The notes below the pieces were generated by a model that did not search any database, was not told where the DNA came from, and saw nothing but the letters and a program-made list of their open reading frames with translations. Position numbers and translations under genes: made by a program. DNA of 64,000 nucleotides from a virus. This document shows, in pieces, positions 1 to 64,000 of the stretch; position 1 is the first letter of the stretch, and each line of letters starts with the position of its first letter. The stretch is from positions 32,001 through 96,000 of the IMG/VR virus record IMGVR_UViG_3300020437_000004; one strand, given 5' to 3'.

Positions 1-2256
1 CTTAGGCATAACGTCAAGACTAAACATATTAACGAATGCCAACTCACCAGATCCTAGGAATTTACTGATCCAGTTTGCTTCCATAGTAATCTCACCGTCA
101 GCAACCAGATCAATAGCGTTACCTTCAATCTTAGTTACCTGTGCTGACATATTAATTTTATCTGCTGCCTGTATTTTAACGTCAGCACCTTGGACTGTAA
201 CAATACCAGAGTATGCAATGGTATGGTCACCGTGCTTCACTTCAACAGATGATTGCTCTTTGCTACTACTACTCTTCGTAGGCACGGCTAGAGTTGATCC
301 GCCTTCTCTACGTCCCCATTTATCAGTGCCTGGCTCCTTAGGATATGCAGGATAGTCGCTGCGACCATAGACAGGTGTAGGTGGTTTAAAGAAGTTAGCA
401 TTGTCAGTGCGGAATGCATACTGCCCTCTTTCATTCTTAGTCTTAGGTTTAGAGGGTTTAGATGATCCTGTAGTTTCTGTAGGATCTCCACAACTCTGAT
501 TTATATTCATAGCACCAACAACTTCAATGTTGAAGTTACCCATGACCTTCAAGAAGTAGTCACCTTCTACAGTTAGAGTCTTATTACCTTTTACAGTTTC
601 GCAAGAATCCTTCGCAATAATTCTCGTGTCATTGTTAGGGACATTCTTATGGACATTGCCAAGTTTATCCTCAATAGTAGATACACCACCAGGACCACTG
701 ACAATACGCTTTTCCTTCTTAGGTGTAGCGTCCTCAATAATGCTTGTGCCATTTAAAAATGTTTGAGTAGTTTGTCGGTAAGGATCGATCTCACCAAACA
801 TATCATTAAAGAATCCTCGACCGTCTTTCTGCTCCTTACCCCATTTACCTGCAGGTAGTGGATTCCCACTTTGTTTAAGTGTCTCTCCAAAAGTGTCGCA
901 TTGGGTAGTCCCCAGTAATGGAAACCACCCTTTCGTCTTACTGACCTTCGTCGTTCGTCCGCAGTCCTTTGCAAATAGTGCCTTAAGGATACCCATGACG
1001 ATACCCAACAGAGATCCCCAGTCCAACTTAGAGAAGTCTGTAGTAAGAATAGTTTTAATATTACCAGTAAGTGCTGTCACACCTTTGCCTGCCTCGGATA
1101 CACCAAGGATACCAGTCATCACTGTGCCAATAGTTTGTGCTGTATCTGACATGGCTTTCTGTGCACCATTCAGCATACGATCAATGATATTATCTACTTT
1201 ATTAGCTACGCCATCTAACGCATCAGTAATCTTATCCGTAATACTATTTGCCAGTCCATTGGCAAAACTAGAGATGTCACCTAGTGCACTGTTAACCAGA
1301 CCTAACCATGATGGCACAGGCATACAGAAGATATCTAGGATCTGCGATAGGAAAGCCATGATAACTTTCAACACTGCCATCGGCACAAACTTTGATACAA
1401 GTTTCACGATCAAGTTTACTGCCTTGGAGATTGCTTCTGCCATTGCTTGCTTTAGAGGTGCAAGCATACCAGATAGACCACCACTTACAAAGTTTACAAT
1501 CTTATTCAGTCTTTCTTTAATTGGGTCGCCAGGTATAATTTTACCAGTGATGATAGAAACATATGTGCCATCCTTACCTCTAGCGAGTTGGTTACCCATG
1601 TTGCCCAACTCTTTCAACATACGACTTAAGTCAGTCTGGAATCCTTTACCCGCAGATCCATTTACACCATCAGCAACACCTTGCATCTCAGATGGGACAA
1701 TAGCAGGGTTAGTCGTAGGGTCACCATGACCTGAGTTAACAACTGCTGCCTTACCTAGTGCACCTCTAGACTCATCTTCTTGACCACCAGGATCTGCAGG
1801 TGGTGAAACAACTGCTACAGCAGTGTTACCTGAGTTTACCTTTTCACCTGTAAGTGTCTGTGCTTGTGGTGGATTATCATCATCTTTCTTTGCTTCTTCT
1901 GGGTTAGCAGCAAAGGTGTCACCCTTCTGATCTTTAACAGTATGGAATGCACCCATAACCATAGGGATCTGACCTTCTTCACCATCCATGAAGAAACCAA
2001 CGACCATTGCACCTTCCTGCAATTCGCCCTTGGATCCGATCTGTTTTACCTGTGGTTTATCTGTAGGGACTAGACACATTGCCCACGGCAATGCCTCGGT
2101 TGGCATTTTCTTTAGGTAATCCTCTGAGTCATTACCACCAGTATGCCATCCATAGATACGCACCTTGACACGACCAAGTTGCATCGGGTCTTTATTAGAC
2201 TCGACTTCCCCGACCCACCAAGTGAATCCGTCCGATCCAGAATAATCTGTTATCAT
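1..2256 (-). CDS. gp5: T4 gp5-like baseplate hub/needle protein (3' end runs off the window)
   Basis: Hand translation from ATG at 2256: MITDYSGSDGFTWWVGEVESNKDPMQLGRVKVRIYGWH...LPWAMCLVP...GAMVVGFFMDGEEGQIPMVMG is the gp5 N-terminal OB-fold signature. Frame is still open at the left edge; beta-repeat-like segments (TLTVEGDYFLKVMGNFNIEVVG) near the 3' end. Missing from the ORF track because there is no stop in the window. Confidence 0.85.
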   Translation of the reverse strand, partial: MITDYSGSDGFTWWVGEVESNKDPMQLGRVKVRIYGWHTGGNDSEDYLKKMPTEALPWAMCLVPTDKPQVKQIGSKGELQEGAMVVGFFMDGEEGQIPMVMGAFHTVKDQKGDTFAANPEEAKKDDDNPPQAQTLTGEKVNSGNTAVAVVSPPADPGGQEDESRGALGKAAVVNSGHGDPTTNPAIVPSEMQGVADGVNGSAGKGFQTDLSRMLKELGNMGNQLARGKDGTYVSIITGKIIPGDPIKERLNKIVNFVSGGLSGMLAPLKQAMAEAISKAVNLIVKLVSKFVPMAVLKVIMAFLSQILDIFCMPVPSWLGLVNSALGDISSFANGLANSITDKITDALDGVANKVDNIIDRMLNGAQKAMSDTAQTIGTVMTGILGVSEAGKGVTALTGNIKTILTTDFSKLDWGSLLGIVMGILKALFAKDCGRTTKVSKTKGWFPLLGTTQCDTFGETLKQSGNPLPAGKWGKEQKDGRGFFNDMFGEIDPYRQTTQTFLNGTSIIEDATPKKEKRIVSGPGGVSTIEDKLGNVHKNVPNNDTRIIAKDSCETVKGNKTLTVEGDYFLKVMGNFNIEVVGAMNINQSCGDPTETTGSSKPSKPKTKNERGQYAFRTDNANFFKPPTPVYGRSDYPAYPKEPGTDKWGRREGGSTLAVPTKSSSSKEQSSVEVKHGDHTIAYSGIVTVQGADVKIQAADKINMSAQVTKIEGNAIDLVADGEITMEANWISKFLGSGELAFVNMFSLDVMPK

Positions 2257-2277
2257 TATAATTGGTATGGATATAAG

Positions 2278-2745
2278 TTATTTAGGAAGTTTTACGAAAT
2301 GAAATTCGCCATCCTTCTCTTCTTTGCCCCAAACAAATGCACCTGATCTTAGTCTACGACCATTGTCGAATGACCAGTAATCAGTGCCATTGAATCTTGC
2401 AAGTGCAGTTATGTTAACATCATTTACTACACAAGGACCGTTTGTCTCTCCCCACCATGTCCCATCGTCCATCTTGACGAAGACAAAACCGCATCCTTCT
2501 TTGTTTCTTTTTAGATCTAAAGTATCACACTCAATTATATCTTCGTGAATACGTTTATATTTTGCTCTGAAATGTTTATAGGGTTTATTAGGACCCTCAT
2601 ACTCATACCAAGATTTACATTCTAAAATCTTACCCTTTTTGATCTCAGTCCATTCAATGTGGATTAGTGGCCACTTTTGTGGATCTGAATATGCTTGAGA
2701 TTTATTTGAGTAATGTCCACACAGAGCCTCTTCAAAGCTACTCAT
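2278..2745 (-). CDS. cpeT: CpeT/CpcT-like phycobilin lyase
   Basis: LCGHYSNKSQAYSDPQKWPLIHI N-terminus and C-terminal YWSFDNG...VWGKE..EFHF match phage T-type bilin lyases. Confidence 0.8.
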   Translation of the reverse strand: MSSFEEALCGHYSNKSQAYSDPQKWPLIHIEWTEIKKGKILECKSWYEYEGPNKPYKHFRAKYKRIHEDIIECDTLDLKRNKEGCGFVFVKMDDGTWWGETNGPCVVNDVNITALARFNGTDYWSFDNGRRLRSGAFVWGKEEKDGEFHFVKLPK

Positions 2746-2769
2746 CGTCTGAAACCCAACAAGCTAATT

Positions 2770-2910
2770 CTATTTGTTATTTTGTTTCTTGTCAAGCCCT
2801 TTCTTTGCTTGCTCTCTCATCATCCTAGCGTATACAATTTCTGCTGATGACCAATGATCTGGATCTTTGATTATTTTGTTTGCTGCCTTTTTTACTTCTT
2901 TTAGTCGCAT
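2770..2910 (-). CDS. small basic hypothetical protein (46 aa, MRLKEVKKAANKIIKDPDHWS...)
   Basis: Hand-translated ORF downstream of a TATAAATA late promoter at 2942-2949. Confidence 0.6.
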   Translation of the reverse strand: MRLKEVKKAANKIIKDPDHWSSAEIVYARMMREQAKKGLDKKQNNK

Positions 2911-2941
2911 TTGTTACATATTTGTTAGAGTTTGCTAACTC

Positions 2942-2949
2942 TATTTATA
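2942..2949 (-). promoter_or_regulatory. T4-type late promoter TATAAATA
   Basis: Exact consensus, intergenic. Confidence 0.7.
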
Positions 2950-2957
2950 ACAAATAC

Positions 2958-3089
2958 TTAACGTTTTACATCATGGGCACAACCGTCACCCTTGTAGTTA
3001 TCCGTGTCGTAATATCCACCTCTAGACCCAAAGTATAGAGTCGCCATTACAAATGGAAAAGCAGACCACAGGAGTATGTTACCTAGCAT
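2958..3089 (-). CDS. small membrane-anchored hypothetical (43 aa, MLGNILLWSAFPFVMATLYFGSRGGYYDTDNYKGDGCAHDVKR)
   Basis: Hand-translated; hydrophobic N-terminus, fills the intergenic gap. Confidence 0.6.
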   Translation of the reverse strand: MLGNILLWSAFPFVMATLYFGSRGGYYDTDNYKGDGCAHDVKR

Positions 3090-3152
3090 CAATATACCTC
3101 GCTACGCATACACCCCAAAAAGTAAATGCTCCAAAAAATATTAGATATTCCA

Positions 3153-3452
3153 TCAGTCTCGTTGTCTCCAATCGTCAGGTCTATCTTGTCTAAACCAGTC
3201 TGCGATGTCTCCTGCATCAGTGAAACCCCTTTTGTGTTTACTTGAATCGGGGTCTCCAATATTCAAGTTATTCAGAAAAGAGTCGTCTGGATTCGTTGCC
3301 AACCTCCTTGCTGTTTGCAACATCCCTCTTGCGGATGTATTTGTTTTTGCTAACTTTTCTGCCCAAATCATATCTTCCAAACTAACTTCCATACCTGCTG
3401 CGATGCTCTTACAAATTTCTTGTAGGCGGAGACGATACTGGGTTGATAACAT
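3153..3452 (-). CDS. conserved cyanophage hypothetical protein
   Basis: 99-aa ORF in operon orientation, MLSTQYRLRL...DDWRQRD. Confidence 0.75.
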   Translation of the reverse strand: MLSTQYRLRLQEICKSIAAGMEVSLEDMIWAEKLAKTNTSARGMLQTARRLATNPDDSFLNNLNIGDPDSSKHKRGFTDAGDIADWFRQDRPDDWRQRD

Positions 3453-3456
3453 AAAT

Positions 3457-3600
3457 TTACGGTTGCTTTTTCTTTAGTTGTTCATAGAGGATTGCTTGCA
3501 TAAAAGACTTAGGTCCTTTTTCAAGCAGATCTTCCTTCCACTTAATACTTTTAAGTGTAGGAGGATTCTTTAGTTTGTTTGTTTTTTTGCGACGTGCCAT
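3457..3600 (-). CDS. small basic hypothetical (47 aa, MARRKKTNKLKNPP...)
   Basis: Hand-translated; TAATG overlap with the upstream ORF. Confidence 0.55.
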   Translation of the reverse strand: MARRKKTNKLKNPPTLKSIKWKEDLLEKGPKSFMQAILYEQLKKKQP

Positions 3601-3683
3601 TACTTTTTAAATACACCTGCCTTTGCAAGCAAGTATACAGACAATGTAGTCCAAAACAGCACTTCTAGTCCAACATTATTCAT
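3600..3683 (-). CDS. 27-aa single-TM peptide (MNNVGLEVLFWTTLSVYLLAKAGVFKK)
   Basis: Hand-translated, directly after cp12; its stop overlaps the start of the next ORF. Confidence 0.45.
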   Translation of the reverse strand: MNNVGLEVLFWTTLSVYLLAKAGVFKK

Positions 3684-3685
3684 AA

Positions 3686-3913
3686 TTAATCTTCATAAAT
3701 TAAGCACTCTGGCTCATCTGGGTGTTGGTCACAGAATAGCTCAATGCAGTTAGGATCATGGTGATCTCCTGCTTCGATCTCTTTCTTGTGGTGCTCAACA
3801 TAGTCCTCCAAATCATGCAACTCCAACTCGATGTGGCGACGCATTTGTGGATTTGTGGTAGGATCGCTAAGGATTTGCTTATCCTTCTCGATGTGTGCTT
3901 CGATGCTTTTCAT
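3686..3913 (-). CDS. cp12: CP12 Calvin-cycle inhibitor (phage type)
   Basis: C-terminal ELFCDQHPDEPECLIYED Cys pair; lacks the N-terminal Cys pair, as in marine/phage CP12. Confidence 0.9.
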   Translation of the reverse strand: MKSIEAHIEKDKQILSDPTTNPQMRRHIELELHDLEDYVEHHKKEIEAGDHHDPNCIELFCDQHPDEPECLIYED

Positions 3914-3936
3914 GTGTGATACCTGTGTGATTACTA

Positions 3937-5355
3937 CTATTTATCTTCACGGATCGAATCTTTAGTAAGATAAAGAGTGGTTGTTATGCCATCCTTACGA
4001 TAGACATGTTTTAGACCTGCAATCAGATACTTACCACTATATACACGATCTTGCTTGACGTCATTCTTATTCTCCGTTTTAGATGCGGGAATGCTGACTT
4101 TAACCAATTCGCCTACAGCAAGAGCGGTGTTACCTGGTACGACGATTGTTAGTTGTATAGCATTTAGTAATGCATACCTAGCAGTAGCATACGATGATAC
4201 AGATAGCGTGTCAAGATATGTCCTGGTTCCCCCTTCTGGATCTCCACCACCTGCAGGTTGGTGAATCCAAGTAGGCATGACTCTTAGTTTGAATCTAGTA
4301 GCTGCTTGTGCTTTAGAATCAAAACCCGTGTCTTGAAATGGTCTGCCCGTGTCAATCGTCGATGCTTTATCAAATATAGATTCAAACGTAGTTTCAAAAT
4401 TCTTTCTCTTCACCTCAGTGGTATTATTCTCACCACCACTTGAGGATGCTGTTGGTAGATGTGTCAATCCTAGAGAAGGGACTGATACACCAAGCACAGA
4501 TGTTTTATATAAACCTGTCCTTAATTTTTCTAGATGATTAACTTTATCTGGAAATGTAATAGTTTCAATTTTAAAGTATTCTTCTACTGCAGTTTTAGTC
4601 TCTACACCTGACTGCATGTAGGTATATGTTTTAATCTCATCGTTTTCATTACCCTCACATAGTCTGTCAATAGATTTGTAATGAAATCCATGCTTATTTT
4701 CATAGAATAAGAAACCTGATTGCATGTTAGATCTCTTACCTGTGCCACCCTCTTGTCTCAATACCTTATCGCTAAGATATGCAATAGTGTCATAGGGTCT
4801 CCAATTAGGGCAACTGAAACAAACTTTGCTAGGTTTTTCAAAGTTTTTATTTTTTGCTTTTTCACCTGCCTTGAGATATTCCTTTGCAATAAATCTAGGA
4901 AGATTGTCCTTGTCTTTGTGCTTCTCACAAGGTCCGAATGCACCAAATACTCTGTTTGCTTCATTTAAGAATGCTTCATGTGACACGAGATGCAGGATAT
5001 ACATCGCTGCTCTCTCATTCTTGATGAAACTACCCATCTTAAAGATTCGGAAGATAACCTCTAATGGATCCTTGTTTGAGCTCTCTGAGGTAATTTTAAT
5101 CTTTACAATTTCCTTACCACGAATCTTTTTGTATAGATCAATAGAGTCAACGATTGCTATGTCACACCTTAGGAAAGGACTATCAATAGACTCATAGTAT
5201 TCTATAGATGCAACAAGATCACCAATATCAAAGACATTATCACCCTTAAGTCTATTCTTAGGTGACAATGGCTCAGACCACTTCATCCTACCCTCTTCAC
5301 CAAAGGCAATGGATGCTTCATTCAGCTCTACAATTTTCGCTCTTCTTTCTGCCAT
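3937..5355 (-). CDS. baseplate hub protein, gp27/VgrG-like
   Basis: N-terminal IEYYESIDSPFLRCDIAIVDS and C-terminal LTIVVPGNTALAVG...YSGKYLIAGLKH motifs typical of hub proteins; position in the baseplate module. Confidence 0.6.
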   Translation of the reverse strand: MAERRAKIVELNEASIAFGEEGRMKWSEPLSPKNRLKGDNVFDIGDLVASIEYYESIDSPFLRCDIAIVDSIDLYKKIRGKEIVKIKITSESSNKDPLEVIFRIFKMGSFIKNERAAMYILHLVSHEAFLNEANRVFGAFGPCEKHKDKDNLPRFIAKEYLKAGEKAKNKNFEKPSKVCFSCPNWRPYDTIAYLSDKVLRQEGGTGKRSNMQSGFLFYENKHGFHYKSIDRLCEGNENDEIKTYTYMQSGVETKTAVEEYFKIETITFPDKVNHLEKLRTGLYKTSVLGVSVPSLGLTHLPTASSSGGENNTTEVKRKNFETTFESIFDKASTIDTGRPFQDTGFDSKAQAATRFKLRVMPTWIHQPAGGGDPEGGTRTYLDTLSVSSYATARYALLNAIQLTIVVPGNTALAVGELVKVSIPASKTENKNDVKQDRVYSGKYLIAGLKHVYRKDGITTTLYLTKDSIREDK

Positions 5356-8300
5356 TATTTAAGTGTAGGTGTGTAGGTCAAGTCAGCTTGTGTTTCTCTG
5401 AATCTAGAGAATCTAGATACAAAGTATGGATCTGCTTCATTCCATTGATTTGAGTTAGGTATTACGATAGGCACTTCTTCTGGTTGTGATGCTTCTCCAC
5501 CACCTGCACCCATTGCTGCAACCTTTTGATTCTGAGCTTCAACTGCCTGCATGACAGCCATGTTTGCATTCTCTTTAGTCTTTCTCTTGTTACTATTCTC
5601 TTCAGATTTAAAACCAAGTAACCGTTTACCAACGTCTTTAACGCTGTTGAATACTTGACCTGCTTTATCTAGGGTCATTTTAACTACCCTTGTTGCAGGA
5701 TCTAACTGCTGATTCTGTGGCTCGGTGTCACCTTTACCCTTAAATGCATACTCACCTCTTACATTCTTCTGTTGATCGCCACTAAAGTTACCACCTACTC
5801 TTCCTCTATCTTTAGCACCCGATCCTCTCTTTCTCCTCTGGATAGGCTCAATGTTTGGTTTGATTTTATCACCCTTAATCGTCTCTGTAGGTTTAGTTTC
5901 TGGTGGCTCAACCTTACCCCATACGTCTCCCATCTTCCATGTCACAAAGTCCTTTGTAGACATGTTCATATTATCACTACTTCCAAATTTGAATCTTCTT
6001 CTCTGCTCTTTTTTACCTAGACCTAAGAAACCTGTCTTGACTGTGTATGTAGGATAGTATACGTCAACCATACGCATACCTGCTGCGATACCATGGTCAT
6101 CAACATAACCTCCAGCTTTGTATAGTGATTCATATGAATTGATAGATTTATATTTTGCTTCACCACCATCTGCAAATCCTTTTGGTGTTGCATATCCTTT
6201 ACTTACTGCTTCTCTCATTCTTCTACCAGTAAGACCAGAATCTGTTTTTGTCTTAGGTGTGTTGAATGGGACGATGAATGCTGATCCACCACTTGCTCTA
6301 TTAGGCATTCCAACCCACTCTAGACCGTGACCAATGAATGATACAGAGTTACCACCATCCAAACTTACAGGATAACCAGACTGAGGACCGTTGATCCATC
6401 CACCTCTAGCATACTCTGGGACTTGTGGTTGTATTACACCACCACCTGCAAACCAGTTGCCAGGATTCCACCATCCACCTTCGCTGCTCTTAGGTGATAC
6501 TGCATGGATTATTTTATTCATTAATCCAATAACAGACTTCTCACCTCCACCAATCATCTTGTTGAGAGCTTTGATCTGATTACCTTCTTCTTGTATCTGT
6601 GATTTATCTTCGTCAACACCGCCTGATCCACCTGAGCTCTCTGATCCCATGACACTCATGGGGACACCAAATACTTCTGCTAGTGGTGCAATAAAGTTGC
6701 CGATCATTGACTTCAGAGGACCTGGCAAGAATTTTGCAAACATAGATCCTACCTTTGCAATAACAGATACGATAGAGATACCAACCGCTTTGATAGGTAG
6801 TGCCAACAACTGTGACAGTGCCATGACCTTACGAGTCATCATCTGTCTGTAGTCATTTGCAAATTCAAACATAGCACCCAACTTGGATTCACCCTCGGAT
6901 GCTTCTCCACCGTCGTCCATCTTGGGGACGACTACCATACCACCTGCTGCCTTTTCAATCGTAACGCCATAGTTTTTAAGTTTCTCAGCATAGCTCATAT
7001 TGTAATAAGCCATGTATTCATCTGTAGAAACCTCTTTGTCATTAATATATGCCTGACCAGTATCCATGTCGAATCGACCAGATACCCTCTTCGTAGGTTT
7101 GAATTCCTTCTTCGGTGTAGGTTTAGGTTTTTCTACTTTTGGTTTCTCGTCTTTCTTACCGCCTCCTGCAAAGAAACTTAAGATAAAAGTCAATGCCTTC
7201 ATCAAACCAATCAAAGGTGCAAATGCTACCGTGCCAAAGAATGCACCAACCTTCTTGATCATTGGCATAGCAGGCTCAATAAAGTCTAAGACCTTATTAA
7301 ATGCACCACCAAGTGCCTTAAAGAAATCTCCTGCTGCCTGTTGTATAGGTGCAAAGACAGATGCAAATACTTCTCCGATTGCTCCGAAGAATTTCATGAA
7401 TGGATCAATGATGGGTTGCATTGCCTTACCAATACCACCACCTACAGCACCACCAACAAATGCACCTGCTGCACCTGCCAACGCACCTGCACCAGGTATT
7501 CCAGTCGCTGCACCCAGAGAAGCACCGATTGCTTGACCTGCACCTGCACCAACACCTGTGCCTATTGCTTCTCCTTGCTCTGCACCAGATAACCGTGCTG
7601 CTGCATATGCTGCACCACCAAATACTGCTGCACCACCAACTCTACTACGCAGAACGCTACTTGCTACTTTCCTGAGCTTTCCTCCTAGTCCACCTGCCTT
7701 CATCAGGTTTTTGACCATGCCAAAAAGCATGCCCACAACTGCTTTTATGCCTTTGAGTGCTGCTAATGGATTCCTAAGTATCGTGAATGCTGCAAATATA
7801 GGTGCTAAGCCCAGTGCAAACTGCATCACACCAAAGAATCCTCGTAGTGACAAAGGATTCTCTAAAAACTTTATTAAACCTTTTCCTGCTGTGCCTAGTA
7901 AGAAGGTGGTGACTCCAAATGCCCACTTACCTATAGCATATAAACCTTTTGCTAATGCTTTGACTTTATCTGGATTTTTCATGATCCAGTCAAAGATTGC
8001 AAACTTAACTATCCCTGCAAATAACCATGTTGCAATACTACCAAGCATCGCAAAGAAACCACCGAATGTTTTCGCTGCTACACCAACAAAACCTGCAATA
8101 ATCTTTCCAGATGTAGTCTTTACCTCTGCTGCGTCGTCTCTCTTCTCTCTTTGTGCTTCTTTCTTATCCTCTATCTTCTGACGTGCTGCATCACGTTTTT
8201 CATTAGAATCTTTTAACTTCCTATATCTCTCATCAATACCTTTCTGTGAGATTTGGAATTGCACCATCTCTTTCATGGCAATAGTCTGTTTCTCTAGTGC

Positions 8301-8471
8301 CAGTGCAATAGAGTTTAATGTGCCACCAAGACTATTTGCTGCATTAAGATTCTTCTTTAAACCTGTAGTAATCTCTTGTGTTTCCTTACTGGCACTCTTA
8401 TCCACCCCCTTAAAAGATACCATCTTATAAAGGGCAGGTTTTTTAATAACTGTCTTGGGTTTTTCTGCCAT
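5355..8471 (-). CDS. tape-measure-like tail protein B (1038 aa)
   Basis: Coiled-coil N-terminus, long amphipathic and Gly/Ala-rich segments, GGWINGPQSGYPVSLDGG motif; lies between gp51 and the hub gene. Confidence 0.6.
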   Translation of the reverse strand: MAEKPKTVIKKPALYKMVSFKGVDKSASKETQEITTGLKKNLNAANSLGGTLNSIALALEKQTIAMKEMVQFQISQKGIDERYRKLKDSNEKRDAARQKIEDKKEAQREKRDDAAEVKTTSGKIIAGFVGVAAKTFGGFFAMLGSIATWLFAGIVKFAIFDWIMKNPDKVKALAKGLYAIGKWAFGVTTFLLGTAGKGLIKFLENPLSLRGFFGVMQFALGLAPIFAAFTILRNPLAALKGIKAVVGMLFGMVKNLMKAGGLGGKLRKVASSVLRSRVGGAAVFGGAAYAAARLSGAEQGEAIGTGVGAGAGQAIGASLGAATGIPGAGALAGAAGAFVGGAVGGGIGKAMQPIIDPFMKFFGAIGEVFASVFAPIQQAAGDFFKALGGAFNKVLDFIEPAMPMIKKVGAFFGTVAFAPLIGLMKALTFILSFFAGGGKKDEKPKVEKPKPTPKKEFKPTKRVSGRFDMDTGQAYINDKEVSTDEYMAYYNMSYAEKLKNYGVTIEKAAGGMVVVPKMDDGGEASEGESKLGAMFEFANDYRQMMTRKVMALSQLLALPIKAVGISIVSVIAKVGSMFAKFLPGPLKSMIGNFIAPLAEVFGVPMSVMGSESSGGSGGVDEDKSQIQEEGNQIKALNKMIGGGEKSVIGLMNKIIHAVSPKSSEGGWWNPGNWFAGGGVIQPQVPEYARGGWINGPQSGYPVSLDGGNSVSFIGHGLEWVGMPNRASGGSAFIVPFNTPKTKTDSGLTGRRMREAVSKGYATPKGFADGGEAKYKSINSYESLYKAGGYVDDHGIAAGMRMVDVYYPTYTVKTGFLGLGKKEQRRRFKFGSSDNMNMSTKDFVTWKMGDVWGKVEPPETKPTETIKGDKIKPNIEPIQRRKRGSGAKDRGRVGGNFSGDQQKNVRGEYAFKGKGDTEPQNQQLDPATRVVKMTLDKAGQVFNSVKDVGKRLLGFKSEENSNKRKTKENANMAVMQAVEAQNQKVAAMGAGGGEASQPEEVPIVIPNSNQWNEADPYFVSRFSRFRETQADLTYTPTLK

Positions 8472-11400
8472 TATCGTCTAAGAATACCAGGTGTCAATGG
8501 TTGAGTGACTTTCTTGTAGGTCTGACCACCGCCACCTCCACTATTTATTGCGATAGGCATGGATATAGGTAGACATACAGGAGTGTCAGTCTGCTCAAGT
8601 GCTTCCTCTGCCTTTGCTCCATCTATCATCATTTGACGGTCTGCTTCATTCCTATTTTCTAGTTGTTGATATTTGTCTATTGATGATTGGATTGGGACGT
8701 CTTCTTTCTTAGGTTTTCTCTTGAATCTACTGAATATATTTACAACCTTAGTAATAAGATCCTTAACACTTGATCCTGCTGTAGGCACACTTTCTCCTGT
8801 AGGGACAGCATCAGCAGCAGGTATCGCTGCAGGATTAGCTCCTTGCATCTTAGGCTGAGGTGTCTGACCTCTAAATTCTTGTGTCTGTGGCATATCACCA
8901 TCTGTATCACCCTCTACCTCTGCACCAAGTTGTGCTGCAGCAAACGATCTATGATCACTTGGCGATGCATCTAAGTGAATATGGACTGATCCACTAGGTT
9001 TATTTCCTTGCAATCCAATGACAGACTTAGGTCCTACCATTGATCCTACACTGGTTTTAATACTGTCAAAGTGGTGAAATTGCATCCTGTCCTTACCATG
9101 ATTAGCAATCACCACAGTGTTATGACTGTCACCACCTGCGTATACAACTTTACCAGTAACACCTGCAACAACTGGTGTGCCTCTATCTAATCCTGGTCTA
9201 TTCCAATCTCTTACTGCAACATAGTCTCTAGGCACGATAGGATGACCACCTAGTCTATTGTTGTTATATGAATGACTATCAGATTTATTATGGTGTAGAG
9301 CATAATCACTGAATGGAGTTTGAGGTGTCAGTTTAACATCAGCAACTGCTCCATTGGTTGATAACAAACCACCTTGTGAATATCCCTGTATCTCTTTCTT
9401 CCTTTGGATCTTCTGATCCATTCTCCTATACATCCCAATAGAAGGAGATTCACCCATACCAGTCCTAGAAGATCTCTTCTTCTTGGTGACCATCTTCTTG
9501 ACAAAGCTGCCAATTCCAATGGCAGCACCCATGAGAAGACCACCCACTGCCATTTCTTCTGTATCTTCATCAGTATCCATTGTATCTACAGCTCTCTGTA
9601 GAATACCAATAAGACTATTCTTACCTACACCTATCATCTTGATAGTTGTAGACAAATCACTCTGTGGTTTCTTTCTCTCCTCTGCCATCAAGTCAACCTG
9701 TGGCACAGGAATTGCTTTCACACCACCACTACCACCTGAGCTTGCAGATGCACCACCTCCAAAAATCTGAGATACTACTGACAGTTGAGGACCTAATATC
9801 TTCTTGACGTTAGGTGCAAATATACCAAAAAGTGCAATACCACCAGTAATAGCAGCAACTAGACCCTTACCTAAAACATCTACTGCTAGTGCTAATCCCA
9901 TCAAAGGTGATGGTGTGAGTCTATTCTTAGATGATATCTTAGGTTTAGTATCCTGCTGAGTAGGAGCTGGAGTGAAAGTTGCTCTATCTCTATTCTTATC
10001 AAATTTAGGAGTCTGACTTCTACCTCTAAATTCTCCACCCTGATCAAACTGCTCAAGATCTGGTTTCTTCTCTGATCCTTTTGCATTTGCTACCTGATCT
10101 AATTCTATATCTCTGCCAGGATCCTTACGTCTTATAACATCCCATGCAAATCCTATAGGATTTAAAGTAAATGCGACAATATTCTTAATTAAATTGAAGG
10201 TAAACGACAATACCTTAAAGACTGTCTTAATAGCACCACCTAATACAAAACCTACAAACTTTGTAATAGGTATAATTGCCTTCATTATAGTGCCGACAAT
10301 ATTACCCAATGCTTTAAAGAATGTGCCGAGTAACTCTTTCATTGGCTCAAGCACTGGCATGAGAGGAGCTAGGAATATGTCCTTCATCATTCCAAATGCT
10401 CGTGCAATAGGCTCAAAGATAGGTTGAATAATAGGTCCTATCTTACTACCAATGAATCCACCTAAGAAGTCACCAATAGCAGCACCAATCATAGGTCCGA
10501 AAGGTCCTAAGAATGGTAACAATGCACCACCTGCTGCTGCTCCCGCTACACCACCGATTGCTTTACCTACACCTTCACCTGCTGCTGTGCCTTTTGCCTC
10601 TCCTTCTCTATCTCCACCCATGATGCGACCGATACCACCAACTACGGATGTAGCACCTGCCAACATTGTGGCACCACCGCCAGGTATCCTTCCTTTCAAT
10701 CCTTTGAATGCATTACCCATACGTCTGGTAGCACCCATCTTCATGCCACCGATCTTAGACGTCGGTCTAACTCTATTCTCAAATGCTTTTAATCCGCCAG
10801 GCTGCTTACGAGCTGCCTTACGCATCGTATTATACTCTTCTTTAGTATAAAACTTATTAGTCTTTTTGTCGTAATATCCGTTTTTTACTCTTTCAGTTGC
10901 TTCTTTAGCACCCTGCTCAGTCTTTCTAGCACCTTCAAAGATATTGGTTAGTTTACCTACATCACTAAACAACTTCCATGGCATGAGTAAGTATTGTGCA
11001 CCTCTAAGTGCTGCAAGACCTACCAATAACTGCATTCCTCCCTTAAAGAATCGGAATACCCTATTGATCTTATTCTCTCCTAAATTATCTGTCCGACCAA
11101 ACATATTGGTCAGTCCATTTAAGACATTATTAACACCAAAACTCGTTATCTTATATACAAACTTAACTAGAGATGCTACTACTTTAAATACTTGTTTAAT
11201 TGCTTCTCCATTCTTCGACATCCAGTCGAGACCACCAAACAAGAGAAATGCACTAAAAATTGAGCTGAAGAATCCACCGATCCTATCCAACATCTTCTGG
11301 AAAGGAGTCAATTCCTTCTTTCTATTCTCTTTCTCCTTCGCTATCTCCTTGCCTTTCTCTAGATTCTTAGACATGTCCGCAGACTTGTCTCTCTTTCCTC

Positions 11401-11677
11401 GTAACTTCTCTCTTTTCTTCTGGACTTTTAGGCGTGAAGCGATAAGTTTCTTCTCTTTATCCTTACCTACATCATATTTTCTATCTGTCTTGACTTTGCT
11501 TACAATGTAATCCTTTTGGAATTCAGTAATGATTGCCATCTGCTCGATGGACTTACCGATGCCCTCAGTGGTCTGTCCGAGTCTGTTCACACTCTTCCGA
11601 AGTCCATTCATGTTGGTGCCGACCGTAGTCGTGGACTTGAAAGGTTTAACAGTAACGAATGACCGTATTGCTGACAT
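8471..11677 (-). CDS. tape-measure-like tail protein A with M23 peptidase domain (1068 aa)
   Basis: Same architecture as its neighbour plus an M23-like segment GTPVVAGVTGKVVYAG...QFHHF...VGSMVGPKSVIGLQGN...VHIHL (HxH Zn motif). Confidence 0.65.
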   Translation of the reverse strand: MSAIRSFVTVKPFKSTTTVGTNMNGLRKSVNRLGQTTEGIGKSIEQMAIITEFQKDYIVSKVKTDRKYDVGKDKEKKLIASRLKVQKKREKLRGKRDKSADMSKNLEKGKEIAKEKENRKKELTPFQKMLDRIGGFFSSIFSAFLLFGGLDWMSKNGEAIKQVFKVVASLVKFVYKITSFGVNNVLNGLTNMFGRTDNLGENKINRVFRFFKGGMQLLVGLAALRGAQYLLMPWKLFSDVGKLTNIFEGARKTEQGAKEATERVKNGYYDKKTNKFYTKEEYNTMRKAARKQPGGLKAFENRVRPTSKIGGMKMGATRRMGNAFKGLKGRIPGGGATMLAGATSVVGGIGRIMGGDREGEAKGTAAGEGVGKAIGGVAGAAAGGALLPFLGPFGPMIGAAIGDFLGGFIGSKIGPIIQPIFEPIARAFGMMKDIFLAPLMPVLEPMKELLGTFFKALGNIVGTIMKAIIPITKFVGFVLGGAIKTVFKVLSFTFNLIKNIVAFTLNPIGFAWDVIRRKDPGRDIELDQVANAKGSEKKPDLEQFDQGGEFRGRSQTPKFDKNRDRATFTPAPTQQDTKPKISSKNRLTPSPLMGLALAVDVLGKGLVAAITGGIALFGIFAPNVKKILGPQLSVVSQIFGGGASASSGGSGGVKAIPVPQVDLMAEERKKPQSDLSTTIKMIGVGKNSLIGILQRAVDTMDTDEDTEEMAVGGLLMGAAIGIGSFVKKMVTKKKRSSRTGMGESPSIGMYRRMDQKIQRKKEIQGYSQGGLLSTNGAVADVKLTPQTPFSDYALHHNKSDSHSYNNNRLGGHPIVPRDYVAVRDWNRPGLDRGTPVVAGVTGKVVYAGGDSHNTVVIANHGKDRMQFHHFDSIKTSVGSMVGPKSVIGLQGNKPSGSVHIHLDASPSDHRSFAAAQLGAEVEGDTDGDMPQTQEFRGQTPQPKMQGANPAAIPAADAVPTGESVPTAGSSVKDLITKVVNIFSRFKRKPKKEDVPIQSSIDKYQQLENRNEADRQMMIDGAKAEEALEQTDTPVCLPISMPIAINSGGGGGQTYKKVTQPLTPGILRR

Positions 11678-11868
11678 TAGAGATTAACTCGATTCCTGTT
11701 ATTTTCTGCTGCACGGCGTCTTTCTTCTTCTTGAAGATAGGCTAGTAACAAATTAACATAGACATCTCTCTCCCATGGGATCATATTCTCTAACTCAGTC
11801 AAAGAATACTTGTGATGCTGCATCAAAGCAAAATTAGTCTTGTATAGGTTTTCAAGACTATCATGCAA
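11677..11868 (-). CDS. gp51: baseplate hub assembly catalyst
   Basis: YKTNFALMQHHKYSLTELENMIPWERDVYV motif. Confidence 0.85.
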   Translation of the reverse strand: MHDSLENLYKTNFALMQHHKYSLTELENMIPWERDVYVNLLLAYLQEEERRRAAENNRNRVNL

Positions 11869-11873
11869 CAGAC

Positions 11874-12584
11874 TTATGCGAAAAAAGCTGCTAAGCCCTC
11901 AAATACAATGTCATTATCTTTTTTGGTCTTAGGATTCCTCACACTCATGGTATAACTGAGTTTTGGAATAGTTTCAAAGAATTCTTGGATCTTCGCAAAT
12001 TGGTCTGAATTCAGACTCTCTAGGAAGTCAACTGCTTCTTTTTTAGTGAAACTATCATAAACTTCATCACCATCGAATGCTTGACCAATACAACTTGCTG
12101 CAAGTTGGAAAACGTCATCAATGGTTTGCTCACCATCTGTCATATTCTGTTGGACGAAAATGTCGAGTGAAGGATACTTCATTACGACTCCAACATCATC
12201 AGTAAACATGATTTTAGGATTATGATTATCAGGTACTTGTAACTCAACCTTGTCTAAAGGCACTGATACATCCACCTGTGTTTCACCATCATCAGGCATT
12301 GTTACCTTGAATTCACTAACCTCTCCGACCGCTTTTGATCTGATTTTGAGGAAAACATACTCAATTTCAAAAGTCGCGAGTTTTTCAACTTCCTTGTCCA
12401 AGAGAGACGTGCAGTTCTTAATGATAGTTTTAACTGCCTTAACCATCTCCTTTTCATCCTTCGATTCCATGGCGAGATAGAGGAGTTTCTCTTCTTTAAC
12501 AAGGAAAGGACGGTAAGTAAGTTTCTTACCCGTGATCGGGATTTTAAGGTCATGCTCAGGTAGTGCAATTTTGGGTAATGGCAT
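11874..12584 (-). CDS. gp26: baseplate hub subunit
   Basis: MPLPKI...YRPFLVKEEKLL...FEIEYVFLKIRSKAVGE...FFETIPKL...GLAAFF. Confidence 0.9.
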   Translation of the reverse strand: MPLPKIALPEHDLKIPITGKKLTYRPFLVKEEKLLYLAMESKDEKEMVKAVKTIIKNCTSLLDKEVEKLATFEIEYVFLKIRSKAVGEVSEFKVTMPDDGETQVDVSVPLDKVELQVPDNHNPKIMFTDDVGVVMKYPSLDIFVQQNMTDGEQTIDDVFQLAASCIGQAFDGDEVYDSFTKKEAVDFLESLNSDQFAKIQEFFETIPKLSYTMSVRNPKTKKDNDIVFEGLAAFFA

Positions 12585-12611
12585 AATATACTCAAATACT
12601 ATATGTTTTAT

Positions 12612-13445
12612 TTAGACCCCAATACCGACGAAGTTTTCGAGACTGGAATCTATGCTAAGTGAATCAAGCACAGAAGAGTTGTCCATTGGAATTTGGACAT
12701 CCTTAAGTGCACCTTTAAACATCTTAGCATTGTTTGGTGTGTCCATACGGTATCTCTCGTAATAGAAAGAGATATCCAATTTAATTAGATCCGTAGGTCC
12801 ATTATTTAGTGTGATTGCAGACATGTCAAATGGAAATGCTCCATACATTGTCCAACAGGCAGATACACCGTTGAAACGCTGCATATAGGTTGCTTTTTGA
12901 CCATTATCTTTAGTCCTAGTCTGCTTTCCAACGTAGTTGGATGCTAATTCCCATTTAATTAGACGAAGTTTACTTGTATATTGATCATACATACCCACTC
13001 TATTCTCTGAGTCGGATGCTGTGTAATTCATCCATCTCTCAAAATACTCTCTATGATACATGTCTTTAGGTAGCAAGAATGATACTTGCATTTCACTAAA
13101 ACTAGTATCAGTGGCAAATCTTCTCATTGCACCAACGTCTCTTACTGTGCCAACAGTAATACGTCTGCCAGGTATACTCACAGTGTCAGCATAGTAATTC
13201 ATCATATCAGCATGCTCACGGTATTTCCTCATCTGCGTCTGGTCTTCGATACCGACGAATCCAAGTACGTTATCAAGGAATTGGTTACCAGTCAAAGACT
13301 GCTCAGCAAAGTCACCGCCAACACTTGTCATAACAGGTGGCGGGTCAATTACCACTTGGAAGAGATTAGATCTTGCAGGCTCTTTATTACCTGTCCCGAT
13401 TAACTCTCTAAAAGTGTTTATTGAATTGGGTTGTTTGTAGCTCAT
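12612..13445 (-). CDS. gp54: baseplate tail-tube initiator (gp54/gp19-like fold)
   Basis: ARSNLFQV, YADTVSIPGR, YHREYFERWMN and C-terminal GAFPFDMSAITLNN..LIKLDISFYYE motifs; synteny with gp2/gp4. Confidence 0.6.
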   Translation of the reverse strand: MSYKQPNSINTFRELIGTGNKEPARSNLFQVVIDPPPVMTSVGGDFAEQSLTGNQFLDNVLGFVGIEDQTQMRKYREHADMMNYYADTVSIPGRRITVGTVRDVGAMRRFATDTSFSEMQVSFLLPKDMYHREYFERWMNYTASDSENRVGMYDQYTSKLRLIKWELASNYVGKQTRTKDNGQKATYMQRFNGVSACWTMYGAFPFDMSAITLNNGPTDLIKLDISFYYERYRMDTPNNAKMFKGALKDVQIPMDNSSVLDSLSIDSSLENFVGIGV

Positions 13446-13912
13446 ACTCTGCTCCAGATTACGCTACTAGGCACTGGCACTTTGACTCCCATTCTTGTAA
13501 ATAGAAACTGCTCTAATGGCAGTGGGACATAATCTGTAAATGCCGAAGGTGGCACTATGTATATATTTGATGCACTAGACATAAAGTATTTATGATAGCA
13601 ACGCGAAGGATATGTATTTGCACCTCCTGCCCATGATTTTCCTACTATTTGCCTTGCAGATGGGCGTAAATAGTGGATATTACCACCACTAAACTGTCCT
13701 AAAAAGTTGTCTACATCAGTCACAAGAGTTAGTGGGTGCATGTCATACCAGTCTAATCGTTGTGATTGTGCTACATAGTCATAGAATAGAATATCACCTT
13801 CTCTGATAGGACGCCCTAAAGACTCTAGACCATATCTAACCTGTGAGCGATACCAATCCTTAGATTGACTACGCCCTCCTGCTAGCTCTTTTACGTCTTT
13901 GAATAAACTCAT
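13442..13912 (-). CDS. gp2: DNA end protector protein
   Basis: SKDWYR, WYDMHPL, GGNIHYL motifs; adjacent to gp4. Confidence 0.7.
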   Translation of the reverse strand: MSLFKDVKELAGGRSQSKDWYRSQVRYGLESLGRPIREGDILFYDYVAQSQRLDWYDMHPLTLVTDVDNFLGQFSGGNIHYLRPSARQIVGKSWAGGANTYPSRCYHKYFMSSASNIYIVPPSAFTDYVPLPLEQFLFTRMGVKVPVPSSVIWSRV

Positions 13913-14343
13913 ACCTTAAGGTGTTTTTCGGTGAGTATCATAAATTCCATGTTTCTGTCAAGACAGTATTCAGTCGCTGCTTTCCATTTTGCCTGATTAA
14001 TACCGTAGGTCTTGACCTCATTAATAAACTTTTTTGTTTGTCTCTTAGGTCGTTTTGGCACCATACATTGCTTCTCTGGTTTAACCTCAACGATGTATTT
14101 CTTGATTTTATTGTCTTTTGTGCGTGCCTTTACATAGAAATCAGGGAAATATCGGTGCACACGGCGATCCACAGGTGACACATAGGGGATAATAATCTCT
14201 TCACTACCCCATTGGAGCACATTTTCATTCTTATCACACCAGACCATAAACTTTCTTTCCCACAAACTCCTATAAATAATATTTGTAGGATCACCTTTAT
14301 ATTTTTTCGGTTGTGATGGTCTGTATCTTCCCGAATATGCCAT
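13909..14343 (-). CDS. gp4: head completion nuclease
   Basis: MAYSGRYRP..PKKYKGDPTNIIYRSLWE...HRYFPDF...IVEVKP...NQAKW. Confidence 0.95.
   Translation of the reverse strand: MAYSGRYRPSQPKKYKGDPTNIIYRSLWERKFMVWCDKNENVLQWGSEEIIIPYVSPVDRRVHRYFPDFYVKARTKDNKIKKYIVEVKPEKQCMVPKRPKRQTKKFINEVKTYGINQAKWKAATEYCLDRNMEFMILTEKHLKV
14271..14278 (+). promoter_or_regulatory. late promoter TATAAATA for gp48-gp53, inside gp4
   Basis: Exact consensus about 64 nt upstream of the gp48 ATG. Confidence 0.65.
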
Positions 14344-15361
14344 GGCAAATAATAGACTATTAGTATTCCCTAGATCAAAACCGTATGGCGGAAGTCGCTC
14401 TGAGACCAGAGGCGACGTAACTTCTGCTGACGCTTATCCTACACAGGTGATTGATTACCTAAAACTTGACATTTATGATAGTCAAGAGAGTAATCCTTAC
14501 AATGAAATAGGTGGTGACTCAAATAATGTCATCGCTAACTCTATATATTTATACCTCCCTTCCAAACTTTCTGAGCAATTCAGTGCTAACTACACCAACC
14601 ATAAACTAGGTCAGGTTGGTAGTAACCTAGTGCAGATGGGTCAAGGTGGTATGGCAGGTGACGGTTTTACAGATAGTATTCAAGAAGCTGCAGATGCTGC
14701 AAAAGCACAACTTGGTTTTAAGATGGCAGGAGATGCTATCAATGCCGTTGTTGCTAAAACTGGTGGATCCAGTAGTTTGTCTGCTAACTCTCTTTCAGCA
14801 TTAACCCAAAAACGTGTCTTCAACCCCTACGAGGAGACTACATTTGAGGGTATGAATTATAGAAGACACAATTTTAACTTCAAACTAGTGCCTAAAAGTG
14901 CGAAAGACGTAGAAATGATCGGTGAGATCATTAAAACTCTTCGTATTGCTATGCTACCTGGCAGTAGTAAACAGAAATGGTTGACTATCCCTGATTTCTT
15001 CAAAATCAGTATAATTAGATATAGTGACGACGGTCAAACAGAAAAAATACAAACACCTGATAAAGAAGGTGGTGTGTTGCAGGATCTATACAGATTCCCA
15101 ACAAAACTAGTGCTAACAGATATGGGAATTGACTATTCACCTGATGGCAACTATGCCAGTCTCAAGTCATTCTTCGGTGAATCGAAAAACTTCTCTGAGT
15201 ATGATTATGGTCCTGTTAGTTATAACTTATCACTTACATTTAGCGAAACTGCTCTTCCAATCAAGAATTTCTACGATAAGAATTTCCAATACGACTCTGA
15301 AGGTGAATGGAATTGGGAAGATTGGGCAGGTGAAGGAGATTCAACTGAAACAAGCTCATGA
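14342..15361 (+). CDS. gp48: baseplate tail-tube cap
   Basis: IYLYLPSKLSEQFSANY, VFNPYEETTFEGMNYRRHNFNFKLVPKS, LTFSET motifs. Confidence 0.85.
   Translation: MANNRLLVFPRSKPYGGSRSETRGDVTSADAYPTQVIDYLKLDIYDSQESNPYNEIGGDSNNVIANSIYLYLPSKLSEQFSANYTNHKLGQVGSNLVQMGQGGMAGDGFTDSIQEAADAAKAQLGFKMAGDAINAVVAKTGGSSSLSANSLSALTQKRVFNPYEETTFEGMNYRRHNFNFKLVPKSAKDVEMIGEIIKTLRIAMLPGSSKQKWLTIPDFFKISIIRYSDDGQTEKIQTPDKEGGVLQDLYRFPTKLVLTDMGIDYSPDGNYASLKSFFGESKNFSEYDYGPVSYNLSLTFSETALPIKNFYDKNFQYDSEGEWNWEDWAGEGDSTETSS
14546..14553 (-). promoter_or_regulatory. late promoter TATAAATA, possibly for gp4-gp2-gp54, inside gp48
   Basis: Exact consensus on the minus strand 203 nt upstream of the gp4 ATG. Confidence 0.45.
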
Positions 15362-16407
15362 GTCAATACTTTTCCTACTTACCTAACATCAAGGTCAGAA
15401 AGACTGGTTATCGTCAAGATAGCACGTCTCCCTATGTTAATGCGAAGAATATCTTCCGTAGAGTCAAAATTCGTGATGAGTTGGATGACATCATTTTAGG
15501 ATTTGAGAAATATTACATCAAAAACAGCGAAAGACCAGATCAACTCGCTCAGAAGTTTTACAATGATACTAAGTATGATTGGGTTATTCTACTTTGCAAC
15601 GAAATAACCAATCTATACAATGATTGGCCAATGAATGAATATGAGTTGACTGAGTATATTGTAAGGAAATACAATTTCACAAATCCCACTGATATTGGTA
15701 AAACTAGGCATTGGGTCACTAAAGAGGTCAAAAGAGACGGTAGAGTGTATCTGCAAGAGGACATGGAAGTGCCTCAAAACTTTGAATTTACCCTACCTGG
15801 CGGTGAAGTGATTCCACAGGCAGATCTTGTAAGACCCATTTCTTACTATCAACACGAAATGAGGCAAAATGAGCGAAAACGTCTTATTTACATTTTACGT
15901 CGAGAATACCTAGATGACTTTGTAGAGGAATTCTTCAGTTTGGTGTCTTATTTGCCAAACGACGAATTAGAGGTAGATATCTTTGGAAAGGAAACAAAGA
16001 CTACTTTCCGCACAGTCCAAGAAATCTTCAAACCGACGAAAAAGGAATATACGACCGAAATCGGAAAAACACCAAGTATCACATTCTTGGCACAACAGCA
16101 ACTTACGTCCAGAGTGTATACACCTGGCACAGGGTCTACAGTCAATGGCACGAATGTTGCATCAACATTGTCACCTTTCGATTCAGCAGGAGCGTTTACT
16201 GGGGATGGATCTACAACGACTGATCAAAATACTTACAGTAGTGGTAGTAGCAGTAGTAGTAGCTCGAGCAGTAGCTCTTCTTCTTCTAACTCAAGCTCTT
16301 CATCTTCTTCTTCTTCCTCCTCATCATCTTCTTCCTCCTCAGGATCCTCTGGGTCGTCAGGATCATCAGGATCAAGTGGCGGTGGATACTATGGAGGAGG
16401 TTACTAG
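15358..16407 (+). CDS. gp53: baseplate wedge subunit with Ser-rich tail
   Basis: MSQYFSYLPN...NIFRR...ERPDQLA..FY....DWVILLCN.I.NLYNDWP. Confidence 0.9.
   Translation: MSQYFSYLPNIKVRKTGYRQDSTSPYVNAKNIFRRVKIRDELDDIILGFEKYYIKNSERPDQLAQKFYNDTKYDWVILLCNEITNLYNDWPMNEYELTEYIVRKYNFTNPTDIGKTRHWVTKEVKRDGRVYLQEDMEVPQNFEFTLPGGEVIPQADLVRPISYYQHEMRQNERKRLIYILRREYLDDFVEEFFSLVSYLPNDELEVDIFGKETKTTFRTVQEIFKPTKKEYTTEIGKTPSITFLAQQQLTSRVYTPGTGSTVNGTNVASTLSPFDSAGAFTGDGSTTTDQNTYSSGSSSSSSSSSSSSSSNSSSSSSSSSSSSSSSSSGSSGSSGSSGSSGGGYYGGGY
16237..16404 (+). repeat. poly-Ser/Gly low-complexity coding tract
   Basis: AGT/AGC run followed by a TCN run, then SGSSG repeats and GGGYYGGGY. Confidence 0.9.
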
Positions 16408-16442
16408 GTATTAATACTTAACGCGACCCCCCAGACCAAAAA

Positions 16443-16468
16443 ATACCCCGAATTTTTTTTCGGGGTAT
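16443..16468. terminator. bidirectional hairpin between convergent genes
   Basis: ATACCCCGAA-T6-TTCGGGGTAT perfect 10-bp stem, A-run upstream. Confidence 0.75.
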
Positions 16469-16494
16469 CTGTAACTGGAAAGTCGATTTTGGTT

Positions 16495-16740
16495 TCAGTT
16501 AATATAACCGTGCTGTTTTAAATATTGCAACGCATCCTTCAATCCACCCAAAGGTTTACTACCTAGGGCAATCTGAGGGTAGTGAGCATCACCTCCGAAT
16601 TCCATTTGGAATTGTTGCTTTGTAAAGTCTTCATCAAGGAAATATTCTCGAAAGTTACATCCTAGTGCCTTTAAAAGTTGTGCTGCCCTCTCACACTCCT
16701 GACTTTTGTTAGAGTAGATGGTTGCAATATTCATTGTCAT
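16495..16740 (-). CDS. glutaredoxin-like protein (single Cys)
   Basis: Grx fold pattern TIYS..SQECERA...EFGGDAHYPQI..G..PLGG; the CxxC is reduced to SQEC. Confidence 0.65.
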   Translation of the reverse strand: MTMNIATIYSNKSQECERAAQLLKALGCNFREYFLDEDFTKQQFQMEFGGDAHYPQIALGSKPLGGLKDALQYLKQHGYIN

Positions 16741-16961
16741 GGTTTGTGTGCTGCAAACTTGTCATGATTACCGTCGCCTGGCATCTTACCAAAGGCAACG
16801 TATTCGATTGCTTGCTTCGATCCCTCTAGTCTTTTGAGATCGCTTTCGTTTTTCACATACTCTTCGTATGCTTCTTTCAACTCTTCGTTTCTTGCGGAGA
16901 GTTGCATTGTCCTCTTCGTAAAACGTTGGAGGAGTTGCTCATAAGATTCAACTGATTTCAT
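16737..16961 (-). CDS. coiled-coil hypothetical
   Basis: 74-aa ORF with ATGA overlaps on both sides. Confidence 0.65.
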   Translation of the reverse strand: MKSVESYEQLLQRFTKRTMQLSARNEELKEAYEEYVKNESDLKRLEGSKQAIEYVAFGKMPGDGNHDKFAAHKP

Positions 16962-17431
16962 TCACCTAATCTGTGGATAACAGGTTTTTCGTTTTTCAAT
17001 ATATTATATAGTTTCATACACTCTGCACATGATACAGGATAAAACTCTGCAGAGGGATCAAACCCATCGTATCTCTTTGCTTGATTGATAACTATAGATC
17101 CATTCTCTCCTGACACTGACCTGTGAAATGTGCCACGAGGTATGATCAATGCACCACTATGCACATCAAGGTGCACTATATGGTATGGGAATTTCCATTC
17201 CTCATTGACCAACTCAAACATCCTTGTCCCTGAGACTACTCTATTGTAGTCATCTTGGAAAGAATGAATATAGAATTGCTTACCTCCCACACAATCAGGT
17301 GGGGGTGACTGAGCAGGTCCTTCATGGACTACTAAGTCAGCAGCATTGGATTCATCTACTGATATGTCATAAAAAATAACACCGTCTGTTTCTCTAAACA
17401 CACGGTGTTTTTTAAAATGTATGTCACTCAT
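16958..17431 (-). CDS. cupin-fold protein, host-like (picocyanobacterial)
   Basis: FYIHSFQDDYNRVVSG and LIIPRGTFHRS cupin metal motifs. Confidence 0.6.
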   Translation of the reverse strand: MSDIHFKKHRVFRETDGVIFYDISVDESNAADLVVHEGPAQSPPPDCVGGKQFYIHSFQDDYNRVVSGTRMFELVNEEWKFPYHIVHLDVHSGALIIPRGTFHRSVSGENGSIVINQAKRYDGFDPSAEFYPVSCAECMKLYNILKNEKPVIHRLGE

Positions 17432-17888
17432 GTGACCGCCACTCCTTCCTCATCTTTTTATATGTATCGTTGTTAGCAACGATGTCTCTAACTTTCTTAA
17501 AGATCTTTGCAGACTTTGCATACTTACTGGTAGCATGGTCTTCTTCTTGTGGTCTCACGTTACCATCATCGTCATACTTTTTACCAGAGTTATGGTTTGC
17601 GTAACGACGTGCTCTTGTGAAACCCATCTCCAAAAACTTACGACACATGTCCATGCCTATAAAATCTTCTTCGTCTCTGTAATCTAGATACATTGCGAAG
17701 ATTTTATTCGCAGACTCTACTGCAATCTCTGGAGTCTTAAATCTCCAATGAGCACATATGTCGTTAGTATAAGGGCGTACCAGTAAAACTCCTTGCTCCC
17801 CCCTTCCAATGCGATAAAGCATCCGAGTTTCTGTATCTGTAAAGTCAAGAGTCTTGTAATCGAGGTCATAATCAAACTCTTTCATCAA
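17424..17888 (-). CDS. DUF4385-like protein
   Basis: YRIGRGEQGVLLVRPY...WRFKTP...DFIGMDMCRKFLEMGFTRARRYANH. Confidence 0.75.
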   Translation of the reverse strand: MMKEFDYDLDYKTLDFTDTETRMLYRIGRGEQGVLLVRPYTNDICAHWRFKTPEIAVESANKIFAMYLDYRDEEDFIGMDMCRKFLEMGFTRARRYANHNSGKKYDDDGNVRPQEEDHATSKYAKSAKIFKKVRDIVANNDTYKKMRKEWRSHE

Positions 17889-18346
17889 CCCCCATCAACT
17901 TCACAACCTGCGATGGCACCACTAACGATACCAAGAGGGATAGACCAGATATAAGCATCTGATTCAGAGATAGCACCTGCTACACCGCCACCAAGGATAC
18001 CGCCTAAAACGGCACCCTCTGAGCAGTCGTTTGTGTCTTCCTCTCGTGGGACAGGGACAGCACGAGGACCGTTGTCCCTATATGGTGGTCTCCAATATCT
18101 GTCTCCATAACAGGGGACAGCGACAGTCTTGCGTTTGTAGTCAACGTAGCCAGGACTATCTGAGGTGCCAGGAATATATACTTCCTTATATCGTTGCTCA
18201 TAGCATGTGCGAGAGCGAGATCCAGACCACCCACGATACTCACGCTCACCAGTAGTAGGATTGATTGATCCGTTGTGGTGTGCGAAAGCAGTAGTCGGAG
18301 TGGTGATGACACCCAGAAGTGTCATGGCAGTTAACATTGACTTCAT
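17885..18346 (-). CDS. signal-peptide protein with C-terminal glycine zipper
   Basis: N-terminal signal peptide (..TTAFA); GAVLGGILGGGVAGAI zipper. Confidence 0.7.
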   Translation of the reverse strand: MKSMLTAMTLLGVITTPTTAFAHHNGSINPTTGEREYRGWSGSRSRTCYEQRYKEVYIPGTSDSPGYVDYKRKTVAVPCYGDRYWRPPYRDNGPRAVPVPREEDTNDCSEGAVLGGILGGGVAGAISESDAYIWSIPLGIVSGAIAGCEVDGG

Positions 18347-19240
18347 TTAGTCTTCTTCGGCAAGTTTAGCAAAGTAGGAAAGGTCTACGTCCTCATCCTT
18401 CTGTAATGATTCTACCTTATCTCCAAACCCTGTGCGAAGATCAGGGACACTTTGTGAAGTGTCTTCCTCTTCGTAAGTCTCAGGGTCAGGACGCTTAGGT
18501 GTAACCTTAAGCACAGAATTGAGACGTGCTTCCAATTCTTCGTAAGATTTAAACTGTGATGGGTTGGTAAAGTCCTTAAGACTATAAGATTGTTTCCAAA
18601 CTGCTTCCAACTCAGCGTCAGTCATCTTACCAAGAGTAGATGGGTTAGCAAACCCACTCTTATCATAATTCCAGAAACCTGCAACCTTACAGATCTTCAG
18701 ACGGAAGTCCGCACCATTCCAAAGATCGAATGGATTGATTGCTTGCTCGTCTTCAAACTCAGGTTGTGCAGCAGCGACGATCTTGTCATGAATCTTCTTA
18801 CCATACTTGTAGAGGAAGACCTTGCCCTCATTCTCAGGATTCATTTCATCCTTAACAACATAGATGTTGCTGTAGTATGAGAGTTTACGCTTCTGCTTTC
18901 GTGCAATTTCCTTGTCAGAATCGTTGCCACTATTCCACAACTCTCGGTTGAGGTCAGAGACAGGATCCTTTTGTCCTAGAGTAGTCAAACTATTTTCAAT
19001 ATACCATCCACCAGGACCTTGGAAGGCATGACTCCAAACCTGTGCCCAAGGAAGGTCTTCCCCATCAGGCTCTGGAAGGAATCGAATAACAGCATACCCA
19101 TTACCGCTCTTGTCAAGAGTTGGTTTCCATAGACGCTCATCAACTTGAGCACTGCCCGCAGGCTTTTGTAGTTTCTCAATCTCCTTTGTAAGTTTTGCAA
19201 AGGAAGATCCAGAAGACTTCTTGAGTGATGCAAATGACAT
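18347..19240 (-). CDS. gp32: single-stranded DNA-binding protein
   Basis: MSFASLKK...DERLWKP..DKSGNGYAVIRFLP...GPGGWYIENSLTT; acidic C-terminal tail; start placed at MSFAS. Confidence 0.97.
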   Translation of the reverse strand: MSFASLKKSSGSSFAKLTKEIEKLQKPAGSAQVDERLWKPTLDKSGNGYAVIRFLPEPDGEDLPWAQVWSHAFQGPGGWYIENSLTTLGQKDPVSDLNRELWNSGNDSDKEIARKQKRKLSYYSNIYVVKDEMNPENEGKVFLYKYGKKIHDKIVAAAQPEFEDEQAINPFDLWNGADFRLKICKVAGFWNYDKSGFANPSTLGKMTDAELEAVWKQSYSLKDFTNPSQFKSYEELEARLNSVLKVTPKRPDPETYEEEDTSQSVPDLRTGFGDKVESLQKDEDVDLSYFAKLAEED

Positions 19241-19299
19241 TTTTGTATTCTCCGTGTTTGTATTTGGCATTAGTGCCACCATTCATGGTGACATACTAT

Positions 19300-19452
19300 T
19301 TAGGTCTTGTCAAGACCTTGTGTTTTATTCCTGATAATTATATTCTCTCCATCATGTGTGAAAATAATCTCGTCATCGGGATCCCAAAGTAACTCCTCCA
19401 TGACATCATTCAAACGTTTCATGTCTTCCCATAGTTGATCAGGATTCGGCAT
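19300..19452 (-). CDS. hypothetical (50 aa, MPNPDQLWEDMKRLNDVMEELLWDPDDEIIF...)
   Basis: Hand-translated, overlaps the stop of the upstream gene. Confidence 0.55.
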   Translation of the reverse strand: MPNPDQLWEDMKRLNDVMEELLWDPDDEIIFTHDGENIIIRNKTQGLDKT

Positions 19453-19798
19453 TGTTTAACTCCTTCTTCCATCCTAACAATTTATCTTCCATAACTTGTA
19501 GCACAGACATGAGATCCATACCACCTGTCGTCTTCATTGATAGTGTGTCTACTCTGTCCTTAATATATGCAACAGACTCATCGCTATCATCTTCATGTGA
19601 TGCGAGTGCTAGTCGTGCATAAAATAACTTCTGTTTAGCAATCAACTCTAGCGTCTTGTTGATGTGCTCAATTCTTTTCTTGACATCATACTCTGCAAAA
19701 CCTGCAGACATCTTTAGCAAGTCAGTGTAACATACTTGGATGTCTTCGAGTGACTCTCTTACTTGATCGCTGTGGAAAAATTCTTCTTTCTTGGTCAT
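19439..19798 (-). CDS. DUF1825-like protein
   Basis: FFHSDQVR...IAKQKLFYARLAL; usual position after gp33 in cyanomyoviruses. Confidence 0.6.
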   Translation of the reverse strand: MTKKEEFFHSDQVRESLEDIQVCYTDLLKMSAGFAEYDVKKRIEHINKTLELIAKQKLFYARLALASHEDDSDESVAYIKDRVDTLSMKTTGGMDLMSVLQVMEDKLLGWKKELNNAES

Positions 19799-20040
19799 AG
19801 TGGGAGGACACCTCTTGAGGTGCGTTTAACGTAATTAAGTTGTTGAGCATCCCATTTGATTTTATCTTTCAATGGTCGAGAGATCAGTTTATTAACAACT
19901 TCAATCTCTATTCCATACTCTTCACATACTGTAGTGACTGCTTCAATATAATTTAGCAGTCCTTCACTGTCTTTAACAAGGTTTTCTACCAGTGAAGTAA
20001 ATTTACCTTGTGTCATAAATTCCTTTTCAATATCATTCAT
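19795..20040 (-). CDS. gp33: late transcription co-activator
   Basis: KFTSLVE...NYIEAV...CEE..IEIE...KLISRPLKDKIK.DAQQLNY. Confidence 0.9.
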   Translation of the reverse strand: MNDIEKEFMTQGKFTSLVENLVKDSEGLLNYIEAVTTVCEEYGIEIEVVNKLISRPLKDKIKWDAQQLNYVKRTSRGVLPL

Positions 20041-20663
20041 TTGGTGACCTCCACATACATGCGAGAGACTCCACCAGATTCAATGAGACCTGAGGGAAAT
20101 GCATTCGCTGCAATAGTCATGCGGGGTCCATTAGTGGTGTTAGGTTGTGCGTAATGCCTTATAGTAGGAGGGAAACAGATAAACTTACCTGCCTCTGTAG
20201 GCTCCTCATGCATTATGTGGTATTTTGTGTCCGTATAATCTCCAAAAGGTGAGATGTTAGTATTACTATACCACGGATTCGGCAAAAGCCAAACTGTTTT
20301 ATCTTGTGGCAAACCAGATGCATAATAATTACTGCTTAGGAAACAGTTAGGATGCGTGTGGTCAAAGAAATGATCACCAGGATCATTCTTGTTTGCCCAT
20401 GACGATACAAATTTAAAAGAGGTAGCGTTGGGTGCTATCTCTTTCCTTACTTCTTCCAGACATTCATTCATCCATGAAAATAAATCAGCAAACTGTGGTA
20501 GATCATGTAACTGTTTACCTGTCCCACGAGCATTAATACCTGCCCAGATCCAGTTAAAATCATTACGTTTCCACTGTAAGTTTTCTAATTCATATGCAAC
20601 CTTCTCTACGTCGCCAGGATAATAGAAGCGAAAGAAGGGGATGCCTAGAAAAGTATCTTTCAT
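20037..20663 (-). CDS. Fe(II)/2OG oxygenase, TIGR02466-like
   Basis: SWANKN..GD...HTHPNCFLSSNYY ... FPPTIRHYA...RMTIA. Confidence 0.75.
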   Translation of the reverse strand: MKDTFLGIPFFRFYYPGDVEKVAYELENLQWKRNDFNWIWAGINARGTGKQLHDLPQFADLFSWMNECLEEVRKEIAPNATSFKFVSSWANKNDPGDHFFDHTHPNCFLSSNYYASGLPQDKTVWLLPNPWYSNTNISPFGDYTDTKYHIMHEEPTEAGKFICFPPTIRHYAQPNTTNGPRMTIAANAFPSGLIESGGVSRMYVEVTK

Positions 20664-21334
20664 TGACGAGATTCAATATACTGTCTGTATTCTTTAATGT
20701 AATCAAGAAGTTTGTTGATATACTTCTCTTTATCATATCTCTGCTCGACTTGCATCTCGCCAGACTCTGATACAGATATTGTAACTAACTTGTCAACCTC
20801 AATGCCAGTGTGCTCGTAATACATGTAAGCATAAGCACTACACTGCACGAAATAGTTTTCCAACCACTCAGGTTTTTTCAATTCCTTTGTGGTTTTGAAA
20901 TCAATTACAGCAAGCTCGCCATCAAACTGAGCAAGGCAATCAACACGGCCAGCGAGATATAGATTGCGAGAAAATAAAGGGGCTTCAATAAGATGAATAT
21001 CAGTGATCCGATCAAGATCCTTACGAGCAGCCCTAAAAAGGTACGAGGTAAGACCCTCGCCTTGCGTACGATTTTCCACATCTTCATTTCTTAGATACTT
21101 TTCTACTAGGTTGTGATACTTGGTGCCTCTCCAAGAAGATTTCATACGAATCTTCTCTGCCTCGTGGTATCCGACACGCTTCTGCCACTCAAGGATACCT
21201 GCCTTAGATTGATGACCGATAACTGTGGTGACAGATGGCACCCACACCTTGTCAAGTTTGTAGAATCTTCCCTGCTCTAGGGTGCGTGATTCTAACTCAA
21301 GGATCTCACAAGGAGGTCCTACATGATTAAACAT
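20660..21334 (-). CDS. Cas4-like PD-(D/E)xK exonuclease
   Basis: VPSVTTVI...RGTKYH...LAGRVDC...VIDFKT...YFVQCSAY. Confidence 0.85.
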   Translation of the reverse strand: MFNHVGPPCEILELESRTLEQGRFYKLDKVWVPSVTTVIGHQSKAGILEWQKRVGYHEAEKIRMKSSWRGTKYHNLVEKYLRNEDVENRTQGEGLTSYLFRAARKDLDRITDIHLIEAPLFSRNLYLAGRVDCLAQFDGELAVIDFKTTKELKKPEWLENYFVQCSAYAYMYYEHTGIEVDKLVTISVSESGEMQVEQRYDKEKYINKLLDYIKEYRQYIESRQ

Positions 21335-21340
21335 AATTAA

Positions 21341-22081
21341 TTAATATCCAAGAGATAATTTGCTAACGAGATACTCTTTCACGAGACCTGACCTTACTAT
21401 ATCATCAATACCAAACTCTACGCAAGTAAATGATGGCATTTGCTTAAGAATTCTAAGGAAGTCTAGGATACCTTCTCTCTCATTAGATTTTGTCAAGTCT
21501 GACTGAAAGTAATCACCACAAAAAATAATTTTGCAGTCTTCTCCAACACGAGTGATAATAGAATCTAACTCGTGGAAGTTTAGGTTTGAAAACTCATCAA
21601 CAAGAATGATAGAGTTATCAAATGTGGTGCCTCTAATAAAAGAGGTTGACCAGAATGAAATAGTTTCTTGTGCTCTAAGATTAGAATACAATGCTTCAAA
21701 ACTATTGTCATCAGGCATCTCAAACATATACTTCACCATATTTTTATATGGAATTTGATATAGGTTTGATTTGTCTTCATGATCACCTGGCAAGAAACCA
21801 ATCTCCCTTGTAGGGACGAGTGACCTTACCATGTAAACCTTCTCATACTTTGATGCAGGGTCAAGACATTGTTTCAATGCAAGATACAAAGAGATGAATG
21901 TCTTACCTGTCCCTGCTGCACCATGGAGCACTAGATTCTGTCCCTTACCATATGCTTCCCAGATCTTCTCCTGATTCTCTGTGAGTGGCTCGATGGTTTT
22001 AAGGTGCTCAAGGTTGATAGGTTTCTTCCTTCGCAATACCTTGGTTGGGATATTTGCTAGTGACTTCTTTGGTCTAGGCAT
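21341..22081 (-). CDS. phoH: PhoH family ATPase
   Basis: GAAGTGKT Walker A, REIGFLPG, FIRGTTF, VDEFSN, DIVRSGLV. Confidence 0.95.
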   Translation of the reverse strand: MPRPKKSLANIPTKVLRRKKPINLEHLKTIEPLTENQEKIWEAYGKGQNLVLHGAAGTGKTFISLYLALKQCLDPASKYEKVYMVRSLVPTREIGFLPGDHEDKSNLYQIPYKNMVKYMFEMPDDNSFEALYSNLRAQETISFWSTSFIRGTTFDNSIILVDEFSNLNFHELDSIITRVGEDCKIIFCGDYFQSDLTKSNEREGILDFLRILKQMPSFTCVEFGIDDIVRSGLVKEYLVSKLSLGY

Positions 22082-22311
22082 TAGGTGTATTGACTAAGGT
22101 TTGCTTTAGGGTGTGCTGCTTGGACTTTAGACATGACTTCTTTGAAACCATCAGACTGTTTAGGTTTGCCGTAGGTTGTGCCTGCGACACCTTTTGACCA
22201 GTCTTTATCCCAATCGGGATTGTCTTTTCTCCATTGATCGTATTCCGCCATGGTCATACGAAACTCTTTCTCTTCACCTGTCTCTCTGTGTTTTACATTG
22301 TAGGTTGGCAT
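22081..22311 (-). CDS. conserved hypothetical (MPTYNVK...)
   Basis: Start chosen at the TAATG overlap with the thyX stop. Confidence 0.7.
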   Translation of the reverse strand: MPTYNVKHRETGEEKEFRMTMAEYDQWRKDNPDWDKDWSKGVAGTTYGKPKQSDGFKEVMSKVQAAHPKANLSQYT

Positions 22312-23006
22312 TAGTCTATCCTCAAACATGGTTGGATGTCATCCCATCCTTCGGGACAACCGCAGTCTTCGCACCATTCAAGTGCTTTAGAGACGATAGG
22401 GAATTGACACATGAATACTTTTTTACAAGCATTTGCAATGTCCATGTGCTCTTTTTGTGTGCCATTAGCAGACCTCAATTCAATATAATGAATCCATGAT
22501 CGGACTGATCCTGTCATGTAGATTCTGGTTGGTGTTGCCAAAGGCAATACCATTCTAGCACACTCTTTAGCAATTCCGTGTCTCAACAACTCATTATATA
22601 GATCAACTCCTTCGTTAAAATACTGTGCAATCCTACCCTGCAGGAAATACTTCTCCTTTTGTGGCACATCATCAATACTATTCTGTCTATTCTTACTGTC
22701 TTGACGACGTAGATCAGGGACAGGGATCTCACCTAGCAGATTAGTATCAGCATATCTCTGTGAGAACTCTTGAAATGTGAAGCTACGATGCCTCAGAATT
22801 TGAGCTGCGATTGCTCTTGTAGTATTGATCTCAAGTGTCAAACTTGCCTGCTCAAATACAGACCAATGATTATGTTTGATGCAATAAGATAGAAGTCCTT
22901 CTACCTTTGGATTGTCTTGATTGTTTGGGTTGCTTACTCTCGCAATGTAACCCATTGTTTTTTCTGCCTCAGGTGTGACGCTTACGAGACAAACTTTATT
23001 AGTCAT
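22311..23006 (-). CDS. thyX: flavin-dependent thymidylate synthase
   Basis: RHRSFTFQEFSQRY ThyX motif; HWSVFE; ARMVLP. Confidence 0.95.
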   Translation of the reverse strand: MTNKVCLVSVTPEAEKTMGYIARVSNPNNQDNPKVEGLLSYCIKHNHWSVFEQASLTLEINTTRAIAAQILRHRSFTFQEFSQRYADTNLLGEIPVPDLRRQDSKNRQNSIDDVPQKEKYFLQGRIAQYFNEGVDLYNELLRHGIAKECARMVLPLATPTRIYMTGSVRSWIHYIELRSANGTQKEHMDIANACKKVFMCQFPIVSKALEWCEDCGCPEGWDDIQPCLRID

Positions 23007-23277
23007 GCTTAAAAATTAGACGTGCCATTACTAGTAAACCAAATGATTTCAAGTAACCCAATACAGGTAGTCCAAACGTGCCAACCATGATCCAATTCCA
23101 GAAGAACATAAAAACAAGAGGAGATATAAACAGTGCACCCAATGCAGCAGCGACCTTACGTCCTACTGTTTCGTTGTCCATTGCTTTAATCTTCTCTGTC
23201 CACTCCTCTACAGTCTCTGCAGGAGCAGGAGTTTCTTCAATTTTTTTTGCTTTTCTTGGATCGATATAGACGCTCAA
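22999..23277 (-). CDS. membrane hypothetical
   Basis: Two hydrophobic helices in the C-terminal half. Confidence 0.65.
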   Translation of the reverse strand: MSVYIDPRKAKKIEETPAPAETVEEWTEKIKAMDNETVGRKVAAALGALFISPLVFMFFWNWIMVGTFGLPVLGYLKSFGLLVMARLIFKHD

Positions 23278-23717
23278 GACCTATTACCCCATCGAATTTC
23301 TGGAAATGCTTCTTTAACTACCGCTTCTGTGATGCGATACTTCTTGTGTAGAGACTTATTAACTGCTTTAATAAATGCCACAGCGTCATCTTTGTAGAGA
23401 CCCTCTAGCATCTGAATAAACATATTCTCTACCTTCATGTTAGGGAGGTTGTCTGCACCACCCTTGAAGAAATAGTAAAACTTCTTTGCTTCTACAATCA
23501 AATTAGTATGCTCTGTCCCCAACGGTGCTTCGTTAGGTGTGTAAGGTACGTCCTCACCAAGAGGCACACGAGGCACGACTGACCCATCAAAGTTGATAAT
23601 GAATAGTGTGCGAAGTGCTTGACTGTTGTTATCACGAAGAATTTTAATTTTCTCTGCTTTTGTCTTAGCAGAGTGAGTCTTTTGCAAGACCTCACAAATC
23701 ATAAGTTTTTGTGCCAT
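23274..23717 (-). CDS. conserved T4-like hypothetical
   Basis: 147 aa; VPYTPN..P.GT, EAKKFYYFFKGG, MFIQMLEGL motifs. Confidence 0.7.
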   Translation of the reverse strand: MAQKLMICEVLQKTHSAKTKAEKIKILRDNNSQALRTLFIINFDGSVVPRVPLGEDVPYTPNEAPLGTEHTNLIVEAKKFYYFFKGGADNLPNMKVENMFIQMLEGLYKDDAVAFIKAVNKSLHKKYRITEAVVKEAFPEIRWGNRS

Positions 23718-23719
23718 GA

Positions 23720-23962
23720 TTAATCATCAGTGTCAGTAATTGTATCATCTTCCTCTGTCAAACGCAAGTAGAATAGATCTTCTGTGTCCAGAAAATTACC
23801 ATTCTCATCATACATCTCGGGATGCATGACTATTTTAGCATAGTCTGCCTTTTCTTGCCACTCGTCAAATGCTGCTTTGATATTCCAAGAGATCAAGAAT
23901 CCAACAAGGAAACTACCTAACGTGAGGAAGAAGGCAATGTAAAGGAAAGAAAGATCCGCCAT
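23720..23962 (-). CDS. membrane hypothetical (HPEMYDENG motif)
   Basis: N-terminal TM helix, acidic tail. Confidence 0.65.
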   Translation of the reverse strand: MADLSFLYIAFFLTLGSFLVGFLISWNIKAAFDEWQEKADYAKIVMHPEMYDENGNFLDTEDLFYLRLTEEDDTITDTDD

Positions 23963-23988
23963 GTAATTGCCTCCTAAGACTGTTGTTT

Positions 23989-24339
23989 TTATTTAGTAAC
24001 TTTTTTCCTGCCTGGTCTCCTATCCCTTTCATATTTCCATGCATCCTCAAGGATACCGTAGAGATACTTTCTAATCTTTCTTGCTTCTGGTTTTGGGATG
24101 TGTCCGTATGCTTCACGCAATACTTTGTCACCTCCCTTGATATATGCATCAAGATCTAGGATAGTATTGTTTAGAGAGTTAGCAGTTGGGGATTCAATAA
24201 ACTCAGTAGTCTCCTTACGAGTATACTTTGCTCCTTTTAAATACCCATACATGTTAAATAAGAAACGTTTCTTCTCGAATGCTTCATCAATCGATCGCTC
24301 GATCAACTCATATAATTCGTTAGCGTTTCTGAGTTTCAT
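23989..24339 (-). CDS. conserved hypothetical
   Basis: Start at MKLRN (TAATG overlap with grx); LREAYGHIPKPEARKIRKYL motif. Confidence 0.7.
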   Translation of the reverse strand: MKLRNANELYELIERSIDEAFEKKRFLFNMYGYLKGAKYTRKETTEFIESPTANSLNNTILDLDAYIKGGDKVLREAYGHIPKPEARKIRKYLYGILEDAWKYERDRRPGRKKVTK

Positions 24340-24590
24340 TAGAGGAATTTGCCTTCTCGTAGATGTTTTACAGCATCGGTGCAACCACCGACTTTATTCC
24401 CACCAATGATTACCTGTGGGAAGGTAGACCCCATACCAAACTCCGCATAGAATTGGTTGCGGTCGAAGTTAACATCGAGTTTCATCTCGTTGTAACTCCA
24501 TCGATTCATATTATACACTTCTTTAATTTTTGTGCAATAAGGACAACCAGATCTTGTATAGATTGTTGTCGATGGTGGAATCTTTGCCAT
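24339..24590 (-). CDS. nrdC: glutaredoxin (NrdC-like)
   Basis: CPYC active site, TFPQV, VGGC. Confidence 0.9.
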   Translation of the reverse strand: MAKIPPSTTIYTRSGCPYCTKIKEVYNMNRWSYNEMKLDVNFDRNQFYAEFGMGSTFPQVIIGGNKVGGCTDAVKHLREGKFL

Positions 24591-24600
24591 AATATTATAG

Positions 24601-24627
24601 AAAAAAAGAAAGGGGTCAGAGACCCCT
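24601..24627 (-). terminator. Rho-independent terminator
   Basis: AGGGGTC-TCT-GACCCCT followed by a T-rich run on the minus strand. Confidence 0.75.
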
Positions 24628-24651
24628 GATGGTATTATATATCCTTTCTAC

Positions 24652-25020
24652 TTAGAAAGCATACTTCACACCCAACTTACCTCCGTATCCGTTGTCTGCA
24701 GAGTCTGCAGTAACAAAAGAGACTTCAGTGTAGAGATCCATCGCCTCAGAGAGTGGAAGACCAAGACCTGCCTTACCAGAGAAGTCAGTGTCAGTGTCAC
24801 CACCGTCCACAGAAGTCACTGCTGGACCTCCTTGGACGTAGTAAGATGCGATTCCAACTTGTCCTTCGTAACCAACGTGCACGTCAGTCGTCGTCCCAGT
24901 ATAATCCGAGCCAGTCCAAGAGGAGTTTGCTTCGATATTAATATACGGTCCTGCAAAGGAAGCAGATGGGGCTACCACAGCTGCGGTAGCAGCAAGAGTT
25001 GCGATTGCAGTTTTGATCAT
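24652..25020 (-). CDS. small secreted outer-membrane beta-strand protein, host-like
   Basis: Signal peptide (..PSASFA), alternating amphipathic strands, C-terminal VKYAF barrel signature. Confidence 0.6.
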   Translation of the reverse strand: MIKTAIATLAATAAVVAPSASFAGPYINIEANSSWTGSDYTGTTTDVHVGYEGQVGIASYYVQGGPAVTSVDGGDTDTDFSGKAGLGLPLSEAMDLYTEVSFVTADSADNGYGGKLGVKYAF

Positions 25021-25072
25021 GTGTTTTTTACCTTTAGTTTGAGTTTATGTAACAGATAGTTACAATGGGTAT

Positions 25073-26227
25073 TTATACTATTGACAAATCACGATCCCCT
25101 GACAATCCACAATGTAATTGATACATGCATGTAATGCCAAAGATATGTGTGTGATCTGGTGCATAGTAGTAGTCAGGATGCTGTGTGAGGTGAGAATTTT
25201 TGCCCTCTCCCCACGAAGATCTGACTTTGTGGATGAGTCTACCATCATTCCACCATTTTTGTCCAACCCTTGTGACACTTTTCTTACTGACCTTCTCCCA
25301 GTATCCAGAATTGTGAGCACTACCATATTGATAGTGGAAGGCAAGGGCATCAACATATGCCTCTACCATTCTTAGATACCAGAGATTAGCGAGTAGTCTC
25401 TCCTCATTTGTTTGGCCATTAACCAAATAGTCGCAGATTCTTTTTGCGACCATATCATAATGTAATAGCGAAAGTGCTTGCAATGGCTCGAAGAAGAGCA
25501 AAGCGTTACCATTGAGTGCCAACTTATTATTGACAATCATATCGGGTGCGTAAGATGGAGTCCACTCGAAGAGGTCTCCATGTGAGTATACAACCTCAGC
25601 ATCTACATGTGACTGATAGTCCCTGTGAAACAGGTAACCTGTCCGTGAGATGCCTTGCTTAGGAAATGGAAGACTAAACTTCCATCCATATTCATGGGCG
25701 AGGTGGTAGGTATACTCTGGGTGACCATGTATTTTATGGTCATCGAAATATAATACACTATTGACACATGGAATGTCAATCTCTTTTCTATAGTTGCTGA
25801 GAGCACCTGAGCAGTTGATTACGAAATCATATTCATTGCTAATAGAATTAAGAGCAGTGATACGTTTTCCAATAAACTTTACTCCTTTATATTTCTCTAG
25901 ATTCTCTTGGAGAAATGGGTTAAGAGTCTTAGTGTAAAAGTGAATAGCATCTGCATGTAGAAATCTATGATAGAAATGCTTTGAGTTACCCCAGTCAACA
26001 AACTCAATGCCCTTCTTATAGGACGCAAGTCCTAGGGCAATAAGATCATCGATAGTTAAACCCAATGTGCATTCTATCAGTGATGCAAATTGAGGTGTGG
26101 TTGACTCACCAACAGGAAGTTGTTGGGTGTCGGGATCATAATAACAATCAACTTTAATGTTGTAGGTCAAGAGATTCATGATGGTAATTAAACCACCACT
26201 ACCTCTGCCAATCACTGCTACCTTCAT
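25073..26227 (-). CDS. flavin-dependent (tryptophan-halogenase-like) enzyme
   Basis: IGRGSGG FAD motif, PVGESTTP, ASYKKGIEFVDW, GWKFSLP, FFEPLQA. Confidence 0.75.
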   Translation of the reverse strand: MKVAVIGRGSGGLITIMNLLTYNIKVDCYYDPDTQQLPVGESTTPQFASLIECTLGLTIDDLIALGLASYKKGIEFVDWGNSKHFYHRFLHADAIHFYTKTLNPFLQENLEKYKGVKFIGKRITALNSISNEYDFVINCSGALSNYRKEIDIPCVNSVLYFDDHKIHGHPEYTYHLAHEYGWKFSLPFPKQGISRTGYLFHRDYQSHVDAEVVYSHGDLFEWTPSYAPDMIVNNKLALNGNALLFFEPLQALSLLHYDMVAKRICDYLVNGQTNEERLLANLWYLRMVEAYVDALAFHYQYGSAHNSGYWEKVSKKSVTRVGQKWWNDGRLIHKVRSSWGEGKNSHLTQHPDYYYAPDHTHIFGITCMYQLHCGLSGDRDLSIV

Positions 26228-26589
26228 TCTCCTTCTAGATACTCTCGAATTTCTGCTGCTCTTGTTTCAGAGACACTCATCTTTTCTTTAGGTGAGTCTA
26301 GTCCAACTTCCTTTCGGTAGTCTTCCACTATCTTATCATAGGGGACTTCTCTCAATTCGTCAACAATGTTTTTGCCTGACGGTTTTGTATCAAGATCTTT
26401 GATGGTATTGATATTGCTATTCCAATACCTCTTCATCTTCTTAAGCATCTTATGACGACCATCGGGATCGTCTTTATACTTTTCGATGACCTCACGCAGA
26501 AGTTTCAACTCTTTAGTTGTCTTCTGTATTGTTTTGTCTGCCCAGTCCTTGTGTCTTTTACGACCTGGCTGGTCACCAAATCCATTCAT
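26224..26589 (-). CDS. charged helical hypothetical
   Basis: 121-aa ORF with overlaps on both sides. Confidence 0.6.
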   Translation of the reverse strand: MNGFGDQPGRKRHKDWADKTIQKTTKELKLLREVIEKYKDDPDGRHKMLKKMKRYWNSNINTIKDLDTKPSGKNIVDELREVPYDKIVEDYRKEVGLDSPKEKMSVSETRAAEIREYLEGE

Positions 26590-29500
26590 TACTGTACTCC
26601 GTTAACTCTGATTTTGAATCTGACTCGATCACGGTATTCTTTCTTATCTATAAACCAATACATAGACTCCTTGTTATGTGACTCTTGGTAGAATGCATCA
26701 TACACAGGACGTTTTGTATCTCTGTAACCTCGACCAGATGGCTCGTATCCAATCTTAATTTCTGACGGTATGTCTTTAGTTAGTGGATTGTAATTAGGAG
26801 CACTGGATCTATGTGCTGCGATGGTAGGACTAAATGGTGCAACATTATTATCGGTGGAGTAATCCATGATCCGATCAGTATACTTAGGTGGCCAGTAGAA
26901 TTCAAATTCCTGACCCTCTCCATATCCGTCACCCCAGTCCAAGACTTCGAGCAATTCTATTGTAGCATAGAAATTTGTAATTCGCTTAGGACCTGCCTTG
27001 TTGCTGTAACCTTCATTCTTTGCCCAGAAAGTTATACCAACACGAATCTTGGCAGTGTTAGCACCGATGCCATGATCCTCTACGTTATCATCATCCTCTG
27101 GAATCAACCAGTAGTCTTGGATAAAGTATCCCATCTCATAGTTTGTAAGGACTTCTGGATTCTGTTGCATACCATCGTAGAGGTTGTCAAGCATCCACTG
27201 TAAGTCACTAGTTGCTACGAAACTATTCATCTTGGTATCCCACCATGAGAAACCATCGTCAGAATACTTTGCAAGTCTTGCATAGTGTGTCTCTGATTGG
27301 ACGTGTCTCTTTACAGCAGTGGGTGCACCAGTGCCATCCAAGTAGATAGGACCTGTCTTGCCATCTTTGAATAGCATTCTGGTGACAAGTTGATTGTAAT
27401 GTTGTCCTTTATCTTTCTCTTTGAATCCATATGTATCAATGTATGCATTCCTATCACTGCCATCCCATCCACGGAAGGACATAGCAGCACGGTTATTAGA
27501 TCCTCCCTGATCTGCTGTCCAGTGTGTGTAGCGTGGGTAATCATCATGGTCATGGATCTGATTATTAGCATCCATGTTTACTGCTTGCTGATTCTCCCAA
27601 ACAGTATAGTATCTCTGCCAGTCTTCAATCTCTGAGTTTTTACCTCTGTCATCTAGGTTGTGCATGTAGCACATATCAAATCCTGTGATCTCACCACCCA
27701 CACCCTTAGAAGATTCTGCCTCTGGGTTGATAGTTGATGGGTATGGAATTGACCTAGCGTCACCTGGTTGTGTCTGTAGACGGAGGTTGAATGTTGATTC
27801 AAAGAGATAATTATCTTCATCAAGGATGCCTAACCTAGGTGTAATCTGTCCACTAGTAGGTCCTCGTTTGATCTCTGTGACTTTGAATTTAATTACGTCA
27901 CCCTCAACTACCTCAAAGAAATCATCATCATGTAACTTCTGTCCGATCTCTGGCCATGCTCCTGCTCTAAACTTCTGCTCCCAAAGAACGTTATTGTTTT
28001 TCCAAAGTTTTAATATGAATACCATGCAGTCACCTGCAAGACCTTGAGTAATACCTCCAAGACTACGCAAAGAGAATTTACCTTTGGTTACTATCTTACT
28101 CTTCTGTGTCCTGTTAACTTGGAATAGATACTCACCATTACATTTACCACATGAGATGTCTCCACTATCTCCTGTGACGTCAATGACCTCAGATCCACAA
28201 TCATTTCTCATCAACAAGACATCTTTAAATGATTTCTTAAACAGTCGTGGATCACAATCTGACTTAGAAAGTAGAGGTTTAGTTATAGATGGAGGTTTGT
28301 CCTCTCTCCACACATAACATTCAATACCCTCATAGGCTGTAGCACCACCTGCCCATACAACTTCGTGCCAGAATTTACAATCATCAAAGTCACTGTCACC
28401 ACTGATTAGATCCTCCCACCACTGCCAGTGATCACCTTTCCATACTGTGTAGTCTCTACTGTCACTAACAGATCCTTCTGGGTTGAGTGATTCATCAGAG
28501 AATAAAACATAATTAGATTCTGAGGATGATACACCATCAATCCTCCATCCATCTGACAACTGAGAGAAGTTTGTAAATGTATCACCTACGTTATAACTGT
28601 TGAGTTGAGCACCATTAGAGACAAGCAAGAATCCTAAGTTGCCACCCTTGTATTGTTGAAGGATGTTGATAGGTATCATATGCTGTGTCATACCAGCCTC
28701 ATTAGTTGCATCCACAACCAAAAGTTGTGCCCATCGTGGGACACCATCTGTCTCAATGTATGCCATCAAGGTATTTCTATACCCTGCCCTACCTTTTTCC
28801 ACATCTATATTCATTAAGATGGTGTTGTTTACATCATTTGGAATTAGGTAATAGTTTTTGTTAGAGTCCTTGGTAGGTGGCTCTTCTATTGTTTGCTTAC
28901 GAATAGAATAGAAATGATTATCCATTTCTATGTTGCCAGTGCTTGCTTTATCTACCCGTGAAATTCTAATCGTCCCGTTACAATCGTCTCCATGTCCATC
29001 AAGAAGACAGACAGATTCATTGTCATTGTATATCCTATCAGCAAAATTACTATTAGCAGAGTGTAGATTCTGGAAAGTAATAGGGTAAGTGCCTGCTGAC
29101 ATGTTGGTAAATCTTTCAGTCTGACTACCTCTCGTGCCTCGACGCTCAAATGTCTTGTTGTCAATAGTAAAACTATCACATGTCACACCTGCAATATTTG
29201 GAGAGTCTTTCCATGACCACTCGATAGTGAAGTCACAGTTACCAGAGACTGTAATACTTTGACCAGAGAATTTTACTTCTGCTGTAGAGAATAGTTTGTC
29301 ATAATACCTATGTAATTCTTGTGCCTTTTCTTTCTTACCTAGGTATGGATTCATGGCTGCAGCATCTTCATATGCCCATCCTAAAATTTCTACGAAACCA
29401 TACCCACCTGCGTTTAAGGTTGCTCTCTCACCATTGCCTGGTGTGTCAGGCTCACCTGGTTTAATTGTAAGTAGAGTATCTTTTCTAGAGTTGGAATAGT

Positions 29501-30977
29501 ATTTGTATACTGCAACTGATCTATCGTCTTTCTTATTCTTATGTAAGTAGAAGACAGGTTGATTAGATGTCAGTGTATATCCTGTTGGAGGTGTAGAGGA
29601 TGTGCCATAGTCATGATTAGTGCCTGCCTTGTTACCTTCCAACACCATGAATGTGACATCAAAACTAGCACTGTCACCAGTAAATGATGCTGTGGTTTCT
29701 GTGCCTACAGCAGGTAGGTCACCAGTGTATGTGCAATACCATCTACTATCAAACTCACCATTGTCATTATATACTTCAACGTTAACAGTGATGTTAGCAC
29801 TACCAAGAGTAGCACTGTATGTCCTGTTACCTGCAGACGTATAGATTTTATTACCGCCAGGATTATCGATCTTACTACCATTCCATGACCCATCATAGTT
29901 TGTGGTCACACCTAATAGATTATGCAGACCACTACCATAAGGTTTAAATGCTAGAGCAGCACCTTTCTGTGTCACATACTCATAGATACCAACTCTATCT
30001 GGATAGCAGTTAGCAATACAGAATGACTTGATGTTACCGTTATATCCTCTAGGGTAGAAGGTAACACAATCCTGTGAAGGTGGTTGCCATGCACCATCAA
30101 TGTATGGTTTAAACAAACACTCTAGTGCTTCCTCTACACACTTACCCCAGTCATCATTTTTCTGCTCAGGTGGACAATAGAATTGCTCTCTTGTATCAGT
30201 CCTCTCCCAGTATCCATCACCAATATCTTTAACTAAATTATCTCTTTGCAACTCCCATATTTTATCACAGTCTTTACCTCCTCCACCGATAGTTGGTGGA
30301 AGAATACCTGTGCCAGGTGTAGGTATCTTAATAGGAAATTCTACACACGTACTAGGATCTGTAGCATACTTCTCACACTCTGGACAGAATGGTAAGTATG
30401 GAAACATATCACAGATCATATCGATCGGTGGGTCTACCCTGAGATCAGGTATATCAAACGGAGGTAGATCAATATCAGGTTGTCTAATCCCACCATCATC
30501 AAGTCCTAGAGGAGGATAACATCTTCCAACCAACTGTCTGATAACTTCCCTAGGATCTATATCCTCATCAGATGGAGGAAGTGGAGGGGGTGTAGGTAGA
30601 TCAGGTGACGTGCCTCGCTCAGGACTGTTAGGTATAGGAATAGGACCGTAACATCTATTCGCAGGGTTGTCAGCAGGATCATCATAAGTTGGCACACCAC
30701 TACTAGGAGGTGGCGGTGGTGTGGCGAGTGTGATTCTGACGGGATTAGATGCATCCAACGGGTTAGGTTGGAGTGACTCCTGTCTAAACGGACCGTAGCA
30801 TCTTCCATCAGCACCAATGATGGGATCACTAGGCTGCAGAGTCCCAGCCGCTTGCCTTGGGTCACTAGGAATATACTGTGTAACATCCCTAGGGTTGGCA
30901 GCGTCGAGTGCGTTAGGTTGTAATTGAGGTATCTGTGGTGAATAACTTCCACCATAACACCTTGGGTCCGCTGTCAT
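26589..30977 (-). CDS. large multidomain probable virion structural protein (1462 aa)
   Basis: Pro-rich repetitive N-terminus, Cys-rich segments, beta-rich Gly/Thr/Asn domains. Confidence 0.7.
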   Translation of the reverse strand: MTADPRCYGGSYSPQIPQLQPNALDAANPRDVTQYIPSDPRQAAGTLQPSDPIIGADGRCYGPFRQESLQPNPLDASNPVRITLATPPPPPSSGVPTYDDPADNPANRCYGPIPIPNSPERGTSPDLPTPPPLPPSDEDIDPREVIRQLVGRCYPPLGLDDGGIRQPDIDLPPFDIPDLRVDPPIDMICDMFPYLPFCPECEKYATDPSTCVEFPIKIPTPGTGILPPTIGGGGKDCDKIWELQRDNLVKDIGDGYWERTDTREQFYCPPEQKNDDWGKCVEEALECLFKPYIDGAWQPPSQDCVTFYPRGYNGNIKSFCIANCYPDRVGIYEYVTQKGAALAFKPYGSGLHNLLGVTTNYDGSWNGSKIDNPGGNKIYTSAGNRTYSATLGSANITVNVEVYNDNGEFDSRWYCTYTGDLPAVGTETTASFTGDSASFDVTFMVLEGNKAGTNHDYGTSSTPPTGYTLTSNQPVFYLHKNKKDDRSVAVYKYYSNSRKDTLLTIKPGEPDTPGNGERATLNAGGYGFVEILGWAYEDAAAMNPYLGKKEKAQELHRYYDKLFSTAEVKFSGQSITVSGNCDFTIEWSWKDSPNIAGVTCDSFTIDNKTFERRGTRGSQTERFTNMSAGTYPITFQNLHSANSNFADRIYNDNESVCLLDGHGDDCNGTIRISRVDKASTGNIEMDNHFYSIRKQTIEEPPTKDSNKNYYLIPNDVNNTILMNIDVEKGRAGYRNTLMAYIETDGVPRWAQLLVVDATNEAGMTQHMIPINILQQYKGGNLGFLLVSNGAQLNSYNVGDTFTNFSQLSDGWRIDGVSSSESNYVLFSDESLNPEGSVSDSRDYTVWKGDHWQWWEDLISGDSDFDDCKFWHEVVWAGGATAYEGIECYVWREDKPPSITKPLLSKSDCDPRLFKKSFKDVLLMRNDCGSEVIDVTGDSGDISCGKCNGEYLFQVNRTQKSKIVTKGKFSLRSLGGITQGLAGDCMVFILKLWKNNNVLWEQKFRAGAWPEIGQKLHDDDFFEVVEGDVIKFKVTEIKRGPTSGQITPRLGILDEDNYLFESTFNLRLQTQPGDARSIPYPSTINPEAESSKGVGGEITGFDMCYMHNLDDRGKNSEIEDWQRYYTVWENQQAVNMDANNQIHDHDDYPRYTHWTADQGGSNNRAAMSFRGWDGSDRNAYIDTYGFKEKDKGQHYNQLVTRMLFKDGKTGPIYLDGTGAPTAVKRHVQSETHYARLAKYSDDGFSWWDTKMNSFVATSDLQWMLDNLYDGMQQNPEVLTNYEMGYFIQDYWLIPEDDDNVEDHGIGANTAKIRVGITFWAKNEGYSNKAGPKRITNFYATIELLEVLDWGDGYGEGQEFEFYWPPKYTDRIMDYSTDNNVAPFSPTIAAHRSSAPNYNPLTKDIPSEIKIGYEPSGRGYRDTKRPVYDAFYQESHNKESMYWFIDKKEYRDRVRFKIRVNGVQ

Positions 30978-30982
30978 TACAA

Positions 30983-31651
30983 CTAGTTATCTTCTTTGTT
31001 ATTTATTTCCTCTTCCATAGTCTTGTATGCCCACTCATCTGTGTGTCCAACTGACCACCATTTAGGTAGAGTTTCTACAGCATAGTTTTGTGTGCAGACT
31101 TTGAAGTCAGGTTGTAGTAGAGCATCATTGTTTACCAAACTGTTGTCAAAGAATTGACATCTATTGTTAGGTTGTGCAGCAAACTGTCCATTGTCCAGTG
31201 CAATAATATTAAATGTCTTATGCTCAGGATCATGCTCTGAAAAGTTTGTATCCAATACAGAGAAGTCAGGGTGTGCTGTATCAATAGTGAATTCATATTC
31301 ACCAGGATGCATCTTCCTATCTTTACCAAAGAAAGAGCAGCGACCAAGGATAGGTTTCTCAACCACTGTAATATTGTAGTCGAAACAATCCCACAACTCT
31401 AGGACATCTAGTGGTAGTTGATTATCTTTATCATAATCTTCCTTCCATACGAATGCACTGAGTGGTAACTTGTCAAACAGTGCACCGTAATCAGTCAGTA
31501 GGGTCTCAAAGTATAATGCTTTCGCTTGTATACTTCTTACTGAGATCCAAATACCAGGTGTGATCTCTCCATGACCCTTCTCTAGGTCATAAAGATACTC
31601 TTTCTTTACCCATACCTTTCTTGGAGGTAAGGGGTGGACTAGATAACTCAT
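30983..31651 (-). CDS. conserved cyanophage hypothetical
   Basis: VKKEYLYDL..GHGE, YGALFDKLP.SAF, LWDCFDY, GQFAAQPNNR motifs. Confidence 0.75.
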   Translation of the reverse strand: MSYLVHPLPPRKVWVKKEYLYDLEKGHGEITPGIWISVRSIQAKALYFETLLTDYGALFDKLPLSAFVWKEDYDKDNQLPLDVLELWDCFDYNITVVEKPILGRCSFFGKDRKMHPGEYEFTIDTAHPDFSVLDTNFSEHDPEHKTFNIIALDNGQFAAQPNNRCQFFDNSLVNNDALLQPDFKVCTQNYAVETLPKWWSVGHTDEWAYKTMEEEINNKEDN

Positions 31652-32358
31652 TCTTTAATGTAATTGTTTTCAATAAGCCACTGCTTAGTGAGTGGAGTGG
31701 GTGGATATACTTCCCACATAGGAGTGCCAGATGCACAGACTTCAAGTGCTTCCTGTGTCATGCCCTCTTCATGACCTGCCCAGAATGCCTCCTTCTCCCA
31801 TGGGATCGCTTTAGGATTCTGGTAGTATGCTTTTGCTGCCATGTCTGCCCACAGACCAGGCACATCCTCTTCGGGTTTGATAATAGCAAGTAGTGTATTA
31901 TCTAGCGTCCCTGCCATACAGTCTTGTGCAGCATGCCAACCCTCATGCCTGAGGACTGCCATCAAAATATGAGGACGACTAACCCATGCCTCATTCAGAT
32001 ACATATGGTTGCTCACCGTGTGGTATACACCTCTGTGAGCAGGAGGAAAGTATCTGGGGGATGCAACGTATACATTGATATCTAATTTATCAAATGCATT
32101 TACAATGGCATCAAATTCTGCAGACACTACATCCCAATTCTGATTGGGAAACATGTCTCTAATATCATCACTACTCTTTACTTGTGTAATATCTTCTTTG
32201 CATTCCTTTAATAGCATACACCCCATCGCATCATATGTAAACCATCCCTTCGTAATACTATCCTCTCCTGTCCAGTCACTTTTTACAGGTGCTGCTGAAG
32301 CACAAGTAGCGACACCTAGTGCGATCCCAACGGTCAATGCTGCAATTAATTTTTTCAT
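31648..32358 (-). CDS. secreted zincin-like metallopeptidase (putative)
   Basis: Signal peptide; RGVYH...MYLN...VLRHEGWHAAQDC (HExxH); downstream Glu in PWEKEA. Confidence 0.6.
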   Translation of the reverse strand: MKKLIAALTVGIALGVATCASAAPVKSDWTGEDSITKGWFTYDAMGCMLLKECKEDITQVKSSDDIRDMFPNQNWDVVSAEFDAIVNAFDKLDINVYVASPRYFPPAHRGVYHTVSNHMYLNEAWVSRPHILMAVLRHEGWHAAQDCMAGTLDNTLLAIIKPEEDVPGLWADMAAKAYYQNPKAIPWEKEAFWAGHEEGMTQEALEVCASGTPMWEVYPPTPLTKQWLIENNYIKE

Positions 32359-32394
32359 TTCTTACTCCGCCGTACCTACTAATTATAACATTAA

Positions 32395-32422
32395 AAAAGA
32401 GACCTGTGGAAGCAAGTCTCTT
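32395..32422 (-). terminator. Rho-independent terminator
   Basis: AAGAGAC...GTCTCTT stem followed by a T-run. Confidence 0.7.
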
Positions 32423-32447
32423 AAAAGATACGATAGATTTTATTGGT

Positions 32448-32603
32448 CTAGTAGTCTAACACCTCCTTACAGATTCGTTTGCACGCTGACCTTGTATCTG
32501 TACACTCAACCAAGCACTCGTAGTAATCATCCTCGCGATGATTTTGGTTAGGCTCAAAAGGATGCCATGCCTCTAGTTGATTGTAAGGTAGTACGTTTTT
32601 CAT
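32448..32603 (-). CDS. 51-aa twin CX3C peptide (MKNVLPYNQLEAWHPFEPNQNHREDDYYECLVECTDTRSACKRICKEVLDY)
   Basis: Hand-translated; bounded by an upstream late promoter (32674-32681) and a downstream terminator. Confidence 0.7.
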   Translation of the reverse strand: MKNVLPYNQLEAWHPFEPNQNHREDDYYECLVECTDTRSACKRICKEVLDY

Positions 32604-32673
32604 AAGCATTTCCGTTGTCGGACTCATAACAAAGATGAGTTTGATTCATCTTCCTACCCTCTAATTCTACTAT

Positions 32674-32681
32674 TATTTATA
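32674..32681 (-). promoter_or_regulatory. late promoter TATAAATA
   Basis: Exact consensus immediately after the psbA-operon terminator. Confidence 0.7.
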
Positions 32682-32705
32682 AAAAAAGGGGGCATTTCTG
32701 CCCCC
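32681..32705 (-). terminator. psbA operon terminator
   Basis: GGGGGCA-GAAA-TGCCCCC followed by a T-run. Confidence 0.85.
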
Positions 32706-32730
32706 GACGTAATAAAAAGAAATGCCTAGT

Positions 32731-32829
32731 TTAAGTTAGGACTGGTCCTAAAGTGATACCTACAGCAACAAAGAATAAGAATTCAAAGATGGGTAGATAA
32801 CCTGCATTCTTTAGTAGAAATTGAGTCAT
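32731..32829 (-). CDS. 32-aa single-TM peptide downstream of psbA (MTQFLLKNAGYLPIFEFLFFVAVGITLGPVLT)
   Basis: Hand-translated; GAGGAG RBS upstream; lies before the psbA terminator. Confidence 0.65.
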   Translation of the reverse strand: MTQFLLKNAGYLPIFEFLFFVAVGITLGPVLT

Positions 32830-32855
32830 TTGACCTTGTGCTCCTCAGGTGTAAC

Positions 32856-33947
32856 TTAACCGATTGCAGGTGCAGTCAGTGCAACAGGCACGGACTCAGC
32901 AGCAGCGAGGTCAAGTGGGAAGTTGTGAGCATTACGCTCGTGCATTACTTCCATACCAAGGTTTGCTCTGTTAAGAATGTCACCCCAAGTAGGAATAACT
33001 TTACCACCTGCATCAACAACTGACTGGTTAAAGTTGAAACCATTCAAGTTGAATGCCATAGTAGAGATACCCATAGCAGTAATCCAGATACAAACAACTG
33101 GGAATGCTGCAAGGAAGAAGTGAAGACTTCTAGAGTTATTGAAAGAAGCATACTGGAAGATAAGACGACCAAAGTAACCATGAGCAGCTACGATGTTGTA
33201 TGTTTCTTCTTCTTGTCCAAATTTGTAACCGTAGTTTTGAGACTCTTGCTCAGTAGTTTCTCTAATAAGAGAAGAAGTAACAAGAGATCCGTGCATTGCA
33301 CTAAACAAAGATCCACCAAACACACCTGCAACACCAATCATATGGAATGGGTGCATAAGAATGTTGTGCTCTGCTTGGAATACAAACATGAAGTTGAATG
33401 TACCTGCGATGCCAAGAGGCATACCATCAGAGAAAGATCCTTGACCGAAAGGATATACTAGGAAAACTGACGCTGCTGCTGCAACTGGTGCAGAGTAAGC
33501 AACACAGATCCAAGGTCGCATACCTAGTCTGTAACTAAGTTCCCATTGGCGTCCCATGTAAGCTGAGATACCGATAAGGAAGTGGAAGATAACGAGTTGA
33601 TAAGGTCCTCCGTTGTAGAGCCATTCGTCAACTGTTCCTGCTTCCCAGATTGGGTAGAAGTGTAGTCCGATTGCGTTGCTGCTTGGGACGACTGCTCCTG
33701 AGATGATGTTGTTTCCATAGAGTAGAGATCCTGCTACAGGTTCGCGAATACCGTCGATATCGACGGGAGGGGCTGCAATAAATGCAACGATGAAACATGC
33801 TGCTGCAGTGAGCAAGCATGGGATCATGAGCACACCAAACCAACCAACATAAAGTCTGTTGTTAGTAGATGTAACCCACTGACAGAACTCATCCCATCCA
33901 GAGAGGAGTCCACCACGTTGGCGAATGCCAGAGTTGATAGTAGTCAT
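32856..33947 (-). CDS. psbA: photosystem II D1 protein
   Basis: Full D1 with [21 protein letters not shown]; start placed at MTTINSG; no intron. Confidence 0.99.
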
Positions 33948-33949
33948 TA

Positions 33950-34090
33950 ATTGAGAGTTTAAGTAATAGTGCAGGGAACACTGAGTATAATATTCCTGTC
34001 TCACCCTCAGAGGCAGGTATTAGAGACTTGCTTTACATCCCCATAGGTCTCGGTTAATGGGATGTTATGTAACGAAACCGTTACATGGTG
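33950..34090 (-). ncRNA. PhotoRC-II-like structured psbA leader
   Basis: AACCGAGACCTATGGGGATGT...GTCTCTAATACCTGCCTCTGAGGGTGAGACAGG...CAGTGTTCCCTGCACT resembles the cyanophage psbA leader motif; boundaries approximate. Confidence 0.65.
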
Positions 34091-34110
34091 TTGGGATCAA
34101 CACGCTTCTT

Positions 34111-34140
34111 AGTATATAGGCTTTTTGGTTATTCTGTCAA
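34111..34140 (-). promoter_or_regulatory. sigma70-type psbA promoter
   Basis: TTGACA-18 nt-TATACT. Confidence 0.7.
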
Positions 34141-34404
34141 GGGGTCAGGCAAACCTAAAAATTCTTGCCCATACTTGTGATAGCAGTTGATTATCTCCTT
34201 GTGGATTTTCTCTTCATGAAAACCCTCTCCTTTTTTCATCTTCTCCAAGTGCTCTTGGAATAACCCTTGACTGATGTAGAGTGCACAAAATTCATAGACG
34301 TCGCGACTCAAGGGAATCTTAGCATAGATAAATGCGTTCAAACAAAACTGGCGAGCATGCATGTTTCCATCATTGTATCGCCAGTCGGAGGAGATGTCAG
34401 TCAT
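34129..34404 (-). CDS. conserved hypothetical (MTDISSDWRY...)
   Basis: ORF track; start at the internal Met. Confidence 0.65.
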   Translation of the reverse strand: MTDISSDWRYNDGNMHARQFCLNAFIYAKIPLSRDVYEFCALYISQGLFQEHLEKMKKGEGFHEEKIHKEIINCYHKYGQEFLGLPDPLTE

Positions 34405-34591
34405 CTTCTGCAATCCTTACTACTTGGTTAATGTCTCTACTCATCTTAGCACACATGAGTTGACTTAGGTAGTAGAGAAAGTTTGCTTTTGCTTTTGATA
34501 GGTTACGGTAGTGGACAAGTGACATCCACTCCTGACCATTCCATACTTCCAGTTTAAATTTCTTCACCAGTCCTGATCCAGTTGACGACAT
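34397..34591 (-). CDS. hypothetical
   Basis: ORF fills the gap between prx and the next gene; start uncertain. Confidence 0.45.
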   Translation of the reverse strand: MSSTGSGLVKKFKLEVWNGQEWMSLVHYRNLSKAKANFLYYLSQLMCAKMSRDINQVVRIAEDD

Positions 34592-35075
34592 TCTCTGGAT
34601 AGGATACCTCATAGGGATCCTCATCCGTGTCATCTACTTTACCAGGTTCTTCAAAAAGTTTAGTAATCACACCGTCTTCAATGACACATGCGTATCTCCA
34701 TGAGCGGAGACCAAAACCCTTATCATTTTTGGTGACAAGTTGATTCATAAGTCCTGTCCACATAGCATTGCCATCAGGGATCAACTTGACCTTTTCAATA
34801 CCTAACTCTCTCTGCCATGCATTCATTACGAATCCATCGTTAACAGAAATACACCAAACCTCATCTACACCTTCCTCTTTGAAGTTGTTATAACATGCTT
34901 CGTAGGAAGGGAGTTGAAATTGGGTGCAGGTGGGAGTGAAAGCACCAGGCAGAGCAAACACTACATGCTTGCCCTTACCTAGTAGATCCACCGAGTTTAT
35001 TTTGTCAAAACCAAATGCTTTGTCGTTACAATCTTTTTGACGGACGAAGACAAATTCGACACTCGGGATATTCAT
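34554..35075 (-). CDS. peroxiredoxin, Prx5/type II family
   Basis: VVFALPGAFTPTC peroxidatic motif, CISVNDGFVMNAW, LIPDGN, GLRSWRYA. Confidence 0.9.
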   Translation of the reverse strand: MNIPSVEFVFVRQKDCNDKAFGFDKINSVDLLGKGKHVVFALPGAFTPTCTQFQLPSYEACYNNFKEEGVDEVWCISVNDGFVMNAWQRELGIEKVKLIPDGNAMWTGLMNQLVTKNDKGFGLRSWRYACVIEDGVITKLFEEPGKVDDTDEDPYEVSYPENVVNWIRTGEEI

Positions 35076-35104
35076 AATTATTAGTTACGCTATTTTATAT
35101 AGTA

Positions 35105-35209
35105 TCATGCAAACACAGGAATTCCAACAGTTGCTGTTAGACCTGTGGCAAACATGAATGTAATAAATGGGATGTATTTAACTGACATTGGTCTTTTGTA
35201 AACTTCCAT
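35105..35209 (-). CDS. 34-aa hydrophobic peptide (MEVYKRPMSVKYIPFITFMFATGLTATVGIPVFA)
   Basis: Hand-translated, GAGG RBS upstream. Confidence 0.55.
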   Translation of the reverse strand: MEVYKRPMSVKYIPFITFMFATGLTATVGIPVFA

Positions 35210-35244
35210 TACCTCATGATATGAATTAGACATGAGATCGGACA

Positions 35245-35379
35245 TTAGAAAATACCGAAAAACATATGTCCAGTTAGAATGTCACTTGTTGCTGCTGCAA
35301 CTAGACCAAGCATTGCTAGTCTACCATTCCAAGTTTCTGCCACTCTCTTCTGTGGCTCGATTGATTTAGTATTTGTCAT
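35245..35379 (-). CDS. hli: high-light-inducible protein
   Basis: AETWNGRLAMLG motif; start at MTNTK. Confidence 0.9.
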   Translation of the reverse strand: MTNTKSIEPQKRVAETWNGRLAMLGLVAAATSDILTGHMFFGIF

Positions 35380-35486
35380 TAAAAGATACCAGGAATGATT
35401 TGTCCTGTGAATGTGTAAGCACCAACTGCTGCTACGAAACCAAGCATTGCTGCCCATCCATTAAATCTTTCTGCTTCTGGGGTCAT
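35379..35486 (-). CDS. hli: high-light-inducible protein (35 aa, MTPEAERFNGWAAMLGFVAAVGAYTFTGQIIPGIF)
   Basis: Hand-translated; AERFNGWAAMLG and TGQIIPGIF motifs. Confidence 0.92.
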   Translation of the reverse strand: MTPEAERFNGWAAMLGFVAAVGAYTFTGQIIPGIF

Positions 35487-35514
35487 GAGTTTGCTCCTAT
35501 AAGGTTAGTTGTTG

Positions 35515-35715
35515 TTAGATTCCGAAGGCACCAAAAAAGAAGATGCTTCCAGAGAATGCGTATGAAATTACTCCTGATACAATCCCTAGCATTGCTAGAC
35601 GACCGTTAAGTAATTCCGCTCTTTCGTTGTGAGTCACGGATACGTCCATTACTTGCATAGGTGGTTCCTTTGCAAACATGTTTTGCCTTCCGCCTGATTC
35701 AGTAGTAATTGTCAT
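35515..35715 (-). CDS. hli: high-light-inducible protein (long type)
   Basis: AELLNGRLAMLG; GGRQNMFAKEP N-terminus. Confidence 0.92.
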   Translation of the reverse strand: MTITTESGGRQNMFAKEPPMQVMDVSVTHNERAELLNGRLAMLGIVSGVISYAFSGSIFFFGAFGI

Positions 35716-35744
35716 GAATAACGTTTGTTAAGTTATGTTACATA

Positions 35745-35774
35745 ATTATATAGGAAAGATTAAATTTCTGTCAA
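35745..35774 (-). promoter_or_regulatory. sigma70-type hli promoter
   Basis: TTGACA-18 nt-TATAAT. Confidence 0.75.
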
Positions 35775-36025
35775 CCCCCAAATGTGATGACATCCGCACC
35801 TGCTGCTCCTTGAATAGGCACTTCCCCTGCAGCAACTGGGTAGTTATCAAAATCAATGTGGAAACTTTCCACAGGTTTCTGTGTCTCTGCGATTGTCTTC
35901 AAACCAAGATAATGTCGCCACAACTCACCAGTGGTCTGGTCATCGACGTCGTTATCTAGTGCCCACTTAAAGGCAGTCTTCGCTGCAGCGACAGCATCGT
36001 GAAATTCATTAGCGTAAGCCATCAT
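35771..36025 (-). CDS. conserved hypothetical
   Basis: 84 aa; ELWRHYLG motif. Confidence 0.7.
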   Translation of the reverse strand: MMAYANEFHDAVAAAKTAFKWALDNDVDDQTTGELWRHYLGLKTIAETQKPVESFHIDFDNYPVAAGEVPIQGAAGADVITFGG

Positions 36026-36288
36026 GCTCCTTGATAAGGTGATACAACAACATCCCTACGTCCACCATAGGCAGCGACCTCAGGATCAGGGTCTAACCAC
36101 TTAGTGTATTCGGGATCTTCGATACAATAGTCCAACTGGATCGAGTTGTCAAGCTTATACATGGTGTAATAAGTCTTGGTGATCTCGTTGTATTTGAGAA
36201 TGCGATAGTCAGGCATACCGTTGATCTCTAGTGTGCCACACTCGGCAAAACGGTATGGGAATCTGTCGAGAATTACTTTTACCTTCAT
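36022..36288 (-). CDS. conserved hypothetical
   Basis: DRFPYR..ECGTLEINGMPDYRI...EDPEYTKWLDPD. Confidence 0.7.
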   Translation of the reverse strand: MKVKVILDRFPYRFAECGTLEINGMPDYRILKYNEITKTYYTMYKLDNSIQLDYCIEDPEYTKWLDPDPEVAAYGGRRDVVVSPYQGA

Positions 36289-36363
36289 GGTGTGTGTGAA
36301 TCTATATGTATTCTAACGTTATCACACCAAGACTGTGACCTACTAAGGACAGTTATATAATTG

Positions 36364-36570
36364 TCACCTACGAAGAGTGTTAGCGTGTGTAATCATATAC
36401 TCTCTGATCCACATCAACTCGTTAAAACATTTCTGATTGTGAGCACACCCACGAAGTTTAGGGTCTGGCTCGTGGAGAGACTCAATGAAGAGATCAAGTC
36501 CTCTATTCCACTTATCATTTTGCGAATCAAGATGTGCTTGATCTCTAGGTAATTCGGATCTGTCTAACAT
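36364..36570 (-). CDS. conserved hypothetical
   Basis: WNRGLDLFIES...LRGCAHNQKCFNELM. Confidence 0.7.
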   Translation of the reverse strand: MLDRSELPRDQAHLDSQNDKWNRGLDLFIESLHEPDPKLRGCAHNQKCFNELMWIREYMITHANTLRR

Positions 36571-36574
36571 TTGT

Positions 36575-37186
36575 TTATTGGAATGAAAACCATCCTGTGA
36601 TAATCATCTTCTCCTTAGTATCAGATACCCTTCCTCTATGGAAGTGTGTCCAATCTGCTGGCCAGATGACTGTGTATCCTTTTTGTGCGGGGACATACTT
36701 ATCTTGATGAAACCACTCGGTGCCACCATCAGGGACATCGTTTAGGTATGTCATAAAGACAAGGTGTCTATAAACATTACTTGGTAGGCAGTTTGATCTC
36801 TCTGTATGCCAGAGTTTAAAACCACCACCCTTAGGATACCATTGTATAGAGAGTGGCTCGTTGATACGGAAGTTAGATAACTCACAGAAAGGAAATCTAT
36901 CCATGTATTTCTCTAGGACTTCTTGCAACTCAACAAGATACTTCTCTAGGTGCATGACTGCTGCTTGGAATGGGACATGCAGGTCACGAGAATCTTTAAA
37001 TTCTTTATTTGTTTTTACTTCTCCTGCTTCCATGAGTTGACCTTCAATATAAGGCAACCACTGTTGATGCCTATAGAAATTTACAACCTCTTGGACTGCA
37101 TCATCAGAAATAGTAGCACCCCAAATGAAGTCACTATCTTTGGTGCAGATCTTATTCTTATAGGTTGTGATCTCAGGATCTAGCAT
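36575..37186 (-). CDS. Fe(II)/2OG oxygenase (prolyl-hydroxylase-like)
   Basis: WHTER...LVFMTYLNDVPDGGTEW...WPADWTHFHRG...KMIITGW. Confidence 0.85.
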   Translation of the reverse strand: MLDPEITTYKNKICTKDSDFIWGATISDDAVQEVVNFYRHQQWLPYIEGQLMEAGEVKTNKEFKDSRDLHVPFQAAVMHLEKYLVELQEVLEKYMDRFPFCELSNFRINEPLSIQWYPKGGGFKLWHTERSNCLPSNVYRHLVFMTYLNDVPDGGTEWFHQDKYVPAQKGYTVIWPADWTHFHRGRVSDTKEKMIITGWFSFQ

Positions 37187-37670
37187 CTATTCTATAACTA
37201 AAAATTGCTCTAGGAGATTTGGGGGATGCCTCATGATACATCCCTTTAGGTATGTATAGTGCATCGCCAGGATTGATTGTGACGATATCCGCCATGCATG
37301 TTTCACATGCGTTAGTATCAAATCGATAGGATGTCCTACCCTTGACACCAATGATAAGGACATTCTCCTGATCATTATGCCTGCCGAATGTATCAGCAGG
37401 TGCAAAGTATGAGACATAGACATCCATGTTTTGACACTCGTGTCCTGCCCACTCTTCAAACTCTCTCCTTGCCATAGTAAAAGAAGGAGGAGCAGCACTC
37501 CCCCTTCGCCATTTTGACATATAAGAAGGCGGTCCTCCATCACTAATACAATGACAAAAACCTGTAGGGTCGTTAAGAGTTGCATTTACATACATCAACA
37601 CTGCATCCCAAGGCACTGCAACATGCTTAGGGAAGATGTCTCTGTATACAATGTATCTCTCGTCATCCAT
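37173..37670 (-). CDS. JmjC/cupin-4-like oxygenase
   Basis: FGRHNDQEN...GRTSY...PGDALYIPKGMYHEA. Confidence 0.75.
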   Translation of the reverse strand: MDDERYIVYRDIFPKHVAVPWDAVLMYVNATLNDPTGFCHCISDGGPPSYMSKWRRGSAAPPSFTMARREFEEWAGHECQNMDVYVSYFAPADTFGRHNDQENVLIIGVKGRTSYRFDTNACETCMADIVTINPGDALYIPKGMYHEASPKSPRAIFSYRIDARS

Positions 37671-37875
37671 AAACTAAATCATCACTAAGGTGGTCAATTA
37701 AAATCGCATAATCTTCTTCAACATCAATACCCCAGAAATGGACGTGGCGTTTGTCGGCATAAAATCGACATAATGCTTGGAAGAGAGATGGATACTCGGT
37801 ATCCAATTCCACTTCACCATTGACTGCTGACCTGAGAATGGACAAGCAATCGGCAAAACGCTTTTCTACAGTCAT
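37663..37875 (-). CDS. conserved hypothetical (MTVEKRF...)
   Basis: Start moved downstream of the tRNA. Confidence 0.65.
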   Translation of the reverse strand: MTVEKRFADCLSILRSAVNGEVELDTEYPSLFQALCRFYADKRHVHFWGIDVEEDYAILIDHLSDDLVYG

Positions 37876-37917
37876 AAGTAGACTCCTATTCTGTTGTGGC
37901 AATGGGGTTACCCCCAA

Positions 37918-37990
37918 CGACTCAGGTTGGATTCGAACCAACGACCGACTGTTTAGAAGACAGTTGCTCTATCCACTGAGCTACTGAATC
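37918..37990 (-). tRNA. trnR: tRNA-Arg(UCU)
   Basis: GATTCAGTAGCTCAGTGGATAGAGCA-ACTGT-CTTCTAA-ACAGT-CGGTC-GTTGGTTCGAATCCAAC-CTGAGTC-G; anticodon TCT; no encoded CCA. Confidence 0.95.
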
Positions 37991-38621
37991 AATAGGTGAG
38001 GAAATGTACCTCAGTAAACCGTGGTCTGTCTATGAATGTATTACCTACCAGTCTCATGGAATGATAGATGTCTCCATTGAAAAAGACAGCACAGTTATAT
38101 CGATCTAGTATACAGTGGGTCTCATCTGCATCATTACACCATGGGTTGAAGTGCTCACCTCCTCCGTTGTAGTCAAAGGAATTGTAGAAAGATGTGCCTG
38201 GTCCATAATCGTTACACTTGTTGAGATAAACTAGTCCGTTGATGCAGTGGGGGTCAGTATGGGGAAACCAATGACCCTTTGGTAAGGAGTTTAGCATGGT
38301 CATATTAAACATGCAACCTCCTTGGAAGTATGTATTCTGGTGGATGCCTAGTAAGGAGGAGGCTTCCCTGTGTATGTCAAACCATTGTCGATCATATGCT
38401 TCTGTAATTGCTTGTCTACCATCAAAAAACTCAACACCATTTGCTGCCTGAGGATCTTGTGGTTTGTGTGAAATAATAGGACAGTTTTGTAGATACTCTA
38501 CCACTCTGTCTGGGTTTTTATATACGTTATCAACGTAGACAATCGGTCTTCCGTTTACGTCTTCCTTGGTAAATGTTAAGTTTGAATTTAATTGAAAGTC
38601 ATCGCCTGTAAAAAACTTCAT
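37989..38621 (-). CDS. Fe(II)/2OG oxygenase-like
   Basis: FPHTD...GLVYLN...GTSFY...FFNGDIYHS...R. Confidence 0.7.
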   Translation of the reverse strand: MKFFTGDDFQLNSNLTFTKEDVNGRPIVYVDNVYKNPDRVVEYLQNCPIISHKPQDPQAANGVEFFDGRQAITEAYDRQWFDIHREASSLLGIHQNTYFQGGCMFNMTMLNSLPKGHWFPHTDPHCINGLVYLNKCNDYGPGTSFYNSFDYNGGGEHFNPWCNDADETHCILDRYNCAVFFNGDIYHSMRLVGNTFIDRPRFTEVHFLTY

Positions 38622-39190
38622 ATTACTTTTTTGGTTTTGTCTACATGTCCTTTAATATTAAATGATATGATTGTGCGTTTAACTGGTGATCTATTCGGTG
38701 GTGCTTCATGGTGCAGTGCAGCAGGAAAGAACACAATAGACCCTTCCTTGACTGGTGGCACATAGGACATTAAGTTGCCATCGATGAAGTCGTGGAAGGG
38801 TGAATAGAAAGTAGTAGGGTGATGAATGTTTTCATCGAAGTCATAGTATAGCACACATGACCATCCATACATGCCATGATTGTGGACACGATGTTTGTGT
38901 GATGCAAATTGAGACTCAAACCACATTGATGAGATCTCCATCATGTGATTGCGACCAAGGCAACCACTTTTTTTGAATTTATTTATCGGTAATGCTGCTG
39001 CATCAAACACTTGGTCAGCATATGGTGGCAAGATACCCTGCTGATCCCACTCAAAGAAATCAGTATAGACTTCCACACCCTGATCCAGATGTTTATCTGT
39101 AGGGTCTGGTAATTTAATGGTATCTTTCTTCTCCGCCCAGTCTTCAATCTCGTATGTGCAGATCGGGACTCGGAATGGGAATTCCATCAT
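38618..39190 (-). CDS. Fe(II)/2OG oxygenase, TIGR02466-like
   Basis: HRVHNHG..GWSCVLY...EGSIVFFPAALHHEA...RTIISFN. Confidence 0.8.
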   Translation of the reverse strand: MMEFPFRVPICTYEIEDWAEKKDTIKLPDPTDKHLDQGVEVYTDFFEWDQQGILPPYADQVFDAAALPINKFKKSGCLGRNHMMEISSMWFESQFASHKHRVHNHGMYGWSCVLYYDFDENIHHPTTFYSPFHDFIDGNLMSYVPPVKEGSIVFFPAALHHEAPPNRSPVKRTIISFNIKGHVDKTKKVI

Positions 39191-39315
39191 GCTTCTTCAA
39201 GCTCTCGGATCTGCTTTGCTACCGTCTCTGCCTCTTCGGTCTTGCCTTCCTCAATAAGGTAGTGCAATTTATCGATAAGATACTCAACTGAGTCTACGAA
39301 TTCGATGGGAGCCAT
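39187..39315 (-). CDS. 42-aa acidic helical hypothetical
   Basis: Hand-translated MAPIEFVDSVEYLIDKLHYLIEEG...; ATGA overlap. Confidence 0.5.
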   Translation of the reverse strand: MAPIEFVDSVEYLIDKLHYLIEEGKTEEAETVAKQIRELEEA

Positions 39316-39363
39316 GATTTGGTAGTGTAACTCTCGTAAGTATATATGGTCTCTGTCCATCTG

Positions 39364-39696
39364 TCAAGGATTGTAATGCTTAATAAACCATTCGGCATCC
39401 AACACCACTAGTGCCTTCTTCCGATTTTTCTTCATAAAAAGAGCAGGTGTATGGTCACCTGCGTTTGCACACGCTTGATCGTATGCATCGTAAACGTTAA
39501 GTTTCTCTACATTTTTACATTCAATAGAGAAAGGAAACTTTTCTCTTGCTGCTCTTGCCATGATAAGATCTTCGCCACCTGCACCCATACTACGAGACTC
39601 AATGTCCTCAGGGTGGACGTCACGATGCTCAATGAGCATTTCTCTTACCCATTTCTGGAAGTTTCTTCCTTTAGCTTTAGCACTTTGCGGTTTCAA
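39364..39696 (-). CDS. PD-(D/E)xK nuclease, Hjc resolvase-like
   Basis: SAKAKGRNFQ...GAGGEDL...FSIECKN; TTG start overlapping the upstream stop. Confidence 0.7.
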   Translation of the reverse strand: MKPQSAKAKGRNFQKWVREMLIEHRDVHPEDIESRSMGAGGEDLIMARAAREKFPFSIECKNVEKLNVYDAYDQACANAGDHTPALFMKKNRKKALVVLDAEWFIKHYNP

Positions 39697-39866
39697 TCTG
39701 CGTAACCATCATCATCTCCATTGTATCTATACGACATACCTTCCTTAACTAGTGGATCGGAGACTACAGGTCTGTATGCATCCACATCTTCTTTAATAGC
39801 ATCTTCCAAACTCTCTGCGAGGAGTTTAAGATTGTGTGCAATGAGTTTTACCTTTTGATAATTCAT
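39693..39866 (-). CDS. 57-aa hypothetical (MNYQKVKLIAHNLKLLAESLEDAIKED...)
   Basis: Hand-translated, coupled to the talC stop. Confidence 0.65.
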   Translation of the reverse strand: MNYQKVKLIAHNLKLLAESLEDAIKEDVDAYRPVVSDPLVKEGMSYRYNGDDDGYAD

Positions 39867-40525
39867 GGTTTAAGATTTTCTTGTAGGGTTTGCCAGTCCT
39901 TGTCAAATTGCTCTAGACCTTTATCGGTCAAGACATGCTTATACATTTTGTTAAACACGGCAGGAGGGATCGTGCAGATATCTGCACCAACTCCAAAACA
40001 TCTACCGACCTGATGCACATCCCTAATAGATGCTGCTAGGATTTGTGTCTTTACAGAATGCCTAGAGTATACATCAGAGATTGCTCTGATCAACTCAACA
40101 CCTGAGACAGAATTATCATTCAATCTACCAACGAAAGGTGACACATAAGTAGCACCTGCTTTCGCAGCAAGAATTGCTTGTGAGACTGAGAAGCAAAGAG
40201 TAACGTTAGTGGAGATACCATCCTCCGACAACTCTTTACATGCTTTAAGACCCTCTGGTGTGAGGGGCAATTTAATAGTTACACTAGGATGTATATCAAT
40301 ATAATCGTCTGCCATGTCTAGCATTTCTTCTGCTGTAGATCCAACGACCTCTGCAGAAACAGATGCTGTCCATCCAAACATGTTACAAATCTCAAGGATA
40401 ACATCCCTAGGATCTTTCCCTTCTTTCATCATCAGGGAAGGGTTGGTAGTTACACCATCAATCAATCCAGTTGCAACTGCATCATAAACTACTTCGGTAT
40501 TGCTACTGTCCAAAAATAGTTTCAT
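39863..40525 (-). CDS. talC: transaldolase (TalC/Fsa type)
   Basis: MKLFLDS...GVTTNPSL...TIKLP...NVTLCFS..QA..AAKAGATYVSPFVGRL; AGGAG RBS. Confidence 0.97.
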   Translation of the reverse strand: MKLFLDSSNTEVVYDAVATGLIDGVTTNPSLMMKEGKDPRDVILEICNMFGWTASVSAEVVGSTAEEMLDMADDYIDIHPSVTIKLPLTPEGLKACKELSEDGISTNVTLCFSVSQAILAAKAGATYVSPFVGRLNDNSVSGVELIRAISDVYSRHSVKTQILAASIRDVHQVGRCFGVGADICTIPPAVFNKMYKHVLTDKGLEQFDKDWQTLQENLKP

Positions 40526-40567
40526 GACTCTCCTCATAGTTAAAGTTATTTATTTTCGTGAAAAAAA

Positions 40568-40758
40568 GGAGGGAGGTTGGGTTACTGTATACCAACAAAG
40601 AACGGGCATTACTACAGAGTAAATACGTCCTTGCCTACGACCTACTTGGTTGAGTAGTTCTGCTATTCCTAGCAGCGAGCACCACCTCTGTCGTATCACC
40701 TTATCCAGCCATATGCCAGAAAGATTATTCAGTCACTCCCAGTGTGCTGATCAGGCAC
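40568..40758 (-). ncRNA. manA-type structured RNA
   Basis: GTGCCTGATCAGCACACTGGGAGTGACTGAATAA...CTGGCATAT..CTGGATAAGGTGATACGACAGAGGTGGTGCT...CTACTCAACCAAGTAGGTCGT..GGCA...TGTAGTAATGCCCGT...GTTGGTATACAG..ACCCAACCTCCCTC resembles the manA motif of marine cyanophages; upstream of talC. Confidence 0.8.
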
Positions 40759-40760
40759 AG

Positions 40761-40800
40761 ATATATAATGGCATAAAAAAAGGAGGGTGTCAACCCCTCC
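40761..40800 (-). terminator. terminator hairpin with an embedded -35 (TTGACA) of the manA-RNA promoter
   Basis: GGAGGG-GTTGACA-CCCTCC plus T-run, then an AT-rich -10 region. Confidence 0.65.
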
Positions 40801-40823
40801 TTAGAAATGTGTATGAATGATAA

Positions 40824-41009
40824 CTATTTTTCACCCTTTCTTGGATTCTTTAGATACCAAGAAGGTGTGCCAAACACGTTTAGTGTAACCCATTTGGCAT
40901 ACGAAACACCTCTATAACACAGTAAAGCAAACACTTTATCTGGGTCATGTTTTTCTGGATCGTATTCTGGTAGACCGTAGTCCCATTCAATTTTAACTTT
41001 TAACCGCAT
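40824..41009 (-). CDS. hypothetical with YRGV motif
   Basis: YDPEKHDPDKVFALLCYRGVSYAKWV. Confidence 0.65.
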   Translation of the reverse strand: MRLKVKIEWDYGLPEYDPEKHDPDKVFALLCYRGVSYAKWVTLNVFGTPSWYLKNPRKGEK

Positions 41010-41115
41010 CGCTGCCACCCTTTAAAAAATGGAGGAAGCGAACTTCTTGGTAGATGAAGTAGATGAATACAACAGATCCAATAGTTATCCAACTAACAGT
41101 CTGTAGTGCTTCCAT
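40993..41115 (-). CDS. 40-aa single-TM peptide (MEALQTVSWITIGSVVFIYFIYQEVRFL...)
   Basis: Hand-translated. Confidence 0.55.
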   Translation of the reverse strand: MEALQTVSWITIGSVVFIYFIYQEVRFLHFLKGGSDAVKS

Positions 41116-41119
41116 CTTT

Positions 41120-41260
41120 CTACACCACTGCTAGTTTCTTTTCGACCTTAATACCACGATACATAAGTTCATGGTTTCTTGCCTGTGCGGCTTCTGCTAG
41201 TACCTTTGCTTTGTACTGCTCAGCGTCATACTTGACGCCACGATATGTGATAGTAGTCAT
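41120..41260 (-). CDS. DUF4278-like small protein (46 aa, MTTITYRGVKYDAEQYKAKVLAEAAQARNHELMYRGIKVEKKLAVV)
   Basis: Hand-translated; two YRG motifs; AGGAG RBS. Confidence 0.8.
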   Translation of the reverse strand: MTTITYRGVKYDAEQYKAKVLAEAAQARNHELMYRGIKVEKKLAVV

Positions 41261-41317
41261 TTGTTTCTCCTAAAGTTGGTGAAGTTTCTCCTTTAACCCT
41301 TGCGGGTGATCCGAGTT

Positions 41318-41519
41318 CCCGTTCCTTTAGTCGTTTGCGTCCCAATCGCATGTGAGACCTACTGCCTCAGTCAGATGTGTCTTGTACAATTCCACGATCT
41401 CTGCCCTCTGTTGAGGTGTAAGATCGGGATGTCGGTCTGCACGGTCAAGCTTTTCAGCAATGTCCACACAAGTAATACCTGCTACAAGTATTCCGACTAG
41501 ATGTATCATGGGATGAACG
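41318..41519 (-). ncRNA. glutamine-II (Downstream-peptide)-like riboswitch, copy B, split by an ORF
   Basis: 5' half CGTTCATCCC(A) at 41519-41509; 3' half (T)GGGACGCAAACGACTAAAGGAACGGG at 41344-41318. Confidence 0.6.
41327..41509 (-). CDS. 60-aa ORF nested in the riboswitch P2 loop (ends WDAND)
   Basis: ATG abuts the P2 5' strand; the last codons and stop (TGG GAC GCA AAC GAC TAA) are the aptamer 3' strand. Confidence 0.65.
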   Translation of the reverse strand: MIHLVGILVAGITCVDIAEKLDRADRHPDLTPQQRAEIVELYKTHLTEAVGLTCDWDAND

Positions 41520-41520
41520 C

Positions 41521-41560
41521 TCCGTTCCGCGACTTACTTGCGTCCCCTAAGGGATGAACG
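41521..41560 (-). ncRNA. glutamine-riboswitch-like aptamer, copy A (compact)
   Basis: CGTTCA-TCCC-TTAG-GGGA-CGCAAGTAAGTCGC-GGAACGGA: P1 CGTTC/GAACG, P2 hairpin. Confidence 0.65.
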
Positions 41561-41631
41561 ATACAGATATGTTATCATATCCACAACTATTTAGCAAACT
41601 TAGTCATTTAACTTAACGTTAACCTTAAGTT

Positions 41632-42120
41632 TTACGTCTTCTCTTCCCATGGGTCGGGGTATTCGGTAATATCCGATGCCTTTTCAGATGTGATTTCACC
41701 TGTTTCAAAAACTTCAAGTGGTCCTTTATACCAAAGCTCGGGTGGTGGCCATGAAGAGATGTACATGTCGTTGAGTCCTGCGACTTCTGATGGTTTTTCC
41801 ACGATGATTGTGTTTTTCTTTTCTTCCTCATTCCATTGATCAACAATGTTTTCAATTTGTTGATCAACATCATGCATGGTCTTATCGACCTTAAATTCTA
41901 ACCACCATTTTGCATACCAAGGTAGGCAAAAATTCAGAAGGATGAATCTAAAGATACCCTTCTGTTTCTTAGACCAATCCTCAAACTGTTGCACTTCAGT
42001 AGGGACACCGCCCCACCTGTGCGTAAACTCAAAGTGAAAATCCTGCGAAGGTGTCTTTCCCAACATCTTGTTTGATGCCTCCCACAATGTATGATTCAAT
42101 CTCAGTTTCCTGAGGAGCAT
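41632..42120 (-). CDS. hypothetical (start uncertain, overlaps the nrdB 3' end)
   Basis: Open frame with a hydrophobic patch and acidic tail. Confidence 0.55.
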   Translation of the reverse strand: MLLRKLRLNHTLWEASNKMLGKTPSQDFHFEFTHRWGGVPTEVQQFEDWSKKQKGIFRFILLNFCLPWYAKWWLEFKVDKTMHDVDQQIENIVDQWNEEEKKNTIIVEKPSEVAGLNDMYISSWPPPELWYKGPLEVFETGEITSEKASDITEYPDPWEEKT

Positions 42121-43165
42121 TCTGTTGCCCTTTGCTATTTAGCCAGTGGTTTGTCCATGGGAGTGGGTTAGTGCTCAGTGGTTGATCGAATACTGGTGTC
42201 AATCCAATCGCTTTCATGCGACGGTTTGCAGTCCATTCAACATACTGAGTCAGTAGTCTTTCATTAAGACCAATGATGCTACCTTGTGAGAAGAGATAGG
42301 TTGCCCAATCTTTCTCCTCTTCTACAGCATCAACAAACATTTGTGTAATGTTTTCTCTTTCTTCGCGTGCAATCTCTTGCATCTCTGGATCATCACCTTG
42401 ATCCCATCGTTTAAGGATCTTCTGTGTGATGTTTAGATGTTGTGATTCATCTCTTGCAATCAATGCAATGATCTTTGCTGACCCTTCCATGAGTTTCAAC
42501 TCACCGAAAGCGAAAGAGCATGCAAATGAAACATAGAAACGAATACCTTCTAGGATGTTGACGTTAGCAACTGCCCTATAAAGTTTTCTCTTGAGGTCGT
42601 GCAATGTCCACTGTGAAGTAGGTGAGTCTCTCCAATCCTTCTTCCAGAAGTTGCTGTCTGCATACTGTCCTACTGCTTCAAGGAATTCATCGTATGCACT
42701 TGTGACAGACTTGGCACGAGCTAAAATCTTTTCGTCATCTAAAACTGTATCAAATACCTCTGATGGATCTGAGTATACATTCTTGATGATGTGTGTATAT
42801 GAGCGTGAATGAATTTGCTCCATGAAATTCCATACACCAATACATCCTTCCAACTCAGGAAGACTACAGTAAGGTGCAAATGCCATGCCAGGACCTCTGC
42901 CCTGCACACTGTCAAGAAGGATTTGATACTTAAGGTTAGAAGTATAAATGTGCTTCTGTTGATCGTTTAGTGTTTTGTAATCTGAGCGATCCTTCTGTAG
43001 AGATACCTCCTCAGGTCTCCAAAAGAATCCTAGTTGTGATTGAGTTAGTCTCTCAAAGTCTGGATACTTATATTCATCATACCTCTGCATCCCTAGGGGT
43101 GCTCCAAAAAACATTGGTTGTTTAGTAGTGTCGGTCTTGTTGCTATTAAAAACAGTTACGGACAT
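42029..43165 (-). CDS. nrdB: class Ia ribonucleotide reductase beta subunit
   Basis: QPMFFGAPLG, FFWRPEEV, LDSVQGRGP, EQIHSRSY, EGIRFYVSFA, RDESQH, APQETE; start at MSVTVF. Confidence 0.97.
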   Translation of the reverse strand: MSVTVFNSNKTDTTKQPMFFGAPLGMQRYDEYKYPDFERLTQSQLGFFWRPEEVSLQKDRSDYKTLNDQQKHIYTSNLKYQILLDSVQGRGPGMAFAPYCSLPELEGCIGVWNFMEQIHSRSYTHIIKNVYSDPSEVFDTVLDDEKILARAKSVTSAYDEFLEAVGQYADSNFWKKDWRDSPTSQWTLHDLKRKLYRAVANVNILEGIRFYVSFACSFAFGELKLMEGSAKIIALIARDESQHLNITQKILKRWDQGDDPEMQEIAREERENITQMFVDAVEEEKDWATYLFSQGSIIGLNERLLTQYVEWTANRRMKAIGLTPVFDQPLSTNPLPWTNHWLNSKGQQNAPQETEIESYIVGGIKQDVGKDTFAGFSL

Positions 43166-43184
43166 TCGATTATTAGGGATAGGG

Positions 43185-45473
43185 TTATACATTACAAGCG
43201 TCACAATCTGCCTCATCACCAGACAGAATTTCATTTACTAGGTCTTCTACTTTAGCAGAAGTATCGTCTTCATCTTTCTTATTATCGTATGTGTTTTGAT
43301 AGTATGATGTTTTCCATCCATATTTGTATGTCGTAAGCAAGTCGTTTGCCATTACTGACATAGGGACATCACTATTCGCATAATTTTGTGGATTGTATGA
43401 CCAGTTACCACTGATCGCTTGGTCAAAGAACTTTTGCATGACCGCAACAACCTTGATATATCCCTCATTGGATGGCATATCCCACAAGAGAGTGTAGTTA
43501 TTTTTTAGTGTGTTGTATTGCGGAACAATCTGCTTAAGAGGTCCTTTCTTCGATTTCTTAATGGACAGGTAGTCGCGAGGTGGTTCGATTCCATTTGTTG
43601 CATTTGACACAACGGAACTGCTCTCCGATGGCATCTGTGCGGACAGAGTGCTGTGTCTGAGTCCGAACCTGAGGATGTCATCCCGTAAAGAATTCCAATC
43701 ATGTTGATACTCTGGTGCGACGATGTTATCTACGTCCTTCTTATATGTATCGATCGGAAGAATTCCATCATGATACTTTGTGACTGAGAAATTACCACAA
43801 GGTCCTCTCTCTTTTGACAGAGTATTTGATGCTCTCAACAGGTAGTATTGGAATGACTCTGTAAGTTTATGGACAAGATCATATGCCTCTTGTGAGTCAT
43901 AACTTGCACCATTCTTAGCAAGGTAATGTGCTAGTCCAATGTAACCAATACCTAGTGAGCGACGTGCGATAGTAGAATCTTCTGCTGCCTTAACAGGATA
44001 CTCTTGATAGTCAATCAACTCCTCAAGACCACGGACTGCAAGGTCACATAGATTCTCCAACTCCTCTACTCTATTGATCTTACCTACGTTGATAGCAGAC
44101 AAGATACACAATGCAATCTCACCCTGTCCTTGGATAGATTGAATAGGATCTGTAGGTAGAGTGATCTCTTGACACAAGTTACTCATATTCACTTTGTCTT
44201 TGAAAGATGAATGAGAGTTACAGTGATCGATATTCATAATGTAAATACGACCTGTCTCTGATCTCTCTTTCAATAGAGAAAGAATTATCTCCTGTGCGGA
44301 GACAACAGTCTTAGGGATGGTTTCGTCGGATTCGTATCTGGTGTAAAGATCGTCAAAGCTATCAGTGCCAAAGGCATCATAAAGACCAGGCACGTCATGA
44401 GGACTGAATAGACTGATCGTTGCATCTTGAATAAACCTCTTATAAAATAACTCAGAAATTTGAATGCTGTAGTCTAGTTTACGGACACGATTATCCTCTG
44501 TCCCTTTATTATTTTTTAAGACAAGGATGTCTTCTATTTCTTGGTGCCAAATGGGGAAGTGGACAGTCGCTGATCCACCACGGATGCCATTTTGAGTGCA
44601 ACATCTGACAGTGCTTTCAAACTTTTTGAGGAACGGGACAACACCTGTGTGCTGCACTTCACCCCCACGGATTTTGCTGTTGATGCCACGGATTCTGCCT
44701 GCGTTAATCCCGATTCCAGCCCTTTGAGCAACGTAGTAACCAATAGCCATGTCACTGCTAAAGATGCTATCGAGGGTGTCATCAATATCAACAAGAACAC
44801 AGCTAGCAAATTGCCTAAGGGGAGTCCGCACACCTCCCATGATAGGGGTGGGGATGTTGATTTTGTGCCTTGAGATTGCGTCGTAGTATTTTTTGACATA
44901 GGTTAGTCTGCTATCAAGAGGATAGCGTTGAAAAAGTGTAGCAGCGATCATGATATACATCTGCTGTGGTGTTTCATACACCTCACCAGAGGATCGATCT
45001 TGTACGAGATATTTATCAACTACTTGTCGAATACCTGCATATGTGAACAAATAGTCTCGATCATAGTCAACCATGTTGTTGATTTCGCTCCACTCCTCTT
45101 CGCTATAAGCGTCTAGAAGGGCAGGGTCATACAGTCCATGATCAATACAGTCTTTGATGTGCTGATACAAATGTGGATGTGAGTCTGGATGGTTGTCATA
45201 GACTGCTTTCCTAAGAGAAAACAGGAGCAAACGTGCTGCGACAAACTGATAGTTTGGTGCGTCCAGAGAAATCAAATCGTTTGCAGACTTGATAAGAATC
45301 TCTTGGATGTCATTAGTTTTGATGCCGTCAAAAAATTGAATGTTAGCATTCATTTCGATGGCAGACTCGGAGACTCCTCCGATGCCTTCACATGCCATCT
45401 CGACCATCTTATGAATTTTTTCTAAGTTAAGTGACTCAACACTGCCATTACGCTTGACGACGTTGGTGCTCAT
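43185..45473 (-). CDS. nrdA: class Ia ribonucleotide reductase alpha subunit with ATP cone
   Basis: VVKRNG ATP cone, PTPIM, QFASCVL, SNLCQEI, MPSESSS, WKTSYY, C-terminal CxxC; no intein. Confidence 0.98.
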   Translation of the reverse strand: MSTNVVKRNGSVESLNLEKIHKMVEMACEGIGGVSESAIEMNANIQFFDGIKTNDIQEILIKSANDLISLDAPNYQFVAARLLLFSLRKAVYDNHPDSHPHLYQHIKDCIDHGLYDPALLDAYSEEEWSEINNMVDYDRDYLFTYAGIRQVVDKYLVQDRSSGEVYETPQQMYIMIAATLFQRYPLDSRLTYVKKYYDAISRHKINIPTPIMGGVRTPLRQFASCVLVDIDDTLDSIFSSDMAIGYYVAQRAGIGINAGRIRGINSKIRGGEVQHTGVVPFLKKFESTVRCCTQNGIRGGSATVHFPIWHQEIEDILVLKNNKGTEDNRVRKLDYSIQISELFYKRFIQDATISLFSPHDVPGLYDAFGTDSFDDLYTRYESDETIPKTVVSAQEIILSLLKERSETGRIYIMNIDHCNSHSSFKDKVNMSNLCQEITLPTDPIQSIQGQGEIALCILSAINVGKINRVEELENLCDLAVRGLEELIDYQEYPVKAAEDSTIARRSLGIGYIGLAHYLAKNGASYDSQEAYDLVHKLTESFQYYLLRASNTLSKERGPCGNFSVTKYHDGILPIDTYKKDVDNIVAPEYQHDWNSLRDDILRFGLRHSTLSAQMPSESSSVVSNATNGIEPPRDYLSIKKSKKGPLKQIVPQYNTLKNNYTLLWDMPSNEGYIKVVAVMQKFFDQAISGNWSYNPQNYANSDVPMSVMANDLLTTYKYGWKTSYYQNTYDNKKDEDDTSAKVEDLVNEILSGDEADCDACNV

Positions 45474-46447
45474 ACCTTTTTCCAGAATGTTAGTTTTACT
45501 TTTGCTTCGGCACCCTTAAAGGTGTTACGTTTTACGATCTCTTTAACGTCATGACCTGCTAGGTGCATGTCATTGAGATCTTTTTCTTTAATTGTTTTAG
45601 GGAATATCACTACAGGATATCCTTTATCAATAGTATTACTTATTTTATCAACGATCTCCTTGTTTCGTGGTTCGTTGTCGAAGACGAATACAAATTGATA
45701 ATCGAAAGTGCTGTAGTCAACATCACTACCACACATAGCAATAGCATTTCCAAGGAAATAACTGTCGAATGGTCCTTCTGTGACATATACAATCTCATCT
45801 TTGTTGATACGATCTAGTCCAAAGAGTTTAGTCTTATCTTTGTTGAAGATACATGTGATATATCTTAGCACACTTTTAGGTGCTAGAGACCTACCTTGTA
45901 TTCCAAACCAGTTACCATCCACATCGATGAGTGGGATGATGATTCTTGGTTGGTCATTCTTCAAACTCTCAAAGTAGTTTGGACTTTGTTTGTTGACCCA
46001 TGCTTTAAACTTGTCAACATAATACAGAGAATAGAATGCCTCTGCAGGTAGTTGCCTCTTTGTTAAATACTCTCTTGCGGGATGCTCATTATTTAGACTA
46101 GCAATCGATTCCAGACCTGTTGGCTTACTAGCAAAGTAAGGCTTTGCTGACAGGTCAGGTAGCACGTCTTTCTTCTTAGGTTTCTTATACTTTTCTAAGA
46201 GATATTCTGAGTATAAGTCTGATGCCTGATCCTTTAAGAAGGTAGAAAGAGACTTAGAGATACCACAGTTGTGACATTTATAAACGTAATCGTTATTGCG
46301 GACAAAAAAATACCCCCTCGCTTTACTCTTATAGCGTTGGGAGTCACCACAATAGGGACACCTAAAGTTGTAGGTGCGTCCTTGATGTTTGAATTTTTCT
46401 AACCTGACACCAACACGATCAATGTATTGGGTATCAATGTAACTCAT
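45470..46447 (-). CDS. gp61: DNA primase
   Basis: NFRCPYCGDS...CHNC Zn finger, EGPFDS TOPRIM, FDNEPRN, KDLNDM. Confidence 0.95.
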   Translation of the reverse strand: MSYIDTQYIDRVGVRLEKFKHQGRTYNFRCPYCGDSQRYKSKARGYFFVRNNDYVYKCHNCGISKSLSTFLKDQASDLYSEYLLEKYKKPKKKDVLPDLSAKPYFASKPTGLESIASLNNEHPAREYLTKRQLPAEAFYSLYYVDKFKAWVNKQSPNYFESLKNDQPRIIIPLIDVDGNWFGIQGRSLAPKSVLRYITCIFNKDKTKLFGLDRINKDEIVYVTEGPFDSYFLGNAIAMCGSDVDYSTFDYQFVFVFDNEPRNKEIVDKISNTIDKGYPVVIFPKTIKEKDLNDMHLAGHDVKEIVKRNTFKGAEAKVKLTFWKKV

Positions 46448-46836
46448 TCAAGTCGGTGCATCTCTCCGACCATCATACTGGATTGTTGCTCAGGTGTCAA
46501 CACGTTACCTAAAATTTTCTGGCCTGCAGGAGACACTACGAAAGAAATTACTGTGAGGGCACCTGCGATAGTCCACATTTTCTTCTCCATCATACGGAGT
46601 CTGTCGTCTACCAGACGGATGTCTCTCTCACATCCTTTCTTGATAGCATCTGTCTCTCTAGTAATATCTGCGTGGATTCTGTCAACCTTTTCAAACAAAA
46701 CCTGATCGATCTTGTCTTGCTTGTCCAGTTTTTCATTGTGTACAGCAAGAAGTTGACCCATCTTTACAGAATTTTCCTGTAATGTGTCAACTACTCTTTC
46801 TAATCTTTCTAATATTGCAGAATTAATGTCAGACAT
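46444..46836 (-). CDS. coiled-coil protein with C-terminal TM helix
   Basis: LAVHNEKL...DDRLR.MEKKMW.IAGA. Confidence 0.65.
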   Translation of the reverse strand: MSDINSAILERLERVVDTLQENSVKMGQLLAVHNEKLDKQDKIDQVLFEKVDRIHADITRETDAIKKGCERDIRLVDDRLRMMEKKMWTIAGALTVISFVVSPAGQKILGNVLTPEQQSSMMVGEMHRLE

Positions 46837-47231
46837 TATACGCCTAGTGCTTTTTGTCTCTTGTCCCAGTAGAATTTGATTACTTGATTAGGGTATAGTC
46901 GTGTGATTTTAATCTTGTTATGCACCTCAGGTCTGTAGATCTTTCTGAGTTGTATCTTTATTTCTGACGGTGACTTACCGTACAAAACATATGAATCGAT
47001 TCCATCGAAATGAATAAGGTAAGGGATGATGCTGCTATCTTTTTGATAGTGACTTGCTTCTTCTCCTATTCCTACGTTAGTTACAACGTGTCCTTTGGGT
47101 TTATACTTTCTCTTCTTGACTTTCTTTCCCCCTAGCATGGGGTCATACCCTGCAACAGGACCACTAGCAGCAGCAGATCCAGAGAATCCACCGTTGCCTG
47201 CACTCATTGTTGGGGCATCTTCATTAATCAT
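46836..47231 (-). CDS. hypothetical, possibly head-associated
   Basis: MINEDAPTMSAG...GPVAGYDP N-terminus. Confidence 0.6.
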   Translation of the reverse strand: MINEDAPTMSAGNGGFSGSAAASGPVAGYDPMLGGKKVKKRKYKPKGHVVTNVGIGEEASHYQKDSSIIPYLIHFDGIDSYVLYGKSPSEIKIQLRKIYRPEVHNKIKITRLYPNQVIKFYWDKRQKALGV

Positions 47232-47601
47232 TGATTGACGTCAAGGTATCGTATACATCCATATCAATATCCACATCGTTAAATGAGCCTGCATTGATTT
47301 CTGGATACCTATCTAAAAATATTAGAAAGGTTTTAAGTATAGACCAATACTCACGCTCAAGCTTATACATTAGCAACGGTATGGTTGCCTCACCAAACAC
47401 ATTGAATAGTATAACCAGATGGTTGATTATTAAGTTTGTACGTAATGTCCCAGTCTTTAAGTATCTTTTAAGCAGTCGCTTAAGATATTTGAATTTCTTC
47501 ATGTCTTCCATGAAGTCATCCACGGTAACCGATTGCGGATTACTATAGTGTTTGATTGCAAACAGCAAGTGATTCTTATCGGTTAAACTTTCAAAACGCA
47601 T
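47224..47601 (-). CDS. conserved T4-like hypothetical
   Basis: FAIKHY.NPQ...DMKKFKYLKRLL...LIINHLVILFNVF. Confidence 0.75.
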   Translation of the reverse strand: MRFESLTDKNHLLFAIKHYSNPQSVTVDDFMEDMKKFKYLKRLLKRYLKTGTLRTNLIINHLVILFNVFGEATIPLLMYKLEREYWSILKTFLIFLDRYPEINAGSFNDVDIDMDVYDTLTSIND

Positions 47602-47631
47602 TACGAATCAGGATTTTCCTGATTTTATTTA

Positions 47632-48477
47632 TCAGCTTCCGAATGTAAGAGTTGCGGATCCGTTAGTGATAACTTCTTCAGCACCCTTAGAGGTGTTAAC
47701 AACACATCTATATTTCTGTCCGTCCAACGCATTGCTTGAAAGTCCACTATATGCAAGAGTTGCAGTGGTGAAGTTTGCGTATGTAATACCTGTGTCTGTG
47801 TTGGCAGCGATGTCAACCCATCTAACAGTAGCACTTGCAGTCTGTCTCTGCCACTTGTAAGTGATGGTGCCAGACTGATCAACTGTGGCAGCAACTGCGA
47901 ATGTCCCTGCTCCACTAGATGAAGTAGAGTTTGCAGGTTGTGTGCCGATAGTGATTGTTTCTTGGACGTCTGCTACCACTGTATCGTCTGCGTCATCGCC
48001 AGCCGCGGCTGCGGTAGCGTGAGTAAATGCGAGACACTCTGCCTTATGACGTGTGTCACCATTGTATGTGGTGTATGTGCGATACAACCACCAACCAGGA
48101 CCAGTGATACCTCTAGACTTGTTTGCTGCTTTAGTTCTCTCAGTCTCGTCAACAAATACGAGCTGATAGTCAGAGATGCTATCGCCACCCTTGATAACGT
48201 ACTCTGCTACTGCCTTAGGAGGAGTCCTTCTAACGGCATTTGCTGCGGTGATTGTTGCAGTAGATCCTGCATACACCTTATGAAGCTCTAGAGCAGTTGC
48301 TGACGTTACTTGTTTTACAATGTAAGCGACACCAGAGATTTCCAACACGTCACCTACTTTGACAAGGTTGTCAGAAGCGTCCGTGAAGTCTCCAGAAGTT
48401 GTTACGGTGGCATCTCCATTGGTTACACCAATGTTTGTGCCCATTGCTTTCGCATCGAGTAGTCCAAATACAGCCAT
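47632..48477 (-). CDS. probable virion structural protein with C-terminal Ig-like domain
   Basis: Thr/Ala-rich beta segments; GPGWWLY; TITIGTQP...YKWQ...YRCVV Ig motif; late promoter at 48513-48520. Confidence 0.65.
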   Translation of the reverse strand: MAVFGLLDAKAMGTNIGVTNGDATVTTSGDFTDASDNLVKVGDVLEISGVAYIVKQVTSATALELHKVYAGSTATITAANAVRRTPPKAVAEYVIKGGDSISDYQLVFVDETERTKAANKSRGITGPGWWLYRTYTTYNGDTRHKAECLAFTHATAAAAGDDADDTVVADVQETITIGTQPANSTSSSGAGTFAVAATVDQSGTITYKWQRQTASATVRWVDIAANTDTGITYANFTTATLAYSGLSSNALDGQKYRCVVNTSKGAEEVITNGSATLTFGS

Positions 48478-48524
48478 TTTTCTCTAGTAGCGGGGTGGTA
48501 TCATCTATATGTTATTTATATAAC

Positions 48525-48722
48525 TTACTCCTTTGCAGCCAAAGCTTCCTTCACTTTCTCAAAGAGAGCGTCATCTGCTGTGGTTTTAGTAAGTTTTACT
48601 GCCTTTCCGATGATAAGGAGACAGATATCGATAAGTTTTTCGCCCAATTCTGCGTCGTCAGGAATCTTAGCGACTGCTGAATCAATTACCTTATAGGCAA
48701 GGGGCATTAGAAAGCTCAACAT
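48525..48722 (-). CDS. small conserved hypothetical
   Basis: VKLTKTTADD motif; late promoter TATAAATA at 48746-48753. Confidence 0.65.
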   Translation of the reverse strand: MLSFLMPLAYKVIDSAVAKIPDDAELGEKLIDICLLIIGKAVKLTKTTADDALFEKVKEALAAKE

Positions 48723-48748
48723 AATTCTATAAACAAGGGGTACCTTAT

Positions 48749-49171
48749 TTATAGCTTTTTATATTCAGTAGGCTCAAGTCCAGCTTGTTGTGCATCATGT
48801 TGTTGTGTTAAAGAGATCATCTTTTGTCTCATTCTCTCTTTAATAACAGCCTTTGCTGCTTTATCTTCTTCGTCCTCATGTGGAATCACATTGCCTTCTG
48901 CATCAGTCTGATGATGCTCCTTCTTTACTTCATGAGGCTCATAGCCAATGCCATCACCATCGTCGTCCCACCAACGTTTGACTTTACCTTTGGTTTTGCC
49001 TTTGGCATTTTTCTTAGCAGCTTCTTTAAGACTATCTATAGATGCCTTAACGCTGTTTCTTAGTGCTTCTTTCATAAGATCTTCCTTCTTTGGATTAACT
49101 GTAATACCTTTCTTAGTAACAGTCTTGAGACCACTTTTCCTATCAACAGTTTTGCTTGTAGGTTGCATCAA
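48749..49171 (-). CDS. highly charged hypothetical
   Basis: RWWDDDGDGIGYE motif. Confidence 0.65.
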   Translation of the reverse strand: MMQPTSKTVDRKSGLKTVTKKGITVNPKKEDLMKEALRNSVKASIDSLKEAAKKNAKGKTKGKVKRWWDDDGDGIGYEPHEVKKEHHQTDAEGNVIPHEDEEDKAAKAVIKERMRQKMISLTQQHDAQQAGLEPTEYKKL

Positions 49172-50550
49172 ATGTCTCCTTTAATGTTACTTCTCCAATC
49201 GTATCTGGACTGTTCTCCCAAACGTTTTGCGAGTTTGCCAGCTCCTTTGGAGACTAAACGAGATCCTTTACCAACAACTTTCTTGATACCTTTCTTAAGA
49301 GCAGATCCGAATTTCTTCAAATTCTCTTTAGTCTTTGATCCATCACCACCAGATCCAGAAGATCCAGAGGTTGTTGTTGATCCACCACCACTAGTAGAAG
49401 ACGAGGAAGATGATCCTGCATCCTTAGGTGGAGTGTCACTCATTGTGGAAGAGGTAGATTTGCTAGATCCAGATGAGGATGTCCCAGTCTGGGTCGATTT
49501 GTAACCGTCTTTGGCAGCAGAAGCCATTTTGCCTGCTGTATTTTTTGCCATGCCTGCAGCTTTACCTGCATACTTAGCACCCTTAACGGCACCTTTAGCA
49601 ACTACTTTAGCAGCAGTCTTAAGACCTGCCTTGATACGATCCTTGAGGGATGGTTTACCTGCAGGTGCTGCTGATTCCTTCTTCTTCTGAGGTGCCTGCA
49701 CTGCAATATTAGGATTTGCAGAGTGCTGACTTGGTGCCTCAGTAAGAAGCTCCATTGAATCAATAAGATCGATTGCCTCATTGAGCAATGGTTGATCCAA
49801 CTCAAGAAGAGTCTCTACACAGATGTCATGGATCTCATCAAACGTTAGATCCTCATACTCTGGTAGACACAATGCTTCTATCATTGCATCAAAACTTTGG
49901 TTACTTTCTACGTTAAGTGTCTTGGGGTAATCTTTATCACCAGGTTTTGCAGGTTTCTCGCCTCTCTTTCTCTTGGCGTGAATGTTATCCCACAATCCTT
50001 TCTTACCCTCAGCGACCTCATCTTCTTTAACGCAGTTAGGGACTACCTTTCCTCCCTTTTTCTTGGTGCCTTTAGCCTTGTATCCGTCCCAACAAGTAGA
50101 CGCACCAACATTCTTACGAGCCTGTTTCATTGACTCATGCAGGTCATCGAGATCAACACCCACTACCTGCTCTTTAGCAACGACACCGATATCAACTGCA
50201 TCCTTTGCAGTCTTACGACCGTCCTTACCCATAACAACATAGCGTCCGTCTGCCTTACGACCAGTGACTAGCATCTGATCTCCACCAGAGGTGACGACTC
50301 TACCTACATTCTTGTCACGCTTAAACTCCATCTTCTTCTTAGCAACTGCTTCCTTTTCAATAGGAAACCCGCCATAACCCTCAACGATAGGCTCCCATGA
50401 GTCCATTGCGTCGATTGCTTTCTCAGCACCCTCTTGTAGATGCTTAGTCAGTTTGTCTACAGTGCCAGTCTCTAGTGCATGGAAGATTTTTCTCTGCTCT
50501 AGGAAGGAATACTTCATGAGTGCAGCAGACACTTTGATATCTAAAGTCAT
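49168..50550 (-). CDS. modular low-complexity protein, probable internal head protein
   Basis: CWDGYKAKGTKKKGGKVVPNCVKE and GLWDNIHAKRKRGE modules; Lys/Ala and Ser/Gly tracts. Confidence 0.6.
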   Translation of the reverse strand: MTLDIKVSAALMKYSFLEQRKIFHALETGTVDKLTKHLQEGAEKAIDAMDSWEPIVEGYGGFPIEKEAVAKKKMEFKRDKNVGRVVTSGGDQMLVTGRKADGRYVVMGKDGRKTAKDAVDIGVVAKEQVVGVDLDDLHESMKQARKNVGASTCWDGYKAKGTKKKGGKVVPNCVKEDEVAEGKKGLWDNIHAKRKRGEKPAKPGDKDYPKTLNVESNQSFDAMIEALCLPEYEDLTFDEIHDICVETLLELDQPLLNEAIDLIDSMELLTEAPSQHSANPNIAVQAPQKKKESAAPAGKPSLKDRIKAGLKTAAKVVAKGAVKGAKYAGKAAGMAKNTAGKMASAAKDGYKSTQTGTSSSGSSKSTSSTMSDTPPKDAGSSSSSSTSGGGSTTTSGSSGSGGDGSKTKENLKKFGSALKKGIKKVVGKGSRLVSKGAGKLAKRLGEQSRYDWRSNIKGDI

Positions 50551-50583
50551 TGCTTTACTAAGTTGGTCGTCAAGAATGTATTA

Positions 50584-51660
50584 TTATTTAGTCTTAGACT
50601 TCTTTCTAAAGTCACTAAATTTGATTGTCGCTTGTCCAGGTGTCATGTCTTGCACTGCTTTACGGTATGCATCTGTGCCTACTTTCCATGTATTACCACT
50701 ACCATCGTCTGCAGAATAGTTAGATTGATCTTCTCTCTCAGTGATGTGCTGTAACCATGCACGGTGCTCATTGCCATCTGGCATTCTGAATATTACATAA
50801 TTAGTGCCACGATGCACAACATGTCCTGTAAGACCTGTGTCATCATGCTCTACTAGTGCACCCACCTTGAAGATGTGGTTAAGCATATAGTAGTCACGAA
50901 AGTTTTCGTAGTCTAGTTTAGGTGCATATTCCCATACAGATTCATTCAACCACTCATGTAGTCCTTCACCCTTCTTAGGTTTCTTACTCTTAGGTGGTGG
51001 GGTCATACCCTTAAGGACATCTGCCATCAGTTGTGCACTGTGTTTCTTGCTGATACCCTTTGGCATTCCACCATGGAATGAATCATGATCATTACCTTGT
51101 GCATGTGCACGCATCTTAGATGCTGACATGGTTTCGATAGGATCGTCGGACTTATCGTCCCTAGCACCTGCTGATTTAATATTGATAGATTTGAAGTCGT
51201 AATGGACTCCGTTGTATTTGTTTGCTAGTGTTTCAAATTCTTTTACTCGGTCATCACCGACAACCATAGTAACATGAGCATGACCTTCGTCATTCAAGTC
51301 TCTAAGGATGTCAAAGATATTACGGTGTGCCTCGTTATTTTGGATCTTGTCCTTGTGATGTGGAAACATCTTTCTCATGTGACCTACTTTTTGGTCTGCT
51401 GAGAGGGGGTTTTTCTTGTGGTCTTGGGATCTTGATGGGTAGATTCTATAGTTTCCAGAGTCTCCTCCGTAAGATCTAACAGCATCGAGTAACTTACCAT
51501 GGCCAGCATGAGGAGGGTTAAACCTGCCAAAAGTAATTGCAACGTGGGGGTCATCTGGTTGTTGATTCTTCTTTGCACTGGAAGATTGACCCTTTGCGGA
51601 CGCTGAGGGTTTCTTTGTCTTTGTGTCTTTTGCTTCTCGAATGAAATCTAGAAAACGCAT
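50584..51660 (-). CDS. HxGH nucleotidyltransferase (annotated cytidyltransferase in cyanophages)
   Basis: TFGRFNPPHAGHGKL, MVVGDDRV, SAGARD, MSASKMR; start at MRFLDFIRE (TAATG overlap). Confidence 0.85.
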   Translation of the reverse strand: MRFLDFIREAKDTKTKKPSASAKGQSSSAKKNQQPDDPHVAITFGRFNPPHAGHGKLLDAVRSYGGDSGNYRIYPSRSQDHKKNPLSADQKVGHMRKMFPHHKDKIQNNEAHRNIFDILRDLNDEGHAHVTMVVGDDRVKEFETLANKYNGVHYDFKSINIKSAGARDDKSDDPIETMSASKMRAHAQGNDHDSFHGGMPKGISKKHSAQLMADVLKGMTPPPKSKKPKKGEGLHEWLNESVWEYAPKLDYENFRDYYMLNHIFKVGALVEHDDTGLTGHVVHRGTNYVIFRMPDGNEHRAWLQHITEREDQSNYSADDGSGNTWKVGTDAYRKAVQDMTPGQATIKFSDFRKKSKTK

Positions 51661-52850
51661 TAGCCCCAATCTTTTGCTACGGTGAAGTTGGCACGACTAA
51701 ATTCAAGTCTGTCAACGAGTTTGAGTGCAGTGCCATCTTTAATAGCAACAAACCCTTCTGGACTTGTTACACGATAACCTGTCTCGGTTTCGAGGAAGGT
51801 GCCAACACCTTCAATCTTTTTCAGTTTATTTATAACCATATTCTTAGCGTCCATTAGATTACGGAAACCTGCTAGAGCAGCGAACATAGTTGTCTTGTTA
51901 CTATTTAGGAAAGAAATAGAGTCTGCACGACGCTTCTCCCATTCTTTCTGTGACTTCTCAGTCTTTTTCTTGATGATTTCCTTCTTATACCTGTCGTTTA
52001 GGAAGGTTTCAAACCCCTTTGCCATACCCATAGAGGTAGTAGGGATCTTTCCACTACGAATAACTTGGTTGAAGTAGATCTTAAACATAGATGCAGGAGA
52101 GAAACTACTCTTATCCTTTACTATGACGTCAAGAAACTTACCACCAGACTTAAGATTGCTCTTTGCCTGCCTAATAGTATTGTTGATCTGATTTCTCTCA
52201 CTAATCGTTAGGTTGGCAATACCATTCACGTTTTGGAATGTCGATGAGAATACAGCAATGTCTTTGACCTTCTGTAAACCAGATACATCTACACCAAATG
52301 ATGCAGACAAACTAGTTATATCACTACCAGAATAGCGTGTGTGAAATACGATGCCAAGTTTAGACTTTGCAACCTTTCCACCCATCTCACTATTCTGATC
52401 TACAAGGTAAGTGATTGTATTTGGTTTAAATCTATAGCCTCGCTTACCACCAATGGCAACAAGAGGAGGGGTAGAAGTATAGAGGAGATCACCTTGGAGG
52501 ATACCCTCAATAGGGAGTTTGGATAACTCTCTGTAGCACTGTTTGAGGATGCCATTGATAGCACCTTCGTAGTGGAAGTCGATGAATTCTTCATTGTAAC
52601 CTATTTTTGGTGTCGTCTTATTAAAGACTGACTTTGTGCCAACAAAAAACTGACCTGTCTGTGGATCTTTACCGCAGATCACAGCAGGTGCACCATCCCA
52701 CTTCACAGTCACCTTTGTATTGGCACCACCTTGACCTGCTGTAAGCATGTCACGAAGTGACTCTAGAAAATTGACTGCATTGGCAGCACCTGCTGACCCC
52801 TGATTAAAGATGTCGTCTTCGAGGTGCTCTAGATGGGTGTTTTTTGCCAT
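51660..52850 (-). CDS. conserved protein with ligase/covalent-nucleotidyltransferase motifs (DUF6267-like)
   Basis: KNTHLEHLED; TVKWDGAPA (KxDG), FFVGTKS, LQGDLLY, PEGFVA, ALKLVDR. Confidence 0.6.
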   Translation of the reverse strand: MAKNTHLEHLEDDIFNQGSAGAANAVNFLESLRDMLTAGQGGANTKVTVKWDGAPAVICGKDPQTGQFFVGTKSVFNKTTPKIGYNEEFIDFHYEGAINGILKQCYRELSKLPIEGILQGDLLYTSTPPLVAIGGKRGYRFKPNTITYLVDQNSEMGGKVAKSKLGIVFHTRYSGSDITSLSASFGVDVSGLQKVKDIAVFSSTFQNVNGIANLTISERNQINNTIRQAKSNLKSGGKFLDVIVKDKSSFSPASMFKIYFNQVIRSGKIPTTSMGMAKGFETFLNDRYKKEIIKKKTEKSQKEWEKRRADSISFLNSNKTTMFAALAGFRNLMDAKNMVINKLKKIEGVGTFLETETGYRVTSPEGFVAIKDGTALKLVDRLEFSRANFTVAKDWG

Positions 52851-52899
52851 GCCTTTATTATAATGTATAGGTTACGGTAATGGTGAAGTAGTGTGCCAC

Positions 52900-53688
52900 T
52901 TATAAACCTGGCTTGAGCAGGAAATTCGTGTCGCCATCTAGATCCATACTACTCTTTCTAAGTCCTGAGATCTTGAGTGCCATCAGAAACGACCATCTTG
53001 CATTCGACTTGGAGTTAGTCTTAATACGAATTCTGATACTACTGTTTGCTACAGAGGTAGAGAATTGTGGGCATCCATATCCCTCAACATCTCTTCCCAT
53101 ATAATATAGTCCCTTTCCTTTCACCTGTATATAATAAGTATTCTTTGAGTTGTAGTATTTCTCTACCTCTCTTGCTGCTGCTTGACCCTCTGCTAGAAAC
53201 TTATCTGGAAATCTCTTAAGATCTAGTGAGTGTGCTGACTTACGTTGTGTAAGGGTTGCATCATTCGACAACGTAAACTTAGCAGGTATATTTCTTTTAG
53301 GATTCCAATGAGCGTTTGCTTCTCTTATAATATTATAAGACTCAGCAATACCAATCATTGTCTTTGCTGCTTCCTTCTGAGCAGATGCTTTAGTCTTGTC
53401 AATGGTAAACTGCATTGACCCAGTATCAAAATCAAAATTCATTTGAGCGAAGTCGGCAGACAACTTCTCCTTTAACTCAAACTTAATAACCTGTGCTTTA
53501 TAAGTAGGTGTCAACTCCAAGTCTGCCTTGGCACTGTCCGCTCCTGCAGGATCAGACACGTTAAAACCTTTCTCTCTCAGTGCCCTGATGAGATCCAACT
53601 CATATTGAAACCCCGCATTTACTTTAAGAGGTTTTGCTGATGCCCCCTCTCCATCCATCAGGGGCTCTTGATCTGTCTTGCGTGACAT
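52900..53688 (-). CDS. putative PD-(D/E)xK endonuclease
   Basis: GFQYE...AGADSAKADL...KFELKEKLSADFAQ; C-terminal YYIQVKGKGLY...RIRIK. Confidence 0.55.
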   Translation of the reverse strand: MSRKTDQEPLMDGEGASAKPLKVNAGFQYELDLIRALREKGFNVSDPAGADSAKADLELTPTYKAQVIKFELKEKLSADFAQMNFDFDTGSMQFTIDKTKASAQKEAAKTMIGIAESYNIIREANAHWNPKRNIPAKFTLSNDATLTQRKSAHSLDLKRFPDKFLAEGQAAAREVEKYYNSKNTYYIQVKGKGLYYMGRDVEGYGCPQFSTSVANSSIRIRIKTNSKSNARWSFLMALKISGLRKSSMDLDGDTNFLLKPGL

Positions 53689-53938
53689 GTGTCGTTACTG
53701 GTAACACCTTGTATTTAGGTTCGTCACAATCAGATCTATTATTCCAGTGTCTTATGACACCAGAAATGATAAAACAATTAGTAACCAGATAAGAAATGAA
53801 AATAACAGAGCGGACGGCAGCAACATAGTTGTCATATGGTTTAGTTTTATCATCACTAAAACTTCCTAGACTATACTTCCAGACCTTACCAATATTAGAT
53901 ATCACCTGGTTTCCTATTTTCGGAGTAATACTCATCAA
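53624..53938 (-). CDS. membrane hypothetical
   Basis: WKYSLGSFSDDKT..YDN...TNCFIISGVIRHWN. Confidence 0.6.
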   Translation of the reverse strand: MMSITPKIGNQVISNIGKVWKYSLGSFSDDKTKPYDNYVAAVRSVIFISYLVTNCFIISGVIRHWNNRSDCDEPKYKVLPVTTHVTQDRSRAPDGWRGGISKTS

Positions 53939-54566
53939 ACTTCATTTTAGGGTAGCGTGCTGCTAGTTTCAGAGTATTGATATAGATAACTTCATCCATA
54001 CGGACGTCAAGTGCAGCACATGCATTCTGTGCATACCATAGGACGTCACCCAACTCTTTGATAAGGTGATCCTTGGTATCCTCATTCCATGGTTTGCCTT
54101 GGTATTTAAGTTTCTTTACGATCTCCATAAACTCACCGCCTTCTGCAGACATTCCTGAGGCAGCAGTGTCAAGACGATTGATATCGCAACCGTTTGCAGT
54201 CAACTCATCCATCCGTGCCTTAAAGACTTTGTAGTCTTTACTAGGGTTAGAGCATGTTTGATCTACAAATTCAGCATACCTATCAAAGTTAATGTTGATT
54301 TTGTTGGCACCTGACTTCTTATTTTTCTCAGCAGTCTTCATCTTCTGCCTTACCTTTTGCTTAGTCTTATAAGCACTATTAAAGCGTTGATCAGTTACAA
54401 CATCTTCTGCATCCTTAGGTGCTTCTTCTGCTGCTTCTTTCGCTGCTCGCTCAAAGTTTTCTGCAGCGTCCGTTGCAGCATTAGAAAACTTCTCTGCTTG
54501 TTGTTGGATGTCATCACCACCACCTGTCTCTGGTGCAGGGGCAAAACCGCCAGGATTAACCTTCAT
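53895..54566 (-). CDS. mazG: MazG-like NTP pyrophosphohydrolase with N-terminal extension
   Basis: GMSAEGGEFMEIVKK...ELGDVLWY...NTLKLAARYP. Confidence 0.9.
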   Translation of the reverse strand: MKVNPGGFAPAPETGGGDDIQQQAEKFSNAATDAAENFERAAKEAAEEAPKDAEDVVTDQRFNSAYKTKQKVRQKMKTAEKNKKSGANKININFDRYAEFVDQTCSNPSKDYKVFKARMDELTANGCDINRLDTAASGMSAEGGEFMEIVKKLKYQGKPWNEDTKDHLIKELGDVLWYAQNACAALDVRMDEVIYINTLKLAARYPKMKFDEYYSENRKPGDI

Positions 54567-55930
54567 ATTTTAAAACCTTGAAATTTGGATTTGGTATCGG
54601 TTGTAAATTCTTCTTGATTAGCATCAAGAATATTGTCTTGAGCAGACTGCTCACAATCATACAGCCTCATCTTCGCTCTGTCAATACCTAACACAAAACG
54701 TTTGTTGACTGTAGGATCATTATATCTATTTTTTAACTGTTTGACCATGATTTGATTCATGTTTTCTAGATCTTCAGTTGCAATAAGTGCAAACATAAGA
54801 TCAGCAGTTGCAGGCAGACCGAAAGACTCGCTAGTATCAGTAAGCTCCACGTCACTATTGCCGTAGCCTGAGCGAGTGGTTTGCGTAGCGGACACGATCG
54901 GGACTCTAAATTCGCCTGCGAGTCCTCGTAACTCTTCGGCAACTGATTTGACATAAGTATAGGAATTCACAATGTTGTTTTTATATCGTGACGATGCACA
55001 GATATTAAGATAGTCTACAAAGATAATGTCAGGATGAAAACCTTTCTTCAGTGACAACTCATTGAGTAGAGACTTGAAGTGATTAACATGTGCAGATGCA
55101 GTGGGATACTCCTTGATAACAAGGCGACCCTGTGTCTTCTCTGACAACTTGTCTATCTTAGATTGATACTTACTCTTACTGAATAAGGGATCACTTAGTT
55201 GTTGGATTGGGACGTCGAGGAGGTTGGCATCAATTCGCTCAGCAATCTTCTCCTCTGCCATTTCAAGTGTAATGTAGAGAACGTTTCTGCCCTGCAAGAG
55301 GCAGGCACTAGCGACGTGGCACATGAATAGACTTTTCCCGACACCTGTACCAGCAAGTGCGATATTGAGAGTCTTATTAGGTAACCCACCTTTTGTAATT
55401 TTGTTGAAGAAGTCGAGATCAAATGGGATCTTTTCTTCTTTTCTGTGATAGAAGTCATATCTTGACTCTGAATCCTCAATGTAATCGTGTCCTACATGGT
55501 CATCAAAGCACACACTAAGTGCGTCCGACATAATTGACGGAATTGCATCCTGATTACGAGTCTTATCCTGACCATCAGCAATTTGGACAGACTCCATGAG
55601 AGCATTATAAATCGCTCGCTCTTTACACCACTTCTCAGTAGTGTCAAGCAACCAATCTTCATTATACTCCGTCCTATCTAGTCCTTTAAGGATTTGTAGG
55701 ACTTGATTAACAGCATCCTCTGTCAAATCTTTACGCTTCTCAACCTCTAGAGCAATAGCATTAGGCTCTGGGAGGTTGTCATACTCATTAACAAATTCAG
55801 ATATCTCTTTGAAGACTACCTTCTGTGATAGATCATCAAAGTATTCTTCTTTCACGAAAGGTAAAACCTTTCTCATGTAATCTGGATTACAAATCAGATT
55901 ACTAATAACAATTTCTTCTATACCTGGCAT
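54563..55930 (-). CDS. gp41: replicative DNA helicase
   Basis: AGTGVGKS, LYITLEMAEE, IKEYPT, VDYLNI, AEELRG, SATQTTRSG, KQLKNRY. Confidence 0.97.
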   Translation of the reverse strand: MPGIEEIVISNLICNPDYMRKVLPFVKEEYFDDLSQKVVFKEISEFVNEYDNLPEPNAIALEVEKRKDLTEDAVNQVLQILKGLDRTEYNEDWLLDTTEKWCKERAIYNALMESVQIADGQDKTRNQDAIPSIMSDALSVCFDDHVGHDYIEDSESRYDFYHRKEEKIPFDLDFFNKITKGGLPNKTLNIALAGTGVGKSLFMCHVASACLLQGRNVLYITLEMAEEKIAERIDANLLDVPIQQLSDPLFSKSKYQSKIDKLSEKTQGRLVIKEYPTASAHVNHFKSLLNELSLKKGFHPDIIFVDYLNICASSRYKNNIVNSYTYVKSVAEELRGLAGEFRVPIVSATQTTRSGYGNSDVELTDTSESFGLPATADLMFALIATEDLENMNQIMVKQLKNRYNDPTVNKRFVLGIDRAKMRLYDCEQSAQDNILDANQEEFTTDTKSKFQGFKI

Positions 55931-56505
55931 TATTGATAGTGTAGATATGTGCCTACAATGTATTTGTCATTGCTAATAGGTTGCTCTCCGAGATGAGGAT
56001 ACATCCATACAGGAGGGAAGCATAGCACACTACCTTGCTTTGGTTTTACCTTAAGATCTAGAGCAGGAAAGGTAGTCTCTCCTCCCTCATTGACATCATT
56101 AAGATAGAAAAACATAACAAGGAAGCGACGTGCCGTAGCATAGTCACCTACATCAATGTGAATATCAAATCGATCCTCAGTATCAACTGAATACTTCTTC
56201 ATACGGATCTGCTCAATACTATTCTTAGGTGGCCAAAAGGGTGAGCACCCTGTATCACGCATATAAAATTCGGATACGTTTTGAATAGCAGTAATAATTT
56301 GATTCTGGATCGCTGTCCATTTCTGATTCTTATCTCTCTCAGCAAGGAGAGTGATATTCATCTGGGTAAACTGCGGTTTGTGAGAATTCTCCCAACGATC
56401 CTGTGCATCAGGTGTCTCGTTGAAGAGTTTAATCGCATTGTTGCAGCAGTTTGGGTCGAGTGCATTATCATACACTCGGATAAAATCTTTTAAATCACTC
56501 GCCAT
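55930..56505 (-). CDS. Fe(II)/2OG oxygenase
   Basis: FDIHIDV...[19 protein letters not shown]...[11 protein letters not shown]...KYIVGTY. Confidence 0.85.
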
Positions 56506-57514
56506 AACAGAATTCTTTTTTAGCGGCTTCGTCCAATTCATGCATTACTTCTTCTGTGAAGTACTTCTCGGGATCAGCGAGAATAGACTTAGGATAAACA
56601 GAAGATTCACCAACACGGTAGCGATTACCGATCCGTTGGAAGATTCCATACTTCTCACCCAATTCCAGTAACCCATAATACTTGTCCAGTCCGCGTTCGT
56701 CATAGAATAACCTCGTCTCTACTTGTGAATTTTCTTTTGTAAGTCGAGACTTTGCTGCCTTGACCTTGATAATATTCCCAACCACATCCGTACCATCTTT
56801 CTCCTTCTTTTTGGAAAGATATACGATAGTGGAAGCAGCATACTTAAGACCACTACCGCCACCCATTTCCTTCGTGGGCACATAACTACCGACAACATCA
56901 TAGGTGTGATTAGTAACGATCATAGGTACATTAGCAAGACCTAGTTTCAGTGTCAAGACCCTAAAGGCACCCTTAAGGACTTGTGCTCTAGTCATATCTC
57001 GTGTGTCTTTGCCTGCCTCTGTGTCTCCAATCTCTTTTGTAGTGGATAGCATGCCCAATGAATCCAACACAAACATCAATGGTTTGCGATCAGATTCCTT
57101 CTGAGTTAAGTATTTATCAACAATCTTAACTGCCTGAGTGCGGAATTCCTGCACAGTAGTGACAGGCACAATGATCATGCGTTTAGAATCGATGCCTCTC
57201 TCCTCAATCATACTGCGAGAGATAGCAGACTCTGACTCAAAATAAATGACACCTGCATCAGGGTCAGTCTCTAGGAAGTGACGGACAACAGAGAGTGCAT
57301 AGAATGTTTTACCTGTGCTACTCTCACCTGCTAGTGCTGTGATCTTATTAGAAGGTAGACCACCATAGATACTGCCACTCAATAGAGCGTTAAGAATATA
57401 AGATCCAGTATCTACATATTGAGTAATGTCACCTGCAGTGATACCTTCAGAGGCAACTGCTGCGTATTCATTATCAATCTCCTTTACAATTTCAGTGAAA
57501 AAACTACTTGTCAT
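56495..57514 (-). CDS. uvsX: RecA-like recombinase
   Basis: [42 protein letters not shown]; start at MTSSFF. Confidence 0.95.
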
Positions 57515-57516
57515 AA

Positions 57517-60036
57517 TTAACCAAACATGGCTTCTAGTGTGGCACGCTTCTTGGCAGACCAACCGATCTGGTCAAGAATAACGGAAAGTGGATCAAGAAA
57601 TGCTTTAGAAAATTGCATATCATAATCAATGTAATCCTCAAGTTTAAACTCCGAGGGGAGTGTCCTAAAGAAAGAGATGACATTTTGGAAGTCACCCTTC
57701 TCCCCATGGCGACCAAGTTTGTTAGGTGTCTTGAGGAAGACATACTTGATCTTTTCACCCTCTTGAATGAGGGGATACTTATGGGTAAGTTTATTCTTTT
57801 TAATAGAGTTATTATATAGTAGCACACCTCGGACGTGAATGGGGCAATGTGCTCCATACAATTTCTTTGGATCGTGATACTTCTTTAGGTTATTGCATGA
57901 TCGAGGGAATGCAATCTCGTCTGTGGGCAGTTGTTTAAACTGCTTCTCGAAGTCTTTGACAAACTTCTGCACCTGACGCTCGTCTGTATTCATCATGAGT
58001 TTTAGGACATCACGGAGTGCTCCACGACATGATGATGGAGTAGAGGATTTGACTGCCTCAATACCCATGATCTTTAGGGAAGGCTCTTGATACCTGACAC
58101 CCTCACTGTCCCATACGTTTAGAATATATCTTTTCTTAGCAGTCCAGACACCACGATTAGCGATGTTTTCTCGCTTCATAAACATCTTCTGCTCGTAGGC
58201 ATTTACATAGGTTGCCAATTCTTCATAAGAATTCTGAATATACTTTTCAAATTCCACATCACACACCTTCGTAAGGAACCGCAATACGCTTTGATCGCTC
58301 TCCTCTCGCTCTTTGAATATCTTTTTAACCAGAGGATCCATATGCAAATAAATGGAATCGGTATCAGAAGCAATAACATAATCTTTATCTTCTGTCTCTA
58401 ATAGTTTATTAAGAAATTTGTTTATCTTATTTTCAATCCATCGGATAGAGACCTGACCAGATAGAGTGATTGCCTCAGCGTTTGCCAAGTTATAGTAACG
58501 GAAGTATTGATTACCAATAGCACCATAGGCACTATTAAGTTGAATCTTCCTTGCCATTTGGATGTTGTTGAAGGTGGAGATATCATTCTTTAGTTTGGGA
58601 TCACCAGTCTTCTCAAACTCCTGCTTGGCAGCGAGCATTTTCTTCTTATAGATCTTCCTTTCATCGTAGATGCGTTGCATCATCTCAGGAAGAAATCCAT
58701 GTATATCCTTACGATACTGAGCACCATTAGCACAGACAGCGTAATCAGGATGGGCAGTAAACTCTTCGTCAAGGATCCTATCTACTGATACTCGTGGGTG
58801 TCTCTCATCGATAAGTGTCTCGGGAGAGATGTTATACTGCATTATAAGGTGAGGATACAGAGAATTCAAGTCGAAACTACACACCCAGTCATAAACACCA
58901 GGCACAGGCTCTTTGACGTATGCCCCTGCATACTTATCATCCTTGTCGGATGTTTGCTTAGGGGGCACAACAATATTCTTTTGATACAAATCATTATAGA
59001 TGAGAGTATCCCACATCTTTACTTGTGAGAATACATCATCAATGTTTACCTTGGCATCGTATGCCATGGTGACTGCCAACTCAACAAGTTTCATCTTGCC
59101 TTCCAGACGGTCAACCAATTCAACGTCATGGATGTTGTAGTCTACAAACTTTTGCCAGTCAGATGTATAGAAGTCCTTGAAGTTTTCATACATGCTGTGA
59201 TCAAGTTTGTGCTCACCCAATTCAACAGTAGAGATATGCTCTAGACTGTAGGATTCCTGTGCAGAATAGGTAAACTTTTTGTATAGATCAAGGTAGTCAA
59301 GGATAGTAACACCAAGAATATCGTAGACAAGATTTGCTCGGCCTTGCACATTTACTGTGCGGTCTTTTACAACATTCCAAGGTGAGAGACTCTTCATCCA
59401 CTTCTCTCCTAGGATCTTCTCAATTCTACGACAGATATAAGGCATGTCATAGAAGTTATTATTCCACCCTGTGATGATGTCAGGGGTGTCATGCACCCAA
59501 TGCTTATGGAAGTCCTGCAGCATTTCATGCTCAGTGTTGAAGACACGATACTCCACACCTTCGGGAGGATCATACTCTCGTGTGCCCCATGAAATGATCT
59601 TCTTACTGATCATATTCTTCATGGTGATACACAACATGTCTTCTTGACATGCATCTACATCAGGGAATCCATTCTCACATGCAACCTCGATATCGATTGT
59701 CCATATACTCATCTTAGACATGTCATAGTTGACACGAGTAGGGTATTTCTGGGCGATATGTTGGAATACAAACCGCTCATACCCATGGACTTCCATTCCT
59801 TCTACGTCGGAATACTTCTGCAGGAAGTCTCGTGCCTCACGGACACCATCAAACTTTTTCTTATGTGCATACCTACCATCCAGAGTCTTATACTTGGATG
59901 GTTTTGATTGATTTGCAGGCACCAAGTAGAGTGAAGGGGAGGTCTTCTCACGGTATTGCACACGCTCACCGTTACGGTATCCCCTTACCAACGCAGTGTC
60001 ACCAAAGATGATTACGTTAGTGTAAAAATCACTCAT
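57517..60036 (-). CDS. gp43: family B DNA polymerase
   Basis: DIEV exonuclease motif, [27 protein letters not shown]; no intein. Confidence 0.98.
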
Positions 60037-60301
60037 TCTTGTCTGTCTTCTTCTCTTTGGATTCTAGCATTACTAGGTATTGTTTTGCAACCTTTGCCGA
60101 GGGATCTACTACCGTTAATACATCAGTACTGTCGATGAATAGGTCGTCTTGATCGCTATAATATGGAAACTTCTTGAGTCCATCCTCTGTTACCTCGTGG
60201 CAGTTTTGGATCAGGAAACTAGGCTCCTCATCCATCTCCACTAGGTCACCCAATAACGAGACCTTCGGGTGGTACTTCAGAATAATCAACTTTAACATCA
60301 T
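60029..60301 (-). CDS. hypothetical
   Basis: 90-aa ORF directly upstream of gp43. Confidence 0.6.
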   Translation of the reverse strand: MMLKLIILKYHPKVSLLGDLVEMDEEPSFLIQNCHEVTEDGLKKFPYYSDQDDLFIDSTDVLTVVDPSAKVAKQYLVMLESKEKKTDKNE

Positions 60302-60641
60302 CTTTTCGTGATTTTTTAATGGTTTTCAATGCGTCTTCATATCGCTTGAGGACTTCCCAATGTGGATCAGCAATACTCACAACGTGTTGTAGAGAAATAA
60401 AATTAGATCCTACAGTCAATGGGAAGAATGGATAAAATCTCATACGAATATTACCAAGAGGGTTAGATTTACCCGCCTCCTCGACAAGATACTCTTGGTC
60501 ATTCATTTCTAATTGAATAGAGAAAGAGTCTTTAAATTCATATGCAAGGACACGAGCTTCATCACCTTCGGAGTCTCTAACTTCCTTGATGTCAGCGATT
60601 ACGTCCTCGCCGTTTGCCATTCTTGCTACCTTTACGCTCAT
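60246..60641 (-). CDS. conserved hypothetical (Sm-like/DUF6948-like start MSVKVARMANGEDVIAD)
   Basis: Hydrophobic-basic N-terminal strand followed by GEDVIA. Confidence 0.65.
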   Translation of the reverse strand: MSVKVARMANGEDVIADIKEVRDSEGDEARVLAYEFKDSFSIQLEMNDQEYLVEEAGKSNPLGNIRMRFYPFFPLTVGSNFISLQHVVSIADPHWEVLKRYEDALKTIKKSRKDDVKVDYSEVPPEGLVIG

Positions 60642-60753
60642 AGTTTTCTTCTAGTAGGGTTAGCACCTCATCTAGTTTATCAGATGGCACGTCCAAAGTC
60701 AACATAGTTAGATCTTTGCAATGAGGTGGTGCCAGATTTACATACATGTTCAT
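60592..60753 (-). CDS. hypothetical (MNMYVNL...)
   Basis: Open frame after a terminator; overlaps the next gene by 50 nt. Confidence 0.4.
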   Translation of the reverse strand: MNMYVNLAPPHCKDLTMLTLDVPSDKLDEVLTLLEENYERKGSKNGKRRGRNR

Positions 60754-60771
60754 AGTCAGTGTCTCCAAACA

Positions 60772-60802
60772 AAAAGAGACCCCTGTGTTAAGAGTCTCTT
60801 TT
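60772..60802. terminator. hairpin with flanking A/T runs
   Basis: AAAAGAGAC-13 nt-GTCTCTTTT. Confidence 0.55.
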
Positions 60803-60837
60803 CTTGTGTAGTATATAGTATACCACAGTATAGGTCT

Positions 60838-61014
60838 ATGAAATTGTTGTCGGTGTTGAAGCACCCAGTGACCCAATTCAATCTACTTATCCTAGGAATG
60901 CTAGGGGTCATTCAAATCATACACACCCATGCACACTATAAAATGGAGATGGATGTGCACGCATACTGTAGACAGAATGCAGAGTGGGTAGAGTCCCAGT
61001 CTACTGAATATTGA
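60838..61014 (+). CDS. 58-aa plus-strand hypothetical with TM helix
   Basis: MKLLSVLKHPVTQFNLLILGMLGVIQIIHTHAHYKMEMDVHAYC; converges on hsp20. Confidence 0.6.
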   Translation: MKLLSVLKHPVTQFNLLILGMLGVIQIIHTHAHYKMEMDVHAYCRQNAEWVESQSTEY

Positions 61015-61447
61015 AGACCTTTCTCTTCTGGTGATCTGGGATAATTTTATTGAGAGTGATAGATAACATACCGTTGTTGAAGGTAACTTCACTAACCTCT
61101 ACGTCATCAGATAGATTGAATCCTCGTGTGAAGGATCTACCTGCTACACCTTTGTATACAAAGTCCTCTTTGTCTGGTTTCTCTTCTTGATCTACTGACT
61201 TGACAATTAGGATATTACTCTCTGTGCTTACCTCAATGTCTTCTGGTCTCCATCCTGCTAGTGCTAGATCGATTCTCCATTTGACGTTGGATTCCTTAAT
61301 GATATTGTATGGAGGATACTGACCACCTGGTGATCCTGCTCCATATGAATGCAGTCTGTAGAATAGATCGTCTAGTCCTACGCTGTAGCGATTGGCTGCA
61401 TCAAAAATTGCATCGACATCCTTAGATGTCCACTTAGTTAGTTTCAT
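61001..61447 (-). CDS. hsp20: small heat-shock protein
   Basis: YPPYNII, LALAGW, GVAGRSFTRGF, FNNGML.I.L. Confidence 0.95.
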   Translation of the reverse strand: MKLTKWTSKDVDAIFDAANRYSVGLDDLFYRLHSYGAGSPGGQYPPYNIIKESNVKWRIDLALAGWRPEDIEVSTESNILIVKSVDQEEKPDKEDFVYKGVAGRSFTRGFNLSDDVEVSEVTFNNGMLSITLNKIIPDHQKRKVFNIQ

Positions 61448-61476
61448 AATTCTCCTTAAAAAGCGAGTTTGATTGT

Positions 61477-61497
61477 GTGGTCCCCGAAGGCAACCAC
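61477..61497 (-). promoter_or_regulatory. hsp20 5' leader hairpin with C(UUCG)G tetraloop
   Basis: GTGGTTGCC-TTCG-GGGACCAC upstream of the AAGGAG RBS. Confidence 0.55.
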
Positions 61498-61615
61498 CTA
61501 TATTTAGCGTGTATGACTAGGTTTTGTATAGGGTAATACCCGAAGAAATATTTGGTAACAACCGTCTAATAATTATTTCGCTAAATAGAGCTAGCACATC
61601 CCTCGCGAGGATAAA

Positions 61616-62119
61616 ATGAAAAAGATTTCAGCAGTGCTCTTCGGAATGTTTATGTTGACCGCACCCGCACAGGCGGATATCACGCATCGCTTGTCCAGTA
61701 GTGTACAACTCACTGTGGATGCAGCTGCAACAAATGTACAGAGAGTTGGTAGCTCATATGCTGTCACAGGTAACAACGTTACCACACAATATACACCTTC
61801 TGGTGGTAGTGCAACAAGCTCTATTGGTAGTCTGACTGTCTCCTCAGGCGTTGGAGCGATTCCTACGTTGTCAGCGACCCAAGCAACTGCAGGGGAAAGT
61901 TTCAGCTTCTCTCAAACTTTCTATCAAGGTGATGCTCTAGGTTCTAGTGCACCGACAGTTGGTGAAGTACATAACTTCAGTAACCAGACAAGTACTGCTG
62001 CAGGTACTGCAGGCAATCTAGCTGGTACTATTGATTCATCATCAACGATGGGTCTAACAGCTGGAGGAGCAGGCACATCAGCTACTGGACAATTCACTAG
62101 CGAAATCCTAATCAAGTAG
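61616..62119 (+). CDS. signal-peptide, Ser/Thr/Gly-rich beta protein
   Basis: MKKISAVLFGMFMLTAPAQA|DITH cleavage pattern. Confidence 0.75.
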   Translation: MKKISAVLFGMFMLTAPAQADITHRLSSSVQLTVDAAATNVQRVGSSYAVTGNNVTTQYTPSGGSATSSIGSLTVSSGVGAIPTLSATQATAGESFSFSQTFYQGDALGSSAPTVGEVHNFSNQTSTAAGTAGNLAGTIDSSSTMGLTAGGAGTSATGQFTSEILIK

Positions 62120-62120
62120 G

Positions 62121-62585
62121 ATGATAAAGAGGTTTACTATAGGCATGTTGTTACTGTGTAGCAGTGCTGCACAGGCAGTGCCTGTAGTACCTAATTTTCA
62201 GCAAGGCCAAATGACTAGCCATACAGAAACTACTTCTGAAGTGACTGAGGTCATAAATTCGATGGATTACTCCACAGGATATACATACAGTATATCAGGT
62301 CATGGGGTGAAACCACAGGACAATGGGACAATCACACCTGGTGCAACAAGCAGCATTGGAGTGACCGCACCACAAACGTCTACAACTAGTAATGGAATTA
62401 ATTCGACATGGACAGGATTAAACCTAGACCCAAGCAACAAACCAACGTGGGTCCAAAGCACACCTGGTGGAAACTTCAGTTTCATGGAAACGTATCACGG
62501 ACCAGGTCTGCAAAATCACACGATCATCGAGAGAACAACAAAAATTCAAAGCGTAACAGATACCACAAGTATCTTTACCCAGTAA
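62121..62585 (+). CDS. signal-peptide protein
   Basis: MIKRFTIGMLLLCSSAAQA|VPVVPNF. Confidence 0.75.
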   Translation: MIKRFTIGMLLLCSSAAQAVPVVPNFQQGQMTSHTETTSEVTEVINSMDYSTGYTYSISGHGVKPQDNGTITPGATSSIGVTAPQTSTTSNGINSTWTGLNLDPSNKPTWVQSTPGGNFSFMETYHGPGLQNHTIIERTTKIQSVTDTTSIFTQ

Positions 62586-63331
62586 TTGCACTAGCATTTG
62601 CAGCACCAGTTAACGCTGAGACTGTAGGTGGTGTGTCTGCGACAGCAAACCCAGTCGCGAATAGCTCAGGCTCAGTGACCAACCAGGCAATTCAAGTTTT
62701 ACAAGGACCGTATATCCAGAATGGATATGGTGATGGTATTGTGTGTCAGGGACCTACCGCTAATTTTACTCCATATGTCACTAGGTCAACTTCATGGAAT
62801 TTTCCTTACGAACCGACCTATCAAGATCCTGTATACAACATGCTTGACCTTGTTGGAGACTTTGATGACAATGGCAACGCAATTCCAGACGGGATTCCCG
62901 ATCATCCAGGTCAGATTTTGTATCATAGAGAAATAAGAACGGGACAAAAAGATAACTATAACTGGAATGCAGGTTTCTCTGCCACTATTTCATGGCCATT
63001 GGACGGAGAAGCACAGGAATTGTGTAAGGAAGCAGCAAGAAATCACAACATGTTGCGTGAGCAAATGACTGCTAATCGTAGATTAGAATTTGAGCTTACA
63101 AGATTATCCAGATGTGGTGAGCTTGCCCAGAATGGTATTACATTCGCAACTTGGAGTCCTTATTTTGACCTATGTAAGGATGTGGTAGTGAATCCTAAGA
63201 TGATTCAAGGTGTGCCACATACACATAGTATCAATCCAGTTTCCTCTTCAAAGGTGGTAACCCCCTCTTCGAACGGTAACGGTCAGTCCTCCTCTCTGAA
63301 AGAGATAAGTGTCGGGGATGTGACCCCTTAG
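62408..63331 (+). CDS. signal-peptide protein (true start uncertain)
   Basis: KYLYPVIALAFAAPVNA|ETVGG signal; Cys pairs; coiled coil after GFSATISWPLD. Confidence 0.7.
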   Translation: MDRIKPRPKQQTNVGPKHTWWKLQFHGNVSRTRSAKSHDHRENNKNSKRNRYHKYLYPVIALAFAAPVNAETVGGVSATANPVANSSGSVTNQAIQVLQGPYIQNGYGDGIVCQGPTANFTPYVTRSTSWNFPYEPTYQDPVYNMLDLVGDFDDNGNAIPDGIPDHPGQILYHREIRTGQKDNYNWNAGFSATISWPLDGEAQELCKEAARNHNMLREQMTANRRLEFELTRLSRCGELAQNGITFATWSPYFDLCKDVVVNPKMIQGVPHTHSINPVSSSKVVTPSSNGNGQSSSLKEISVGDVTP

Positions 63332-64000
63332 AACTAATCTTAGACATTACCTTCTTCACAGCAGGTTTTACAACCTTTAATAGTAATTCTGCTAAAGGTT
63401 TTGCTAATAGAGCAGAGGTTGTTGCAACTACAGCAATAGATGTAGTAGCCATTATTGCCCCTGCAGTGGGTATATTTCCAACAACTTGGTCAGGTATTGA
63501 CACCTTGACCTTTATAGGCACACATTCTATCTGTGTGCCATTTTTTATGAGTTTATACTCGACAATCTTTTGATCACCAGTTACTGTGCCTACTGGCTCC
63601 TTCGCTTCTTGGATCTCAGTAGGGCATTGCTGCTCCTCTTCTTTAGTTACACCACTTGTATCAGGCACTGGTGGAGGACCTGGCAATTCTGCCTCTGGGG
63701 GTGGTTGATATACAGGGACAGGTGGCTCATACTTATATTGTATTCTACTTGCGTCGTAATCTATAGGTGAAAATGATGGTACACCACTATCACATAAGAC
63801 CATATTACCGTCTTTATCATTCTTCCTCAACTCATCCTGCATCTTACCAGTGGTTGATTGCTCCTTATGATAGGTAACACAACCAGGTATATTAATAATA
63901 GGAGATCCTATCTGTTGGGTAATAGGATGAAGATTTGGAAGGGTCGTAGGCATATTGCGTAACCACTCAGGTGTATAAACCTGAGGGATTTCTCTTACAC
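63231..64000 (-). CDS. Pro-rich protein with C-terminal membrane anchor (5' end beyond the window)
   Basis: Frame stays open to the window edge (VREIPQVYTPEWLRNMPT..); EPPVPVYQPPPEAELPGPPPVP linker; TTSIAVVATTSALLA helix; basic tail. Confidence 0.7.
   Translation of the reverse strand, partial: VREIPQVYTPEWLRNMPTTLPNLHPITQQIGSPIINIPGCVTYHKEQSTTGKMQDELRKNDKDGNMVLCDSGVPSFSPIDYDASRIQYKYEPPVPVYQPPPEAELPGPPPVPDTSGVTKEEEQQCPTEIQEAKEPVGTVTGDQKIVEYKLIKNGTQIECVPIKVKVSIPDQVVGNIPTAGAIMATTSIAVVATTSALLAKPLAELLLKVVKPAVKKVMSKISSKGSHPRHLSLSERRTDRYRSKRGLPPLKRKLD

What the first reader, a model, noticed from the sequence alone, without database searches (positions are those of the whole stretch)
41318..41560. 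Tandem glutamine-riboswitch-like aptamers, the second with a whole protein gene inside its P2 loop
Seen in sequence (minus strand): copy A is CGTTCATCCC-TTAG-GGGACGCAAGTAAGTCGC-GGAACGGA. One nt later copy B begins with the same CGTTCATCCC, but in place of a 4-nt loop comes a 60-codon ORF (41509-41327), then TGGGACGCAAACGACTAAAGGAACGGG. The ORF's start codon extends the 5' P2 strand (CCCA/TGGG), and its final codons W-D-A-N-D-stop are the aptamer's conserved 3' strand. Established: CGUUCA..CGCA..CGAC..GGAACGG is the Downstream-peptide/glutamine-II riboswitch pattern found upstream of small ORFs in marine cyanobacteria. Inference: aptamer folding would occlude the nested ATG, and ribosomes on the nested ORF would melt the aptamer. 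That gives a translation-coupled, glutamine-sensing switch for both the nested peptide and the downstream DUF4278 gene. I know of no description of an ORF-in-loop riboswitch.
Basis: partly seen in the sequence, partly recalled or inferred. Interest (0 to 1): 0.85.

Follow-up and report, generated by a model that had tools for sequence, protein, structure and literature searches.

The report
Gene nested inside double glutamine riboswitch
In this marine cyanophage, the leader of a small nitrogen-related operon is a glutamine-sensing RNA built from two interlocked sensor cores, and one of its hairpins closes around a real 60-codon gene, so sensing glutamine and translating that gene must compete on the same RNA; I found no paper describing this layout.

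Summary
On the minus strand, a compact glutamine-aptamer copy (41560-41521) is followed by a second 5' half. Next comes a 60-codon ORF (41509-41327), then the matching 3' half (41344-41318), all upstream of a DUF4278 gene.

The layout is not chance. More than 110 related cyanophage loci share it. ORF-less and ORF-bearing versions occur at both positions, and P2 pairing covaries across the ORF. The ORF tail shows absolute synonymous-site constraint: Asp is GAC in 180/180 tail codons against 49/214 in the ORF body.

Three results show two strand-swapped cores, one nested in the other:
- a covarying helix between the two 3' halves (AGUCG:CGACU);
- perfect cross-covariation of the long-range "linchpin" pair (121 loci, no exceptions, including an out-of-sample test);
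- RNAalifold on ORF-less relatives.

The segment holding the ORF's stop codon is also a covarying anti-Shine-Dalgarno for the DUF4278 gene. This fits the known glutamine ON-switch logic.

Glutamine binding and the interplay with translation are inferred, not shown. This scan has already noted the same layout on at least 78 other genomes. Reviews list such RNAs only as side-by-side tandems.

The parts
41569..41597 (-). Putative sigma-70-type promoter: -35-like TTGCTA (41597-41592), 17-nt spacer, -10-like TAACAT (41574-41569). It would start the transcript 1-4 nt before the aptamer.
   Evidence: Read. It falls below the consensus scan's cut-off. Relatives have TTGACT-17-TATAAT at the same place, most with a GTA-N8-TAC NtcA box upstream. 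The window has no such box. Inferred.
41556..41560 (-). Outer P1, 5' strand CGUUC (first 5' half). Pairs with GAACG at 41324-41320.
   Evidence: Topology from linchpin cross-covariation and RNAalifold on ORF-less relatives. The letters themselves are invariant.
41543..41554 (-). Outer P2 hairpin UCCC-UUAG-GGGA.
   Evidence: The stem covaries freely among relatives.
41535..41542 (-). Linking strand CGCAAGUA of the outer core. C41540 is the linchpin partner of G41319.
   Evidence: CGC goes with a distal GAACGG tail (100 loci) and CGG with a distal GAACGC tail (16 loci). Residue roles are from Huang 2019, PMC6698751.
41530..41534 (-). P3 5' strand AGUCG. Pairs with CGACU at 41333-41329.
   Evidence: 18 distinct strand combinations, 82% of cells paired against 53% after partner shuffling (0 of 2000 shuffles reach the observed value). 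Double changes seen: AGUCA/UGACU, AUUCG/CGAAU and, AGUCU/AGACU.
41515..41528 (-). Inner P1' hairpin GGAACGG-AG-CGUUC (middle 3' half pairing with second 5' half). G41522 is the linchpin partner of C41337. GGAG (41523-41520), a possible Shine-Dalgarno for the nested gene, lies in its loop.
   Evidence: The Shine-Dalgarno role is inferred.
41327..41509 (-). Nested gene of 60 codons (phrog_504, 'T4-like GC 430'). It has a hydrophobic N-terminus, two conserved Cys and three predicted helices. Its tail W-D-A-N-D-stop is dictated by the aptamer.
   Evidence: third-position variation in the body; 278 clusters at 50% identity.
41509..41513 (-). Inner P2' 5' strand UCCCA. Its last base is the A of the start codon.
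41340..41344 (-). Inner P2' 3' strand UGGGA (codons W and part of D). It closes a 164-nt loop.
   Evidence: in ORF-bearing units, positions 3-5 are 88.5% paired against 61% after shuffling (0/2000), with C-G, U-A, A-U and G-U types.
41334..41339 (-). Linking strand CGCAAA of the inner core.
41329..41333 (-). P3 3' strand CGACU. U41329 is the first base of the stop codon.
41319..41328 (-). J3/1 AAAG, outer P1 3' strand GAACG and linchpin G41319.
41325..41330 (-). Anti-Shine-Dalgarno CUAAAG. It overlaps the nested gene's stop codon UAA and pairs with CUUUAG at 41275-41270.
   Evidence: The helix is present in the MFE fold. Covariation: UAA goes with U in 32/32; UGA goes with C in 28, U in 24 and A in 15.
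41267..41275 (-). CUUUAG plus GGAG, the Shine-Dalgarno region of the DUF4278 gene.
41290..41312 (-). Optional extra module CGGAUC, then hairpin ACCC-GCAA-GGGU, then UAAAGGAG.
   Evidence: Present in 10 of 113 loci with covarying stems. Role unknown.
41120..41260 (-). Regulated gene: a 46-aa DUF4278 (IF17-like) protein with two YRG motifs.

Best explanation
The stretch is the 5' leader of a small phage operon. It folds as an interlocked double glutamine aptamer.

Outer core (a type-I-like three-way junction):
- P1 is formed by the first CGUUC (41560-41556) and the last GAACG (41324-41320).
- P2 is the small UCCC/GGGA hairpin.
- P3 is formed by AGUCG (41534-41530) and CGACU (41333-41329).

Inner core, sitting inside P3:
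- P1' is the hairpin GGAACGG-AG-CGUUC (41528-41515).
- P2' (UCCCA/UGGGA) closes around a real 60-codon gene.

Expression platform: the J3/1 segment CUAAAG (41330-41325) can instead pair with CUUUAG-GGAG in front of the DUF4278 gene.

Inferred mechanism: as in the Synechocystis gifB leader, glutamine stabilises the aptamer fold. That pulls the anti-Shine-Dalgarno away and turns DUF4278 translation ON. The same fold buries the nested gene's start region (GGAG in the P1' loop, AUG in P2'). Conversely, every ribosome that reads the nested gene to its stop must unwind P2', P3 and outer P1.

The nested gene is therefore expected to be translated mainly when the sensor is unfolded (low glutamine, or before the 3' half is transcribed), and its translation resets the sensor.

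Shown here: the parts, their conservation, the base-pairing topology and the coding nature of the ORF. Inferred: ligand binding, the direction of regulation and the effect of ribosomes.
For: Family letters:
- Copy A matches RF01739 at 30.0 bits and RF01704 at 26.2 bits.
- ORF-less relatives reach 35.5-40.3 bits on RF01739. The best alignments span from the first 5' half to the last 3' half.

Nested topology:
- Linchpin cross-covariation. The linking strand of unit A and the tail of unit B read C/G in 100 loci and G/C in 16 loci (Fisher 6e-8 on distinct sequences).
- Out-of-sample test. Loci chosen for an A tail of C all have CGG in unit B's linking strand (5/5).
- The side-by-side model would leave mismatches in all 21 of these loci.
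- The P3 helix between the two 3' halves covaries.
- RNAalifold on 10 ORF-less tandems predicts the nested fold unaided.
- The nested fold is 2.2 kcal/mol better than side-by-side in the window.

The aptamer is kept intact around the ORF:
- P2 covaries in ORF-bearing units as well as it does in short hairpins.
- Tail codons have zero entropy and absolute codon bias.
- Stop codons fall at 11 different offsets and more than one frame, yet the aptamer letters stay the same.

The gene is real:
- 131/132 long loops are filled by an ORF.
- Entropy by codon position runs third > first > second in the body.
- The family is phrog_504 with 278 clusters.

Expression platform:
- The anti-SD helix is in the MFE and covaries.

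Precedent:
- The glutamine riboswitch is an ON switch that melts an inhibitory duplex (PMC6212724).
- A glutamine core can be assembled from two separate strands on adding glutamine (PMC6698751).
Against: - No binding or expression data exist. The native window sequence scores below Rfam's gathering threshold for both families.
- In the nearest-neighbour model the aptamer folds lie 8-10 kcal/mol above the MFE. The whole leader's MFE is not unusual (z = -1.76).
- P1 letters are invariant, so the P1 partners are deduced from the linchpin and P3, not seen directly.
- The inner core has a much shorter J3/1 (a single C). It may not bind glutamine.
- Only 5 P2' pairs form in the window, and only the A of the AUG is paired.
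- Covariation counts are not corrected for phylogeny. My parser required at least 3 P2 pairs, so positions 1-3 are paired partly by construction.
- If terminating ribosomes unmask the DUF4278 Shine-Dalgarno, the two genes could be co-expressed rather than reciprocal.
Confidence: 0.6

Rival explanations
1. Two independent glutamine aptamers sit side by side. Each 5' half pairs with the next 3' half. The second aptamer carries the ORF in its P2 loop.
For: The order of the halves allows it. Each unit alone gives a sub-threshold Rfam hit. The unconstrained MFE pairs the first 5' half with the first 3' half. During transcription this pairing would form first. The 2022 review counts 157 glutamine doublets as pseudo-cooperative tandems (PMC9481103).
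Against: In 21 loci this model gives G.G or C.C at both linchpin positions, whereas the swapped model pairs all 121. The covarying helix between the two 3' halves would be a pseudoknot across two P1 helices. RNAalifold prefers the nested fold. The best Rfam alignments span both units.
Confidence: 0.1
2. Passenger gene. The double aptamer is a working glutamine switch for DUF4278 only. Small genes have simply settled in the one loop that tolerates insertions, as homing-endonuclease genes do in group I intron loops. There is no regulatory meaning. The switch works on ribosome-free molecules, or the nested gene is rarely translated.
For: ORF-less versions exist at both positions and look fully functional. 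At least three ORF families that BLASTP does not link occupy the loops. Phage genomes are compact.
Against: In 129 of 132 cases the AUG lies 9-11 nt after the C of CGUUCA, inside the P2 strand, with no separate leader. The stop usually lies inside the aptamer and anti-SD. All three divergent family members whose context I checked still sit behind the same aptamer junction. Physical competition between ribosomes and the fold is unavoidable if the gene is translated at all.
Confidence: 0.2
3. Relic or re-purposed RNA. The ORF-bearing copy no longer binds glutamine. Its letters are kept for another reason, such as a protein-binding site, an RNA processing signal, or only the anti-SD function.
For: Native scores are below Rfam thresholds. 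The inner core's junction is shortened. There are no binding data.
Against: Every nucleotide that Huang 2019 places at the binding site (CGUUC, the G of the linking strand, GGAACG, the linchpin) is invariant or covaries correctly across the ORF. P2 and P3 covary. The regulated gene is the classic DUF4278 partner.
Confidence: 0.07
4. The conserved 3' block is a conserved protein C-terminus (WDAND), not an RNA element.
For: W-D-A-N-D is conserved in many homologues.
Against: Asp is GAC in 180/180 tail codons against 49/214 in the body. Asn is AAC in 55/57 against 34/139. The same letters are kept when a TAG stop precedes them, when they are read in another frame, and in ORF-less loci. The rare AAC>AAT change is matched by G>A in the P3 partner. 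AlphaFold leaves the tail unstructured.
Confidence: 0.01

Closest known systems
Glutamine-I riboswitch (glnA RNA motif, Rfam RF01739), e.g. the Synechocystis gifB (IF17) leader (Klahn et al. 2018, PMC6212724)
   Same: CGUUCA ... hairpin ... CG(G/C)AAGUA ... P3 ... (G/A)AAGGAACG core. Three-way junction P1/P2/P3. Long-range linchpin pair. DUF4278 gene downstream. ON logic by releasing a sequestered ribosome-binding site.
   Different: P3 is not a small hairpin. It is formed by two distant strands and encloses a second, permuted core. One P2 holds a 60-codon gene. The native sequence is missed at Rfam's threshold.
Glutamine-II riboswitch (Downstream-peptide motif, RF01704; structure 6QN3, Huang et al. 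2019, PMC6698751)
   Same: CGCA linking strand with GGAACGG tail. Marine picocyanobacterial setting. DUF4278-type genes. A core that can be assembled from two strands and that domain-swaps in crystals.
   Different: There is no type-II P2 hairpin enclosing GGAACG as a pseudoknot loop. The score is 26.2 bits, below GA 33.
Tandem riboswitches, including the 157 glutamine doublets listed as pseudo-cooperative (Sherlock et al. 2022, PMC9481103) and the tandem glycine riboswitch
   Same: Two sensor units for the same ligand in one leader.
   Different: Here the units swap P1 strands and share P3 (one inside the other) instead of folding side by side. There is a single expression platform.
Salmonella mgtA leader with the short ORF mgtL (e.g. 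PMC6460261)
   Same: Translation of an ORF lying inside a metabolite- or ion-responsive leader decides which RNA structure forms.
   Different: From my own knowledge, mgtL is a very short proline-rich regulatory leader peptide lying between alternative stems. It is not a conserved 50-75-aa protein gene enclosed by an aptamer helix.
Group I introns with homing-endonuclease ORFs in peripheral loops (PMC3984707)
   Same: A structured functional RNA tolerates a whole gene in a terminal loop and must fold around it.
   Different: That is a ribozyme and mobile element, not a ligand sensor. The ORF is not fused to the core strands at both its start and stop.

Membership tests
Glutamine-I riboswitch (RF01739) | Covariance-model score at or above the gathering threshold (35 bits) | tested here: not met
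   The window scores 30.0 bits for copy A only and gives no hit at gathering level. ORF-less relatives with the same core letters score 30.9-40.3 bits, four of six at or above 35. The ORF-interrupted form cannot be scored by the model.
Glutamine-I riboswitch (RF01739) | P1 CGUUC/GAACG with the conserved A after it and G before GAACG | tested here: met
   Both 5' halves and both 3' halves carry these letters. They are invariant in about 120 loci.
Glutamine-I riboswitch (RF01739) | P2 hairpin directly after CGUUCA, supported by covariation | tested here: met
   Short and ORF-bearing P2 stems both covary. Positions 3-5 are 92% and 88.5% paired against about 60% after shuffling, 0/2000.
Glutamine-I riboswitch (RF01739) | Linking strand CG(G/C) whose third base pairs with the base after GAACG (linchpin) | tested here: met
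   Met only in the strand-swapped reading: 121/121 loci. Residue roles are from PMC6698751.
Glutamine-I riboswitch (RF01739) | P3 helix between the linking strand and J3/1 (G/A)AAG | tested here: met
   AGUCG:CGACU is formed by distant strands and covaries. It is not the local hairpin of the family consensus.
Glutamine-I riboswitch (RF01739) | Selective binding of L-glutamine | not testable with these tools
   Needs in-line probing or ITC.
Glutamine-II riboswitch (RF01704) | Second hairpin whose loop GGAACG forms the pseudoknot; score at or above 33 bits | tested here: not met
   26.2 bits, with non-canonical pairs in the P2 part of the alignment. No conserved enclosing hairpin was seen in relatives.
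Independent (pseudo-cooperative) tandem riboswitch | Each aptamer folds on its own strands and has its own expression platform | tested here: not met
   Cross-covariation between units. Only one anti-SD/SD platform was found.
DUF4278 / IF17-like protein (PF14105), the regulated gene | Pfam score above cut-off; YRG motifs | tested here: met
   26.6 bits against 25.3. Two YRG motifs are present. Relatives carry either this type or a 54-55-aa type that also has two YRG motifs.
phrog_504 (nested gene) | Profile match | tested here: met
   E 8.1e-15 over residues 6-60. Function unknown, no Pfam family, no structural match.

The most novel reading that the evidence does not exclude
One mRNA leader works as a translation-reset, two-output glutamine switch. 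With glutamine bound, the interlocked fold hides the nested gene's start and frees the DUF4278 ribosome-binding site. Without glutamine, the nested Cys-pair protein is made, and each of its ribosomes unfolds both sensor cores and the anti-SD at termination, forcing the RNA to sample glutamine afresh. The phage thus makes two small proteins in opposite nitrogen states, possibly an IF17-like glutamine-synthetase modulator and its counterpart. It would be the first natural riboswitch whose aptamer helices are closed around, and gated by, a translated gene.
Probability: 0.3. Interest if true: 0.92.

Novelty: new variant of a known kind. Interest (0 to 1): 0.85.

Why it matters
Riboswitch aptamers are thought of as compact, contiguous, non-coding domains. 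Glutamine tandems are catalogued as independent side-by-side units.

Here comparative data show two things:
- a strand-swapped double aptamer;
- base pairs, including the ligand-site linchpin, that are maintained across a translated 50-75-codon gene, in hundreds of abundant ocean phages.

This gives a natural system for asking several questions:
- how ribosome traffic and ligand sensing interact on one RNA;
- why standard covariance-model scans miss such elements;
- how cyanophages read host nitrogen status (NtcA boxes plus glutamine sensing) to control IF17-like proteins.

It also shows that annotated "hypothetical" phage genes can have termini dictated by RNA structure.

Tried and rejected
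- Genome-contig scan for the junction motif.
There are therefore no read-level data on transcripts or ends, and read laying was not used.
- In-silico deletion of the ORF followed by cmscan was not possible, because edited sequence cannot be submitted. Natural ORF-less relatives were used instead.
- Pfam gave only noise for the nested protein. Foldseek against PDB found nothing at E <= 0.001.
- A profile search hit a 2001-aa protein with seven weak stretches. hhalign gave 3.8% probability, so it was judged spurious.
- Profile-profile comparison of the two main nested-gene families was only suggestive (25.7% probability, Cys aligned to Cys). Common origin is left open.
- The MFE z-score of the leader is unremarkable (-1.76). 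The MFE pairs the second CGUUC with GGACGC rather than the canonical GAACG. Single-sequence folding is not used as support for the aptamer.
- The promoter scan found nothing at its cut-off upstream of the aptamer.
- Ames & Breaker 2011 and Ren et al. 2015 are not held. I could not check whether they mention inserts or swapped tandems.
- The protein-level explanation for WDAND was rejected.

Full report
**What is there**

The window is from a T4-like cyanomyovirus. Rfam finds manA RNA, PhotoRC-II and a tRNA, and nrdA, nrdB and talC flank the locus. G000 is a 124,853-base IMG/VR virus record, and the closest isolate at this locus is P-TIM40 at 77% identity.

- CGUUCA-UCCC-UUAG-GGGA-CGCAAGUAAGUCGC-GGAACGG at 41560-41522;
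- a two-base linker;
- a second CGUUCAUCCC whose next bases are AUG (41509);
- a 60-codon frame ending UGG GAC GCA AAC GAC UAA (stop at 41329-41327);
- AGGAACGGG up to 41318.

Sixty-six bases further on lies a 46-aa DUF4278 gene with two YRG motifs. At Rfam's gathering thresholds no glutamine riboswitch is reported. In E-value mode copy A matches RF01739 at 30.0 bits (GA 35) and RF01704 at 26.2 bits (GA 33).

**It is conserved, and the gene is optional**

- blastn finds the flanking blocks in 375 phage records. tblastn finds the ORF in 29.
- All nine isolate loci I fetched show the same order of parts.
- An IMG/VR scan for the junction motif gave 120 loci, about 110 of them genuine.

Layouts among these:

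| First unit / second unit | Loci |
|---|---|
| short hairpin / long loop (as in the window) | 71 |
| long / long | 24 |
| short / short | 12 |
| long / short | 6 |
| triple | 1 |

Of the 132 long loops, 131 are filled by an ORF. In 129 the AUG lies 9-11 nt after the C of CGUUCA, that is, in the P2 5' strand.

L072 has the same aptamer letters as the window and scores 30.9 bits on RF01739. Others score 34.1-40.3 bits, and the two best alignments run from the first 5' half to the last 3' half.

**The ORF is a real gene, and its end is dictated by RNA**

- The ORFs fall into phrog_504 (the window's family, 101 sequences here, 278 clusters at 50% identity in the big library), phrog_6471, and at least one more family.
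- All share a hydrophobic N-terminus and two conserved Cys about 35-40 residues apart.
- In a codon alignment of 41 distinct close homologues, entropy by codon position runs third > first > second through the body. This holds even at invariant Cys and Glu codons. All three positions have zero or near-zero entropy in W-D-A-N-D.
- Across 91 distinct ORFs, tail Asp is GAC in 180/180 against 49/214 in the body. Tail Asn is AAC in 55/57 against 34/139.
- Stops fall at 11 different offsets from the aptamer. One is a TAG inside the P2 3' strand that leaves the following GACGCAAACGACUGAAGGAACG untranslated yet unchanged. Another is a +1-frame reading in the first-unit ORFs of P-RSM4.
- The conservation of the 3' block is therefore at the RNA level.
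- AlphaFold2 predicts three helices at pLDDT 76 with an unstructured tail. No fold or family match gives a function.

**P2 closes across the gene**

In 58 distinct ORF-bearing units, P2 positions 3-5 are paired in 88.5% of cells, against 61% when partners are shuffled (0 of 2000 shuffles reach the observed value). Pair types are C-G, U-A, A-U and G-U, for example UCCCA/UGGGA, UCUAUG/CAUAGA, UCCUAUG/CAUAGGA and UCCAAUG/UAUUGGA. Short hairpins give 92%.

Caveats: my parser demanded three P2 pairs, so positions 1-3 are paired partly by construction. No count here is corrected for phylogeny.

**The two units are interlocked, not side by side**

Earlier notes of this scan and the spanning Rfam alignments led me to test cross-pairing. 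Four results agree.

1. The five bases before C-GGAACGG of the first 3' half pair with the five bases after CGCAA(A) of the second 3' half. In the window these are AGUCG 41534-41530 with CGACU 41333-41329. Among 18 distinct combinations, 82% of cells pair against 53% after shuffling (0/2000). Double changes include AGUCA/UGACU, AUUCG/CGAAU and CAACU/AGUUG.

2. In the solved glutamine riboswitches, the third base of the linking strand CG(C/G) pairs with the base after GAACG (C19:G41 in type II; type I ends in an equivalent long-range pair; PMC6698751). The Rfam consensuses show CGG...GAACGC and CGC...GAACGG. Here the first unit's linking strand covaries with the second unit's tail: C/G in 100 loci and G/C in 16 (10 distinct; Fisher 6e-8). 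The second unit's linking strand (always C) matches the first unit's tail (G, fixed by my search pattern). The single apparent exception is a parsing artefact in a P2 stem.

3. Out-of-sample prediction. I scanned for junctions whose first tail is C. All five genuine loci have CGG in the second linking strand, with CGC/G in the other pair, plus a new compensated P3 (AGUCU/AGACU). The side-by-side model leaves G.G and C.C in all 21 variant loci. The swapped model pairs all 121.

4. RNAalifold on ten ORF-less tandems predicts, unaided, an outer P1 between the first CGUUC and the last GAACG, and an inner hairpin GAACG-loop-CGUUC.

In the window the nested fold is 2.2 kcal/mol better than the side-by-side fold, though both lie 8-10 kcal/mol above the MFE.

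The picture is an outer type-I-like three-way junction whose P3 arm contains a second, permuted core. The gene sits in that inner core's P2, and hence also inside outer P1 and P3.

**Expression platform**

CUAAAG (41330-41325) comprises the last two bases of P3, J3/1 and the first G of GGAACG. It includes the nested gene's stop codon. It is complementary to CUUUAG (41275-41270), which abuts the GGAG of the DUF4278 gene. This helix is part of the MFE.

Among distinct sequences:
- UAA is always matched by U (32/32).
- UGA is matched by C (28) or U (24, wobble). Fifteen mismatches come mostly from a subgroup with a different leader.
- Fisher 3e-8, uncorrected for phylogeny.

ORF-less units carry the same U(A/G)A, so the ORF simply runs into a pre-existing aptamer triplet.

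In Synechocystis the type-I riboswitch is an ON switch, proposed to melt an inhibitory duplex on binding glutamine (PMC6212724). The same logic fits here.

**Mechanism I commit to (inferred)**

- Glutamine stabilises the interlocked fold. This withdraws the anti-SD and switches DUF4278 ON.
- The fold also buries the nested gene's initiation region (GGAG in the inner hairpin loop, AUG at the base of P2').
- Any ribosome that completes the nested gene must open P2', P3 and outer P1, and sits on the anti-SD at termination.
- The nested gene is therefore expected to be made mainly when the sensor is open. Its translation resets the sensor.
- Whether the two proteins are reciprocal or partly coupled, and whether one or both cores bind glutamine, cannot be decided here.

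**Comparison and novelty**

The core letters, junction, linchpin, regulated gene and ON logic are those of the glutamine-I/II riboswitches. Three features differ:
- P1 strands are swapped between the two units, which share P3.
- A translated gene lies inside an aptamer helix.
- Standard model scans cannot see the element.

The literature I could search lists glutamine tandems as independent pseudo-cooperative doublets (157 doublets, PMC9481103). It notes glutamine riboswitches in cyanophages only as Rfam annotations (PMC9964418). I found no description of a nested gene or a swapped fold. Ames & Breaker 2011 and Ren 2015 were not available to me.

This scan has reported the same layout on at least 78 other genomes. 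My tests of it are independent computations on this window's relatives.

**Verdict**

- Observation: confirmed.
- Interpretation: partly supported. The nested gene is right; the tandem topology is wrong; the mechanism is untested.
- Novelty: a new variant of a known riboswitch kind, of high interest.

Noticed in passing
window 41564-41579 (-) and the same place in L008-L050: The -10 box upstream of the aptamer sits in the loop of a palindrome whose arms covary between phages (GATATG..CATATC in the window; GGTCTA..TAGACC, GTGTTA..TAACAC, GGGTA..TACCC elsewhere). It could be an RNA hairpin in read-through transcripts or a DNA-level feature.
   Followed up: partly
L002-L050, about 50-60 nt upstream of the first CGTTCA: 77 of 118 distinct upstream regions carry a GTA-N8-TAC NtcA-type box next to a TTGACT-17-TATAAT promoter. 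The window and P-TIM40 lack the box. This suggests double nitrogen control (NtcA plus glutamine) in most relatives.
   Followed up: partly
window 41290-41312 (-): An extra module, CGGAUC-hairpin(GNRA loop)-UAAAGG, lies between the aptamer and the Shine-Dalgarno. It is present in 10 of 113 loci with covarying stems. In the window it is followed by a duplicated AGGAGAAAC. It may be a degenerate third unit.
   Followed up: partly
L075, L121 (first unit): CGUUCA becomes CGUUCG together with CGCA becoming UGCA. The A after P1 and the first C of the linking strand therefore change to G and U together, as expected if they form an A.C wobble-like contact.
   Followed up: no
L004 (P-RSM4) 96-520; L102: P-RSM4 and 23 metagenomic loci carry genes in both P2 loops. 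L102 is a triple unit (short, long, short).
   Followed up: partly
loci L012-L124, gene after the riboswitch: About half of the relatives regulate a 54-55-aa protein (MNTLNLI...) instead of the 44-47-aa DUF4278 type. It also has two YRG motifs. A small subgroup with a type-I-like CGG/GAACGC outer core precedes an unrelated 35-37-aa Lys/Gln-rich ORF.
   Followed up: partly
window 40824-41115 (-): Two more small ORFs follow the DUF4278 gene before the manA RNA. One is a 40-aa hydrophobic peptide (41115-40993). The other is a 64-aa protein containing YRGV (41018-40824).
   Followed up: no
window 40566-40759 (-), 33982-34077 (-), 37918-37990 (-): manA RNA (182.6 bits), PhotoRC-II RNA (64 bits) and a tRNA (anticodon not determined).
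   Followed up: no
L251, L252 (metagenome contigs): Some public gene calls of the nested-gene family are 90-100 aa long because low-coverage contigs read through the aptamer in another frame into the next gene. These are probably sequencing frameshifts, not fusions.
   Followed up: yes
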